From the IMG/VR virus record IMGVR_UViG_3300031998_000009, positions 134,525 to 198,524 of that record: 64,000 bases of DNA; one strand, written 5' to 3'. Below the pieces are notes generated by a model that made no database searches, was not told where the DNA came from, and saw only the letters and a program-made list of their open reading frames with translations. The stretch is from a virus. Taxonomy: Duplodnaviria > Caudoviricetes. Positions 1 to 64,000 of this stretch are shown piece after piece. The translations under genes were made by a program, and so were the position numbers. Each line of letters starts with the position of its first letter. Position 1 is the stretch's first letter.

Positions 1-869
1 ATTCGTTCCACTGTTCTTCCATATTTATATAGATTCTCTAGCTGCTGTTCCCATTGAGCAGGAGTATAACTTCTACCATTATCTGTATCAAGGAAGTTAT
101 TGATAACTTTCAATAACTCGTCATTTCCACCAACTCTCATATAAACGAAGTTGTGTGTCATCTCACGTTTTGCTACATCCCATTCGTTATGAAGAGCTTT
201 CTTAGACTTTCGTTTAGGCTCATCGAACAACTTCTTTTGTGTTGTTTCCGAGGTTGTGTCGTTATTTGATTTCTGTATATAATCCTTTTCTGGATTCTTT
301 TTTGGTTGTTTTTCCTTTTGTATGTGTTCCAGCATATCTGTTATAGACGAACTGTCTATCTTTGTATTATTGTGTATGAGCTTTGCTAGTTCACCTACTG
401 TAATACATATTTCTATATCCTTGTTATCGTGGTATTCCATTAAGTTATTAAGATAAGTATCAATAGTTTCTCCGTCTTCTGGGAACCGTTGCTTTAACAA
501 ATAACCATACGAATCCAGAAAATTCTTATAATCGGAACTGTTAGCTTGTTCACATAATTGGGTGATATATTCTATGTTGACTTGATAACTGTTCTTTTTA
601 ATTATTGGGTTGTTTGGATTTTGTTTGCATTCCTTTATTATATAGTTTTTACAAACTAAATTATCTACATTTCGTGATATTGTTTGTCTAGCATTTCCAA
701 ACCACATCTCCAATTCGGACATTGTGGAATAACATTTATGCACGTTATCAAATGTTTGTGTGAATATATAAGCAAATAAGAACAGTTCATTACCACTTAA
801 TTTTAGAATAGTTCTCATCCAATACCAAATAATTATATTCGGTGCTGTTTGAGTATCGTTGAGTCTCAA
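1..869 (-). CDS. wHTH replisome organiser / replication initiator-like protein (3' end runs off the window)
   Basis: Not in the ORF track. TTG start at 869 after GGGTGA; reads MRLNDTQTAPNIIIWYWMRTILKLSGNELFLFAYIF...EMWFGNARQTISRNVDNLVCKNYI, the pattern of phage replication-protein wHTH N-termini. Confidence 0.7.
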   Translation of the reverse strand, partial: MRLNDTQTAPNIIIWYWMRTILKLSGNELFLFAYIFTQTFDNVHKCYSTMSELEMWFGNARQTISRNVDNLVCKNYIIKECKQNPNNPIIKKNSYQVNIEYITQLCEQANSSDYKNFLDSYGYLLKQRFPEDGETIDTYLNNLMEYHDNKDIEICITVGELAKLIHNNTKIDSSSITDMLEHIQKEKQPKKNPEKDYIQKSNNDTTSETTQKKLFDEPKRKSKKALHNEWDVAKREMTHNFVYMRVGGNDELLKVINNFLDTDNGRSYTPAQWEQQLENLYKYGRTVER

Positions 870-896
870 AGAAATCACCCTTTTCTTTATATAATT

Positions 897-1424
897 TTAT
901 GTCCAAATATCCATTTTATATAAATTCAGAATCGTATGGACATAAGGAACATTTACAAAGTAACCTAGATTTCTTTTATGACCATAACAATACTCTGGAT
1001 CCAGTACATGACTTTTAATCAGATTTTTTCTCACAAGTCGTTTAAGAGCGTTATGTGCTTCCTCTACACTACATTTGCACCAGTTTTCAATATTGCCACT
1101 ACACTCAATATATCCGGTAGGGTTATCACAATTAGTAAAGTGAATGACATGAGCCATGGCTACTTTTTCTATATCGTCTAATTCAAAATCTGGATTGTGT
1201 GGATATTTACGAAACATCCAAGCCGGTATTCTTACAGGACTAGGAATAAGACCTAATGGAAATAGATGAATTCGCTTATTAAATTCTTCGGTACCACCTA
1301 TCTTTAACTGTTCCAGCAATGCTTTTTGTCGTTCTGTCTCTTCCTCTATATATTTCTTCTCCCACTCCATTTTAGTTTCTGTACGACTTTCTTGTCTCAT
1401 CTTGTTATATAAACCTGTCGGCAC
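897..1424 (-). CDS. wHTH protein, paralog of the adjacent replisome-organiser N-domain
   Basis: IPAWM...IEKVAMAHVIHFT...IENWCKCSVEEAHNALKRLVRKNLIK; GGAGG RBS before GTG. Confidence 0.6.
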   Translation of the reverse strand: MPTGLYNKMRQESRTETKMEWEKKYIEEETERQKALLEQLKIGGTEEFNKRIHLFPLGLIPSPVRIPAWMFRKYPHNPDFELDDIEKVAMAHVIHFTNCDNPTGYIECSGNIENWCKCSVEEAHNALKRLVRKNLIKSHVLDPEYCYGHKRNLGYFVNVPYVHTILNLYKMDIWT

Positions 1425-1449
1425 TGTAAAACACCTCCAAAAAAGATGA

Positions 1450-1491
1450 ATAAAAAACTAGGCTAAAGGTCCCAGTCACTTTAGCCTAGTT
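1450..1491 (-). terminator. Intrinsic terminator / attenuator in the leader of the replication genes
   Basis: 13-bp perfect stem AACTAGGCTAAAG/CTTTAGCCTAGTT followed by a T-run on the minus strand. Confidence 0.8.
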
Positions 1492-1583
1492 TCATATATT
1501 AAAAATAGATATGATAAATCATGATCTATTTTAATACCTTTGTTTGGACAACGACTGGGATCGTTTTTCCTTTCCTCAATTAT

Positions 1584-1612
1584 AGAATAACACAAATCCC
1601 AGTAAATGTCAA
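1584..1612 (-). promoter_or_regulatory. Sigma-A-type early promoter
   Basis: TTGACA-17 bp-TATTCT with extended TG. Confidence 0.75.
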
Positions 1613-1651
1613 TAGGTATTTCAAAGTTTTATGTTTCGTACAAAATATTCT

Positions 1652-2083
1652 TTATTCTTTCAACGGTTTTTTATATGTGGTTCGTAATGTTTCCGTATCA
1701 GGTTTCACAACCTGGAACGGTTTAAGCTGTTCCGCTGTGACTTTTTTATTGTATACTAAAGATTCCAAAACTTCCATATCTACATAACTTCTAGTTTTAA
1801 TCAATCCTGGAATCTTAAGGGTTTTACAGAACTCTATAAGTTCCTCTTCCTTCCAGGAAATGTTAGGTCTACTTGAAAGAGCTAAACTAACTCCATTTTC
1901 AGAAACAAAACGTGTTACACCAAATTCATTCATCAGATTCTTAAGAATAAGATTAAGTGATTTCTTTTTTGCTTCTGCTGATGTGAATTCCTGTGATGCT
2001 TCATCATACTGTTCAGTAAGCATCTCCAACTGTTTTTTCTGTTCACTAGTAAGTAAAATCTCTTCCATGGTAGTTACCTCCAA
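1652..2083 (-). CDS. Hypothetical coiled-coil protein, possibly Gam-like/DNA-end-binding
   Basis: N-terminal coiled coil plus GLIKTRSYVDMEVLE; family call is weak. Confidence 0.4.
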   Translation of the reverse strand: MEVTTMEEILLTSEQKKQLEMLTEQYDEASQEFTSAEAKKKSLNLILKNLMNEFGVTRFVSENGVSLALSSRPNISWKEEELIEFCKTLKIPGLIKTRSYVDMEVLESLVYNKKVTAEQLKPFQVVKPDTETLRTTYKKPLKE

Positions 2084-2101
2084 ATTGTTTTTTTTTGTTT
2101 T

Positions 2102-2419
2102 TTACTTGTTTTCGGTTTCCTTTGTTTGTTTTTCTGTTACTTTTTTGCTCCAATACTGTCTACTGATAGCACCCATGACACCGTTTCTACCGTGTGGCAG
2201 CCATTCCTGAAATTTCTTAAGCTGCTTAATATCCTCGTCTGTCCAATATCTAGGACCTCTCACAGATTCCTGAATAAAATCTGGAAGTGCTGGAAAATCC
2301 TCCGGTTTTTCAATACTGGAATCTTGGTACCATCTATACCAATTATTTAGTGTTTTAGTTGAAATATTGAGTTTATTTGCCACATAACTAGCTGAATATC
2401 GCTTAATATTTTCCTCCAT
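2102..2419 (-). CDS. MerR-like HTH DNA-binding protein
   Basis: YSASYVANKLNISTKTLNNW...RGPRYWTDEDIKQLKKF. Confidence 0.7.
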   Translation of the reverse strand: MEENIKRYSASYVANKLNISTKTLNNWYRWYQDSSIEKPEDFPALPDFIQESVRGPRYWTDEDIKQLKKFQEWLPHGRNGVMGAISRQYWSKKVTEKQTKETENK

Positions 2420-2434
2420 AATACTTCTTCCTCC

Positions 2435-4216
2435 TCATCTTACATCAAGCAAATAGTTTATAATGTTTGGATTCTTTAGTATATCTTCTTCCTTATCTAT
2501 AAGGATATCTGACATTTTACCTTTTTTGTAAACAATATCATTTATTCGTTCGTCAATGGTTCCCTTGCACATTATTGTAATGATGTTAGGACTTTCTTTA
2601 GTTCCTATTCTATGTACTCTGTCTTCACATTGTGTTTTAGCTGCTCTACTCCAAGGTTCATCTAAAAATATAACTGTATTAGCTTCTGTAAGAGTAAATC
2701 CAACTCCAATAGAATCCATGGTACCTAATAGAACTTTACATTTTTCATCTTTACAAAATCGTTCTCTTTCCTGTTCTCTGTCTTTCTTGTTTTGTCCTGT
2801 ATATACGGCTGGTTGATATCCTAGCTTCTGAAGTAGTTCATAGGCGGGAAATATAATATTTGTCCAATTACTGAATATTAAACATTTTCCTCCATTATCT
2901 ACAACATCATCAACTAACTGAACCATTCTATCAAATTTTGGGTTATCCTTTATTTGTGAACTAATTATATTTGGATTTCCTGTTACCTGTCTTAATCTAA
3001 TAAGAGTTGTTAATGGATTAGGACTGATATTAACTTTGTCTATGACATCTGTTAGTATTTGTTCTCTTATCTGTTCATATAGTTTTATTTGGTCTTTCGT
3101 CATCTCTACATAGTCATTTATATAGATTTTTTCGGGTAAATCTTTCAGAACGTCTGTTTTTAGACGTCTTATCATACATTTGTCTAATACAGAAACCAAT
3201 TCTGGTAAATTTTTATATCCAATTATCTGATGATCACCAAAGCCACCTTTAATACTATAATGGCGTTCGAATTGATAATACGAGTGTTCTTCAAAACCCA
3301 ACCATTTCAGTGGTATATAAGCATCTAAAGGTTTATTTACAACCGGAGTTCCTGTTAATGCTACTTGATAGTCACAACACAATGACAGTAATGCCTCACC
3401 TTGTATCGAGGCACTGTTTTTAACTCTATGTGACTCATCAACTACCATCATAGAAATATCACCATCTTTTATAGCTTTTTGTAAAGCTTCTACCATAAGA
3501 AAAATGGTTCTTTTTCTAAATCGTTGAACTCCGTTCTTTTTCGTTTTAAGAGGTTCCTGAACTCTTTTTACATAACGAAGTGTTTCAATATTCGTAATTA
3601 AATAAAAACAGTCTTTTGCAGGTCCTGTGTTTATGTTTACAATGTCACTTAATTTATCTTCATTAGATCCTATGGAAGCATTACCACGTTTACTGATTCT
3701 AGTACCTAAGATAAATGCTTTATCGTTTGTGTGTTTATATACCTCGTCATACCAGTTATATTTCAAACTGTTTACGCAGGTGACAATTAAAACGTGTTTT
3801 ATACCATGTTGTTTCTTGAGTATTTGTGATAAATCAAGTATTTGCTTTGTTTTACCTAAACCCGGTTCATCTGCAAGTAGGAACTTTGGATGTGACAATC
3901 CATAGTTTATACCATCTACTTGATACGGATAAGGTTGCAACTTATATTCGTACCAATCTGGTATAAGATTTTTACAAGTAAATATTTTACTAGGTTCTTC
4001 ATTAGTTACAGTTTGTTTTACTCCATCATAGGATATGTTATACTCATATCCTTGTAGAACCTGTAACAATGCTTCTAGTTCACTTTCTGGTATTTGCCAT
4101 TCTCTGTTTTCCTTATCCCAAAACCGTTTAGCTCTACTTCGCATGAATTTGAGTATATTCTGGTCGTATTGGGAGTTTAGAAATATAGTACCCTTATTTA
4201 CTCTAATATTTACCAA
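2435..4216 (-). CDS. SNF2-family helicase (probable HARP-like N-terminus)
   Basis: LLADEPGLGKT, VVDESH, LTGTP, QCEDRVHRIG motifs. Confidence 0.92.
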   Translation of the reverse strand: MVNIRVNKGTIFLNSQYDQNILKFMRSRAKRFWDKENREWQIPESELEALLQVLQGYEYNISYDGVKQTVTNEEPSKIFTCKNLIPDWYEYKLQPYPYQVDGINYGLSHPKFLLADEPGLGKTKQILDLSQILKKQHGIKHVLIVTCVNSLKYNWYDEVYKHTNDKAFILGTRISKRGNASIGSNEDKLSDIVNINTGPAKDCFYLITNIETLRYVKRVQEPLKTKKNGVQRFRKRTIFLMVEALQKAIKDGDISMMVVDESHRVKNSASIQGEALLSLCCDYQVALTGTPVVNKPLDAYIPLKWLGFEEHSYYQFERHYSIKGGFGDHQIIGYKNLPELVSVLDKCMIRRLKTDVLKDLPEKIYINDYVEMTKDQIKLYEQIREQILTDVIDKVNISPNPLTTLIRLRQVTGNPNIISSQIKDNPKFDRMVQLVDDVVDNGGKCLIFSNWTNIIFPAYELLQKLGYQPAVYTGQNKKDREQERERFCKDEKCKVLLGTMDSIGVGFTLTEANTVIFLDEPWSRAAKTQCEDRVHRIGTKESPNIITIMCKGTIDERINDIVYKKGKMSDILIDKEEDILKNPNIINYLLDVR

Positions 4217-4265
4217 CTAATCACCTAACCTCGGTAGAGTTTATGTTACTACATCTTTCAAATAT

Positions 4266-4294
4266 ACTATAACATAAACTCTACCAAAAGTCAA
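4266..4294 (-). promoter_or_regulatory. Sigma-A-type early promoter
   Basis: TTGACT-17 bp-TATAGT with extended TG. Confidence 0.75.
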
Positions 4295-4345
4295 GTGTTT
4301 TTTACCAAAATCGTTTATTTAACTAAAATTGTAACTGTTTTGTAA

Positions 4346-5263
4346 TTAAACAAACTCTCTTACAACTTCAAGGAAGTTATTAGTATTGGCACTGTCAAAT
4401 GTTGCTTCCATAAAGGCACCTTCGTTAGCTGTCAGTGTCTTCTTACGCTGTCTGTGAGTGGTATAATCTGTAAAGGCGTTTACCAGTCCCCAAACAGTTC
4501 CTCTAAAATTGGAGTTGTCTTCGCTACGGTAGCAGTCAATGAAGAACTCCTTCTGGGCTTCGATTCTCTTCATCTGACGTTCTGTAGCTTCCTTCTGCTT
4601 ACGAAGTTCCCGGTCTTCCTTTACTTTGTCAAAGAACTTGTCAAGGATCTGGTGAACGATATCCATATTAGTAACCTTAATTGCTGCCAGTTCCTCGGCA
4701 GTATCGTTAAAGTGCTCCATATATGCCGCGGTTTCTGTAAGGAGTGTATGTGCCTGAGCAATCTTTGTAGGAAGTCTTCTGGAGTGTCTGATATCCACAG
4801 TATTTCTCATTTTCTTAAAACTTACTGCGAACTGGTTCTGACAAACAAACCGCAGCGGGCAAATTGTTGCTTTAACATTATACAGTCCATTGTGGCTTGT
4901 CTGGAAGATAATGTAAGGATTGAACTTGTCACCGAGAATCTGTGTTTCCGGAAGTTTACCGATGATGTAAACAAGACCCTTAGAAGTTTCACCAGCTTGT
5001 TCAAATGTCACATTAGGAATTTCATTAATGAATCCAAATGCGTCCTGATTCTGGTAAATTTCATAAGTGTCGGACACAACACCGATGTATTCGTTAGTTC
5101 CTTCCTTGACCGTTGCCTTCTTTTTAGGAATCACAAAACCGTTCGGCAACTGGATATCCTGTTTAACAACATTATAGTCCAGATTAGCCTTGATAAGGAT
5201 TTCGTTGACGTCGGTCATTCCTCTAACATCAGTACCCATGTTAATCCATGTTGCTTCTCTCAT
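4346..5263 (-). CDS. DUF932 / TIGR03299-type phage-plasmid protein
   Basis: GVVSDTYEIYQNQDAF, SHNG, PLRFVCQNQ, IRHS, FRGTVWGLVNAFTDY motifs. Confidence 0.85.
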   Translation of the reverse strand: MREATWINMGTDVRGMTDVNEILIKANLDYNVVKQDIQLPNGFVIPKKKATVKEGTNEYIGVVSDTYEIYQNQDAFGFINEIPNVTFEQAGETSKGLVYIIGKLPETQILGDKFNPYIIFQTSHNGLYNVKATICPLRFVCQNQFAVSFKKMRNTVDIRHSRRLPTKIAQAHTLLTETAAYMEHFNDTAEELAAIKVTNMDIVHQILDKFFDKVKEDRELRKQKEATERQMKRIEAQKEFFIDCYRSEDNSNFRGTVWGLVNAFTDYTTHRQRKKTLTANEGAFMEATFDSANTNNFLEVVREFV

Positions 5264-5322
5264 TTTACTTTCCTCCTGTTTGTTTGTGTTTGTGTTTTGT
5301 GTGGTTTAACTTTTGTAATTAT

Positions 5323-5351
5323 AGTATAACACATTTAGACTCAAATGTCAA
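5323..5351 (-). promoter_or_regulatory. Sigma-A-type early promoter
   Basis: TTGACA-17 bp-TATACT, GTGT extension. Confidence 0.8.
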
Positions 5352-5475
5352 GGGTTTTTAAGAAAATAATCTAAAATAAATTGTAAACATTTTATGTATA
5401 AGTTATCATTTTTAACAAAGCCCTATATTAATAAATATTTCTATTTTTCTATTTGTTTTACTAAAACAATAGTCC

Positions 5476-5694
5476 ATATATAGATATTAGTATTATTATA
5501 ATTAGTTAGTAATATATTAAGTAATAGTAAAGTAAATAATAGATATTAAGTAATATTATTAGTTTATTAAGTAATTAGTATTTTTAGTGTTTTATTTTTG
5601 GTCTTTATTATTTATTATATATTATATATGTAACATTTTGTAACACTTGAAATCACGATATCGCGGAATTATAGGGTTACAAAATGTTACTAGG
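5476..5694. repeat. Origin-like element copy 1: C-free AT tract plus 15-bp inverted repeat
   Basis: No C on the + strand over 5476-5602; GTAACATTTTGTAAC (5630-5644), 31-bp spacer, GTTACAAAATGTTAC (5676-5690). Second copy at 57881-57940. Confidence 0.7.
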
Positions 5695-5744
5695 TTTTTG
5701 TAATATTTTATTGTAATTATACTATGTGTATATAAAATCAGAAT

Positions 5745-5786
5745 AAAAAACAAGGATAACAAACAAGATGTTACCCTTGTTTTTTC
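5745..5786 (-). terminator. Terminator at the end of the tail operon
   Basis: AAAAAACAAGG.TAAC...GTTA.CCTTGTTTTTT imperfect hairpin with flanking A/T runs. Confidence 0.65.
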
Positions 5787-5803
5787 GTATTATATTGAGA
5801 AAT

Positions 5804-6628
5804 CTATGCTTTTACATATACTAGACCACTTAATACATAATATTGAGTATCGTTCAATGTTACATAACCTGTTCCGAAGTATTCGGTATTACTTGCAATA
5901 TACAGATCTTTAAATACAGTGGGATTATTTGGATAACCTATTGGTGCACTGTATATACAAGTATAACCGCCATGAACAGGAAGTCTTCTGGAGAATACTT
6001 GCTGAGGTGTACCTAAACTTACTCGACACGTCATTAAACTTCCTATAGCACCATTATGACAACCTACATCTCCACCCTCGCTACTAGAAAGTGGATGGCT
6101 TTCTCTGTATCCATAAGGAGACATCGGCCATGTATGTGCTCCACTGGTTACAAATCCAGGCATAGAACAGTCGTTAGCACTGTTTCTTAATTCAAATATA
6201 GACCAATCATCGTCAGTAGTCTTACCAACACCACACCAGCACACCGCCAGTCCTTTATATCTACTCTCACCTTGGTAATTGTCGTCTAGTTTCCAACCAA
6301 AGAAGATAGTTCCAGTTGAACAGATATAGCATATTAACGTGTTACTATTTAGTCTTTCCAATGGGGAAGGAGGTTTAGGTATACCCGAATGATAACCGAA
6401 TAATTTTACACCGTATGGGGTTTGATATTTACTAGGAAAACACATTATTGTCGTATTAGATTCCATTAACTTTGTATTTATAGTTATAGCATCTGTATAG
6501 GAATCTCCACTATATGTTGCTCCATCTACTACTGTATCTACTAAATCACCGGGTAGATTTTCTTGTAACCAGGTAATAAGTTCTGATCGAGCTTCGGAAT
6601 CAGTGAGGTCTGCTTCTTTTATTAACAT
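5804..6628 (-). CDS. Putative receptor-binding / fibre-tip protein, paralog 1
   Basis: Last gene of the tail operon; N- and C-termini align with 6712..7587. Confidence 0.5.
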   Translation of the reverse strand: MLIKEADLTDSEARSELITWLQENLPGDLVDTVVDGATYSGDSYTDAITINTKLMESNTTIMCFPSKYQTPYGVKLFGYHSGIPKPPSPLERLNSNTLICYICSTGTIFFGWKLDDNYQGESRYKGLAVCWCGVGKTTDDDWSIFELRNSANDCSMPGFVTSGAHTWPMSPYGYRESHPLSSSEGGDVGCHNGAIGSLMTCRVSLGTPQQVFSRRLPVHGGYTCIYSAPIGYPNNPTVFKDLYIASNTEYFGTGYVTLNDTQYYVLSGLVYVKA

Positions 6629-6711
6629 TTACTACCACCTCGTAATTCTATACATTCTGGATTAACTTTTTTAACTTCCAAATGTTTGCTTTTATTGGTT
6701 TTATAATCACC

Positions 6712-7587
6712 TTATACTTTAAAAAATACAATACCATACCACGAAAAATAAGTTACTCCATTTAAGGTTATTTCTTCACATGCTAGTGTCTCTGTTGTTA
6801 CGGATACATATATGTCGGTGAAATAAATATTATCTGTTTCGTCTGGTATTGGACAATTATATATGGCTGTCTTATTTGCAGCAGTGTCATATGATGGATT
6901 TGGGCTGTATCGAGTACATATATTATTCTCAATAGCCGGGTATACATTCGGTGTTGCAGATATAACAAGGTTTTTGGCTCCTACATATCCAGACCATGGA
7001 TTTACAATACCAACATTTCCGCCGGTTCCATTAGGAGCTTCGACCTTATAATTTCCTGTAGTATACGGACCGACTGAACCACTTGTATCACTAAATGTTC
7101 TACCTGGACCTGACTGTAAAACCGAAGTAGGTATTCCAAATGTTAGCAATCCAATATTATCATCACTTAATTTTCCAATAGCTATACCGAAGAATAAAGC
7201 ACCTTGATCGTATGTAGATGAATATGCAGAATCCACTTTCCAGCAGATAAGGAATGTTCCTGATGACATTACCTTACAAACCATCGTATTGCTTGCAAAA
7301 AAAGCGACTCCGTGTGATGGAGAACTATTGAACCATGTGCCGTAATTGAAAATCTTGTATCCAAGTGTTCTGTATGTAGGGAAACACATGATTTGCTTGT
7401 ATTTTACATCTGATACTGTTACATCGGTTTTGAGCGTTATTGTAACAGCCTGTGATACATTTCCTATTGGACCATATCCACCTTCCGCGACACTATCTAC
7501 AATATCACTCGGAAGATGTTCTGACATCCAAGATACTAATGCTGCTCTAGAAGTAGCATTAGTTAAATCCGCTTCATAACTAATCAT
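6712..7587 (-). CDS. Putative receptor-binding / fibre-tip protein, paralog 2
   Basis: EADLT...R..L..W..E.LP.D.VD.V..G N-terminus shared with 5804..6628. Confidence 0.5.
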   Translation of the reverse strand: MISYEADLTNATSRAALVSWMSEHLPSDIVDSVAEGGYGPIGNVSQAVTITLKTDVTVSDVKYKQIMCFPTYRTLGYKIFNYGTWFNSSPSHGVAFFASNTMVCKVMSSGTFLICWKVDSAYSSTYDQGALFFGIAIGKLSDDNIGLLTFGIPTSVLQSGPGRTFSDTSGSVGPYTTGNYKVEAPNGTGGNVGIVNPWSGYVGAKNLVISATPNVYPAIENNICTRYSPNPSYDTAANKTAIYNCPIPDETDNIYFTDIYVSVTTETLACEEITLNGVTYFSWYGIVFFKV

Positions 7588-7601
7588 ATTCTATACCTCC
7601 T

Positions 7602-10600
7602 TTATGGAGTAGTTTCGATATTTCCAATTATTAACTGTGGACCGTTACCTCCACCGCCGGATGTATACGGAACATCGTATTCATTTCCATCCCATTCAAT
7701 CCACAAATGACCTGGATTGTTAGGATCTTCCAGTATACAAGAACTTGTATCTATACTACCTCCGGATAATAATGGAACACCAAGAAACTCAATCATTAGG
7801 TTTGCAATATTGTTAGAATCTATAGTGTCTCCATAATTATAGATTCTAATACCTACTACTTTATCTAAACTCGGATTACTAGGTATATCAAAATACCATT
7901 TATATTCTAATTTATTCAGGAACTGTGTTTGATAGGAGCTAGTACTTGTATCTGCACTGCCAACTAATTGTTGTATTTCGATATGAGATCCTTTATTAAT
8001 ATTAACATAATCTGGATTCATATGTACGATTAATTCTATATATTTATTTGCTGATAGTGACGTTAGTGCTTTTACATTGGAACCTGGTGCATCCGGTTGT
8101 CCTATCCAAACAATAATTCTTCCATTAGGCCATCTAATTATACTGTTCTGTTTAAGATAATCCATCAGACTTTTTAAATCATCCACATTTACTTCTTGTT
8201 TTATAATATCTTGAATTGTGGTATAGTTAGGACCGTATATCTTATTGATATGGAATATTGCTTCTCGTCTACGTTTAATATATTTAGAATTAATGTCAAT
8301 GTTTGTATTAGGTTTTTCTTTGTCATTGGTACCTGTTGTTAGATCAGTTGAAACCTCTAGGTTATATAGATAACAGGTATTATTATCTACATCACCTGGT
8401 AATGTATATGAAAGTTCAAGTCCAGCATAATTATTAGGTTGATCAAAATCTTTTCCTCTTAAATAATTGTGACTGTCCTTTTTAATGGTAGCTGTGCATG
8501 GAATATAGGTTATCCAGTTTGCCTCGTTCCAATCATAACACATACCGTTTATTATAGAATTAGAACTACCTGTACCGTTCAGAGATTTTATGTTATGTGT
8601 TCCAAACATTGCAGGAAGTGTATTATAGGCAAATCGATTATTTGTCCAGGAAGGTCTTGTAGGCATTAGATACTGGTCTATTAATAGATATGATACATGA
8701 CCTAATACGACCGGAGTATCTACATATGCTACCTTCTTATTAACATATTGCATACTGAATGTATTTCCAGTGTAATCAATTCTCTGAACAACTACATCGG
8801 AAACAATAGCATTTTTATTTCCTAATGGTACATAATTATCTGTTAATGCGCATTGTCTATAATAGTTTATTGGGTCATCAAATTGAATTGCATAGTTTGT
8901 TTCTGTATTAACTAATGCACGAACATAGTAAGAGAATGTAAGAGGATTATTCCCGGTGTCTTTCCAGACCTCATCGGTTGTGAAATTAGTAATTTTTGCT
9001 GTATCTGAATTTACGTTTTTGCTATAGTGTATCTCTTTAATAACTGTACTAGGTGTAAATGTGTTATTGTTACTATCATAATTATATTCGGTGCTATTGT
9101 ATTGTTGAATGGTATCAAAATCAGTAGAAACACCATAACCGGATGCTGCTAACTGAACACCACATCCAATAGATTTCATACTCTCATAATCATATGTGGG
9201 AGAACTTCCACTATTATTGTATCCATATGCTACATTATCCATTAAACTACAATAGCACAGATGAATGTACATTGAAATATAAGGTAAAATGTATGTCTGA
9301 TAATTTGTTTTGAAGTTACCATATGTTGCATCAGAGGTTGTCCATGAACAGAGTTGTTGAACTGTTACACTCTTAATATTATTTTCAGTAGGTTCTTCTC
9401 CATTTGTTGCCTTCCAGTAAAGTCTTTTTATAAAGTGTAAATATCCTTCTACTGGATAGGTGTTACAAGTTGAAGTATTATTTATTAGAAATCCGTTAGG
9501 TGTTAAACTTCCTTCGGATGTCATGAAAGAAACCGGAATATAAATTGTTTCATTGTTAGGTCCGACATATGATTTCTTTAATGTGTCTGGAATACCCTTG
9601 ATACAAAAATAATCTAGGTTTGTTTCTACTTTTGCGATGTTTGCGGGATTACCTAACGGAACATAACTTGTAAGCAGTTCGGATGTGGTCTTTTTATCAA
9701 ATAATGTCTCTAACATTGTAGAATAGCTTGGAAAGTCTGTTGCTGTATAAGTAACAGTATCCTCTACAGTATATCTGGTTGAATCATTATCATACAATTC
9801 TTCAAAATTATACAGATATTTTGGATAAGTAGCAAGCTTACAATTATTAAAAGGTAATCCAGATAAAAGTGTATTACCACCTAGATTAACATCTGTATTT
9901 TGAGTTGCTGGATAACAGTCAGAACTTGTTATAGTATTATCATAAAAGAATGTAAGACCGAATATGTCTACAAATTCAATTCTTTGCGATGTTTTGTATT
10001 CATTAATAGTTGTATCCCATGTTTCATGATCTTTAAAGAACATTCCATAGTAAATGTCGATATCCGAAGCAGCGTTTACAACTGCAAAATTATCACCTTT
10101 TTTCCAACCTACTTCACTATCTTTCAGTTTAGCCCATATTTGATCAGGTGTATCCGTAGGTAAGATTGGATTATTTAATGGGTCTACTAATACTTGCGAG
10201 TCTAATCTAATATCGGTGTTCTTATACTTGATTATTGCATTCGAAACGGTTAGTTCATCTGCGTAAGAACCTGTATATTTAAATTTTAAGTATCCTATAC
10301 AAGTCTTATTGGTGTATGCAGATTTCCATTTATGGATAAGTTGTGACTTCGTAGATGTTGAATAATTATTTGGATTATAATCAGAAAGAAGTACCTTTTC
10401 GAGGTTAGTTGTAAGAACATTTGCTGTACCTTGATTTACTAGACCTTCTACAAATCTTTGTGCATATCTAGAGTCCATAGGAATAAAAGTTCCGCCGGTT
10501 TCATCATCAAATGAAATGTGTGCAGGGTCTCCGAGTTTGAATGTATACCCATCAATACTGAACATACCAGCATTAATAATATCATTACCATCTTCGTCTG

Positions 10601-10799
10601 TGGTAGCACTAAATGCAGCACTTAATTCAGCTTCTGTATCACCAATAATAAAAGGTTTCGAAACCAACTTTTTAGTCAGCCATCTTAAATTTTCCTCATT
10701 ATTAAAACCACCATCATTAGGTGAATTTTCGGAAGGTGCTGCTTTTACATCGGATAATGGTATTTTGTTTAATGAGGTGTTAGTTAAATCATCAAACAT
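7602..10799 (-). CDS. Large baseplate/tail-fibre protein
   Basis: 1065 aa, N/T/Y-rich, downstream of the wedge genes. Confidence 0.55.
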   Translation of the reverse strand: MFDDLTNTSLNKIPLSDVKAAPSENSPNDGGFNNEENLRWLTKKLVSKPFIIGDTEAELSAAFSATTDEDGNDIINAGMFSIDGYTFKLGDPAHISFDDETGGTFIPMDSRYAQRFVEGLVNQGTANVLTTNLEKVLLSDYNPNNYSTSTKSQLIHKWKSAYTNKTCIGYLKFKYTGSYADELTVSNAIIKYKNTDIRLDSQVLVDPLNNPILPTDTPDQIWAKLKDSEVGWKKGDNFAVVNAASDIDIYYGMFFKDHETWDTTINEYKTSQRIEFVDIFGLTFFYDNTITSSDCYPATQNTDVNLGGNTLLSGLPFNNCKLATYPKYLYNFEELYDNDSTRYTVEDTVTYTATDFPSYSTMLETLFDKKTTSELLTSYVPLGNPANIAKVETNLDYFCIKGIPDTLKKSYVGPNNETIYIPVSFMTSEGSLTPNGFLINNTSTCNTYPVEGYLHFIKRLYWKATNGEEPTENNIKSVTVQQLCSWTTSDATYGNFKTNYQTYILPYISMYIHLCYCSLMDNVAYGYNNSGSSPTYDYESMKSIGCGVQLAASGYGVSTDFDTIQQYNSTEYNYDSNNNTFTPSTVIKEIHYSKNVNSDTAKITNFTTDEVWKDTGNNPLTFSYYVRALVNTETNYAIQFDDPINYYRQCALTDNYVPLGNKNAIVSDVVVQRIDYTGNTFSMQYVNKKVAYVDTPVVLGHVSYLLIDQYLMPTRPSWTNNRFAYNTLPAMFGTHNIKSLNGTGSSNSIINGMCYDWNEANWITYIPCTATIKKDSHNYLRGKDFDQPNNYAGLELSYTLPGDVDNNTCYLYNLEVSTDLTTGTNDKEKPNTNIDINSKYIKRRREAIFHINKIYGPNYTTIQDIIKQEVNVDDLKSLMDYLKQNSIIRWPNGRIIVWIGQPDAPGSNVKALTSLSANKYIELIVHMNPDYVNINKGSHIEIQQLVGSADTSTSSYQTQFLNKLEYKWYFDIPSNPSLDKVVGIRIYNYGDTIDSNNIANLMIEFLGVPLLSGGSIDTSSCILEDPNNPGHLWIEWDGNEYDVPYTSGGGGNGPQLIIGNIETTP

Positions 10800-10819
10800 A
10801 GTAAAACCTCCTCCTTTTA

Positions 10820-11707
10820 TTATGTTACAATATGTCCTATAATCATTTCAGGTCCTGGTGTAGGTGTAGGTCCTGGTTCTATGTGTTCTTCTAATTCAAA
10901 TTCTCCTAATGTAGGAATTTCTTGAATAGTGGTTGTAATAATATCACCGTTTTCATCCAAAACATTTGCTGTAAGCATTGTGTCTTTACCAACAGCCGCT
11001 ATGGTAATAACCCATCTTATAACAACTGTATCATCAGGTCTAACATAAAGAGTATTCGTTTTTTCTTCTTCGTCTTCTATGTAATTACCTAATTTTATAT
11101 AAGCTAATAGATCTTCTGTTCCTGGAACAGGTGTCGCAAATAAACCTATTTCTGATATAAACAAAGGATTATTGTTATAGTACATATTTAGTTCTCCGGG
11201 TCGTACCTCACAATAAAAATAAATACTGTCCATATCAGCGGTAGATTCATCTTCTAGTGTTAGAGTTGATTTTCTTATTTGAGATCTAGTACCACTAATA
11301 CCTTCACCTTCTTCTTTTCCAGTGAAGAATTCTCTTACAAACTTTTTAGCATTGTAGTCGACATATTCGTCCCAGTCAGATTCTAATTCTGGAACTCTTG
11401 GATTAGTATCAGAAGGCTTCGGTACTATTTGTCCTTCACTATTTTCGTAAAGAACAACACCACCATCACCACATCCTAAAAAACAAGGTATATACTGTTC
11501 TGTATTAGAGTATTGTGGATTGGGTTGTAAAAATGTTTTGTTAAAATCACCGTTTAGAAATCTTATAAGACCTGATACCATTTGTCTAGTTGCTTTATTA
11601 TGTGTTTGGATATGTTTTTTTACAATGTTACTTCTGGTATCCATTACTAAAATGTCCACGTTATTACTGATTGTAAAACCCATGCTAGAGGAATTAATAT
11701 TTCCCAT
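10820..11707 (-). CDS. Baseplate / fibre-attachment protein
   Basis: HN.AT, GCGDGG and ISEIGLF...LLAY motifs typical of fibre-attachment N-domains; position after the gpI-like gene. Confidence 0.55.
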   Translation of the reverse strand: MGNINSSSMGFTISNNVDILVMDTRSNIVKKHIQTHNKATRQMVSGLIRFLNGDFNKTFLQPNPQYSNTEQYIPCFLGCGDGGVVLYENSEGQIVPKPSDTNPRVPELESDWDEYVDYNAKKFVREFFTGKEEGEGISGTRSQIRKSTLTLEDESTADMDSIYFYCEVRPGELNMYYNNNPLFISEIGLFATPVPGTEDLLAYIKLGNYIEDEEEKTNTLYVRPDDTVVIRWVITIAAVGKDTMLTANVLDENGDIITTTIQEIPTLGEFELEEHIEPGPTPTPGPEMIIGHIVT

Positions 11708-11721
11708 TTTAGGATCACCTC

Positions 11722-12408
11722 TTAATCATTTAGATTTATTGTAGAATCTTCTGAAAACTGTTCCAACCACTTTGGATCTGTTGTAGCAGAAAAGTTTACA
11801 AAAGAACGGTTGACATATGTATTTATTTCTGGTTGATATGTTTCGACTGTATTATCGGTAGCAGCATAGATCATTAATGCGTCCGTATTGATGTTATGTC
11901 CTATAATAGAACGTAACTCTACTCTCATACCAACCGGTCTAACATAATCAAGAAGATATCTTACTAATGTGTATACATTAGGATAGTTTATATAAATTCT
12001 TGCATTTTCATAATCATACTGAATTTGGATATCACGAAGTGCATTAACATAATCAGAATCTTCTGTTACCAGCTCAGCATTATTTTTAGAAATATCCAAA
12101 GATGTTAAACTTAATGCAGATGCCATTTTTAGTCCAACCTCTGAACCTCGATTTCTTTCCATAGCCGTAAATGCTGCTAATGTACGTCTATTGGATGTAA
12201 CAGTATCTTCGAAGTTATATTCGTAGTTTAATGTTTTAGCAAGAAGAGGTAATAACTCTTGTGGACACTTATAGGCATCATAAACGTCACAACAATGGTC
12301 AATATCATATTTACAATTATTGATTATAATGTCTAATAGTTTTGTAAATACCTGTATGTCACGTTCTTTTCCATATACCTGAGGTATAAAGTTATTAGAC
12401 TGTATCAT
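11722..12408 (-). CDS. Baseplate wedge protein (P2 gpI / T4 gp7-like)
   Basis: DAYKCPQELLPLLAKTLNY...RGSEVG...LDYVRPVG. Confidence 0.75.
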   Translation of the reverse strand: MIQSNNFIPQVYGKERDIQVFTKLLDIIINNCKYDIDHCCDVYDAYKCPQELLPLLAKTLNYEYNFEDTVTSNRRTLAAFTAMERNRGSEVGLKMASALSLTSLDISKNNAELVTEDSDYVNALRDIQIQYDYENARIYINYPNVYTLVRYLLDYVRPVGMRVELRSIIGHNINTDALMIYAATDNTVETYQPEINTYVNRSFVNFSATTDPKWLEQFSEDSTINLND

Positions 12409-12421
12409 ACTCTAACACCTC

Positions 12422-14734
12422 TTAATCCTGAATATAATTTGGATCAACACAAATCATATTATAATAAGGTGAGTTTGTATCCTCTACGGTTTCGTGATAT
12501 GTTTGAACATATCTCATAATACTTTGTGGATTAAAATAGGCTTCAACATTAAAATACATACTATAATTATTCAATACATTTTCAAAGTCAATAAGTTTTT
12601 TATTTCCTATACCGGCATCAAAATATCTAATTCTGTTATCACTTTGCAGAACAGCATCTATAACTTCCATATAAGTGAGTTTCTTTCCAAACTCCATGTT
12701 ATAGGGTTTATATAGATTAGTTAGTCTTGTTATGACAGCTTTAATAATATTATTAGCTTCCATTCTATTTACAGATTGTGTTAGATGAATGGTTCCACAG
12801 CATCTCCATGGAAATACTCTGCAAGCTGTGTAATTAGGAACAGTGGTAACAATTTTCGTTCGTCTAATAGCATTGTTGATGAGTGTAGGAATTTTATAGT
12901 TATCTGGGTTAGATGGATAATCATCTTCTGTTGTTACTCGATATAACATAAATGGAGCATTTGTTTCCGAGGTAACACCACTAAAATATCTGGCAACTAT
13001 AGCACCTGTTTCATCCTGTGTAGCAAAATCTCCCCAAATAGGATAAAAGTTAATACTGTAATTTACAAAATCAGAAGGAATACTAGGATTCATTGCTTGG
13101 TCTACCGTGTAACAAGCATCTTTATAATCAGCAGTTACTTTTCTTATGTTATACAACATAGTTGCTAAAGCACTTTGGGAAGAACTAGAAGAAGCATTAG
13201 GTCCTAAAATATCAAGTAATTGTTCCTTTGTATAGGAACTACAAATATTCATGATTTGTTTGTTAAGATCGTCTGAATACTGTCCGTCACAAACACAGGC
13301 ATTGGAAATACCTTTTTGACGTCTAATAAAGCGTGCAAAATCATAAATAGTAACCAAGGTATCGTATGTCATAATGTAGTTCATAGAATCTATATATGCT
13401 TCTGCTGCTGTTTGTGGATTGTATCCAGGTTTACATAAATAATTTCCTTCGTCGTCTAGAACATAATTTGAGTTAGCGATGTTAGTAACAGAAACTTCTG
13501 TAGCACTATTAGAATCAAATCTTGTAAGATAATCTGTGGTAATAGAACCATATTTACCTTGTGTTTTTACATAATATAATGTAAATGTAACAGAATCACT
13601 AATCTGGTCTTTCCAATAAGATGAGAATTTAATATACGGATAATCAAATTCGTCAACATCGAATTGGAAATAAACCTTTACTTTAGTTGGATCTGTAGGA
13701 TCTTTGAAATCCGTAACAGTAAGTAGATTATCTGTTTTTTCAATAAATACTGTCTTTTCCGTTAAAGTATTATCGTCTACGGTTGTATAAGACACATAAA
13801 TATAGGTATCATCTAAAGAAGCATCTGGAACATAATAGCAGTTATCTTTTATTTGAGAAGGTGTGAACTTTATGCTAGCAAAATAACCTTGAATAGCTAT
13901 AAATTGTTTAGGTTCGTAAGGATACAATAGAGTATTAGGTAAATACTTACCTGTTATTACATCGGATTCTGGTGTATATGTGGTAGGTAACAAAGTATAC
14001 AGTAATGAATAAGAATCATTTCCGTATAGGTTTAGTGTTTTAGTATTTCCGGCAAGATATGTATAAAGACCTACCTTATTATCTTCCTGCCAGTACCTAT
14101 ACACCTCTCTAGCCTTATTCGCAAAAACATTGGAATGTGATATAAAATTAACATTTGTTTTAATGCTAGGTTCCGGTGGGTTATCAAAATCAATCTGTCC
14201 TTCATCTTGTATACCTATACTAGGTCTAGCTACACCGGCAGTTACCATTGCCTGTGGTAGTGGTTCTTCAGTACCCGAAATATTAGTAATAGGTGGTAAA
14301 GAAATGTTCATGTTGCCTGTATCGTTTGCATTATGATTATATCTGTATCTGTAATCATAATAAACATCAACAGGATTTTCACCATCTACAATTCTTTTAT
14401 AATAATAAATATATTCTGGCATTGCCGACCTATTAGTAAGAGTAACGGTTGTTTGTGCAGATTGATACCAGTGCATTTTATATCCTACAAGACCAAATAA
14501 TTTAGCAGCATTCTTTCTTTGTGATACAGTAGGTGCAAAACATTCTAATGCCTGTTTATCCTGGTTGTAGGATAACATATCACCCAGTGCTGACATCTCT
14601 TTAACTAATACAATACCTGGGTCACCTTCTTCTCTACTTGTCCAGGTATCTGTTAAAGTAGGTATGGCATCGATAAGATCTTCCTTTATAGATGTATAGT
14701 CTTTACTGGTATACTTTAGTATTTTATTGCCCAT
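12422..14734 (-). CDS. Baseplate wedge protein (T4 gp6 / P2 gpJ-like)
   Basis: YTSKDY.SI...WT....GDPGIVL...ALGDMLSYNQD...LVGY; LVTIYDF. Confidence 0.85.
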   Translation of the reverse strand: MGNKILKYTSKDYTSIKEDLIDAIPTLTDTWTSREEGDPGIVLVKEMSALGDMLSYNQDKQALECFAPTVSQRKNAAKLFGLVGYKMHWYQSAQTTVTLTNRSAMPEYIYYYKRIVDGENPVDVYYDYRYRYNHNANDTGNMNISLPPITNISGTEEPLPQAMVTAGVARPSIGIQDEGQIDFDNPPEPSIKTNVNFISHSNVFANKAREVYRYWQEDNKVGLYTYLAGNTKTLNLYGNDSYSLLYTLLPTTYTPESDVITGKYLPNTLLYPYEPKQFIAIQGYFASIKFTPSQIKDNCYYVPDASLDDTYIYVSYTTVDDNTLTEKTVFIEKTDNLLTVTDFKDPTDPTKVKVYFQFDVDEFDYPYIKFSSYWKDQISDSVTFTLYYVKTQGKYGSITTDYLTRFDSNSATEVSVTNIANSNYVLDDEGNYLCKPGYNPQTAAEAYIDSMNYIMTYDTLVTIYDFARFIRRQKGISNACVCDGQYSDDLNKQIMNICSSYTKEQLLDILGPNASSSSSQSALATMLYNIRKVTADYKDACYTVDQAMNPSIPSDFVNYSINFYPIWGDFATQDETGAIVARYFSGVTSETNAPFMLYRVTTEDDYPSNPDNYKIPTLINNAIRRTKIVTTVPNYTACRVFPWRCCGTIHLTQSVNRMEANNIIKAVITRLTNLYKPYNMEFGKKLTYMEVIDAVLQSDNRIRYFDAGIGNKKLIDFENVLNNYSMYFNVEAYFNPQSIMRYVQTYHETVEDTNSPYYNMICVDPNYIQD

Positions 14735-15129
14735 TAAGAAATAACCTCCTCCATATAAAAACTATAGGTTCCTGTCTTTTTATTATTGTATACTTCATAA
14801 TGAATGGTAATATGAAATTTGTTTCTGTCCGCATTTTCTACCTGCTCTATCGTAATGTCATCCATAGATACAGAAACTCTTTTTTCGAAAGCCGTAATAC
14901 TATCTACGATTTCTTCTTTTATTTGATTTTGTAATGTATCAGAATACTGTTCAAATAACATTTCGTATAATCGACTTCCAAAATTAGGATCACCCAATAA
15001 TTCACCTTTACCTGTTGTTAGAATAAGTCCAATACATTGATTTATGGAATCTGTATAATCACTCAAATCTGTTTTACCTGATATAAGATTGAATGTTATT
15101 GGATATTTAATTGTTTTTGTATATAACAT
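14734..15129 (-). CDS. gp25-like sheath initiator
   Basis: SINQCIGLILTTGKGELLGDPNFGSRLYEMLFE...FEKRV. Confidence 0.9.
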   Translation of the reverse strand: MLYTKTIKYPITFNLISGKTDLSDYTDSINQCIGLILTTGKGELLGDPNFGSRLYEMLFEQYSDTLQNQIKEEIVDSITAFEKRVSVSMDDITIEQVENADRNKFHITIHYEVYNNKKTGTYSFYMEEVIS

Positions 15130-15140
15130 AATATATCACC

Positions 15141-15494
15141 TTAATTCAACCAAACTTCTTTAACTTCGTACACATCTTCTTGATCTGTGTACTCGTATCC
15201 TAACCACCCAATAACAACAGGTTGATTAGAATCACCATCTATAAAAGCCACAAGAACAACTTGGTTAGGTTCTGGAGGTGTGTTATTTCCGAACGGATAA
15301 CTTACCTCACACCAAGGTAAATCCTTTGTAGGAACAATAGAGGATTTCATATAAGGTTCTGCATTTTGATATGGAGTATCAGTCATAGTTCCATGTAATT
15401 GAGGTATTCTTACTTTAATACGATGAAACCCAGCAGGATCATTTGTATCAATAACAATTCCTTTTGTTACACCCGCCATTTTTACGAACCCCAT
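15141..15494 (-). CDS. gp5-like OB-fold spike protein
   Basis: GIVIDTNDP...RIKVRIP.LHG...LPW...P....V.VAF.DGD.NQPVV.G. Confidence 0.85.
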   Translation of the reverse strand: MGFVKMAGVTKGIVIDTNDPAGFHRIKVRIPQLHGTMTDTPYQNAEPYMKSSIVPTKDLPWCEVSYPFGNNTPPEPNQVVLVAFIDGDSNQPVVIGWLGYEYTDQEDVYEVKEVWLN

Positions 15495-15505
15495 ATAATC
15501 ACCTC

Positions 15506-16972
15506 TTATCTACTAGAATTTATAGAATCTTGGTTGTGCCAAGCTCTAGATGTGCTTGAATTAGAAATAAAGTTTGGTGCCTCCATGTTATCAGAACTAT
15601 TCCACTCAGCCCTTAATAGTTTGAATGTAGTAGTGAATCCACTTTCAGATAAATCGTCTTCTATTTCCGTTATAGCATATGTTCCAGTAAGAGGAACGTG
15701 TTGAACACCATTCACAAAAACATTAACCTTTATACAGTCCATAAGCTGATTACAATCTGTCTGACCTACAACCGTCATGGATGCTTCTAGTGGAAGTGTT
15801 AGATGTTCTGCTATTGTAGTTGCAGATAAAAATGCAGATTCGTTAAATCCCGATAATGTAGAAAACGTGTTTTTCTTAAATCCATCTGTTTGTGAAACAA
15901 CATATGTTCCACCTACATTCTGTCCATTAGCATCGATGTTATTACTAACTCCTTGTAATGCGGATACGGTTCCCATCGCTACTACATAATTATAGTTAGC
16001 ATCAAAACTTATAACATCGCTATTTATAAAATTATTTCCAAAATTATATGTGAATATATCAGTTGCTTGTCTGTGGAACTTTTCCTTATAATAGAAACTT
16101 CCTTTTTGTGGAGAACCTAACGAAGGAACTACATTATCAAAATAACACACAAAAGGCATAGTGAGTAGATTCTTAAACGAATTATATTTTTGGTGTATTT
16201 CTTGTGAAACAGTTGAAGAAGCATATCTATTTGCCCATTCGTAATTTCGTAGAAACGCAACATCTGATTCGGAAAGTAGACCTTGCTGTAACCAAAAATC
16301 AGGAGTATATTTTCTATGACTTAAATGAACAAATCCGTTAGGTAATATAGTTCCATCCTGATTACTCTTACCAAAGAAGATATCATGTAAAGAACCGCTC
16401 TCTATGTTTATATCTTGTCTGTTTATAGCATCATCTGTGTGGTCAATATATATTTCATAACCTTGGAACATTTTGTTTATATCCGTAGATGTTGTAGTAG
16501 TGAGTAGATCTTCCACCAAGTTACTTGGTTGTTCCAATCCATATATAGAATGAATATAGGACATATATCCTTCCATGGTTATTGGTATGTTAGCAATATC
16601 TAGTTGTCTGGCGATTCCTTTTATTGTGTATGTAAGAAATCCTTCACCTAGTGTTTCTTCGTATTCTGTAAAAATACCTGTGTAATATTGGTTCTGTAAT
16701 GTCATTCCTCCGCCAGGCGTTTTATATCCGTATCTATAGTGAACAGGTTGTTTTACAGAAGATAATAGAAGATTATGAATAACAGTAGTTGTCTGTTCGT
16801 TAAAATTACCGGGTGCATAACTCAATTCGAGTGTAAAAGAGCATGCCTGTGAAACACTTCTATTTTGGTGAAATCTAGCAAAATATCTGGGTGGGATAGT
16901 ATCAATAGTTCCGTTAGCAAATTCAAATATTATATAGGGTCCTACAAACCCACGATTCATTATACTGTTCAT
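15506..16972 (-). CDS. Baseplate hub (gp27-like)
   Basis: Position between the LysM and spike genes; C-terminal LTGTYAITEIEDDLSESGFTTTFKL. Confidence 0.7.
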   Translation of the reverse strand: MNSIMNRGFVGPYIIFEFANGTIDTIPPRYFARFHQNRSVSQACSFTLELSYAPGNFNEQTTTVIHNLLLSSVKQPVHYRYGYKTPGGGMTLQNQYYTGIFTEYEETLGEGFLTYTIKGIARQLDIANIPITMEGYMSYIHSIYGLEQPSNLVEDLLTTTTSTDINKMFQGYEIYIDHTDDAINRQDINIESGSLHDIFFGKSNQDGTILPNGFVHLSHRKYTPDFWLQQGLLSESDVAFLRNYEWANRYASSTVSQEIHQKYNSFKNLLTMPFVCYFDNVVPSLGSPQKGSFYYKEKFHRQATDIFTYNFGNNFINSDVISFDANYNYVVAMGTVSALQGVSNNIDANGQNVGGTYVVSQTDGFKKNTFSTLSGFNESAFLSATTIAEHLTLPLEASMTVVGQTDCNQLMDCIKVNVFVNGVQHVPLTGTYAITEIEDDLSESGFTTTFKLLRAEWNSSDNMEAPNFISNSSTSRAWHNQDSINSSR

Positions 16973-17304
16973 ACTCTACCGTATAAAGGACCTTTCCATT
17001 CCATTAGAGAAGATAATGCAGGTATTCTTAAAATATCTCCTCTTTTAATAACAAAAGGATCTACGATACTATTTGCCATTGCTATAACCCAGAAATATTC
17101 AGCATTGTTATAATACTTATACGCTATAATGTCCAATCTATTTTCTTCATTAGGTTGAACTTCATGATAAACATCTGTTTCCGATGTTTTTATAACATAT
17201 TGATTTGCTGTCTCTAAATAAGTGTCATTGTTACTATCTATTATCTGTCTGTAAATACTGTATCTAGAAAGATTAGAGTATACTCTTGGTTTTGCATATC
17301 TCAT
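16969..17304 (-). CDS. LysM baseplate protein (gp53 / tail X-like)
   Basis: RLDIIAYKYY....FWVIAMANSIVDPF....GDILRIP. Confidence 0.88.
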   Translation of the reverse strand: MRYAKPRVYSNLSRYSIYRQIIDSNNDTYLETANQYVIKTSETDVYHEVQPNEENRLDIIAYKYYNNAEYFWVIAMANSIVDPFVIKRGDILRIPALSSLMEWKGPLYGRV

Positions 17305-18050
17305 GTTCCTCTACCTCTTTCCTGTAATATCTCGCTTGATATTTTCGGATTACCTGTACATTCTGTTACTGTAAAAGATAAGGTAACTACATTATATTTA
17401 TCATCAGCGTTTATTGTTTCTCCCCAATCCGTAGAGACCGTTCCAGCAATAACACCTGTGATATAACAACTATTTCCTAGATTTAATGTTACTTTCGGTA
17501 CTATAGAATCTGAACCTGTAGGATATACAGCAGATTGAACAGCAGCTACAATATCTTCTATTTTATTAGTGTGCTCCATTTCTCTATGCATTCTAAAAGA
17601 TACAGAAACAGTTCTGGGTCCAGAATTTTGATAGATTTGAAACGGTTCAGATCTTCCAAGAGGATGTTGACTTGTGAAATTGGACTGTCTAGTATCTGAA
17701 TAATTTTCAGGCCAGCAAGGAAAAAAGTATATAATTCCGTTTATTCGTATCCAACATTTCTTCTGTGAATAGTAGCCTACGTTACCTTTATTTGTTACAG
17801 ACTTTTGAAGTGGTTTACTTTCTTTAGCTTCTATAGTTGTTTCTCTAACTCTATTCTCATAAGATTCATTACCTGTAAGAACATTAGGTACTTTTAAGTT
17901 TCCAGATAACCACATTAGTTCAGAAGGTTTATTGGGATACGGATAAAGAATGTTATTTACCTTATATAATTCTGTAACAGTTACTCCAAAATCTTCTGCG
18001 ATACTAGCAAAGGTATCTGTTTCGGTGTATTCATAATCCAAATATGCCAT
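17301..18050 (-). CDS. LysM-containing tail tube initiator-like protein
   Basis: N-terminal LysM (DTFASIAEDFGVTVTELYKVN); GRSEPFQIYQNSGPRTVS tube-like motif. Confidence 0.75.
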   Translation of the reverse strand: MAYLDYEYTETDTFASIAEDFGVTVTELYKVNNILYPYPNKPSELMWLSGNLKVPNVLTGNESYENRVRETTIEAKESKPLQKSVTNKGNVGYYSQKKCWIRINGIIYFFPCWPENYSDTRQSNFTSQHPLGRSEPFQIYQNSGPRTVSVSFRMHREMEHTNKIEDIVAAVQSAVYPTGSDSIVPKVTLNLGNSCYITGVIAGTVSTDWGETINADDKYNVVTLSFTVTECTGNPKISSEILQERGRGT

Positions 18051-18918
18051 TTGATTTTACACCTACTTCCTTTAATACATAGGCTTCTGTGAATATATCA
18101 AAATAACCGGTAACAAATAGTTTTCCACCATTTATAGGATTTACTCTTTGTTTCTGATAATTTATAATTGTTTGAGTAAGGTCGTATTGTGTTCCTTCCA
18201 TTCCAGGAATGCACCAAACACCTTTTTCTTCTCTTGTTATGTTTCGATCTCTGATAAGAAGTTGTTGAACATAATATATATCTTCTCTTGAAGAATTAGG
18301 TGTTATTGTTCTGCCTAGTAAATAAGAGGTTACTAGGTCATCTAGTTCACAGATTTCTTTTTCATAACCCCATTCTTGAAGTGTAAATATAATATTATTA
18401 TCCACTTTGTAATAGTTGTTAGATTCTTCAAAACAGAACAAAGGTAAATCTCTGTGATTAAAATATTTAGGATATCCAGGTTTGTACATACCTGTACTTC
18501 CATCGTATTTCAACACCATATATCTATTATAGATTTCTCTGTATAGTTCTTGTGGTTTCTCTTCGTATTCTTTTTTAACAGATGTAGGTAATGTTGCATA
18601 TTCCTCGTCTGTATAGAAATTAGAAAACATAAGTCTGTGTCTTTTGTTATCCGATAAAAAGTAATTGCAGATTGATATAGGTTCTGTTAGAGGTCTAACA
18701 TCACTTCTTTGAATGTTACTATAATCGCTTATGGATTTTTTATCAAGTAGAGGGTAGGTATGATCTAAATATTTCGCAATATAATGTGCAAATCCATAAT
18801 TCATATCTATGTATGGATAATATTCAGAATTTATTTTAATATCAGAATTGAAGTTTTCCTGTAGCATTTGTTGAATATAATGTATTACAAGTCCACTATC
18901 CTTAAATTGTTTTTGCAT
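18031..18918 (-). CDS. Hypothetical tail protein with a peptidoglycan-binding-like C-domain
   Basis: DIYYVQQLL...TIINYQK...VTGYFD..TE resembles a PGBD. Confidence 0.45.
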   Translation of the reverse strand: MQKQFKDSGLVIHYIQQMLQENFNSDIKINSEYYPYIDMNYGFAHYIAKYLDHTYPLLDKKSISDYSNIQRSDVRPLTEPISICNYFLSDNKRHRLMFSNFYTDEEYATLPTSVKKEYEEKPQELYREIYNRYMVLKYDGSTGMYKPGYPKYFNHRDLPLFCFEESNNYYKVDNNIIFTLQEWGYEKEICELDDLVTSYLLGRTITPNSSREDIYYVQQLLIRDRNITREEKGVWCIPGMEGTQYDLTQTIINYQKQRVNPINGGKLFVTGYFDIFTEAYVLKEVGVKSNGIFGL

Positions 18919-18931
18919 AACCTACCCTCCT

Positions 18932-21900
18932 TTATGTAGCAGTATTTAGTTGTGTGATATTTGAATTCATTCTTAATATACTACTATTACCTTTATCTAT
19001 TCCGGAACCTCTAACAGTTATACTTATAGATTGAAGCATTTGAATTATCTGTTTGAGTAGCTGTTCCACAGAGGATGTCTGATTATTAATGGATCTGTTA
19101 ATAGATTCCGAATCAAGTTTGCTACCGTAAGCAGTTGAATAAGAGTTATTTGCCATAGAAGATATCTGACTCATAGCATAAGAAGACATTTCGTTGTATA
19201 CATCAGATTCACGTTTTGTAAGAACTCTTTCACCTTCATGTAGTAGGGCAGGATAATTATTACTAGGAACTCTTGTTAAACCTGATTTGTATCTACCTAC
19301 AAATTTGTTTTCGTAGTATAATCCTCCAGAATCCTCTAGACTTGGTAATCCATTAACAAGTAAAGGACTTACTTCGTCATCTGCTATAATAACATTAGGT
19401 GATATACCGAATTCTTTAATATATGATGCAAGTATACCGAACGAACTTTTATCGTTAGTTTTGGAGGCAGCTTGTTTCCATCTGTCCTGAAACTCTTTGT
19501 TAGCTTCTTCGTACTTCTTTTTTCTACTTAATATACCTTCTACATATTGGACATAAACTTCTTTATCTTTTTCCTGTATACCTAAATCGGAAGCCATGTC
19601 TCCAACAATTTGCTCAGCAGACATACCATCCATTGATGCCATCTGTACTAAAGAAGAAACACTTTCTTTACCTAGTCGAGTAGTGATAGCACGTTCCATT
19701 TCAGAAGAACCTGACTCATCTGTTTCGGAACTCATCTTTCGTATGGTACCCATATCCTCATGGAGACCTACAAGTTTATCCGCATTTTGCTTTATAAATG
19801 CTTGTTTTTGTAATTCTAGTGCAGCTTCTTTCTTCTCATTTTCATATTGTTGTGTGATAAGTTTCAGGAATTCATTATTTATATCTTGTTCTTCCATTGT
19901 AGCAAGTTTCTCTGCATCATACTGACCTGTTTGTAAAAGATAAAGTTTTCTTTGGTTACTATCAAAGCTCTTATATGTATTTTCTTGCTCTGTTATATTA
20001 TTATATTCTGCTTTAGCACTGTCGTAAAGTTTAGTAGCAGCTTCTTGTAATTGTGTAACAGCATTATTAAATACTAGTGAATCGTCAGAGACAAACCAGT
20101 CACCTAGTTTATCACCAAGCAAATTACCTACACCAGAAGCTCCTTTAAATAATAAACCTCCAGCTAATCCACCTAATGGACCTAGTATAGCAGAACCTAG
20201 TGTTGTTCCAATACCTGTCCATATTCCTGTATCAGTTAATATACCTTCTAGACCTTCACCTGCTTTAATGTCTTGATACAGATTATAACCAGTTATTCCT
20301 AAACCGCCTAATACACCTAAACTCTTACCTATGGTTCCGGAAACAGTTCCACTAGAACCTACAGCAAAAGGAGCTACTTTACCTATAACATCACCCAGCT
20401 TACCTGCCATACCGGCGGCACCTGCAGCACCAGCAACTGCGGTTCCGCCACCTGTAAGGACGGTTTTAAGTGTACTGACACCGGCATTCGCTAGTATATT
20501 TAGAATTTTGCTTGTGGTATCCACTAATGTATGTCCTATTTCTAAAAATGCTTTATCTCCCTCATAATACTCTTCCGCTGTTTGAGCTAGATCTGTCATA
20601 GCATTTTCAGCTTTATTCATAACTTTTTCTGTTTGTGATACCCAATCAGCTTCTTGTAGTGCCTTTGTGGTACTTTTTGCCATTTCTTTTATAGTACCCT
20701 CGTCTATAGATGTTTGAGTAATACCTTCACTTCTACCGTATCTCAAAGCACCAGAAGTAGTCATAGCTGAACTATAAGCTGATAAAACAGATGCGGCTAT
20801 ATCTGGGTTGGATGCAGCATTTCCAGCAATAACATTAGCAGAAGATATTAGTTTTTTATAGGCTTCTTCAAAACCTTCTTCCATTATAGTACTAGGTGTT
20901 ACACCTTGAGTATAAGAGATTAGCTCTTCTTTACTTAATTCTTGAGGAGACTTTTGTGCTATATTAGCTAGTCTTGATACAAAATAATCATTATCAAGTC
21001 CTGCTTTCACACCTGCTTGTGCTACTGTTATACTAGAATTTAAGTCATCTGCTATTTGTTCTATGGATCTACCATAAGCGGAACCAATATCAAGAACCTG
21101 ATTCAGTATTGTATTGAAACCACCGTGAACTAATGCTGTATCACTACCAAATGTCTCTCTTACACCTCGTTCTTCGGCAGATGCAGCACGGAAGAAGGTT
21201 CGTAACTGTTCTGTAGTTGTTCCTTGTTTTACTAGATTAACTATTCTGGATAGTGTTTCTTCATTACTTAAATCTAAACTACTTCCACTAGCTTTTAGTT
21301 CAGCCATGTCCATAGTTAGTTCTTTAAGTAATTCTTTATCTGTAATACCTGCGGAAGAAAGTGAAACAAGAGCTTCTTGTAAATCTACAACAGACATAAC
21401 TCCTTCTAGATTTTGGGAAGTTAAATCTTTTTGGAGATCATTAATTAGATCTTCGAAAGCGCCCTGATTAAGACCCATTCTTGCCGATATAGTATTTCTA
21501 GTAGATTCTAAAGAACTATATACATTTTGGAATCCTTTTTCATAAGAATCCAAAAATCTATTTTTTAATAGACCCAATGTTGTATGTAATAGTCCGGAAG
21601 CTAGATCTTTACCTGCTTGTTTCATATCCTGCCCAGCTTTTTTCCATATATCAGAAACAGGATTTAGATTACGCAGATAATTTATCTGGTCTATTGTAAG
21701 TTGTTTTTGTTTACCTAATAATTCTTTTTCTTCTTTTGTAAGACTTTTGTCTTGTTTCAGCTTATCATTTATCTGTTTAAGATACTTGGTAAGAGTTTCT
21801 TTTTGAAGTTTAACAGCCTTCATAAACTCTTCATTAGCATTTTCTTTTGTTTCTTGTTCTTGTTGTTTACTTATAAAAGAACCAAAGGAAGAAGAAATAT

Positions 21901-22603
21901 TTGCTAATTCCTGATTACCTTGCTGTGCCAAATCAAAGCTACGAATGAGTTTATCCAGATTTCTTTGCTGTTTATCTAATTCTATATCCTTATCACGAGT
22001 AGCTCGCTCTACAGCAGCACTGACGTTCTCTTGAACAGCATTAGCTACATCCTGTATCTGAGAAGTAAGAGAATTTATTTCTGTGTTTAACTTATTAATA
22101 ATTTCCTGATCATTACTAGGGTCTAATTCAGATCTTTGTTTTTGTAAGGATTGAATACTAGATTCTAATTTTTGTATAGTAGCTTCTGCTTCTTTTGATT
22201 GTTTTATACGTTCTCTTTCTATTCTTTCTAACTCTTTTTGGTACTTTTCAAATATAGCAAGTTGTTTTCCAATACCTAATGAATCTACTGATTTAACAGG
22301 TTTTTTAGAATCTTGTCTTAATTTTGTTATTTCGGAATCTGTATGTGTTTGAAGTCTTGACAGATTATATTCCAAATCTTCTATCTGATTTAATATATCT
22401 TTAACAGATTTAGTACCAAAACGATTAAATGTAGAAACATAATTGGTGGTTGTTTTTTGTTGATTTAGAATTTTAGTAAGTAATTCATTTTGCTGTCGAA
22501 AAGCATCTACAAATGTGTTTTTTAGCTCTAATAATAGTGAATTTACGATATCTCCGGTAGGGTTCATGCCATTATTTATTCTGCTTCCGTTTTCATCTGG
22601 CAT
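18932..22603 (-). CDS. Tape measure protein
   Basis: 1223 aa helical/coiled-coil with a G/A-rich hydrophobic block; C-terminal SGLTRVP..YPALLHEGERVLT motif; position after the chaperones. Confidence 0.85.
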   Translation of the reverse strand: MPDENGSRINNGMNPTGDIVNSLLLELKNTFVDAFRQQNELLTKILNQQKTTTNYVSTFNRFGTKSVKDILNQIEDLEYNLSRLQTHTDSEITKLRQDSKKPVKSVDSLGIGKQLAIFEKYQKELERIERERIKQSKEAEATIQKLESSIQSLQKQRSELDPSNDQEIINKLNTEINSLTSQIQDVANAVQENVSAAVERATRDKDIELDKQQRNLDKLIRSFDLAQQGNQELANISSSFGSFISKQQEQETKENANEEFMKAVKLQKETLTKYLKQINDKLKQDKSLTKEEKELLGKQKQLTIDQINYLRNLNPVSDIWKKAGQDMKQAGKDLASGLLHTTLGLLKNRFLDSYEKGFQNVYSSLESTRNTISARMGLNQGAFEDLINDLQKDLTSQNLEGVMSVVDLQEALVSLSSAGITDKELLKELTMDMAELKASGSSLDLSNEETLSRIVNLVKQGTTTEQLRTFFRAASAEERGVRETFGSDTALVHGGFNTILNQVLDIGSAYGRSIEQIADDLNSSITVAQAGVKAGLDNDYFVSRLANIAQKSPQELSKEELISYTQGVTPSTIMEEGFEEAYKKLISSANVIAGNAASNPDIAASVLSAYSSAMTTSGALRYGRSEGITQTSIDEGTIKEMAKSTTKALQEADWVSQTEKVMNKAENAMTDLAQTAEEYYEGDKAFLEIGHTLVDTTSKILNILANAGVSTLKTVLTGGGTAVAGAAGAAGMAGKLGDVIGKVAPFAVGSSGTVSGTIGKSLGVLGGLGITGYNLYQDIKAGEGLEGILTDTGIWTGIGTTLGSAILGPLGGLAGGLLFKGASGVGNLLGDKLGDWFVSDDSLVFNNAVTQLQEAATKLYDSAKAEYNNITEQENTYKSFDSNQRKLYLLQTGQYDAEKLATMEEQDINNEFLKLITQQYENEKKEAALELQKQAFIKQNADKLVGLHEDMGTIRKMSSETDESGSSEMERAITTRLGKESVSSLVQMASMDGMSAEQIVGDMASDLGIQEKDKEVYVQYVEGILSRKKKYEEANKEFQDRWKQAASKTNDKSSFGILASYIKEFGISPNVIIADDEVSPLLVNGLPSLEDSGGLYYENKFVGRYKSGLTRVPSNNYPALLHEGERVLTKRESDVYNEMSSYAMSQISSMANNSYSTAYGSKLDSESINRSINNQTSSVEQLLKQIIQMLQSISITVRGSGIDKGNSSILRMNSNITQLNTAT

Positions 22604-22615
22604 TTTACCTCACTC

Positions 22616-22843
22616 CTATCGTTTATGATGATTTAGCTTTCTATTCCTATCCATTTCTTCAAGTTGTTTTTTACGTTCTTCTTGTGCTTGACGTAAAGTA
22701 TTTAATAATACTTTTCTATCATGGATAGGCATTTTATTTGTTTCTGTTACTGTTACAGCCCCGTTAGATAAATAAGCAATAAGTAATTGCTCTTTTAGTA
22801 TTTGGTCACATCTATAAAAGGAATAAGGTTGACCATTAATCAT
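22616..22843 (-). CDS. Tail assembly chaperone second ORF (GT-like / gp51-like)
   Basis: Small ORF between chaperone and tape measure; TETNKMPIHDRKVLL; overlaps the upstream stop and has no obvious RBS. Confidence 0.6.
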   Translation of the reverse strand: MINGQPYSFYRCDQILKEQLLIAYLSNGAVTVTETNKMPIHDRKVLLNTLRQAQEERKKQLEEMDRNRKLNHHKR

Positions 22844-23624
22844 CGAGGCAGGGTCGAAAAAACTCTCTGTCTGCTTTTAAAATCCAAATAGCAGAACCTT
22901 CACAACCTTTTGGATTTTGACAGGTTGTCATATTAAGTCTAACAACTCCGAATGGGAATTTATCTATTTTTTCATGATAAACATAGTTATCCATAGAAAT
23001 CATACTTCTAACATATTCAGGAGCTGTTATGTAATCTAATTCTTTTCCATTTACAGTTACAATTCTTTTTTCCATTTCCATAGTATATGCTGGGTCACCC
23101 TGAATATTGATATCATAATTTGGATGCTTCACAAGGAATAACTCCTTCTGTTTTTCAATATCAATACGATCTTTGATTCTTAAAAATCTGCAACCTAATG
23201 TATCACCATTACTAGGTAGTGGTCCTATAATATAAGGTTCTACAAAATCTTCAGGTACTGTGTTATAAATAAGATCACCTAAATCTGCCTTGTATTCGAA
23301 TTCATAACCACATACAGGGCAAATAGCAGAGGTTCTATATTTATTTCCATAAGAAATAATTCTTAATTTAACACATACTGCAAAGAAATCAAACTCTGTA
23401 AATGACCTAGAATCGATTTTATAGGTTCCATCTGGATTCTTGTTATCTACAATACATTCGTTCACAATAGTACTCATTGTATTGTAAAAAGATTGACCAC
23501 TTAAACGCATTCTTTCCTCTTCTGTTGTCATAGCACGAAGAGTCAGATGTCCATCAAAGTGGTCACCATAAATCTTGGAAGTGGCACTTGGAAGTACCAT
23601 ACTTTCAGTGATAATATTTGCCAT
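22836..23624 (-). CDS. Tail assembly chaperone / gp26-like hub assembly protein
   Basis: LPS...Y, LRAMTTEEE, LRIISYG..Y....CP.CG; ends REFFRP. Start moved to the ATG after GGAGG. Confidence 0.75.
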   Translation of the reverse strand: MANIITESMVLPSATSKIYGDHFDGHLTLRAMTTEEERMRLSGQSFYNTMSTIVNECIVDNKNPDGTYKIDSRSFTEFDFFAVCVKLRIISYGNKYRTSAICPVCGYEFEYKADLGDLIYNTVPEDFVEPYIIGPLPSNGDTLGCRFLRIKDRIDIEKQKELFLVKHPNYDINIQGDPAYTMEMEKRIVTVNGKELDYITAPEYVRSMISMDNYVYHEKIDKFPFGVVRLNMTTCQNPKGCEGSAIWILKADREFFRPCLDD

Positions 23625-23717
23625 ATTTAATTTCCTCCATTTAAATATTAAGCAAAGAGCTTTCCCATAGTACAAAAACAATATATATTTAGTGTGGAAT
23701 TCAACATAGATTTTATA

Positions 23718-23750
23718 AAAAAGTACCGGATACTTTCCATATCCGGTACT
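23718..23750 (-). terminator. Terminator after tail tube
   Basis: AGTACCGGATA/TATCCGGTACT stem plus T-run. Confidence 0.8.
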
Positions 23751-23767
23751 CCTCTAAATATGACAAA

Positions 23768-24319
23768 TTAATTGTCAAGTGGAATAGCAACATCACAGTA
23801 GAATGTAACTGAAATCTCACGAAGATCGTTTCCACTGTTATCAAATCCACCCGGACTTACTGTACCTGGGAAACAACCTCTTAACTGAACTCTTCTTACA
23901 TTAGTACCGTCTGGAGCATACTCTAACAGATAACCGTCTCTCTTGTAATCTGTAGCCCATCCAATAGTTTCAGTCTTTGGATTATAGACTTTCTTGCTCC
24001 ATGCCATAAGAATTCTTTCTGTCTGTAAACCGATAAAGTCATTAACAACAATTTCAACATCTGTGTAAGAAGGCTTACCCGCAAAGTTAATAGAGTTGTT
24101 ACCGTAGTAAACTGTCAGTTTATCAATATTAGTAGAAGGATAACCAACACTTTTAACAGAAAGAGTTAGTAGGTCACTAGCATTACCCGGAAGTGCAATT
24201 CCCGTGTCAATAGATGTTAGATCACCTAGGTTAGGAAACACAATCTCGAAGTTATTCGTTCTTTGTGGTTCCCACTCGTTTCTGTCTATCATATGATAGG
24301 CACCTAATTTTAACGGCAT
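23768..24319 (-). CDS. Tail tube protein (T4 gp19-like)
   Basis: EPQRTNNF, NFAGKP, AW...V, YKRDGYL..Y..DG, GCFP motifs; follows the sheath. Confidence 0.9.
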   Translation of the reverse strand: MPLKLGAYHMIDRNEWEPQRTNNFEIVFPNLGDLTSIDTGIALPGNASDLLTLSVKSVGYPSTNIDKLTVYYGNNSINFAGKPSYTDVEIVVNDFIGLQTERILMAWSKKVYNPKTETIGWATDYKRDGYLLEYAPDGTNVRRVQLRGCFPGTVSPGGFDNSGNDLREISVTFYCDVAIPLDN

Positions 24320-24340
24320 AACATTTCACTCCTTCTGTAA

Positions 24341-26920
24341 TTAGTCTTGTGTAAATATTGCGCCAGCTTCTGTGATAATGAAGTCAATATCGAAGAACTC
24401 TGCTGTTCTTGTAGGTGCGATGTAAACCTTACCCGGGCACCGAAGATGATTAATATCATCTGTTGTTACAGTACTTTCGTCCATAACAATACGATAATCA
24501 TAAACACCTTCATTATACTTCATATATCTAAGGAATTCATCCATCTGGGCATAGAACTTCAACCAAAGTGTGGATGTATTCGGGTCAAATGCAAGATTCA
24601 GACAAACATCAAATATCTTCTTCTTAACTACATCCGCAATAAGTCTAACATTAAGACTTTCTAGTGCAGAATGTGTATAAAGATCTATTGCTTCGAGTGT
24701 AGTATACTGACCATAAATTACATAACCATACTGCTTGAGTTTCATAATAGGATTAACTCTGGAAGTATTATCATTCTGCCATTCGTTAAGAATTACAGAA
24801 CCGATTTCATAATCAGGTCTCTTTACAACTCTTGCTGTAGCTCTAGTAACACCTGCAGGTGGGAACCATTTCTGACTGTCTACATTATCAATCAGGTTAG
24901 AAAGGAATGTATACATAAAGATGTAGGATGGAGCCATGAGAATCTGTTTACCTGCAACATCTGGAGACATAACCCAGCACCATGGGTGATGCATTGTACC
25001 ATAGGAAGTATTGATCATTCTAGAATATTCCACAATAGCAGTTGGATCATAATCTCTAGGAACATCATAAAGAGCAATACAGTCTTGTCGTTCTTCTGTA
25101 AGAGCTTTCATAGCTTCGTGAATAGGAGTAAGAGCTGTATACTGTGCAGTATTCAGACCTGTTCCACTGTATTTTGGATAAATAACAGATGCTGTCTTTG
25201 GAACGGTGTTATCGTCTGTGTAGTAACTATATGCAGTGATTGATGCAGATGTAATGGATGCATCAGCAAGAAGTGTTACAACACCTGTTTCATAATTAAC
25301 ACTACCTACGGAATCACCTTCACCGTTGATTTTCAGTGTTCCAGTCTTACCACCACCATCTACTACATCTTTAATAGTAACTGTAGCAGTATCTTTGGTT
25401 CCTGTTATAGTTATTGTACCGAAAACAATACCATTTCCTAGTGTACTAATAGTACCCTCATTATTCGTGATAGCAATAGCAGATCCTGTATAGGCTGTTT
25501 TCTTTTGCTGTGGTTCTAATTTATACTGTTCGTAAACAAAACCAGAACTTGTTATGAAATCGAAGTCAAAAATGTATGGATCCTTAAAATTCTGATACAC
25601 ATCGGAAAGCTGGGTATAGATATAAGTCACAATACCAGAATCTCCATATACATCTTCGAGATAATTATTTACATCAGTTACAGACCATTGAGAACCCGTC
25701 CAATAACCTTTGAAACCTAGTTTTAGTTTATTAAGAACATCAGTACTATATGCAAAATCAGTACCAAAAGTTTTATTAAACATGGCATCAAAATTGTAGT
25801 TAGTAGAATATCCATTAGCATCCTTATACTTAAATGGGATTACTGGGAATCCAGAGTACTGTGCTGAAGATTGTGGTGCTGCCTCGATGTTACTCCAGAC
25901 AAGTGTTAATTGATCTCTTGCACCCGGAATAGGAACAATACGGATAAAGTCAAACTCAACATCTTCAAAGTAGTTCGCATCGTTCGGGTTAGTAGAAACT
26001 ATCTTGTTCTCTAAAAGAGTAGTTCCCTTAACAATTCTACTGGACACAACGATCTGTCCAATAACAGAATTGTATTTATAATTGACTTCCTGGTCAATAT
26101 AGTAAACAGAAATACTTGCATACTGATAAGATTCAGCTAGTCTAGAAGTATTAATCTGTGTAATAGAAATCATAATGTTGTTACCAAAGGAACCAGCATA
26201 CTTTGCTTCAATACCCTGAATCTGTGGACAAAATGTATACTTTGCCATTTTAGTAGCATCATTACCATTCTGTAGATACTGATATGTAATACCGGATACA
26301 TCAGAAGTAACAGCACTTTCTACTGTGATAGTAACACCTGTGTCAGCATATACAATAGTAGCAAGTTTAGTGTCTTCTGTATAAACATAACCGGTCTTCA
26401 CACCCGCGTTATCGTATATAACACCGTCATCTGTATAAGGAACATTCTTATACGTTACAGTGATAGTTCCTGGAAGTGGTAAATCAGTCTGTATCTGTGT
26501 GCCAGATGTAGCAGTTGCAGTTAGTTTAGGTTCTGTTTCAAAATCAGCCGAACGCATAACAGCAGGACAAATAGTCTTTGCACTAGCAGTAGCTCTACTA
26601 GCACTAAATCCATCGATATCCATCTCTGCCGTCTGTCCGTTATTGTTAATTTTAACAACAGAAACAGCAGCACCTTTCTTAATAAGCTCTCTTGCATACA
26701 TTCTGGAATAATCATTTGTGAATGGATCAAACTCAGCATATGTATAACCAAATGCTCTATTGAAATCAGTCACGTCTGTAAATGTTTGAACAGAGTTTTG
26801 TGTGCCGTCAAATGCAGGACCAAAGGAAGCAATAATTGGACAAAGTACCTTAACTCTATCGTCAGATACAACTCGAGTTACTACACTTTGATCAATCTCA
26901 TTAACTGTGATCTGAGGCAT
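24341..26920 (-). CDS. Tail sheath protein
   Basis: MPQITVNEIDQS; WFPPAG..R; VNPI; LNVR; YDYRIVMDES; PTRTAEF. Confidence 0.95.
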   Translation of the reverse strand: MPQITVNEIDQSVVTRVVSDDRVKVLCPIIASFGPAFDGTQNSVQTFTDVTDFNRAFGYTYAEFDPFTNDYSRMYARELIKKGAAVSVVKINNNGQTAEMDIDGFSASRATASAKTICPAVMRSADFETEPKLTATATSGTQIQTDLPLPGTITVTYKNVPYTDDGVIYDNAGVKTGYVYTEDTKLATIVYADTGVTITVESAVTSDVSGITYQYLQNGNDATKMAKYTFCPQIQGIEAKYAGSFGNNIMISITQINTSRLAESYQYASISVYYIDQEVNYKYNSVIGQIVVSSRIVKGTTLLENKIVSTNPNDANYFEDVEFDFIRIVPIPGARDQLTLVWSNIEAAPQSSAQYSGFPVIPFKYKDANGYSTNYNFDAMFNKTFGTDFAYSTDVLNKLKLGFKGYWTGSQWSVTDVNNYLEDVYGDSGIVTYIYTQLSDVYQNFKDPYIFDFDFITSSGFVYEQYKLEPQQKKTAYTGSAIAITNNEGTISTLGNGIVFGTITITGTKDTATVTIKDVVDGGGKTGTLKINGEGDSVGSVNYETGVVTLLADASITSASITAYSYYTDDNTVPKTASVIYPKYSGTGLNTAQYTALTPIHEAMKALTEERQDCIALYDVPRDYDPTAIVEYSRMINTSYGTMHHPWCWVMSPDVAGKQILMAPSYIFMYTFLSNLIDNVDSQKWFPPAGVTRATARVVKRPDYEIGSVILNEWQNDNTSRVNPIMKLKQYGYVIYGQYTTLEAIDLYTHSALESLNVRLIADVVKKKIFDVCLNLAFDPNTSTLWLKFYAQMDEFLRYMKYNEGVYDYRIVMDESTVTTDDINHLRCPGKVYIAPTRTAEFFDIDFIITEAGAIFTQD

Positions 26921-26955
26921 ATTTAATTTCCCCTTTCATTAAAATAGGATTACAC

Positions 26956-27348
26956 TCATTCAGTGGCACGTTTTTTACCTCTTTTATTAGTTGTTTTTAT
27001 AGTTGTTTCTTTTTTGTATTCTTTTTCAGTTTCTTCCTTTGTTGTTTCCGGTTGTATATCTTCAACTAACTCGGAAGTGATTTCTGTTTTTGTTTCTGAC
27101 TCAATAACGGGTTCTTCCTTTTTAGGAGTTTCCATGACTTCCTCTTTTACCTCTGCTTTAACTTCCGCAGTTTCTGTCTTGATATCAGCAGTAGTAAAAT
27201 AGCGAGCTTTGCCAGAGTTTGTAAGTTTTGCTAATGTAATATAATCATACACAGATGTTAGAGATAATGTGCCATATGGTGCGATGGTAGTGCCTTGAAA
27301 ACATAAGGTCTTATTTGTTAGGTTTTGAATATTAAACATTATTTTCAA
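26956..27348 (-). CDS. Hypothetical protein
   Basis: ORF in the operon; E/K/T-rich tail. Confidence 0.55.
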   Translation of the reverse strand: MKIMFNIQNLTNKTLCFQGTTIAPYGTLSLTSVYDYITLAKLTNSGKARYFTTADIKTETAEVKAEVKEEVMETPKKEEPVIESETKTEITSELVEDIQPETTKEETEKEYKKETTIKTTNKRGKKRATE

Positions 27349-27934
27349 TCCCTTCCTTGGTTAATATTTCAACAGACGCTACCACTTCACCTTGTTTTTG
27401 TTTTTTGCTTCTAAACAGTCTGGCATCATCTGTATAAAATGTTAAAGTGTTTCTGAACATAACACCATTGTTGATATGTTCTACTGTATCAGAATTATCT
27501 ACAATATCATCATTTAGAAACAAGTTGAAATTGTGATCTATGTTCAACCCATATTCAAAATGAGCTAATAACGTAGGATGTTGGTAAAAAAAGAATATCA
27601 ATTCTCTTGTAATATTGTCACAACTTTCCTGATCAACAGTAAATACATCTAACTGGTATTCGATTCTAATTGGAATTGTTTGTGCAAATATATTATTATC
27701 TTCACCGTCTCGTCTTGTAAAGGAACCTATACGTTTTGCATTAAAATTCACATTAGAACCAATAATAGAGTAACCTAATCTAGTTGTGGATATCATAGGA
27801 AATCTTACATTATCCTTTTTAAGTTGACCTGTAAAACGAATTGCATTTTCTACAGGTAATATATGAATAGTGTTGTCATTAAATAGACTTCTGAATTTAG
27901 CAATTATAGCGTCATCGTAAGATTTAACACTCAT
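27332..27934 (-). CDS. Tail terminator / completion protein (gp15-like)
   Basis: FPMIS..R, IPIRIEYQLDVFT motifs; position upstream of sheath. Confidence 0.65.
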   Translation of the reverse strand: MSVKSYDDAIIAKFRSLFNDNTIHILPVENAIRFTGQLKKDNVRFPMISTTRLGYSIIGSNVNFNAKRIGSFTRRDGEDNNIFAQTIPIRIEYQLDVFTVDQESCDNITRELIFFFYQHPTLLAHFEYGLNIDHNFNLFLNDDIVDNSDTVEHINNGVMFRNTLTFYTDDARLFRSKKQKQGEVVASVEILTKEGIENNV

Positions 27935-28344
27935 TTTCGATCACCTGTTATAGCATCTACAAATTCGTTATAACTATGTCTTATCCAGTTACAAGGAGGT
28001 ATCGTATCATTTCCATATTCACATAATCTTATAGTTTTCGTTAAACTGTATACTGTATTACCCACTTTTTTAAAAGGTGATATATAGTAATAACAACATC
28101 CTCTAACTGGATCATAACCACACGTTAAAGAATTTATATAACTATTGGGTATATCAGTTCGTTTTATCGTATCGGTATGTAGTAGATTATTTAGTTTAAC
28201 TGTAACTAATCTCCATCTTTCGGAAATTATATTTTTCATAAGAATAAGTTTAAACCTAGACATATCTAAAGTGCAACTCATAATATACTCGTTTATACTA
28301 CTGCATTTAGAATCTGTGTAGTTATAAGGATACCATACTTTCAT
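27931..28344 (-). CDS. Hypothetical neck-region protein
   Basis: ORF coupled to its neighbours; EYG...IPP...IR motif. Confidence 0.5.
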   Translation of the reverse strand: MKVWYPYNYTDSKCSSINEYIMSCTLDMSRFKLILMKNIISERWRLVTVKLNNLLHTDTIKRTDIPNSYINSLTCGYDPVRGCCYYYISPFKKVGNTVYSLTKTIRLCEYGNDTIPPCNWIRHSYNEFVDAITGDRK

Positions 28345-28346
28345 AG

Positions 28347-28826
28347 TTACTCGTCCAAATTCATAAACACATTGTTCTTATCTTTATAATCAGCATTTTT
28401 TTCGGGTTGTTTTGCAAAAAACACAGGAGCCAATTTACACATCCAGTTATCTGGAAATTCTAAATTTGCTTGTATATCTGTAATAACAAATACCCGATCA
28501 TCTGCTAATGGTAATGGAGGTTTTATCTTTATTCGACAACCTTTACAAAGATTTTTGGCATCGAAAGGAAGCTGTGCTAAATAAGGTTTATCTTCTGGAA
28601 GTTCAGAGACCCAACCATATTTACGAAGTGTAGTTACTTTTGGATTCTCCTCAAATATAATGTCCATTACTATTTCTTCGGAGAATCCTTTTGGGTTCTC
28701 TTCAGCATATATAGTAAAAGACATATCAATAGGATACTGATAAACAACCTGTATACCTCTTAATCTTGCCATCTCTTTGAAATATTGTCTAAATATAGTG
28801 GAGTCTTTTCTAGTAAGTAAACCCAT
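28347..28826 (-). CDS. Head closure / neck protein (gp14-like)
   Basis: Position in the neck module; EM...RGI.V.Y, LRKYGW pattern. Confidence 0.55.
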   Translation of the reverse strand: MGLLTRKDSTIFRQYFKEMARLRGIQVVYQYPIDMSFTIYAEENPKGFSEEIVMDIIFEENPKVTTLRKYGWVSELPEDKPYLAQLPFDAKNLCKGCRIKIKPPLPLADDRVFVITDIQANLEFPDNWMCKLAPVFFAKQPEKNADYKDKNNVFMNLDE

Positions 28827-28831
28827 TTAGC

Positions 28832-29413
28832 TCACCCCCATATAAGTTCTTCAGCTAATTCTGGGTTACTTCTAATATACTCTAACCATGCTTTCGCAGC
28901 GGCAGGAACCCATCTTTTACCGTACAGAACTGCTAAAACGTGCTTACAACAATAACCTTTATTATTCTTTACATTACGAACCGTAGGAGGTCTGTTTTGT
29001 TTAACACCGTATTTAGCATCTACATTAGGTCTGGATAACCAAAATGCAAATCTGTATTTAAAATCAGGACAAGTACAGTCAACCTGAACATCTTCCTCGT
29101 CTAATGCTTTGGATAGACATTTAGTAAGAAGTTTCAGATCTATACGTTTCCATCTGTTCTTGCCACTCCATCCACGAACTTGGTTATATAGGTTTGCAAA
29201 AGGACCCTCAAATGAAATAGTAACAATATAATCTCCTACTCTAGATCTCCAAACAAAAGAATCATTATTAAACAGTTCCTCGAAATCAACATTGTTAAAA
29301 TCTTTGGCTCTGTAAAATTGTTTCTTGTTAAATCTTTCCGGAGATTGTTGTTGGGATTTTTTAATAATCTCCCATCTTGTTATTTCATTTAAGGGAGTTT
29401 TATAATTTTTCAT
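28832..29413 (-). CDS. SWIM zinc-finger protein
   Basis: VDCTCPDFKYRF...GYCCKHVLAVL. Confidence 0.8.
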   Translation of the reverse strand: MKNYKTPLNEITRWEIIKKSQQQSPERFNKKQFYRAKDFNNVDFEELFNNDSFVWRSRVGDYIVTISFEGPFANLYNQVRGWSGKNRWKRIDLKLLTKCLSKALDEEDVQVDCTCPDFKYRFAFWLSRPNVDAKYGVKQNRPPTVRNVKNNKGYCCKHVLAVLYGKRWVPAAAKAWLEYIRSNPELAEELIWG

Positions 29414-29445
29414 GGTTATAAAACTCCCTTCTAATTCTTATTTCA

Positions 29446-30561
29446 TTATTTACGGAACTTTCTTGCAGATTCACTCAGAACCTTACCAGTAACAGAGTAA
29501 GCATTTCTACTTTCCTTCATACCGGCATCTTTAGTCTTGAAGTTGTAGGTAAGAACGATAGGAGTGATTGTTTTACCTCTCATAGCACATTCAACAATAA
29601 ATGTGGCTCTATCATTCTTCATGGACTCTGTAAATGGTCCAAACTCCTTGAACTTAATAGTCATTCTCTTGTCAGTCTTGAAGTTTTCTGCAACAAACTT
29701 AATAGGTCTCTTGGAACCCTTTGTAGTAGTAACAACACCTTCAAGTGTAAGAGTATTCTTTCTAACGGAACCTTTTGTCATCTTAACAAACTTGACATTA
29801 GAATAGTTCTCTTTTGCAAAACGAGTAAGCATTCTGTTGAAGGTAACTTCGTCAAACTGGTAACCCTCGTCAACAGATCTTTTTGTAGAAATCTTTCTGG
29901 TCACACGGGAAGGAACAGAACGTCTAACGGATTCAGACTTTCTCTGAAGTGTACGTTTACGAGCTCTTCTAACAGACTCCTCGAAGTCTTCATCTTCTTC
30001 CTCAACGTCAACTTCCTCTTCGTCCTCGACTTCGACGTCGTCGTCTTCGTCCTTGACCTCTTCCTCGTCCTCGATGTCAACATCCGTAATGTCTTCCTCG
30101 TCCTCTTTGGAAAGTTCGTCGGTAGGAGTAATAACACCAACAACAATCTGGTCACCGGTCTCACCACAAACAGGACACTCCTGATCCTCGATTTCAACTT
30201 CTTCAGTGATATCAGAATCAGTAACATAGTTAGCACCACAAATAGAGCACTTGCAAACATGCTGTCCAACTAGATCTTCAGCAGCTTCAACAGCCTCTTC
30301 TGTATCTTCTGGAACCTCATCCATCTCTGGATCAATAACAAGAACAACATCATCCTCAGGTGTATAATCAACGGTAAGCTCTTCTGCTTCGTCACCCTCG
30401 GCTTCAAGGAACTTGGAAAGGGACTCGCACTTTACTTTGCTGAGTGGAATGCTAAATGGCTTTCTTTTTTTCGCTGTTCTCTTAACAGACTCTTTAACGG
30501 ACTGCTTATCTGCCTTGTGAAGCTCTTTATTAGTGAGTTCAAAAACATTTAAATCTGCCAT
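29446..30561 (-). CDS. Acidic prohead core-like protein with zinc ribbon
   Basis: CxCxxC/CxxC, long D/E tract, many x-x-E-S motifs (VKES, KCES, FEES, FTES, MKES, LSES). Confidence 0.5.
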   Translation of the reverse strand: MADLNVFELTNKELHKADKQSVKESVKRTAKKRKPFSIPLSKVKCESLSKFLEAEGDEAEELTVDYTPEDDVVLVIDPEMDEVPEDTEEAVEAAEDLVGQHVCKCSICGANYVTDSDITEEVEIEDQECPVCGETGDQIVVGVITPTDELSKEDEEDITDVDIEDEEEVKDEDDDVEVEDEEEVDVEEEDEDFEESVRRARKRTLQRKSESVRRSVPSRVTRKISTKRSVDEGYQFDEVTFNRMLTRFAKENYSNVKFVKMTKGSVRKNTLTLEGVVTTTKGSKRPIKFVAENFKTDKRMTIKFKEFGPFTESMKNDRATFIVECAMRGKTITPIVLTYNFKTKDAGMKESRNAYSVTGKVLSESARKFRK

Positions 30562-30587
30562 AGTAAAATCTTCCTTTCAATATAAAA

Positions 30588-31280
30588 TTAATCAATTGGG
30601 AAGGCCAGGTCTACATTTGTTTTTAAATACGTTTGTATCTCCTGGATTTCTGTATTAGCCTCGTTTAGTAATGTTTCACCATCGAGGTTGTACTGTGAAG
30701 AATTTAAAGTATATTTACTTCTAATTCTTCCTAAAACCTGCTTGGCATAAGCTGTAGCAAGTTTTAGTATAATATCAACCCAGAATACCTCGGTTATTTC
30801 CTCCACATCTTTATAATCCGGAATATACTGAATTGTTATCATATTGGTAAAGGGTGGATTCATCGTAACACTTAATTGCTTATTGTGTGCATCCCAAATA
30901 AAATCAAGATCTGTTGAAATAGTGTTTAATTGTTGTAGTAATAGCATTCTATCTGCATATGAATTAACATTTGTAATAGCAGTATATGTCTGATTAAGTC
31001 CAAAAACATCCAATGTATTCATAGACATACTATTGTATGAATAAGGTCTCATTACATTTATGACGCTATAAACATTCTTATCCTTTAGATCAACAGTGCC
31101 TCCAATACCATTAGCAGAAGCACCAAACGGTATTGTCATATACGCGGGTGTTGTGACATAAGTTTTTACTTCTCTAAAAGCCTTATTCACACATTTAGGA
31201 ATATCCTTTTCGATTTCAATGTCTAGTACTGTTCCACCCAAAGCAAATAGGATTTCATCTGTATATTCAGTAAGTGTCAT
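30588..31280 (-). CDS. Neck protein (gp13-like)
   Basis: ALG...LDIEI; WV....A.A.AK..LGRIRSKY......LDGETLLNEA..E. Confidence 0.8.
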   Translation of the reverse strand: MTLTEYTDEILFALGGTVLDIEIEKDIPKCVNKAFREVKTYVTTPAYMTIPFGASANGIGGTVDLKDKNVYSVINVMRPYSYNSMSMNTLDVFGLNQTYTAITNVNSYADRMLLLQQLNTISTDLDFIWDAHNKQLSVTMNPPFTNMITIQYIPDYKDVEEITEVFWVDIILKLATAYAKQVLGRIRSKYTLNSSQYNLDGETLLNEANTEIQEIQTYLKTNVDLAFPID

Positions 31281-31788
31281 AGAACACCACTTCCAATGAT
31301 AAGGTTGACTAAAGTTTTTACAGAAGCATTTTTCCTATAAGAAATGTTAAAATTATCACATAACTGACAGAGTTCTTCCTTACTCTTATTAAGTAGTTCT
31401 TCCTCTGTAAACTCAGGTTCAGATGTAGAAGTATCTGTTTGTGAAACAGGAACCTTTTCTTCTGTTTTTTCCTCTTTTACATATGTAATTTTAGCAATTT
31501 CTTGAACTATAGGAGAAAGTTCATTATCCACAATAGAAACATCTGTAGGTGTCTTATTTCCAGTATTTTGATTAGTATTTTTCAGCTTTTTAATATACTC
31601 ATCATCAATACTTATTTCTAACCCACATCTATTCAGAACATTGTTGTTTAAGTGTAGCCAGTAATTAATTTCTCTATCCTCTTGAGTATCAAGAATGTAG
31701 AATCCATTGGGTTCAATGTTGATCTGTTCACCGGTCAGTCTACAAATACAATGCTCGGCATTTCTTTTATTTAAGATTGCAATTTTCA
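31277..31788 (-). CDS. Hypothetical protein with C-terminal HeH/LEM-like helical motif
   Basis: LLNKSKEELCQLCDNFNISYRKNASVKTLVNLI. Confidence 0.5.
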
Positions 31789-31901
31789 TAATGAATAAAC
31801 CCTCCAAAATGTGTTTGTGAGTTAGGGCTGGAGGATGAACCCCAACTCACAACACAGTATCGAAACAAACTATTGTTTGCTTCAAGCACAGTTAATCACA
31901 A

Positions 31902-32228
31902 TCAGCCTGCATCATCAATAGGTGCACCTGTAACTTCAATAGTAGCACCCTCAAGAGTGAGTAGCTGATAGTAAACAGCTTCCTGGGTATTGTCTGTACC
32001 AATAGTAAGAGCTTTACCTGCTGGAAGTTTGCAGATCTGAGTTCTGTTATAGAGTGGAACAAAAATAGAACCATCAGTAATAGTAGCAGAATCAGAAATA
32101 TACTCTGTATAAGGAGTATCTGGAGTAGTAATACCAGTAGGACTAATGGTAACAAGACTGATAGTATCTTGAAGAACAAGTGGACTGGTATTAGTATTAG
32201 TAATGGTTACAGTGTAAGCAGTTGCCAT
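31902..32228 (-). CDS. Small T-rich protein after the capsid gene, possible head decoration protein
   Basis: Position and beta-rich composition only. Confidence 0.4.
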   Translation of the reverse strand: MATAYTVTITNTNTSPLVLQDTISLVTISPTGITTPDTPYTEYISDSATITDGSIFVPLYNRTQICKLPAGKALTIGTDNTQEAVYYQLLTLEGATIEVTGAPIDDAG

Positions 32229-32259
32229 AATAAATCTTTCCTTTCTATGTTATATTTAA

Positions 32260-32295
32260 GGGTACCGGGTTAGTGAATAATACCAACCCGGTACC
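32260..32295 (-). terminator. Hairpin after the capsid gene
   Basis: GGTACCGGGTT/AACCCGGTACC inverted repeat. Confidence 0.6.
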
Positions 32296-32316
32296 TGTTA
32301 AATTAAAGGGTTATAC

Positions 32317-32459
32317 TCAACCTGTAATTCTACCACGGAGGTACATCTTACCGTTGATCATCTTGCAGCCATAAGAGGTTGCATAACCTTGCTGTCCACG
32401 GAAGTCAGCAGGCATGAGGACGTCCGTGCTGAGAATAGGCATGTACGGAGCGTATACAA
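32317..32459 (-). CDS. Major capsid protein, exon 2
   Basis: After splicing reads (F)VYAPYMPILSTDVLMPADFRGQQGYATSYGCKMINGKMYLRGRITG*, matching the gp23 C-terminal YAPY...TRYG region. Confidence 0.93.
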
Positions 32460-32868
32460 CATTTACGTTTATACAGTTTGTAATAACTGTATATTACTCA
32501 CATCACTGTGAGGATCAGACTATATCATGAATTTAATAACTCTGTTACCAAGTTATTAAAAACCCTGGCACTTCCATTTAATAGACTTATGTAAAATTAA
32601 TATCATTTTACTGCTAACCTTAATAGGCTGTACTCTACTTGCTTCGTGTTACATCTTATGTAACCTTATTTTCAAACCACCTAATTATGTATTATTTATG
32701 TATTTCTACAAATGTGGTTGTTTAGCTTTCGATAGTCGTTGAACCTTCGTTAAATATTAAATTTAACGCTTGGCTGCTGATTGACTTATTTCTTTAATTA
32801 AGCTTTCCAGCAGTTCACCAGGTTTATACTGGACTTGTATTACGCTGCAACAGCATAATCATCTGTTA
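32460..32868 (-). mobile_element. Group I intron (409 nt, IA-like, no homing endonuclease ORF)
   Basis: P1: exon ACTGGAT pairs with IGS GTCCAGT, giving U.G at the 5' splice site. P10: ATACAA pairs with exon-2 TTGTAT. P GAACTGCTGGAAA, Q AATCAGCAGCC, R GTTCAACGACTA, S GATATAGTCTG; terminal G at 32460. Splicing restores a 1356-nt (451-aa) frame. Confidence 0.95.
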
Positions 32869-34081
32869 ATCCAGTTTCCAGGAAGTTAGTTCCCTTGTAA
32901 CCCATAACAAAGACATTAGGATCAATAGCAGGAACGATGTAGCACTTGTATCTACCACCAAGTGTACCAATGAAGTGAGGACCAACAGCATCACTAGAAC
33001 CGGTAGCATCAAAGTTTCTCATAACCTCAATAACAGCAGCAACATTAGAACCGCAAACAATGAAGTTTGGCTGAACTCTCTGTGTTGCGTTGAAGATCTG
33101 TTTTGCACCCTGAGTAAGAGTGATCCAGAAGCTGTCATAGTGATCAAGAGCATTAACACCAACTGGTGGAACCTTATTCCATGTAATCTCTGTACCGGCA
33201 GCAGCACCAGTAACGAGTTTACTCACAATTTCCGTATCAATTTCATGGGCAATCTCACCAGCTGCCTGTGCAGACATAACTTCAAGGATCTCAGCACCAT
33301 ACTGCTGTTTAAGATCGTATGCTGCGTCGAATCCCCAATATGCAGCGAGCTTTCTGGACTTTGCAAAGATTGGAATCTGTGCAAGGCTGAGATTGATTTC
33401 AGGAACCTTAAGATCCGGAACCTGCTCATTGTTGTACTCATAAGTAGCAGTGGAACCAGTAACAGCAGTGACACAAGTAAATGCACCAGTTGCATAGTTA
33501 ATAGTACCAACAGTAGCATTACCATTTGCAGGATTGATAATGTTTCCAGCACCGTCATCAGTATAAGTAGTTCCATCAGGAAGAACGACTGTTACGGTTT
33601 TTGGAAGAATTGGAACATACTCAAAGTTAATACCAGTCTCAACAGCCTCACCATCAATGACTCTTGCACTGTAATACGGATCAGAATGACCAGTATAAAG
33701 AGAGTTGTTAAACATAGTACCAGCAGTGGTCTGACCCTTATCAGAACCGTAAGAGAATCTTAAATAGGAAATCATACCTGCTTTAGACTCAAGAGCCTGA
33801 GTAGAAACAATATCAGGAGCAATAAGATTTGGAACAACAGCAGTCAGCATATCCATGAAGAAAGTCTTACTTGGAATGTTAGCACTGTTTGTAGCCTCAC
33901 AAATCATCTTGGTATTGTTAAGAGTAGTTGCAAGCGCAACTTTCTTTTCAAGAGTAAGTGTTTTACCCTGTGCCTTCTGAACAGCCTCAGCGGCACGAAT
34001 GTACTTTTCGTACATTTTAATTTTCGGAGTAGCTTTAGTAGCCATTTTGTTGATGGCATTTTCAACCATAAGATTGCTCAT
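32869..34081 (-). CDS. Major capsid protein (T4 gp23-like), exon 1
   Basis: PNLIA.DIV..Q, AKSRKL, E....EIDTEI, MGYKG motifs; probable delta-domain cleavage at ICE62|A. Confidence 0.95.
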
Positions 34082-34107
34082 ATTAATTACATTCCTTTCG
34101 TTTAAAA

Positions 34108-35826
34108 TTATAGAGATTTTTGTGTAGCAAGTAATAATCCCATTAGATTATCACTTTCAATATCACTTTCTGTTTTTGGTGTACTTTTAACACTTTCTAA
34201 CAGATAACCGTCTCCATAGGGTAAACCTTCGGAAGTAATTCCTAAACTATTCATATTATCAAGTTTTGTGCGATAGGATTCAACTAATGTTTCTATTTCC
34301 TTGGAAGTAGTTGTAGAAGTTAAAGATCCTTGGAACAGTTTAGGATCTAATCCATTTGCTTTACAAAGTTGTTTTAAATAACCTCTTTGTAGAGTTGTTA
34401 TGGATTCCGTCAGTTTCCTGTTAGCTGTTTCAAGTAAACCATTATCAGAACGTAGATTCGTTATGGTTTCTTTAAGTGAGGTAATAGTAGAATTACTGTT
34501 ATCCACTTTCTTACGAGCTTCTTCAAGTAACATAGAATAGTTATCAACCTCGGAATCCAAAGATGTTATTTCGGATTCATGTGTGGTTTCCATACTATTC
34601 AACTGTTCCTCTAAATAAGTTACTCGTTTATTGGATGCTTCTACAGATTCGGTAAGTTTGTCAATATCCTTGTCCTTTTTGGACATTCTAACTGTAATAC
34701 TTTCTTTAAGTTCCTCTAACTGTCTTGTAAGGTTCTTGTTATCGAGCTTTAACTGTTCGTTAGCTCTAGATAAACTACTTCTTTCCTTTTTAAGACTAAA
34801 CAAGGACTTTCTTGTATCAGAAAGTATTGATTCCGTGTCTAATAACTTCTTATTTGTTATGGACAAGTTAGTTTTTGCTTTACTTGAGAATCTCTTTAAT
34901 CTATCAACTTGGTCTTGTAAAGAACTTAATTGTTCCTTATATGTTGACATTGTTTCAAGATATCTGGATTCTCTGTGTTTATAAGCGGATACTTTCTTAC
35001 GAAGCTCTGTAATGCAGTGATATAGTTTTTTCTTATCTCTAATAGTATTAGCAGACTCTATAACACATTCAGCATCATGATTTTGTAACTCCTCTACCGT
35101 TGTGATAGTTTCACCAACATTTTGTAGACTATTACATCTATCTTCAATGGACTCAATAAGTGAATCCATATCAGAATCATTAAGTTTGGAAGTTCTAACA
35201 ACAGAACGGATAATGTTTAGATCCGCGACTGTTTCGGCTTCCTTTATCTGTGTTTCCACAGATTCTTTGAAGTTTTTAGCATTGATACGTTTCACAGACT
35301 CTGTTACTTTTTGTCTTGCTTTTTCTACTGCCGGAGTAGAAACAACATCAAAACAGGCAAAGTCATATGAATCTTCATCAACACATTCACCTTCGGAAGA
35401 CTCAACAATGTCTCCTTGTCCTCTACTGGACACACCAACAACACTACCGTAATCCAATATGCTTTTAAGTATTCTTCCTTTTGGAGTATCTAGGATATCA
35501 AAACCACCATAAATAAGACCCGCATCTTCATCTATACGATAATCTGTCATAACGACACACGCCTCAGAAATAAGTGGTTCAAATCTATCCTCTGGGTGAT
35601 CAAGTTCACCAAAAAGTGTTTTATTTTGTAGTGATTCTTTAAACAAACTATCACTAAATACTTTTTTCCAAAGACCTAATGGATATTTACGTCCATTTCT
35701 TGTTGGGTTTTTGAAATCAGCACAAACACCTTCTAGACGACCTAAACAACCCTTTTTAGTAACCTTACTTTCAGTAAGTTTAAGGGAATTCATTCTAGTT
35801 TCAATTAATACCTGCATATTGATCAC
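34108..35826 (-). CDS. Prohead protease (gp21-like) fused to a coiled-coil scaffold
   Basis: NGRKYP, GELDHP, GVSSRGQG, DVVSTPA; C-terminal coiled coil with more than 8 [LIVF]-x-E-S sites. Confidence 0.92.
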   Translation of the reverse strand: MINMQVLIETRMNSLKLTESKVTKKGCLGRLEGVCADFKNPTRNGRKYPLGLWKKVFSDSLFKESLQNKTLFGELDHPEDRFEPLISEACVVMTDYRIDEDAGLIYGGFDILDTPKGRILKSILDYGSVVGVSSRGQGDIVESSEGECVDEDSYDFACFDVVSTPAVEKARQKVTESVKRINAKNFKESVETQIKEAETVADLNIIRSVVRTSKLNDSDMDSLIESIEDRCNSLQNVGETITTVEELQNHDAECVIESANTIRDKKKLYHCITELRKKVSAYKHRESRYLETMSTYKEQLSSLQDQVDRLKRFSSKAKTNLSITNKKLLDTESILSDTRKSLFSLKKERSSLSRANEQLKLDNKNLTRQLEELKESITVRMSKKDKDIDKLTESVEASNKRVTYLEEQLNSMETTHESEITSLDSEVDNYSMLLEEARKKVDNSNSTITSLKETITNLRSDNGLLETANRKLTESITTLQRGYLKQLCKANGLDPKLFQGSLTSTTTSKEIETLVESYRTKLDNMNSLGITSEGLPYGDGYLLESVKSTPKTESDIESDNLMGLLLATQKSL

Positions 35827-35848
35827 CCCTTTCCATAAAGTATTAGAA

Positions 35849-36295
35849 TTAATCTAGTATGAGTTTTATATCATTTCTATTACTGTTTACGGCAGTAACG
35901 AGGCTTTCATAATTACCAGTAGCAAAATACTCACTTATACCAAAGGAAAGTTCTTTAAGACCCAAACATTCTATAAACTTATTTTGACCTTGTATGTCGT
36001 TCTCATACAAGTGTTCCATAGTTATCAAACCTTGAGTAATAATACTAGAGGCTATTTTCAGATATGTTTTTATTGGTTTTCCTTCGCAAGTGAGTATTTC
36101 TTTTATTATTTTATGTGCTTTATTATTAAGGTTTAAGTAAAAACGTACAACATCATTATCTTGTTCAATTAATTTGCGAACCACACATTTAGGAATATTA
36201 CCCGCAATAGCTTCCTTTACTTCTTCGGAGACATCTTCTCCAGAATTATGCAGTTCTTTTAGAATTGTAAAACAATCATGTTTTGAAATAAGCAT
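35849..36295 (-). CDS. Hypothetical head-module protein
   Basis: ORF with GGAGG RBS between portal and protease. Confidence 0.6.
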   Translation of the reverse strand: MLISKHDCFTILKELHNSGEDVSEEVKEAIAGNIPKCVVRKLIEQDNDVVRFYLNLNNKAHKIIKEILTCEGKPIKTYLKIASSIITQGLITMEHLYENDIQGQNKFIECLGLKELSFGISEYFATGNYESLVTAVNSNRNDIKLILD

Positions 36296-36320
36296 TTTAC
36301 TTTATAACCTCCGAAATTGT

Positions 36321-38090
36321 TTAAGCCTCAGGTGTCATCGTAGGTTCACTGATAGGCTCTGTTTCCATAGGTTCAGAACTAAATTCTGTTGTTTCCATGG
36401 AAGGACCTTGGTCGAAGGAACCAGGACCACCACTCATATTAACATCTACATCAAAGGAACTTCTTCCACTACCAGGACCCTCAAACGAATTATCCGTATC
36501 CTGAACAGCTTTATATTTCTTTAACAATGCACTAACATCAGAAAGATTTAAGTAGTTATCAAGTATCCATTCAACTACTTTAAGCATACCGTTCTCATTA
36601 ATTTTACCATCGATCATGTCAATAATAGAAGATGCCTGATCGAGGCGAGAGTTCATTTGCTCATCTCTTTCCGTATCCTCTATTGTAGCCGGAGATACCA
36701 TTTTTAATGTAAATTTATTTATATATTCTAAACCTTTGTCTAAAAATAACAAATTTAGTAGGTTTGTGATACCAGAAATAAAGGCATTTTGTATACGCAT
36801 TACAGTATGAGCATATCTTGAACTTAATTTAGTTAAAGAAGTACCGTTACCTAAACCTTCAGGAGCGTCGTAATTTAAGAATTGTTTTGGTATTTTTAAA
36901 GCTGAAAGTTTCTTATTATTAAAGTAATCTACATCTACGATGTCCTTAATATTTACATCTCCACCTAGGTTTGTAGATGTAATTACACCTTTACCTTCCT
37001 TGGTGGGTATGTATACAACATTCTCTATTGGACCTGGAGAATTATAAGATGCCACAACACCGTTTTGTTTATTCAGTGCCATTTTCTGTTCAATCATGTT
37101 TTTGATTCTTCTTAATAGTGCTTCTACTTCGGGCTTAGGCATATTACCTACTTCTATCTGAAGAATTCTAACAAGAGCCGATTTTGTAACTCTATTAAGC
37201 ATTAAACTATTTTCTAGTAGTTCTACTGTTTTAGTAGCTTCGTAAGCGTCTGCAAGAATAGATTTACCTGTCTTTACTTTGTATACCTGAACAGATCCGT
37301 CTTTAGAATTCGTTAATGCTAACAGTTCCGGATGTCTGTCAATATTACCCGATAGACAAATATGAATAAAACTTGTTCTATCATAAATGTTTACATCGGA
37401 TAGTTCTACTGTATTATTCATAAATGAATGGTATAGGGAAGATGTAGTATCCATATTATTATCTGTATTTAACATTCTTACAAATCCTGATGTTTTATCA
37501 CGAACTTGTAAATCGTACATTGTAGCTGGATCATCTACATATTCTACATATTCATCTATTTTTCTGGATTTATCAATAGGTTTTACTCTTATGGCAGTAG
37601 CACCTGATTTATAGGAGGAATAAAGTTCATTATAATCTGAACTGTCACCGTTTCTATATAGTCTTAAATAAACATCACCGAATGCTACTAATGCATAAAT
37701 CCAAGACCAGGCATTCTCGTTAATTTTTAAAACACTGAGTAGTCTATTTGCTGCTTTTTCGATATCCTTATCATCAGATTCTGCCCATATGATTTTTCCT
37801 GTTCTATAATTATACTGTGTAGCATCATCAGCGTACATTTCAACAGCAGCAGCAATAGTGGCGTCTTTAAGTATGTTTTCAAATTCGTCGTATCTTTGTT
37901 GTCTGTCCGAAGAAAGAGTTCTAAATTTGTTTATGGCTTCTACATCAATTAAAGAACCCGGTTCTGTATTATGAATCTGTCTATTAGCTAAATCCTCATT
38001 GTCTTTAGTAATATTCATACCATCGTATTCGTTATCTAATGGTTTCACCTTTATACGAAAAGCATCCTCAAAAAATTGTCTAATACCCAC
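36321..38090 (-). CDS. Portal protein (T4 gp20-like)
   Basis: FGDVYL, GKSIL, LLENSLML.R, IEVGNMP, DIVDVDYF..K...ALKIPK. Start set at GTG 38090 after AAGGAGG. Confidence 0.92.
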   Translation of the reverse strand: MGIRQFFEDAFRIKVKPLDNEYDGMNITKDNEDLANRQIHNTEPGSLIDVEAINKFRTLSSDRQQRYDEFENILKDATIAAAVEMYADDATQYNYRTGKIIWAESDDKDIEKAANRLLSVLKINENAWSWIYALVAFGDVYLRLYRNGDSSDYNELYSSYKSGATAIRVKPIDKSRKIDEYVEYVDDPATMYDLQVRDKTSGFVRMLNTDNNMDTTSSLYHSFMNNTVELSDVNIYDRTSFIHICLSGNIDRHPELLALTNSKDGSVQVYKVKTGKSILADAYEATKTVELLENSLMLNRVTKSALVRILQIEVGNMPKPEVEALLRRIKNMIEQKMALNKQNGVVASYNSPGPIENVVYIPTKEGKGVITSTNLGGDVNIKDIVDVDYFNNKKLSALKIPKQFLNYDAPEGLGNGTSLTKLSSRYAHTVMRIQNAFISGITNLLNLLFLDKGLEYINKFTLKMVSPATIEDTERDEQMNSRLDQASSIIDMIDGKINENGMLKVVEWILDNYLNLSDVSALLKKYKAVQDTDNSFEGPGSGRSSFDVDVNMSGGPGSFDQGPSMETTEFSSEPMETEPISEPTMTPEA

Positions 38091-38109
38091 TGTAAAACCT
38101 CCTTTTATA

Positions 38110-40101
38110 TTACCAAGAAATAACATTTGGATCGTTATACCCACCTAGTGATCCAAATAAGTCGTTTAATTTATCCTCAGCTTGTTTAGATTGCTGGTAT
38201 TTCATAGAATTTTCCATATCGCTTATAAATTCCTGTTCTGCTGTCATTTCGTCATTTACTTCTATAGCGGATGATAATAATTGTAGGCTGTCTACCAATT
38301 CTTGTTTGTGAAGTGTAGCATTGTATAAGGCACCTGCTAAAGAATCCGACATATCTTTCGAACCGCCATCGGGGTGATCAAGTTTACCTGTCTGAACATC
38401 TCTTTGTAACTGTACTAGCTCTGTTTCTAATAAATCTATATGTAACAAAGAAAGTCTTTGATCATTCATAGCAGATCGTAATGTCAGATAACCTTGTGGA
38501 GATTTATCTAGGGATATGATAGTAGCATCATAACCCTGTGCAATAAGTAACTGTCTTGTATCCGCAGACTGATAACCGTCCAACGAGACTCCTACAATGT
38601 TAAAGCCAACCGATCTTAAATAATAAATAAACTGTCTTGTTTTTTCAAACGATATTTCAGAACCCTGTGGTGCCTTTATGTCAACGGTAAATATGTGTTT
38701 ATATGTCATTTCAGAAACAACACTTTCATTGGTTCCGTCGTATAATTGTATTTCTTTAAGACCTGAAGCACCTACATCTGTTATACCTGCCTTGTCACCT
38801 GTTAAAGCAGCGTCTATGTGAATAAACTGTGGCATGGATCTTACTGAATAAGGTATTTTATCCAATTCGAAAAAATCTTGAATTTTTAGTTCATCATACA
38901 TTCCAATAGTTAAAATATCAGTCACAAATGGATTCTTATAATTAGAATTATAACATTTGGAGAACATATCATAATTGAAGAAGGAGACTGTACCTACAAC
39001 AGAGATACCTGCAAGATCCATCAGGGCTGCATTTATGTCTATGGAGAAGTCATGTCTAAAATTAAGCGGAACCTCTAATATTCTATATCCTTGTTTTATA
39101 AGTGCTTGTTTTTCTTCTTCCGTGGTCTCTTCCGGTAGCATTCGTGATTTTAAGGATCTGTTACCGACAGCGACCGGAAAGGTTTTACTATTGAAGGTTC
39201 CTTTTGGTTTAATGACCCATTGTGGTTCATCAACCACCATCATTTTATCCGAATCTTTTCCTCTCTTTACTTCAGCAACATAACTTTCTAGAAAGTCGTG
39301 TTCTGATTTCTTGGAGGAAACTAGGAATAATTTTCCATATTGCACGTTATTCTTAATAAAACGTGAATTAATACGGGTTTTTATAGTTCTGTACGCTGCC
39401 ATTATTTTATTAGATTGATCTAATGCCGATACACCTTTAGAACCTTGTTTGAAATCAACCTCGTCCATGAATGCACAATATATTTGTTGTCCTAATGCGT
39501 GTTCGCCTTTAGATCCAAATGTAATAGCAATATTATGTGGAGGATTGTATCTTAGATTTTTAGTACCACTAACAGTTCCTCTTTGCATAAACCAAGGACT
39601 AGCTAGTAGATATTCGTGCATGGTAGAATAACCTACACCTTCTGCTAGTGTAAGAGTAATATTTAGGAAGAATATTGTTATTTTGTCACCTTCGAGGAAG
39701 TTATAATATTTTTGTGGATTCTTAAGACACATTAGTTTATATAATAAATAACATAAACAAACAACAGCAGTTCTTGTTTTACCTACACCAATAGCACCTG
39801 TTAGAACTATTTCCTCGTAACCTAATGAAGGATCAAATATTTCTCTATACTTTTGTCTCCAATAAGGATAAATAAGAGTACCTTCACCTGTAGAATTTCC
39901 TAGATAGTATGGATTACAAATGAATTCATCGATAGATACTGGAATTTCTGTATAGTCTACTTCCCACAATTCTTTCAATGTTGTTGAACTTCCACACTCT
40001 TTATATTCCGTTAAAATTTTAAGGATAAGTTCCTTATTCTCCGGTGAAAGTTTAGCGAACTCATCCTTACTCATGTCTTTTATTTGATCCCATGTAAACA
40101 T
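38110..40101 (-). CDS. terL: Terminase large subunit
   Basis: Walker A GAIGVGKT, Walker B FMDEVD, nuclease IHIDAALTGD, DGYQS, DHP..GSKDMSD. Confidence 0.95.
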   Translation of the reverse strand: MFTWDQIKDMSKDEFAKLSPENKELILKILTEYKECGSSTTLKELWEVDYTEIPVSIDEFICNPYYLGNSTGEGTLIYPYWRQKYREIFDPSLGYEEIVLTGAIGVGKTRTAVVCLCYLLYKLMCLKNPQKYYNFLEGDKITIFFLNITLTLAEGVGYSTMHEYLLASPWFMQRGTVSGTKNLRYNPPHNIAITFGSKGEHALGQQIYCAFMDEVDFKQGSKGVSALDQSNKIMAAYRTIKTRINSRFIKNNVQYGKLFLVSSKKSEHDFLESYVAEVKRGKDSDKMMVVDEPQWVIKPKGTFNSKTFPVAVGNRSLKSRMLPEETTEEEKQALIKQGYRILEVPLNFRHDFSIDINAALMDLAGISVVGTVSFFNYDMFSKCYNSNYKNPFVTDILTIGMYDELKIQDFFELDKIPYSVRSMPQFIHIDAALTGDKAGITDVGASGLKEIQLYDGTNESVVSEMTYKHIFTVDIKAPQGSEISFEKTRQFIYYLRSVGFNIVGVSLDGYQSADTRQLLIAQGYDATIISLDKSPQGYLTLRSAMNDQRLSLLHIDLLETELVQLQRDVQTGKLDHPDGGSKDMSDSLAGALYNATLHKQELVDSLQLLSSAIEVNDEMTAEQEFISDMENSMKYQQSKQAEDKLNDLFGSLGGYNDPNVISW

Positions 40102-40202
40102 AAAAAAGTTCCTCCTACTTTTTTATCCTTGTATAAGATATAGTAGAAAAAACTTATAAAATTTATATTTAATTCTAATTATAATATGTAACTCAATAAA
40201 AA

Positions 40203-40236
40203 ATAATCCTCTACTAAATCTATAGTAGAGGATTAT
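40203..40236 (-). terminator. Terminator closing the accessory array
   Basis: ATAATCCTCTACTA/TAGTAGAGGATTAT stem plus T-run. Confidence 0.8.
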
Positions 40237-40269
40237 TCACAAATTATATTATAAACGGTTTACAGAATA

Positions 40270-40782
40270 TTACTTTCTTTGTCTACGACGTTTACTAGGT
40301 CTTCTCTTACTACTATGACATCCCTCGTCAAGTGTATCAAGAAAATCATTTACTTTCTGTCTCTCATATTCATCAACATATACTTCAACATGAATCATAT
40401 TATAAGCACCTGATGCTTCATGTTTAATGTTTTGATCTACCAGGAATTTCTTCAACTTTCTATATTCGTCTTCGGTTACTTCGACATTAAGCCATTTCTT
40501 ATCAGAGGCTTCTTTAACAATAGATTCGTCAAACTCTTCCTCAAATTCCTCGTCATTCATAAAAGGAATCTCATTAACTCTAAAGATATACTTTAGGTTA
40601 TTTGCAAGTTCGTCAGTTCCCATAGCTTTAGCAAGCTCTTCACATAGACCGTCTGCTCCAAGATACTTTAAAGCAATATCATAGGCATCCCATGCGTTTT
40701 CAGACCAAATATCAGAATAACTTTCCTTGATGTTGTTTTTAACAATACTACGTTTACTCATTTTTCTAATCATAGTGAACAT
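40270..40782 (-). CDS. Two-module putative capsid cargo protein
   Basis: Basic leader ending IKE|S; internal FDE|S, VKE|A linker. Confidence 0.6.
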   Translation of the reverse strand: MFTMIRKMSKRSIVKNNIKESYSDIWSENAWDAYDIALKYLGADGLCEELAKAMGTDELANNLKYIFRVNEIPFMNDEEFEEEFDESIVKEASDKKWLNVEVTEDEYRKLKKFLVDQNIKHEASGAYNMIHVEVYVDEYERQKVNDFLDTLDEGCHSSKRRPSKRRRQRK

Positions 40783-40796
40783 CTCCTTATTATTTT

Positions 40797-41189
40797 TTAA
40801 TCATGTCTAAATTGCCAACCATTTGTATCATCATACCAAAATCTTAAGAAGGTATAACCATTAGAACCACCGTCTGGATGCCTGTATGCAAAACTAGCGG
40901 ATCCCCAAAATGCCGGCTGGTGGTCTTCCTTTTTATAGTATACCTCTGAATTAAATTCCTCAATGTATAATTCACCAAACATAACACGGAGGAACCCGGT
41001 TCTATCTGCTAGATCTTGAGATTTAAACTTAATTCGAACATAACCACGACTTTCGTAGATGTCGTAGTCAAAATCCAAATCGTTTATACCAGTTACCTCT
41101 CTTATTTCATCCCAAAGTTCATCCATTGGAATGGACTCTGCCCAACTCATTAATTCGGTTTCGTTAGATTCATTTAGCCTTCTTATCAT
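40797..41189 (-). CDS. Putative capsid cargo protein
   Basis: MIRRLNE|S leader. Confidence 0.6.
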   Translation of the reverse strand: MIRRLNESNETELMSWAESIPMDELWDEIREVTGINDLDFDYDIYESRGYVRIKFKSQDLADRTGFLRVMFGELYIEEFNSEVYYKKEDHQPAFWGSASFAYRHPDGGSNGYTFLRFWYDDTNGWQFRHD

Positions 41190-41209
41190 AATAAAAACAT
41201 CCTTTCTTA

Positions 41210-41524
41210 TTAAAAAATAACTGGTTCTCTATTTATAACTCTTACTTCTTGAAGATATTCATCACCATCCGAAGTATAAGCTATATACCAACATTTACCA
41301 TACTTATCAGGTTCGTAACCTTTACCCGTATCTTTAGACATAATGTCTGGATCCCATTTATCAAAAACACCTCTTCCAAAAAGTTCACAATCTTCGAAAA
41401 ATTCAAATGCTTCTTCTTTATTAGGAAAGATACAGAGTGAGTTTTTATTTGTTTTTGGATTTCTGAACAGCACACCGTATTCCGGTTCCATATTGTCCAA
41501 ATCTTCCTTTACATAAAGTTTCAT
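41210..41524 (-). CDS. Putative capsid cargo protein
   Basis: MKLYVKE|D leader after GAGGAG. Confidence 0.6.
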   Translation of the reverse strand: MKLYVKEDLDNMEPEYGVLFRNPKTNKNSLCIFPNKEEAFEFFEDCELFGRGVFDKWDPDIMSKDTGKGYEPDKYGKCWYIAYTSDGDEYLQEVRVINREPVIF

Positions 41525-41787
41525 AGAAACACTCCTCATATAAAAACTGTTATATTAAAAAATTGTATAAAATGTCACATAATTCATTTATACGACACTC
41601 TACTGAACTCCTTCTACGCTTGGCAGATGAGATAATGTAACCTACTCAAAAAGGTTACAATTTATAATGTTGACATCTACTTGTTTTTTTGTGTAATTGT
41701 ATATTTATTTTAATAATTTTTTCATGACCTTATAAGACCCAGTAGTTTTTTATAACGATCCTTATATAGTGTCATGCTGTTATATAT

Positions 41788-41936
41788 AGTATAACACATT
41801 TTCATAAATTTGTCAAGATTATTTCGGGTAAATTATTTTGTTATTATTCTACAAAAATATAGGACAATATTTGTGAATTATTTTACAAGCAAAGATTCTA
41901 AAAACCCTTGACAAACTTATAAAAATATGTTATACT
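41788..41936. promoter_or_regulatory. Divergent pair of sigma-A-type early promoters
   Basis: Minus: TTGACA(41816-41811)-17-TATACT. Plus: TTGACA(41908)-17-TATACT(41931). Confidence 0.8.
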
Positions 41937-41995
41937 ATAATTACAGTAAACTATATAGATGCAGGATAGGTTTATTACTTCGGAGGTTATGAATT

Positions 41996-42517
41996 ATGGC
42001 AAGTTTTAAAAATATTGAACAGTTCACATATGGACAATATGAAGTCGATATTCATGTAAGACATCTTGAAAAGATGCTTAAGTCTTATGAAGAAGATTAT
42101 AATCTTGAACTTAATCCTGATTTTCAAAGAGGAAATGTCTGGACGGAAGAACAGCAAATTAAGTATGTAGAATTCTTCCTTCGTGGAGGAAAGTCTGCAA
42201 GAGTTATTTATTTCAATATTGGAGAATGGTCTTTTAACAAGAACACAGACATTCCTCAGATGGTTTGTGTTGATGGACTTCAGAGACTTACTGCAATTCT
42301 TAGATTTCTTCATAATGAAATTCCTGTTTTTGGACATTTCTATAATGAGTTCGAAGATAACATTCCTCTTGAGCATACACTTAAATTCAACATTAATAAT
42401 CTGGCATATAAAAAAGATGTTCTGAAATGGTACCTTGAAATGAATTCCGGTGGAACTGTTCATAGTAATAGTGAACTTGAAAGAGTTCGAAAGATGATTG
42501 AAGAATACGAAATTTAA
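41996..42517 (+). CDS. Stand-alone DUF262 (ParB/Srx-fold, GmrS-like) protein
   Basis: LNPDFQRGNVW, VDGLQRLTAI, MNSGG motifs. Confidence 0.88.
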   Translation: MASFKNIEQFTYGQYEVDIHVRHLEKMLKSYEEDYNLELNPDFQRGNVWTEEQQIKYVEFFLRGGKSARVIYFNIGEWSFNKNTDIPQMVCVDGLQRLTAILRFLHNEIPVFGHFYNEFEDNIPLEHTLKFNINNLAYKKDVLKWYLEMNSGGTVHSNSELERVRKMIEEYEI

Positions 42518-42520
42518 TCA

Positions 42521-42556
42521 GAAAAATACCTGGTAATTAGATACCAGGTATTTTTA
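42521..42556. terminator. Bidirectional terminator
   Basis: AAAAATACCTGGTA/TACCAGGTATTTTT. Confidence 0.8.
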
Positions 42557-42648
42557 TGCCAATATTTTATAAATCATTTCTTCTTTCGTACAATTTCATA
42601 TTTAGGTAATGTTTTAGTTTTTTGTATGCTTCATCTTTTTAGATTCTT

Positions 42649-44055
42649 TTAATTTAACGATTCGTCAAACTCGTCATCATCTACATAAAGACCTTCACGT
42701 TCAATATCTTTTCTAATTAGAACATATACTTCATAAGAACATTCTATTTCTAGTTGAAGTGCTGGCCAATCCATATAAGAAATGTCTTTTAGATCGAAAC
42801 TCTTTATTTCATTTTTAAATCTGTTTGTATTTTGATACTTTTCAATTATTTCAGATATCTCATAAGCACTGTCCTCGTATAAAGGCCAAATATATCTTTT
42901 TTCAATATTTGGTTTTACAAAGTCATCCCACGAATCTTCTTTTATTCTTTTTCTTCTTATAGATTCTGTTTTATATGAATTTGAATCGTATGGAAAACTC
43001 TTTACTTTTTTCTTACGTTTAAAATCTTTATTTACTTTGTCTACTACCTTTTGAAAATCAACATCAGACATTCTTCTAAAATTCTTTTGACGCTCAAGAT
43101 ATTTTTCGACATTTGTTTTTGTCCATCTGGATGTCATTCTATATTGGTCCGCATAACTATATAAATCATCATATAGATCTTTTTCTGCTGCTGATTCTCT
43201 TATTGTTCTTCCATTTGAAAATGATTCACTTATGTCAAATCTTCTGTATATTTCATCAATAATGGAATCTATAAAAGAATCTGGTAGATTTTCAGATTCA
43301 AGATATTCTCTTGCTATATTTTCATTCCTGCAATTATTCATACAATAAGATACATAAAATTCAAATACATCATCTTGTGTATTTTCTGTATCTGGCATAT
43401 CATTATATAGATTTCCAGGTTCCATAAAATCAGCTTCTATATTTGGGTTGTATCTATCAAAAGCTTCGTTCTTTTCCATCTTCTTGGATACTTTATCAAT
43501 CATATCTCCAGCCCATTTTGAAAGAGATGGGTTTTTCTTTTTGTTCCAGACTTGAAGATTATTAAGAGCTTTTGTAATTTTAGAAAGACCTTTCTTCTTT
43601 GCAAGGTCAACAAAGTGTTTTATAGGTAAATCTTCGACATTTTTTCCTTCTGGTACTTCTAGAATTCCTTCATGTTTTACTTCTATTTCTACATCTTGTT
43701 CACGAAGTTTTCTTTTTCTAGAACAAACAGACTCTAAAGTAGTATCTTTTTCTTTAACATAGATATTATAAACGATATTATCGTCGTTACCAAAATAAAT
43801 AAAGATCTTATATTTGTCATTTTTCCAGATTCTATACAGGCAATCTGCAGGAGCTATGCAAATTCCTTCGTCATAATATTCAAATCCTTCTGCAGAAAGT
43901 TCGTCTTCCAAAGCATCCAAAGAATCATCAACATAAATGCCTCTTAAATCATCTTCCATATTCATAGATTCTTTAGAAACAACTGTGTAGACATCGTCTA
44001 CATATTCACGTTCTTTGAGGGATGCATGATCATCTGATTTGTATAATTTAATCAT
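42649..44055 (-). CDS. Multi-module putative capsid cargo polyprotein
   Basis: Several 60-90 aa modules separated by TLE|S...KLRE|Q, KNE|A, ISE|S...IRE|S, KTE|S...IKE|D. Confidence 0.6.
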   Translation of the reverse strand: MIKLYKSDDHASLKEREYVDDVYTVVSKESMNMEDDLRGIYVDDSLDALEDELSAEGFEYYDEGICIAPADCLYRIWKNDKYKIFIYFGNDDNIVYNIYVKEKDTTLESVCSRKRKLREQDVEIEVKHEGILEVPEGKNVEDLPIKHFVDLAKKKGLSKITKALNNLQVWNKKKNPSLSKWAGDMIDKVSKKMEKNEAFDRYNPNIEADFMEPGNLYNDMPDTENTQDDVFEFYVSYCMNNCRNENIAREYLESENLPDSFIDSIIDEIYRRFDISESFSNGRTIRESAAEKDLYDDLYSYADQYRMTSRWTKTNVEKYLERQKNFRRMSDVDFQKVVDKVNKDFKRKKKVKSFPYDSNSYKTESIRRKRIKEDSWDDFVKPNIEKRYIWPLYEDSAYEISEIIEKYQNTNRFKNEIKSFDLKDISYMDWPALQLEIECSYEVYVLIRKDIEREGLYVDDDEFDESLN

Positions 44056-44149
44056 AAATAATTCACTCCTTAATTGTGTACCTTTTAATGAAAGGTCATA
44101 ATTATAGTTATATTATCATTCCATGTTTTATAAAAACTCTTTGTTTTAT

Positions 44150-45325
44150 TTATAAGTCATAGAATGTAGAGTATGGTAGATTATATTCTTTGCAGGTATT
44201 CATAAGTTCTTTATATATAGCTGATTGAGTGCTTAAAATATCTGAATATATCCAATATAGACCTTGCTCATCCTCTTCTCCTTCGTTTATATAAACATCC
44301 ATAGGGTTCATATTTCTTCCAGGAATAGTATCTTTCCAAATGGTATCATACTCAGGTCTATCAATACCCCAACTATTTGGATTTTTTATGCGGTAGTCAC
44401 TGTATTCTTTGAACCCCGTTAAACCTCTATATCTAGGATTTGTTAAACGAAAACCATTATCTTTATATAACTTTATAAGTTCTTCGAATTTCTTATAGGT
44501 GGTTTGTAATCTACGTTTAGCTGTATTTCTAATTGTTTCTATTTCATTATGTGAAAGGTTATTAAGGACAGCATTTCGACGCTCAAGAACTTTATATAAA
44601 TCAGGCAAAGATTTTTGTGGTGTTTTATTTCCACCCATTAGAATAAATCCTGTAGAAATGTAAAAAGGTTTAGATCTTTCTCCTACAAATCCACCTACTT
44701 GCCAACTATCATCTGCACAATCATAAGGGATAAAAGTACACTCAACATAGTCGGTTCTATCCGGTAACTCCCAACCTAGTTCATTTGTAGCACCTTTTAT
44801 AACACGGGGTTCATAACCTAAACTACGCATTGCATCCTCTATATATCCATGTATGTATTTATAGGCATCCCCTAATCCATAAATATCATTTTTTGGGTCG
44901 TAACAAATACGATAAGGTTTTGGTTTATTCAGTAATATATTTACAAGATCCCCAACATAATCAAAAACAAGTATATCATCTACTTTTTCGATAGATTCTT
45001 TTATAGTTGGTTTTTCAGTTATATAATCTCTCGATATGTCTCCATAATACATATAATATTTATTATCAGGATCGTATACATGGTCAAAGTCAATTTCATT
45101 TCCATCGTCATCCAACCAAAAGTCTTCCCAATCGTATAGTAAGGTTTCATTAGGCACTACGACTTGAAAAGTTCTGTAAGCATCCTTATAGGGTTTTTCA
45201 GATAAATAAACCCATCCTTGATCGTCTGCCTTTATACCATTTCTTAAAACATAATTATATGAGTTTTTATCGAATACCGAGTGATATAGAATGTTATGTG
45301 CTGATTCTTTTATTCTCAATTTCAC
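44150..45325 (-). CDS. Cargo protein with N-terminal ADP-ribosyltransferase-like domain
   Basis: MKLRIKE|S then LYHS...LRNGIK...VYLS...YYGDI; second module after TIKE|S. Confidence 0.55.
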   Translation of the reverse strand: MKLRIKESAHNILYHSVFDKNSYNYVLRNGIKADDQGWVYLSEKPYKDAYRTFQVVVPNETLLYDWEDFWLDDDGNEIDFDHVYDPDNKYYMYYGDISRDYITEKPTIKESIEKVDDILVFDYVGDLVNILLNKPKPYRICYDPKNDIYGLGDAYKYIHGYIEDAMRSLGYEPRVIKGATNELGWELPDRTDYVECTFIPYDCADDSWQVGGFVGERSKPFYISTGFILMGGNKTPQKSLPDLYKVLERRNAVLNNLSHNEIETIRNTAKRRLQTTYKKFEELIKLYKDNGFRLTNPRYRGLTGFKEYSDYRIKNPNSWGIDRPEYDTIWKDTIPGRNMNPMDVYINEGEEDEQGLYWIYSDILSTQSAIYKELMNTCKEYNLPYSTFYDL

Positions 45326-45337
45326 ACTATCACCTAC

Positions 45338-45823
45338 TTATAATGGAATATTATTATCGTTTAATAGTTGATTCCAATAACTTCTATATCCTATTCTTGA
45401 CTTATGTTTATTTATATCTGGAATGGAATTCCAGAGTTTTGTTCTTTCTTTAGCTTCTTCAACATCAAACCCACTGTAATCAGGTTGAACGAATTGCCAC
45501 TTGTTATGGTAAATTTGATTCTTTCCTTTTATTTTCTTTGCTTGAAATTCTCCGTCTTCGTCTACCCAAGCACAAATAGAATCACCGACAGTAGGTTCGT
45601 TTTCTGTATCCCAGTCAGGGGTTGAAATAAAAGAAATTTTATTTGTTAAAGAATCAAACTTTAAAACATAACTATCAATTCCAATTTCTCTTTCATATAA
45701 ATCTTCAAGGAAAAACATAAGATCTTCAAATTCTTCCTTATTCATATATTTAAGAACCTTGTCTTCCCATTCCTTATAATTGGAATTATGAGCATACCAA
45801 CTTTTCATAACGTGTTTAAGCAT
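45338..45823 (-). CDS. Protein resembling the C-terminal domain of DNA phosphorothioation-associated methyltransferases (TIGR04096-like)
   Basis: KISFISTPDWDTENEPTVG...YHNKWQFVQPDY...IGYRSYWNQLL, compared with the recalled family pattern ISYL.YPDFD.DPHP...LHRKE.FV..DY...IG....W...L. Confidence 0.5.
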   Translation of the reverse strand: MLKHVMKSWYAHNSNYKEWEDKVLKYMNKEEFEDLMFFLEDLYEREIGIDSYVLKFDSLTNKISFISTPDWDTENEPTVGDSICAWVDEDGEFQAKKIKGKNQIYHNKWQFVQPDYSGFDVEEAKERTKLWNSIPDINKHKSRIGYRSYWNQLLNDNNIPL

Positions 45824-46256
45824 CTATATCACCTTGTTTTCTACAATTATGACAGGTATAATGATCTATTCCGGCACGTTCACCCAGCATTGTCCAATTT
45901 ATATGTGGTATAGTTGGTAAATTCAGGTTGTAATAATCCATAATTAGCTTTTTGTATGCTTTATTGTTAATGCACTTGTCCAGAAAAACAATACAAGAAT
46001 AGTTATCGAATTTATCATCAAAATCATAATTTGGATCCACTATTACCCTACCCCTAGGGAAGTAGTTCCACGCTACTTCCCTACCATCAATTTTATAATT
46101 AGCTTTAATAGAAGCCCAGGTGTTTTTATGTGTCTTTCCATTTAAGTTATAATCATAGTTATATTGGGGTACTTCTGATGTAACTCCTATAACTGTATCG
46201 TTGATTATCCAGAAATATCCTTCATAAGGATAATTTCTATTTTCTGTAAGAACCAT
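45816..46256 (-). CDS. Hypothetical protein (GYFW...H...W...YFPRGRV...HYxC)
   Basis: Motif-rich ORF; MVLTE|N leader. Confidence 0.55.
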   Translation of the reverse strand: MVLTENRNYPYEGYFWIINDTVIGVTSEVPQYNYDYNLNGKTHKNTWASIKANYKIDGREVAWNYFPRGRVIVDPNYDFDDKFDNYSCIVFLDKCINNKAYKKLIMDYYNLNLPTIPHINWTMLGERAGIDHYTCHNCRKQGDIDA

Positions 46257-46269
46257 ATTTTCTCCTTGA

Positions 46270-47526
46270 TTACTTACAAATAAATAATTTACCTTTTCTT
46301 TTTACATCTTTGAATACCTTTTCAAGTTCCGGTTGATAGTCTGTGGTTTTCATATTTGTCTGGAATGACTTTCTCTTATCGTCTGCTTTACCCTCGCCGG
46401 AACCGGAACCTTCATAAACAGTAAAGTAAACAGTTCCACCATTTTTTACAAGTCTACCACAGTTCTTAATAACAGCTAACCTATTTTCTGGTTCCTTAAT
46501 AACATTTAATACATTAGAACAGGTAACAGTGTCGGCGCCACCGTTCTTCTTAATGAAGTCAATTACATCCTTATTATGTTCCTTTGTTCTATTAAATGGG
46601 TCCCATACTAAATTAAGAACATCATAGTCTTTTAAGTATTGTGCTGCGTTATCAAAACGACCCCCACCAACATCTGCGTTGACAGTTCCAGGCTTAAAAC
46701 CTCCTAGTTTCTGTACTAAACTAAAGATTGTTGGTAGTTTTGAAGAATTGATAGATGTTACTGCCGAATCATATTCTTGTACAAAGGATTGAATAAGATC
46801 ATCCAAATCATCATCGTCACTATAAACTTCTGAAATTTCTACTTTTTCTTGCAACTCATCAACTAACATTTCAACATCTGTTACATAACCGTATGCGTTG
46901 CCTCTATATCTTGCATCCTTTGTATCTTTTGCATAAATATCCACATAGTCTTCTTCGTCTGGATAATCAAATGGATGATACCAAACTCTATATGTAGTAT
47001 AGTCGTCATCTAAACTTTCAGATAAGTCCTCCTCCTCATACCAGAAGGAGTTACCCTCCTCATTGAAACACTTTATCTTAGAAATAGTAAAACTTTTACC
47101 GCCCCGGTTAAAATAAACACGGCAAGTTTCTTCTGAGTCATCGGAAGAAATCTCAGCTGTTTCATAATCAATATAATCTACACTCAGACCTTCCTCTTCC
47201 ATGGATTCGACAAATTCGTCTTCACGTGTCCAGAATCCTTGAAGTCCTACTATTTCAGCAATCTTGTCTGCCACTTCGGAACGGCTTTCGTTTAGAATAG
47301 TTTCTTTAATTTTTAACTTTACAGACTCTTCATATCCTTCTGGAGTAATATCTGTGGCACTGATATTATAACAACCATTTCTTCTCATTTGTTTAATATA
47401 CTTTGTTAATTCTTCCCATGTACCAGTAAATTCTTCACGGATGTTATAATCACAATTACCGTCTTCTCCACAATAATCATAAATGATTTCATATGTTTCC
47501 ATACTCTTATACACTCCTTCTAACAT
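46270..47526 (-). CDS. Multi-module protein with C-terminal class I SAM methyltransferase
   Basis: NADVGGGRFD, VWDPFNR, ADTVTCSNVLNVIKE, VYFTVYEG; linker EESVKLKIKE|TILNE|S. Confidence 0.8.
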   Translation of the reverse strand: MLEGVYKSMETYEIIYDYCGEDGNCDYNIREEFTGTWEELTKYIKQMRRNGCYNISATDITPEGYEESVKLKIKETILNESRSEVADKIAEIVGLQGFWTREDEFVESMEEEGLSVDYIDYETAEISSDDSEETCRVYFNRGGKSFTISKIKCFNEEGNSFWYEEEDLSESLDDDYTTYRVWYHPFDYPDEEDYVDIYAKDTKDARYRGNAYGYVTDVEMLVDELQEKVEISEVYSDDDDLDDLIQSFVQEYDSAVTSINSSKLPTIFSLVQKLGGFKPGTVNADVGGGRFDNAAQYLKDYDVLNLVWDPFNRTKEHNKDVIDFIKKNGGADTVTCSNVLNVIKEPENRLAVIKNCGRLVKNGGTVYFTVYEGSGSGEGKADDKRKSFQTNMKTTDYQPELEKVFKDVKRKGKLFICK

Positions 47527-47572
47527 TACAACCTTATCAGTGTATTACAACCCATTTTAGGTTGTAATACAC

Positions 47573-47776
47573 TCAAAGGTTATTAGTATTAAAAACTTCT
47601 GTAACTACTTCTTCAATAGAAACATCTTCATCAGGTATAAAAATATCATATTGTGCTAACTCATCTTGATTCTCAATATCATGCTGAATCCCATATTTAT
47701 TATACCAAACAACATTTATACCACAATGCTCACAAATAACTGTAGATGTCTCTTTACCACAATGTTTACATATCAA
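47573..47776 (-). CDS. Small zinc-ribbon protein
   Basis: TTG start; CKHC...CEHC. Confidence 0.6.
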   Translation of the reverse strand: MICKHCGKETSTVICEHCGINVVWYNKYGIQHDIENQDELAQYDIFIPDEDVSIEEVVTEVFNTNNL

Positions 47777-47789
47777 TTTAACCACTTCT

Positions 47790-48284
47790 TTAATCAAAAG
47801 ACTTAATAAAGCGTTCAAGTTTACCTATTAAAGAATTACAATTTTCAAAAACATCCGGTAACATATCTTCGATTTCTTCTGCTAGTTCAATTTGAACAAT
47901 TTTATTGTTTACTAATTTTAGATATTTGCTTAAGCGAAGAAATGCAGTTTTATTTAGTATTTAGACTTTTTTATATTTCTTTAAGGATTCGTTGGTATCG
48001 TCTAAATTAAAGGAACAAAGATTCTGAATATTCTGACAAAAATCTTTTATAGATAAACATTCCCAATCTTTTCTTGAAACACCGCATCTAGCACCATCAT
48101 AGACATGAACCTTGAACCATCTATCTTCTGTTATATAATCATATATTTGGGAAATAGTAGGAATAATATTAACAGAAGTAAAATGTTTTACCGTTTGTGT
48201 TATAAATTTCTTTAATGTTTCTCTTTTCGCTTCTACATGAAGGTCGAAATCTAAATTTTCATTTACTGTTTCTAATGTAATCAT
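47790..48284 (-). pseudogene. Hypothetical gene with an in-frame TAA at 47961-47963
   Basis: After KKV-TAA the frame stays open for 56 more codons and ends just before the next gene's RBS. Confidence 0.55.
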
Positions 48285-48294
48285 AATTAGTCCC

Positions 48295-48741
48295 TCATTC
48301 ATATTGTGTTTCTACACGAGTAAATGTATAATCAGGGAATAATTCGTTTAATTGTTGTTCTGTAGGACCTAGATCGGATATATCCTCAATTAATACATCA
48401 ATAACCTCATCTTCCGTCATTTTATAATCACCTGTTAAAGATGTTGTGTAAATTCCTTCCTCAACTTCTTCAATAACAGGATCTTCTTCCCAGGCTTCTT
48501 CGTATAATTCGTTTAAGTAATCTAACTTTTCGTTGGAATCCATAAGTTCTTTATCAAAAATATCCTCAATAATAGGTTTGACTATACAACGATCACAAAG
48601 TGTTTCGTCTAATTCATCAACGTAGTAAACCTTTCTAATATCACCTGGAAGATATTGTTGACCACACTCTTCACAATAAGTACCTTCTACTGGAGATCCT
48701 TGATCTGGTCCACCATCCCATATTTCTCGTAGTCTAATCAT
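48295..48741 (-). CDS. Acidic zinc-finger putative cargo protein
   Basis: MIRLRE leader; CEEC...CDRC; very D/E-rich. Confidence 0.6.
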   Translation of the reverse strand: MIRLREIWDGGPDQGSPVEGTYCEECGQQYLPGDIRKVYYVDELDETLCDRCIVKPIIEDIFDKELMDSNEKLDYLNELYEEAWEEDPVIEEVEEGIYTTSLTGDYKMTEDEVIDVLIEDISDLGPTEQQLNELFPDYTFTRVETQYE

Positions 48742-48752
48742 TCTAATTCACC

Positions 48753-49673
48753 TTATTTCTCAACAGAACTTTTCTTTAATTTATGGAACATACCATTGAA
48801 TCTATCATTATAACATTCAATATAAAAATCTTCATAACCGTCATAAAGATGCAGACGTTTTCTCACATCTCTATAACCGTTAATATCATTGTCTCTATCA
48901 TACTCAATATCAACAACTTCATAAGGTATATAACCCTTATTTCCACCATTAGGGAGATGTCCAAACTGGAAGTCTCTTATAATATAGTCACCCTTCTTCA
49001 GGTCAACTGTATCACAGTTATAATCTTCAATATGATCTTCCACTTGACAGAACATAGTATAAGACTGACCTAGTTTAAGTTTATCCAGATGTTCACAAAC
49101 AAACTTTCTTCTAGTTCTTCTTGTACTTCTGTTCATCATACTTTCATTAGCGGGTGTCATTGTTTTGGCACCTTGTAGAATACGTCCTAGGAAGTAATTC
49201 ATTTTAGAATTTAGATAACGTAACCATTCGTCCATCGTAGACTGAATATCGGAAGGAAGTACCTCGTATGTTTCTTTAATACTACCGATTACAAAATTAA
49301 GAATATTTATAATTGTCTGTACACCTTCAATAAGTTCAAACGGACATTCGGAAACAGTAAATTCCGGATATTTATCCGAAAGAAGTGCTTTAGCATCGTT
49401 AATACTATGAATATAATGACCGTCTTCACAGCACATTTCAAACACCATATCCATGTATCCGTCAAGTGTTTGGTATAATTCATTTGCTTCTAAATGTAAT
49501 GTTTGAAAATCTTTACCACAAGCATTTACATGAATAGTATGAATATCATTAGATGCTACAGCAAATAACATACCTAATGCTTCTAGATTTTCGTATATAT
49601 TTTCTACAGGAGGATTATACTGTGTTCCTATAGAAGTGGTAGAATCAAAATCTTCACATCTTAACTTAATCAT
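48753..49673 (-). CDS. Dps/ferritin-like domain fused to a second module
   Basis: MIKLRCE|D leader; HTIHVNACGKDFQTLHLEANELYQTLDGYMDMVFE matches the Dps H..H..D..E ferroxidase spacing; ANE|S linker. Confidence 0.7.
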   Translation of the reverse strand: MIKLRCEDFDSTTSIGTQYNPPVENIYENLEALGMLFAVASNDIHTIHVNACGKDFQTLHLEANELYQTLDGYMDMVFEMCCEDGHYIHSINDAKALLSDKYPEFTVSECPFELIEGVQTIINILNFVIGSIKETYEVLPSDIQSTMDEWLRYLNSKMNYFLGRILQGAKTMTPANESMMNRSTRRTRRKFVCEHLDKLKLGQSYTMFCQVEDHIEDYNCDTVDLKKGDYIIRDFQFGHLPNGGNKGYIPYEVVDIEYDRDNDINGYRDVRKRLHLYDGYEDFYIECYNDRFNGMFHKLKKSSVEK

Positions 49674-49686
49674 TATGTATCACCCT

Positions 49687-58889: not shown

Positions 58890-59549
58890 TTATTTTTCTT
58901 CCAAATATCTGGCATTTGCTACGTTTCTACCCTGTGTAACACCCTCATTATAAGCATTAGTGGCATCTGCTCTATATTTGAAGCTGCTGTTGAGTTGATG
59001 GTGAGATGCATTTTCCATTCTTTCCTTGTATGCCAGTTTAACAGTATCCGGAACTACGAGCTGAAGTGCTGTGCACTGTTTTTCCAATACGGACTTGATA
59101 CCGTCCAGATAGCCCAGAAGGAATGTGTTCTTAACACCCTTTGTCCTATTACCGTGATTGTATTCCTTCATATACCAGTTGTTAGCAAGTCTAATACCAG
59201 TAACAAACAGGAAGTTGAAAACTTCTCTTGCAACGACGGCATTCTTTTTATAACCATAAAACACAATGATTTTTCCACCGTCGTAACAGAACATTGTACA
59301 ACAGAAGTTATTGGCAATAATGTGGGCCAGTTGCAACTTCCACTTATGTCCAGTACCAACTTCGGAAGCACATTCCACAATAGCTTCTGTATTGTCTTCC
59401 TGATGTACTTCATTAGGATCGATATCGTATTTTGCCATAAGTTCCTGTGCTTTAAGTGCTGCGATCATGGCTTCATTTTTAGTAGCACCCTTATCAGATG
59501 CTGTTTTTAACAGTTTAACAATAAGATCCAGTGCTCTTTCCTTTTTCAT
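58890..59549 (-). CDS. DUF2786-domain protein
   Basis: IVKLLKTA.......EA..AALKAQELMAKY; FLLGY; start at MKKERA after AGGAGG. Confidence 0.85.
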   Translation of the reverse strand: MKKERALDLIVKLLKTASDKGATKNEAMIAALKAQELMAKYDIDPNEVHQEDNTEAIVECASEVGTGHKWKLQLAHIIANNFCCTMFCYDGGKIIVFYGYKKNAVVAREVFNFLFVTGIRLANNWYMKEYNHGNRTKGVKNTFLLGYLDGIKSVLEKQCTALQLVVPDTVKLAYKERMENASHHQLNSSFKYRADATNAYNEGVTQGRNVANARYLEEK

Positions 59550-59594
59550 GGTATAACCTCCTACCTTATATATGCTTGTTTTACTTACATATAT

Positions 59595-59704
59595 AGTATA
59601 ACACATTTTGAAGAAAAAGTCAAGAGGTTTTTTTAAATGTTTTTTATTTAACAATAAAAATTGTTGTTTTACTATTGACAAATAGGGAAATCGTGTGTTA
59701 TACT
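59595..59704. promoter_or_regulatory. Divergent pair of sigma-A-type early promoters
   Basis: Minus: TTGACT(59623-59618)-17-TATACT. Plus: TTGACA(59675)-18-TATACT(59699). Confidence 0.8.
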
Positions 59705-59728
59705 ATATATGTGTGGAGGTGTAGTTAT

Positions 59729-60025
59729 ATGACTAAACATAATGAAATCATGCGTATGTTCTTTATTCGTAAAGGATTTGTATCTGATCAAAATTCTGTA
59801 ACATATACCAGAGTAATACCTAGATATACTTTAAGTTTATTTGGTGATTTATTAAGTAAACAGTTTACTTTAATCTGTCCTGATAAGGTTTATAATAACC
59901 AAAATCATTCTTCTTCTGGTAAAAACATAGTAATCAAATATGAATGGCACGATGATACCGATGAAGCAATGTTTAATATTGAAAAGTTAATAGAAGATAC
60001 ATTAAATAAACTAAACGGAGAGTGA
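59729..60025 (+). CDS. Hypothetical early protein
   Basis: GGAGG RBS before ATG at 59729. Confidence 0.6.
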   Translation: MTKHNEIMRMFFIRKGFVSDQNSVTYTRVIPRYTLSLFGDLLSKQFTLICPDKVYNNQNHSSSGKNIVIKYEWHDDTDEAMFNIEKLIEDTLNKLNGE

Positions 60026-60031
60026 TTTAAT

Positions 60032-60370
60032 ATGCTTATTAAGTATTTTGACCCAGAAACAGGTAACGAGAATATAGATTATATAGATTCAGTTTCCTAT
60101 AAATTCGATAAAGATAAAAATATAGGTGAAATTACATTTATTATTTCTATTTCTGGATATAAAATTGTTATGGGTAACCTTTCAAAAGAAGCTGGAGAAA
60201 TAGTTATGAATAAACTATTTACAGATGAGAAAGTAGATGTTTCTATTGTAGATTGTTGTTTATTTAAACTTAATCTTGAAGATCCAGATAGAACAGCAAC
60301 TATTGCTATTAACCTGGATGGTTATTTAGGTGATTTCCATTATCCGGATGATGATGATTGTTATGAATAA
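60032..60370 (+). CDS. Hypothetical acidic early protein
   Basis: ORF coupled to the upstream gene. Confidence 0.6.
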   Translation: MLIKYFDPETGNENIDYIDSVSYKFDKDKNIGEITFIISISGYKIVMGNLSKEAGEIVMNKLFTDEKVDVSIVDCCLFKLNLEDPDRTATIAINLDGYLGDFHYPDDDDCYE

Positions 60371-60408
60371 AAAATAGAGGATACTATTTCTAGTATCCTC
60401 TATTTTTA
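60369..60408. terminator. Bidirectional terminator
   Basis: AAAAATAGAGGATACTA/TAGTATCCTCTATTTTT. Confidence 0.85.
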
Positions 60409-60415
60409 TATAATT

Positions 60416-61336
60416 TTATTTTTTGTAGCTTTTCAATGAATTTCTAGTAGCAGGACCACATTTACCGTCAACATCAAGTTCATTTTTGAATTGGTATGCT
60501 AATAACCCACCAAGAGTAATATTTCCAAACACACCGTCTATCTTTGAATCAAAGAAACCATAATCTGTAAGATACCATTGTAACCACTTCACAGAATCAC
60601 CTGTATCTCCTTCTTTAACAGTAGTTGTAGGTTCTGGATAAGGATTTGTTTTAGCAGGTTCTGGAGTAGGTGTTTTGGTAAATCCATTCATACCCTTTTC
60701 TTTTATTTTAGTAGGATAGTCTACATAACAATAATCCATGTCACATTCACCCGGAACACCCGGAACAGATTTAGCACCTGTTGGATTATTTCCTGATTTT
60801 GCTCCGGCAACACCAAATTGCCATATACCATATTGTCCAGTATATTTAGGTGTCTTTAAGTATTGTGCTAACCAAAAGGCATACCTTGTTCTAATAGTTT
60901 CTGTTAGATACTGCGTGGCTAATTCCTGTCCACCATAAATACCACAATAGTATCCGGCATTTTCTAATGCATTGCAGAATGTGGTGGCGATGTTAGATAC
61001 ATTAGTTCTTCCTGTATTTAATGTTTTTCTTTCTTCAATATCATACCATATTGGCATATCATATTGCTTATCAGCTATAACCTTAATACAGGTATCAGCT
61101 TCTAGCTTAGCATCTTCGACTGTAGTTGCATATGAATACCAATAAGCACCTACTAATAACCCAGCGGCTTTGGCCGCTTTATAGTGTGATTCAAACATAG
61201 TATCTTTCTGTTTTAAAAATTTACCATAACCGGCTCTTAAAATAACAAAATTGTACCCGGCAGCTTTTACTTTGTTAAAGTCAACACTTGTTTGACATGA
61301 ACTAACATCTATACCTTTCCATAAATAATCAGCCAT
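60416..61336 (-). CDS. Endolysin: GH25 muramidase plus peptidoglycan-binding domain
   Basis: GIDVS, GAYWYSYA, YDIE, WLAQY, WQ, DMD; C-terminal VKWLQ..L...G...IDG.FG..T....YQ......DG.CGP.T. Confidence 0.95.
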   Translation of the reverse strand: MADYLWKGIDVSSCQTSVDFNKVKAAGYNFVILRAGYGKFLKQKDTMFESHYKAAKAAGLLVGAYWYSYATTVEDAKLEADTCIKVIADKQYDMPIWYDIEERKTLNTGRTNVSNIATTFCNALENAGYYCGIYGGQELATQYLTETIRTRYAFWLAQYLKTPKYTGQYGIWQFGVAGAKSGNNPTGAKSVPGVPGECDMDYCYVDYPTKIKEKGMNGFTKTPTPEPAKTNPYPEPTTTVKEGDTGDSVKWLQWYLTDYGFFDSKIDGVFGNITLGGLLAYQFKNELDVDGKCGPATRNSLKSYKK

Positions 61337-61510
61337 AATAATACCTCTTTTCTTTATTTAGAATTTTCGTAAACAAACAGAATAACATTAAAGGACTAGA
61401 TCCTTATATAATAGTGTATATCAGAAATGTTTATTTTTTATATATAGATTTATTTATCCTATGTTTTCCGAATTTGAATATAATTAAATCAAAAACATTT
61501 CAAATTCCTA

Positions 61511-61539
61511 TTGACAAACAATCCTTATTGTGTTATACT
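61511..61539 (+). promoter_or_regulatory. Sigma-A-type early promoter
   Basis: TTGACA-17-TATACT, GTGT extension. Confidence 0.8.
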
Positions 61540-61602
61540 ATAAATGTAGTTATATAACTACACATAATAAAATTATTAAAATTTTCAAGGAGGATTATCA
61601 CT

Positions 61603-61866
61603 ATGTCTAAACCGGCTGTTACTAACCAAATGTTTGAGGATGAGCAAGGTCTTATATTTGCTGTAAGAAAAGATTATTTTACTTATGATGAAGCCGTAGA
61701 ACTTGCTAAAGAAAATCTGGAAAAAGATGAAGTAAACATTACAGAAGAATATAAGTATATGTTCTTCGGATTTGGTCAGACTATAGATACGGACGAAAGA
61801 GTTAATGATTGGTGGATTACAGATAGACCTAAAGGTAGATGTAGTTCTATTTGGGCGTTTTGGTGA
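61603..61866 (+). CDS. Hypothetical early protein
   Basis: AGGAGG RBS. Confidence 0.65.
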   Translation: MSKPAVTNQMFEDEQGLIFAVRKDYFTYDEAVELAKENLEKDEVNITEEYKYMFFGFGQTIDTDERVNDWWITDRPKGRCSSIWAFW

Positions 61867-61934
61867 AAGGAGTAACTACTATGAAAACATTGTCCTATTC
61901 CGATATGTTTTGTGTGATTTATAAGAGGTAATAT

Positions 61935-62255
61935 ATGTCAATTAATATAAATATAATTGTTGCAATCATTGTAATAATCTATATCTTGTCTATTCCTGCC
62001 GCATATGCATTCATCAAGTTCGGATTATGTTCTGTTATATACGAAATGATAGATGACATTACAGAGGACGGTAAAAAGCGAATATTCAAATGTTTTCTTC
62101 CTTTAATATTTCGTCCAGTGGCAAACACGTTCATGATGATTATATTTGCATTATGTCCTATTAGAGTTGTGCACAACTATATTTATATGCGCGTAAGAAA
62201 TGACAAAGATTTCATAAATGATATGCATGAAATTGCAAAAAGTCCAGACAAATAA
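61935..62255 (+). CDS. Hypothetical membrane protein
   Basis: Two hydrophobic segments; GAGG RBS. Confidence 0.6.
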   Translation: MSININIIVAIIVIIYILSIPAAYAFIKFGLCSVIYEMIDDITEDGKKRIFKCFLPLIFRPVANTFMMIIFALCPIRVVHNYIYMRVRNDKDFINDMHEIAKSPDK

Positions 62256-62292
62256 ATTCATATACAATCTTCGAGTGCATATGAATTTTGTA

Positions 62293-62395
62293 TTAAAAAC
62301 AACCTTCCGGAAGTTATATTCTAGGAAGGTTGTTTTTAATATATGAGGTTTATAAGACACGGAGAGAGCCAGACAATTAATCCGGCTCTCTTTCT
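62293..62395. terminator. Two convergent terminator hairpins
   Basis: TTAAAAACAACCTTCC/GGAAGGTTGTTTTTAA and GAGAGCC/GGCTCTC. Confidence 0.7.
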
Positions 62396-62396
62396 T

Positions 62397-62495
62397 TCAC
62401 GGTGTAATCGCTTTCGCATGAACCTTAATCTCAAATTCTGATGGAGCAAAGGTAGTATCCACGGAGATTGTTGTGTTTCCGTTATTGTTTGGCAT
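62397..62495 (-). pseudogene. 32-aa remnant duplicating an internal segment of the fibre gene
   Basis: MPNNNGNTTISVDTTFAPSEFEIKVHAKAITP; 23/29 aa identical to the segment at 63635-63721. Confidence 0.75.
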
Positions 62496-64000
62496 TAAAT
62501 CGGCTTATAAACAGGGGAGGCGCCGATGTGCCAAGCCGAGAGGGACGCCGCGGTATACACATTAACATACCGCAAGCCGGAGTAAGCATCGTTGTCACAG
62601 TAACCACCGCGAATGGCGACGCGAACACCAGATTGATTCTGATAGAAATAATCGCAATAGTATGTCGATTGTGTGCCACCAACAACCGTCGGCAAACTTC
62701 CAAACTGTGTAGACACTTCTGTCTTGATGTAGTTGTTCGATGTCGGACACTTCGCAACAGATGTACTGATTGCGGTATATCCTTCTCCGGTGATGTTATA
62801 AGTCGGATGTTCTTTAATCTTATAAATGCCTGCATCAAGAATAAGACCAAGCTCTCTATCCCATCTTTCAGCCCAGAGTGCTTCCATGCCGAAGCACTTG
62901 ACCTGTGAAGTGGTATTAGAATAACCGAAGAACCTTCCCTTGTCATTGAGCGTTCCGCAGTCAAGGAAATCAGTTGCAGAACTTCCGCCAGTAGAATGTC
63001 CTTGACCGAACTTGCCTTGCGTATCAAGTGATTTGCTTATGAGTGTAAGAAGGTCACAAAGCATTTCTTTCGATGTGTAGTCCCAAATCTGCCAACCCGT
63101 ACCAAGTGCCGATGTAGCATCTACTTCCTGCTGTGCGGTTGTGCCTGATTGTGGTTTCACGCCAGAGATAGACCGCAGTTTGTCATCTACGAGAGAACCT
63201 TTGTAGATCGGTAGATAAATATACGGCTTCACAACACCGCTTGCGTCCTCGTGGGCATAGGCGTGGAAATCAGAATCAAGTTGCCGGTCTGAAATCTCGA
63301 TATAGTTATAGCTGGCATCATCTGTGCGCTTGATCCACACAGTCGGAAATGCGATCATTGCGTTCATGTTCTTTGTGGAATCAGCGATGTCAGACGGCGT
63401 TCCATCGAGTTTCTTTGAATAATCATTCGGGTCAAGGTCGTATGCTTCCGTGCCGTCGAAATTGAGCATGACAGGACGAGCGTTCTTGATAAACCAGACA
63501 TTTTCCCACGAACCGTAGTCAAACACACCATTTGTGAAATCCATTCCAGCCGGTGTCATTGTCACCGCATCATGTGTATAGATGACTGCATTAGACGGAT
63601 CTGATACAGACTTATTTATTTTGAAACCGTAATGAATCGGTTTGGCATGAACCTTGATCTCAAACTTCGACGGAGCAAGTGATGTGTCCACAGAAATAGT
63701 GGTGTTCCCGTCATTAGTTGGAAGTATTACTCCTGCCTGATCGGAAGTTAATGTGTCTGCGTATGTGCCGATTCTGGCTAAAGGTTCGTTTACGATTGCG
63801 GTTTGTGGTGTTGCGAGGACATACCACACCGTCACCGGAGTGCCGGCGGCGTATTGGTCGGTTAACCATTGCTTGAATGCCGCCAAAGATGCGAAACCCT
63901 TTGCACTCACCCGTAATGCCCCGGTTTCCCCGATGTCATACTGTCCCTCGGTGTATCGGCTGCCATATACAAGATGCGAGCAAAGCGATCCTGCTGTAGT
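62495..64000 (-). CDS. Tail fibre / receptor-binding protein with C-terminal CLec-type DGR variable region (5' end off window)
   Basis: Frame open to 64000; FGMEALWAERW and RVAIRGGYC.N....G......Y...S...W.IGAS, typical of Mtd-like DGR targets; higher GC than the rest of the window. Confidence 0.8.
   Translation of the reverse strand, partial: TTAGSLCSHLVYGSRYTEGQYDIGETGALRVSAKGFASLAAFKQWLTDQYAAGTPVTVWYVLATPQTAIVNEPLARIGTYADTLTSDQAGVILPTNDGNTTISVDTSLAPSKFEIKVHAKPIHYGFKINKSVSDPSNAVIYTHDAVTMTPAGMDFTNGVFDYGSWENVWFIKNARPVMLNFDGTEAYDLDPNDYSKKLDGTPSDIADSTKNMNAMIAFPTVWIKRTDDASYNYIEISDRQLDSDFHAYAHEDASGVVKPYIYLPIYKGSLVDDKLRSISGVKPQSGTTAQQEVDATSALGTGWQIWDYTSKEMLCDLLTLISKSLDTQGKFGQGHSTGGSSATDFLDCGTLNDKGRFFGYSNTTSQVKCFGMEALWAERWDRELGLILDAGIYKIKEHPTYNITGEGYTAISTSVAKCPTSNNYIKTEVSTQFGSLPTVVGGTQSTYYCDYFYQNQSGVRVAIRGGYCDNDAYSGLRYVNVYTAASLSAWHIGASPVYKPI

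What the first reader, a model, noticed from the sequence alone, without database searches (positions are those of the whole stretch)
32840..32868. Intron-encoded ssrA-like degradation tag on the unspliced capsid protein
Seen: the intron's P1 loop continues exon 1 in frame as L-T-D-D-Y-A-V-A-A-stop, placed between the 5' splice site and the IGS. Established: tmRNA tags end in an acidic/Asn stretch plus YALAA-type residues (E. coli ANDENYALAA), and the terminal Ala-Ala is read by ClpXP. Inference: ribosomes translating unspliced pre-mRNA make a truncated, potentially assembly-poisoning capsid protein that the intron itself tags for proteolysis, while the stop clears ribosomes from the ribozyme core. 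This would be a built-in quality-control device; I know of no description of it. Caveat: the codons also form a hairpin (ATTATGCTG-TTG-CAGCGTAAT), which could favour Ala codons by itself.
Basis: partly seen in the sequence, partly recalled or inferred. Interest (0 to 1): 0.92.

Follow-up and report, generated by a model that had tools for sequence, protein, structure and literature searches.

The report
Intron-encoded Ala-Ala tail on unspliced capsid protein
A self-splicing intron in a phage capsid gene makes ribosomes that read unspliced RNA end the shortened capsid protein in a short tail finishing Ala-Ala, the signal bacteria use to destroy unfinished proteins; related introns in other phage structural genes do the same, pointing to an undescribed clean-up device.

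Summary
A 409-nt group I intron (32868-32460, minus strand) splits a gp23-like major capsid gene. Exon 1 reads in frame into the P1 loop as L-T-D-D-Y-A-V-A-A-stop, ahead of the internal guide sequence.

Eleven distinct same-site intron sequences (window plus ten contigs; seven distinct tails) keep the frame, the 8-9 codon length and a terminal Ala. The last residues are VAA, LAA, MAA, KVA or CCA. In close relatives only wobble positions change. The acidic/Tyr part is not conserved.

A P1-extension hairpin containing the last Ala codon and the stop is also conserved, so this locus alone cannot separate RNA from peptide constraint.

Across 65 insertion-site classes of this intron family, 16 read-in products end AA or VA, against 0.94 expected. 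The trait is scattered over the ribozyme tree. It is concentrated in capsid, sheath and tape-measure genes (11/17) rather than other genes (2/29).

Two RT-PCR-proven mycobacteriophage introns, in LittleE capsid and BAKA tail genes, end ...ATAAA and ...LAAAAA.

I found no paper describing this. An unchecked note of this scan reports LAA-ending read-ins in two polA introns of another genome.

The best reading is a selected ClpXP-type C-terminal degron. It is untested, and the host is unknown.

The parts
32869..34081 (-). Exon 1 of the gp23-like major capsid protein gene (404 codons plus the first base of codon 405)
   Evidence: Pfam Gp23 1.4e-45 and PHROG major head protein 8.5e-43. Colinear with intronless homologues L003, L004, L007 and L011.
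32460..32868 (-). Group I intron, 409 nt, with no endonuclease ORF
   Evidence: Rfam RF00028 at 53.4 bits. U.G at the 5' splice site, G32460 as the last base, and P10 pairing. Removing it restores ETGFVYAPY as in intronless relatives.
32840..32868 (-). Read-in tail: with exon base T32869 it encodes L-T-D-D-Y-A-V-A-A, followed by stop TAA (32842-32840)
   Evidence: Direct reading. Frame, length and terminal Ala are conserved in all same-site introns.
32869..32875 (-). P1 5' strand (last seven exon bases, ACUGGAU)
   Evidence: Pairs with 32834-32828. Predicted in all eight folded variants.
32839..32859 (-). P1-extension hairpin (9-bp stem, UUG loop). Its 3' strand holds the last two Ala codons and the stop.
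   Evidence: The lower stem UUAYG/CRUAA is kept in most variants. The apical pair is U-A in the window, A.A in L006 and C.U in L008, so it shows no covariation.
32835..32840 (-). P10 guide AUACAA, which overlaps the last base of the stop codon
   Evidence: Complementary to the first six bases of exon 2, UUGUAU at 32459-32454.
32828..32834 (-). Internal guide sequence GUCCAGU (P1 3' strand), 8 nt downstream of the stop codon's first base
   Evidence: A terminating ribosome would cover it (inference).
32317..32459 (-). Exon 2 (the last 47 residues of the capsid protein, plus the stop)
   Evidence: tblastn colinearity and alignment with intronless homologues.

Best explanation
The capsid gene carries a group I intron whose P1 loop is an 8-9 codon open extension of exon 1. 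Any ribosome that reaches the 5' splice site before splicing reads through this extension. It terminates at a UAA 8 nt upstream of the guide sequence and releases a capsid protein that lacks its last 47 residues and ends ...Y-A-V-A-A-COOH. I propose that this C-terminus is a selected ssrA-like (ClpX C-motif-1 type) degron. It would send the truncated, potentially assembly-poisoning subunit to the host AAA+ proteases, while the stop keeps ribosomes out of the ribozyme core. Shown: the anatomy, the reading frame, its conservation, and the family-wide excess of AA/VA endings and its link to structural genes. Inferred: that unspliced RNA is translated, that the tail is recognised by ClpXP or a similar protease, and that the untagged fragment would be harmful.
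For: (1) Same-site introns in 10 further contigs give seven distinct tails: LTDDYAVAA, LTDYAVAA, LTEEVTLAA, LTKEVAMAA, LTRDYVMAA, LTECYAKVA and LTNKVTCCA. All are in frame, 8-9 codons long, and end in Ala followed by TAA. The middle of the tail is almost free to vary. (2) Among close relatives the three variable columns are all third codon positions and synonymous, and the only indel is one codon. Just after the stop, the spacer varies by 1-2 nt. Two of these wobble changes break a hairpin pair. (3) Family survey: of 65 insertion-site classes, 16 end AA or VA. Expectation is 0.94 from exon dipeptide use, and none of 200,000 simulations reached 16. The other two frames give 0 of 150, and ordinary long ORFs in the same contigs give 2.4%. 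(4) The excess is specific to Ala and Val, not to Gly, Pro or Arg, so GC-rich stems alone do not explain it. Codons and stop codons differ between classes. (5) The trait needs 14 changes for 16 tips on the ribozyme-core tree, the same as shuffled labels (14.5). The window's nearest core sits in a DNA polymerase gene and has no such tail. (6) AA/VA tails occur in 11 of 17 capsid, sheath and tape-measure classes against 2 of 29 non-structural classes, Fisher p = 5e-5. (7) The RT-PCR-proven introns of mycobacteriophages LittleE (capsid) and BAKA (tail) read in as WNSVATAAA-stop and LSDDLAAAAA-stop (PMC3706429). (8) The terminal Ala-Ala-COO- is the main ClpXP determinant, and a degron needs about 5 free residues (PMC7652416). 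This tail has nine.
Against: The final Ala codon and the stop lie in the 3' strand of a conserved hairpin, UUAYG/CRUAA. In LittleE and BAKA the Ala run is the 5' strand of a GC stem capped by a GUAA loop. RNA structure could therefore fix GCN codons without any role for the peptide. In some classes the VA or A is encoded by the guide sequence itself (second capsid intron, ThyX, L030) or by the exon (psbA, L289), so not all 16 classes are independent or intron-designed. The three T4 introns, Tuc2009 head-gene intron and six capsid classes have immediate stops or other endings. One same-site variant ends CCA. The host, its tmRNA tag, expression of unspliced RNA and degradation are all unknown. 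A badly truncated capsid protein might misfold and be degraded anyway.
Confidence: 0.55

Rival explanations
1. By-product of RNA structure. The only selected features are an in-frame stop placed next to the guide sequence and a stable P1-extension hairpin. GCN-GCN happens to be good stem material, and the peptide has no function.
For: The hairpin is predicted in all eight variants folded, and its lower stem includes the last Ala codon and UAA. U/C opposite G/A gives three pairing combinations out of four. The LittleE and BAKA Ala runs are stem strands. The in-frame stop near the 5' splice site is a known general feature (PMC3073962).
Against: This does not predict the Ala/Val-specific excess over Gly, Pro and Arg. 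It does not predict the absence of the motif in the other two frames, the free wobble positions that break pairs, the different registers of hairpin and tail in L010, or the 11/17 versus 2/29 split between structural and other genes carrying the same ribozyme family.
Confidence: 0.28
2. The tail tunes translation termination or ribosome residence. The last codons and the nascent peptide would set how fast the ribosome leaves the P1/guide region, timing P1 formation (ribosome-as-chaperone effect) rather than marking the protein for decay.
For: The stop sits 8 nt before the guide sequence and overlaps the P10 guide, so a terminating ribosome must block P1 and P10 (inference). Translation up to the 5' splice site is reported to aid splicing of bacterial group I introns (PMC3073962).
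Against: No known termination-context rule favours Ala-Ala (my own knowledge). The stop-to-core distance varies from -5 to -77 nt among AA/VA classes. The link to structural genes is not predicted.
Confidence: 0.1
3. The truncated, tailed capsid protein is itself a functional minor isoform, for example a regulatory or assembly-limiting subunit.
For: No direct evidence. The 413-aa product is conserved in length.
Against: It lacks 47 conserved C-terminal residues that intronless relatives always have. Close relatives live without the intron (L003, L004, L007, L011).
Confidence: 0.05

Closest known systems
In-frame stop codons just inside phage and bacterial group I introns (T4 td, nrdB and a third T4 intron at about 45.6 kb; review PMC3073962)
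   Same: There is a stop in the exon frame before the ribozyme core. The intron starts U|UAAC like the T4 intron at about 45.6 kb, which reads E-L-T-stop.
   Different: T4 introns add 0-2 residues. Here a 21-nt hairpin is inserted in frame, so 9 residues ending Ala-Ala are added, and that ending is conserved.
tmRNA (ssrA) tags, ClpX C-motif-1 degrons and RqcH alanine tails (PMC7652416)
   Same: C-terminal hydrophobic-Ala-Ala-COOH on an incomplete protein. YAVAA compares with E. coli YALAA.
   Different: The tail is encoded in DNA by the intron and added by ordinary translation ending at a stop codon, not by trans-translation. The upstream SspB-type part is not conserved. Recognition by a protease is untested.
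Mycobacteriophage cluster J capsid and tail introns (LittleE, BAKA; Pope et al. 2013, PMC3706429)
   Same: These are spliced group I introns in virion genes. I find that their read-in tails end ATAAA and LAAAAA.
   Different: They have high-GC hosts and a different ribozyme subgroup. The paper does not mention the tails or stop codons ('stop codon' occurs 0 times in its text).
Eukaryotic mitigation of read-through and non-coding translation by C-terminal tails (recalled from my own knowledge, not checked here)
   Same: A peptide encoded by normally untranslated sequence destabilises the aberrant product.
   Different: That system uses proteasome/BAG6-type recognition of hydrophobic tails, not a bacterial Ala-Ala degron, and no ribozyme is involved.

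Membership tests
Group I self-splicing intron (Rfam RF00028) | Conserved core P3-P9 scoring above the family threshold | tested here: met
   53.4 bits against a gathering score of 50, over the full model 1-253.
Group I self-splicing intron (Rfam RF00028) | P1 with a U.G pair at the 5' splice site, G as the last intron base, and P10 with the 3' exon | tested here: met
   ACUGGAU pairs with GUCCAGU, G32460 is the last base, and AUACAA pairs with UUGUAU.
Group I self-splicing intron (Rfam RF00028) | Removal restores a colinear, conserved protein | tested here: met
   Four intronless homologues align through the junction ETG|FVYAPY.
Group I self-splicing intron (Rfam RF00028) | Splicing observed in RNA | not testable with these tools
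ssrA-like (ClpX C-motif-1) C-terminal degron | C-terminal Ala-Ala-COOH preceded by a non-polar residue | tested here: met
   The window ends ...Y-A-V-A-A-stop. Five of the seven same-site tails end [VLM]AA, one ends KVA and one ends CCA.
ssrA-like (ClpX C-motif-1) C-terminal degron | The tail is long enough and exposed enough to reach the ClpX pore (about 5 residues beyond the fold, PMC7652416) | tested here: inconclusive
   There are nine residues beyond the exon, and the exon is cut mid-domain. No structure was computed.
ssrA-like (ClpX C-motif-1) C-terminal degron | ClpXP-dependent (or ClpAP/FtsH/Lon-dependent) instability conferred by the tail | not testable with these tools
   This needs a reporter assay in clpX+ and clpX- hosts.
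tmRNA tag proper | Added co-translationally by tmRNA on a stalled ribosome | tested here: not met
   The tail is encoded in the intron DNA and ends at an ordinary TAA. No tmRNA gene is present in the 198.5-kb phage record. It is a mimic at most, not a member.
tmRNA tag proper | Matches the host's own tag sequence | not testable with these tools
   The host is unknown. The capsid protein has no relative in 185,579 species genomes.

The most novel reading that the evidence does not exclude
Group I introns that live in phage virion genes have repeatedly evolved short in-frame tails ending Ala-Ala or Val-Ala. In at least one case (L233, ...VANDNGIVALAA) the tail looks like a near-complete tmRNA-tag look-alike. 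Truncated structural subunits made from unspliced mRNA would thus be handed to the host's ssrA/ClpXP disposal route. This would be a general, intron-encoded protein quality-control device that lowers the cost of carrying an intron in a highly expressed assembly protein.
Probability: 0.5. Interest if true: 0.88.

Novelty: new variant of a known kind. Interest (0 to 1): 0.8.

Why it matters
If true, this adds a third layer to how self-splicing introns make themselves tolerable. Splicing and an in-frame stop are known. The new layer is a built-in degron that removes the protein made before splicing.

It would explain how introns can persist in the most abundantly expressed, assembly-sensitive phage genes. 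It would also show phage elements exploiting the host ssrA/ClpXP recognition code.

On the practical side, it gives annotators a signature for intron-split structural genes: an ORF ending ...AA or ...VA just before a ribozyme core. It also supplies natural, diverse degron sequences for hosts that are hard to study. The idea can be tested directly with simple reporter fusions.

Tried and rejected
- **Host identification.** The capsid protein found no relative in genome contigs. The phage record has no tmRNA and the window has no tRNA. The comparison with the host tag was therefore not possible.
- **Phage database.** DNA search found only short matches to the ribozyme core and no close relatives.
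- **Universal-rule idea rejected.** T4 td, nrdB and the third T4 intron add 0-2 residues...FLG...SFA...ELT. Other endings are Tuc2009 head gene ...PAWS, S-PM2 psbA ...CAL and LUZ24 ...PLD, and the Twort and K introns.
- **Conserved acidic/Tyr ssrA-like body rejected.** K, N and R occur at those positions.
- **Single inherited lineage trait rejected.** The label is as scattered as shuffled labels on the core tree, although the tree is poorly resolved.
- **GC content as driver rejected.** Exon GC is 0.46 in AA/VA classes and 0.42 in the others.
- **Splice-site prediction.** My automatic P1 finder was unreliable for several classes. Exon-coded versus intron-coded tails were judged from profile-alignment ends instead.
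- **Classes removed.** Ten survey classes were natural ORF ends (endonucleases, integrase, scaffold, dehydratase, an HTH regulator) and were removed. Three HNH-endonuclease ends found later remain in the 65 but carry no AA/VA ending.
- **Chance hits.** L014, L018, L137, L141 and L146 matched my patterns by chance or outside an ORF.

Full report
**What is there**

The window belongs to a 198.5-kb uncultured virus record. On the minus strand, a gp23-like major capsid gene follows a prohead protease/scaffold gene (Pfam Gp23 1.4e-45). The capsid gene is interrupted by a group I intron. Rfam RF00028 matches 32878-32496 at 53.4 bits, and it is the only family over threshold in the window.

From the sequence:
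- P1 pairs ACUGGAU (32875-32869) with GUCCAGU (32834-32828), with U.G at the splice site.
- The intron runs 32868-32460 (409 nt) and has no endonuclease ORF.
- G32460 is the last intron base.
- AUACAA (32840-32835) pairs with the first bases of exon 2 (P10).

Joining the exons gives a 451-residue protein with the junction ETG|FVYAPY. Four intronless homologues (L003, L004, L007, L011) read NFLETGFVYAPY or NFLETGYIYAPY colinearly, which confirms the splice sites.

**The observation**

Exon 1 ends after the first base of a codon. The unspliced frame continues T|TA ACA GAT GAT TAT GCT GTT GCA GCG TAA, which reads L-T-D-D-Y-A-V-A-A-stop. This lies exactly at 32868-32840, between the 5' splice site and the guide sequence.

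The tail lies in a P1 extension. P1 (7-8 bp) is followed by an internal loop and then a hairpin, AUUAUGCUG-UUG-CAGCGUAAU. The whole element folds at -18.2 kcal/mol, z = -4.4. The stop is 8 nt upstream of the guide sequence. A terminating ribosome would therefore cover both the P10 guide and the P1 guide (inference).

**Same-site relatives**

I used two searches. One was a capsid-protein search of viral contigs. The other was a metagenome scan with a pattern that fixes only P1 and the first core bases and leaves the loop length free, CTGGATTAAC-N10-40-GTCCAGNNTAAAC. Together with the window they give eleven distinct same-site intron sequences (ten of them on other contigs) and seven different tails:

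| Tail | Loci |
|---|---|
| LTDDYAVAA | window, L006, L135, L142 |
| LTDYAVAA | L008, L009 |
| LTRDYVMAA | L149 |
| LTECYAKVA | L144 |
| LTEEVTLAA | L005 |
| LTKEVAMAA | L010 |
| LTNKVTCCA | L140 |

- All are in frame, 8-9 codons long, and end in Ala (GCG or GCA) followed by TAA.
- The penultimate residue is A in five tails, V in one and C in one.
- The residue before that is V, V, L, M, M, K or C.
- The middle of the tail is nearly saturated with change.
- Among close relatives, the three variable columns are all third codon positions and synonymous, and the only indel is one codon.
- The spacer just after the stop varies by 1-2 nt.
- The pair at hairpin positions 8 and 14 is U-A in the window, A.A in L006 and C.U in L008. 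These positions behave as wobble positions, not as a covarying pair.

However, the acidic/Asn-Tyr resemblance to a whole ssrA tag is not conserved. Only the extreme C-terminus is.

**The confound**

All eight variants folded keep P1 plus an apical hairpin. In most of them the lower stem is UUAYG/CRUAA, so the last Ala codon and the stop are paired. At this locus alone, RNA constraint and peptide constraint cannot be cleanly separated.

**Family-wide test**

I scanned viral contigs for the conserved P3-J3/4-P4 motif of this ribozyme family. For each instance I took the long ORF that runs into the intron. The ORFs were grouped into insertion-site classes by their upstream sequence.

There were 75 classes. 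Ten proved to be natural gene ends (endonucleases, integrase, scaffold and others) and were dropped, leaving 65.

- 16 of the 65 end in AA or VA.
- The expectation from the dipeptide use of each class's own exon is 0.94. None of 200,000 simulations exceeded 8.
- The other two frames of the same DNA give 0 of 150 (Fisher p = 7e-9).
- Long ORFs elsewhere in the same contigs give 2.4%.
- At the last two positions Ala (18 and 14) and Val (13) are enriched. Gly, Pro and Arg are not, so GC-rich stems alone do not explain the excess.
- In the first 37 classes, the nine-base motif G[TC]N-GCN-stop occurred eight times, always in the exon frame.
- Codons and stop codons differ between classes, for example CTG GCG GCT TGA, CTC GCG GCG TAA, TTA GCG GCT TAG and GTT GCC TAA.
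- On a tree of ribozyme cores the trait needs 14 changes for 16 tips, the same as shuffled labels (14.5). The window's nearest core sits in a DNA polymerase gene and has no such tail. The tree is weakly resolved.

**Which genes**

Pfam and PHROG assignments give this split:

| Gene class | AA/VA tail | Total |
|---|---|---|
| Structural | 11 | 17 |
| Non-structural | 2 | 29 |

Fisher p = 5e-5.

- The structural classes are capsid genes of five Pfam families (Gp23 with two introns, crAss capsid, Phage_capsid_3, Phage_capsid_4, SU10), plus tail sheath and tape measure.
- The non-structural classes are DNA and RNA polymerases, RNR, Pol III, psbA, ThyX, SSB, dUTPase, Sak4, an AAA ATPase and terminase.

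This association is what the idea of disposing of assembly poisons predicts. An RNA-only explanation does not predict it.

**Caveats on the survey**

- In some classes the V-A is the guide sequence itself. This applies to the second capsid intron (K-Q-L-V-A-stop, with GUGGC as the guide), the two ThyX sites and L030.
- In others it is exon-encoded with an immediate stop (psbA, L289, probably L207). Bacillus phage SP-15, a cultured phage outside the survey classes, also has an exon-coded AA in its capsid gene.
- Splice sites were not verified for every class.

**Independent, experimentally spliced cases**

Pope et al. (PMC3706429) proved by RT-PCR and N-terminal sequencing that the LittleE capsid gene and the BAKA minor tail gene contain spliced introns. 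Using their coordinates, the read-in products are ...NNGTGG-WNSVATAAA-stop and ...VGG-LSDDLAAAAA-stop. There, the Ala run is the 5' strand of a GC stem whose GUAA loop supplies the stop. The paper does not discuss this.

**Counter-examples**

- T4 td, nrdB and the third T4 intron stop after 0-2 residues.
- Tuc2009 head gene, S-PM2 psbA and LUZ24 have other endings.
- Six capsid classes lack the tail, and several of them stop immediately after an exon CAU.

The tail is therefore common, not universal.

**What is known**

- An in-frame stop just inside group I introns that keeps ribosomes out of the core is textbook (PMC3073962).
- The terminal Ala-Ala-COO- is the dominant ClpXP determinant. Related AA-ending degrons and alanine tails also target proteins to ClpXP (PMC7652416).
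- Three full-text searches found no paper linking intron read-in peptides to degradation.
- An unchecked first-reader note of this scan on another genome reports LAA-ending read-ins in two polA introns. I did not test it.

**Verdict**

[quoted passage not shown] The main rival (about 0.28) is a by-product of a stop-bearing hairpin. The components are known and the combination appears new.

Three things are still missing: proof of degradation, proof that unspliced RNA is translated, and the identity of the host and its tmRNA tag.

Noticed in passing
L006:3841-4876, L008:3829-4845, L009:3832-4844, L010:3856-4903: Close relatives of this capsid gene (L006 is 99% identical over residues 1-280) carry a second group I intron of about 1 kb after residue 280 (GEIAH|EIDTE). 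It contains a GIY-YIG-like endonuclease ORF. The window's gene lacks it. Its read-in is K-Q-L-V-A-stop or K-E-L-V-A-stop, and the V-A codons are the guide sequence GUGGC.
   Followed up: partly
L006:5813-6117, L008:5753-6078, L009:5775-6082: A third Rfam-positive group I ribozyme (52-64 bits) starts about 10 nt after the capsid gene's stop codon in these relatives. It is followed by a roughly 230-aa ORF with CxxC motifs. This may be an intron in the 3' UTR, at the stop codon, or a free-standing ribozyme-endonuclease unit. It is absent from the window.
   Followed up: no
L007:4320-4442: An intronless relative has a second copy of the last 41 capsid codons (80% identical) about 1.3 kb downstream of its intact capsid gene. 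It may be a relic of intron loss or of homing-associated duplication.
   Followed up: no
L233:1950-1997 (also L217, L227): A major-head-protein intron in a GC-rich viral contig has a read-in of about 16 codons ending ...V-A-N-D-N-G-I-V-A-L-A-A-stop. From memory, this looks like a whole proteobacterial tmRNA tag (ANDxxxxALAA), not only its last residues.
   Followed up: partly
survey classes L213, L195, L208, L253, L189 (viral contigs): Several capsid-gene introns of the same family end the exon ORF in ...[LM]-H-stop, with CAT or CAC directly followed by the stop. This suggests a sub-lineage that targets ...CAU| sites and stops immediately, with no tail.
   Followed up: no
L012:2781-2850: A RAGATH-18 RNA motif (58.6 bits) lies about 150 nt upstream of the capsid gene in one related contig.
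   Followed up: no
window 32262-32300 (minus strand): A perfect 11-bp GC-containing hairpin (GGTACCGGGTT...AACCCGGTACC) lies directly after the capsid stop codon. It is a likely terminator or RNA-stability element between the capsid gene and the next 108-codon ORF.
   Followed up: no
T4 NC_000866 about 45.6 kb (L155): The T4 intron there begins U|UAACGUAAGU. The window's intron looks like the same P1 loop with a 21-nt in-frame hairpin inserted between UAAC(A) and CGUAA.
   Followed up: partly
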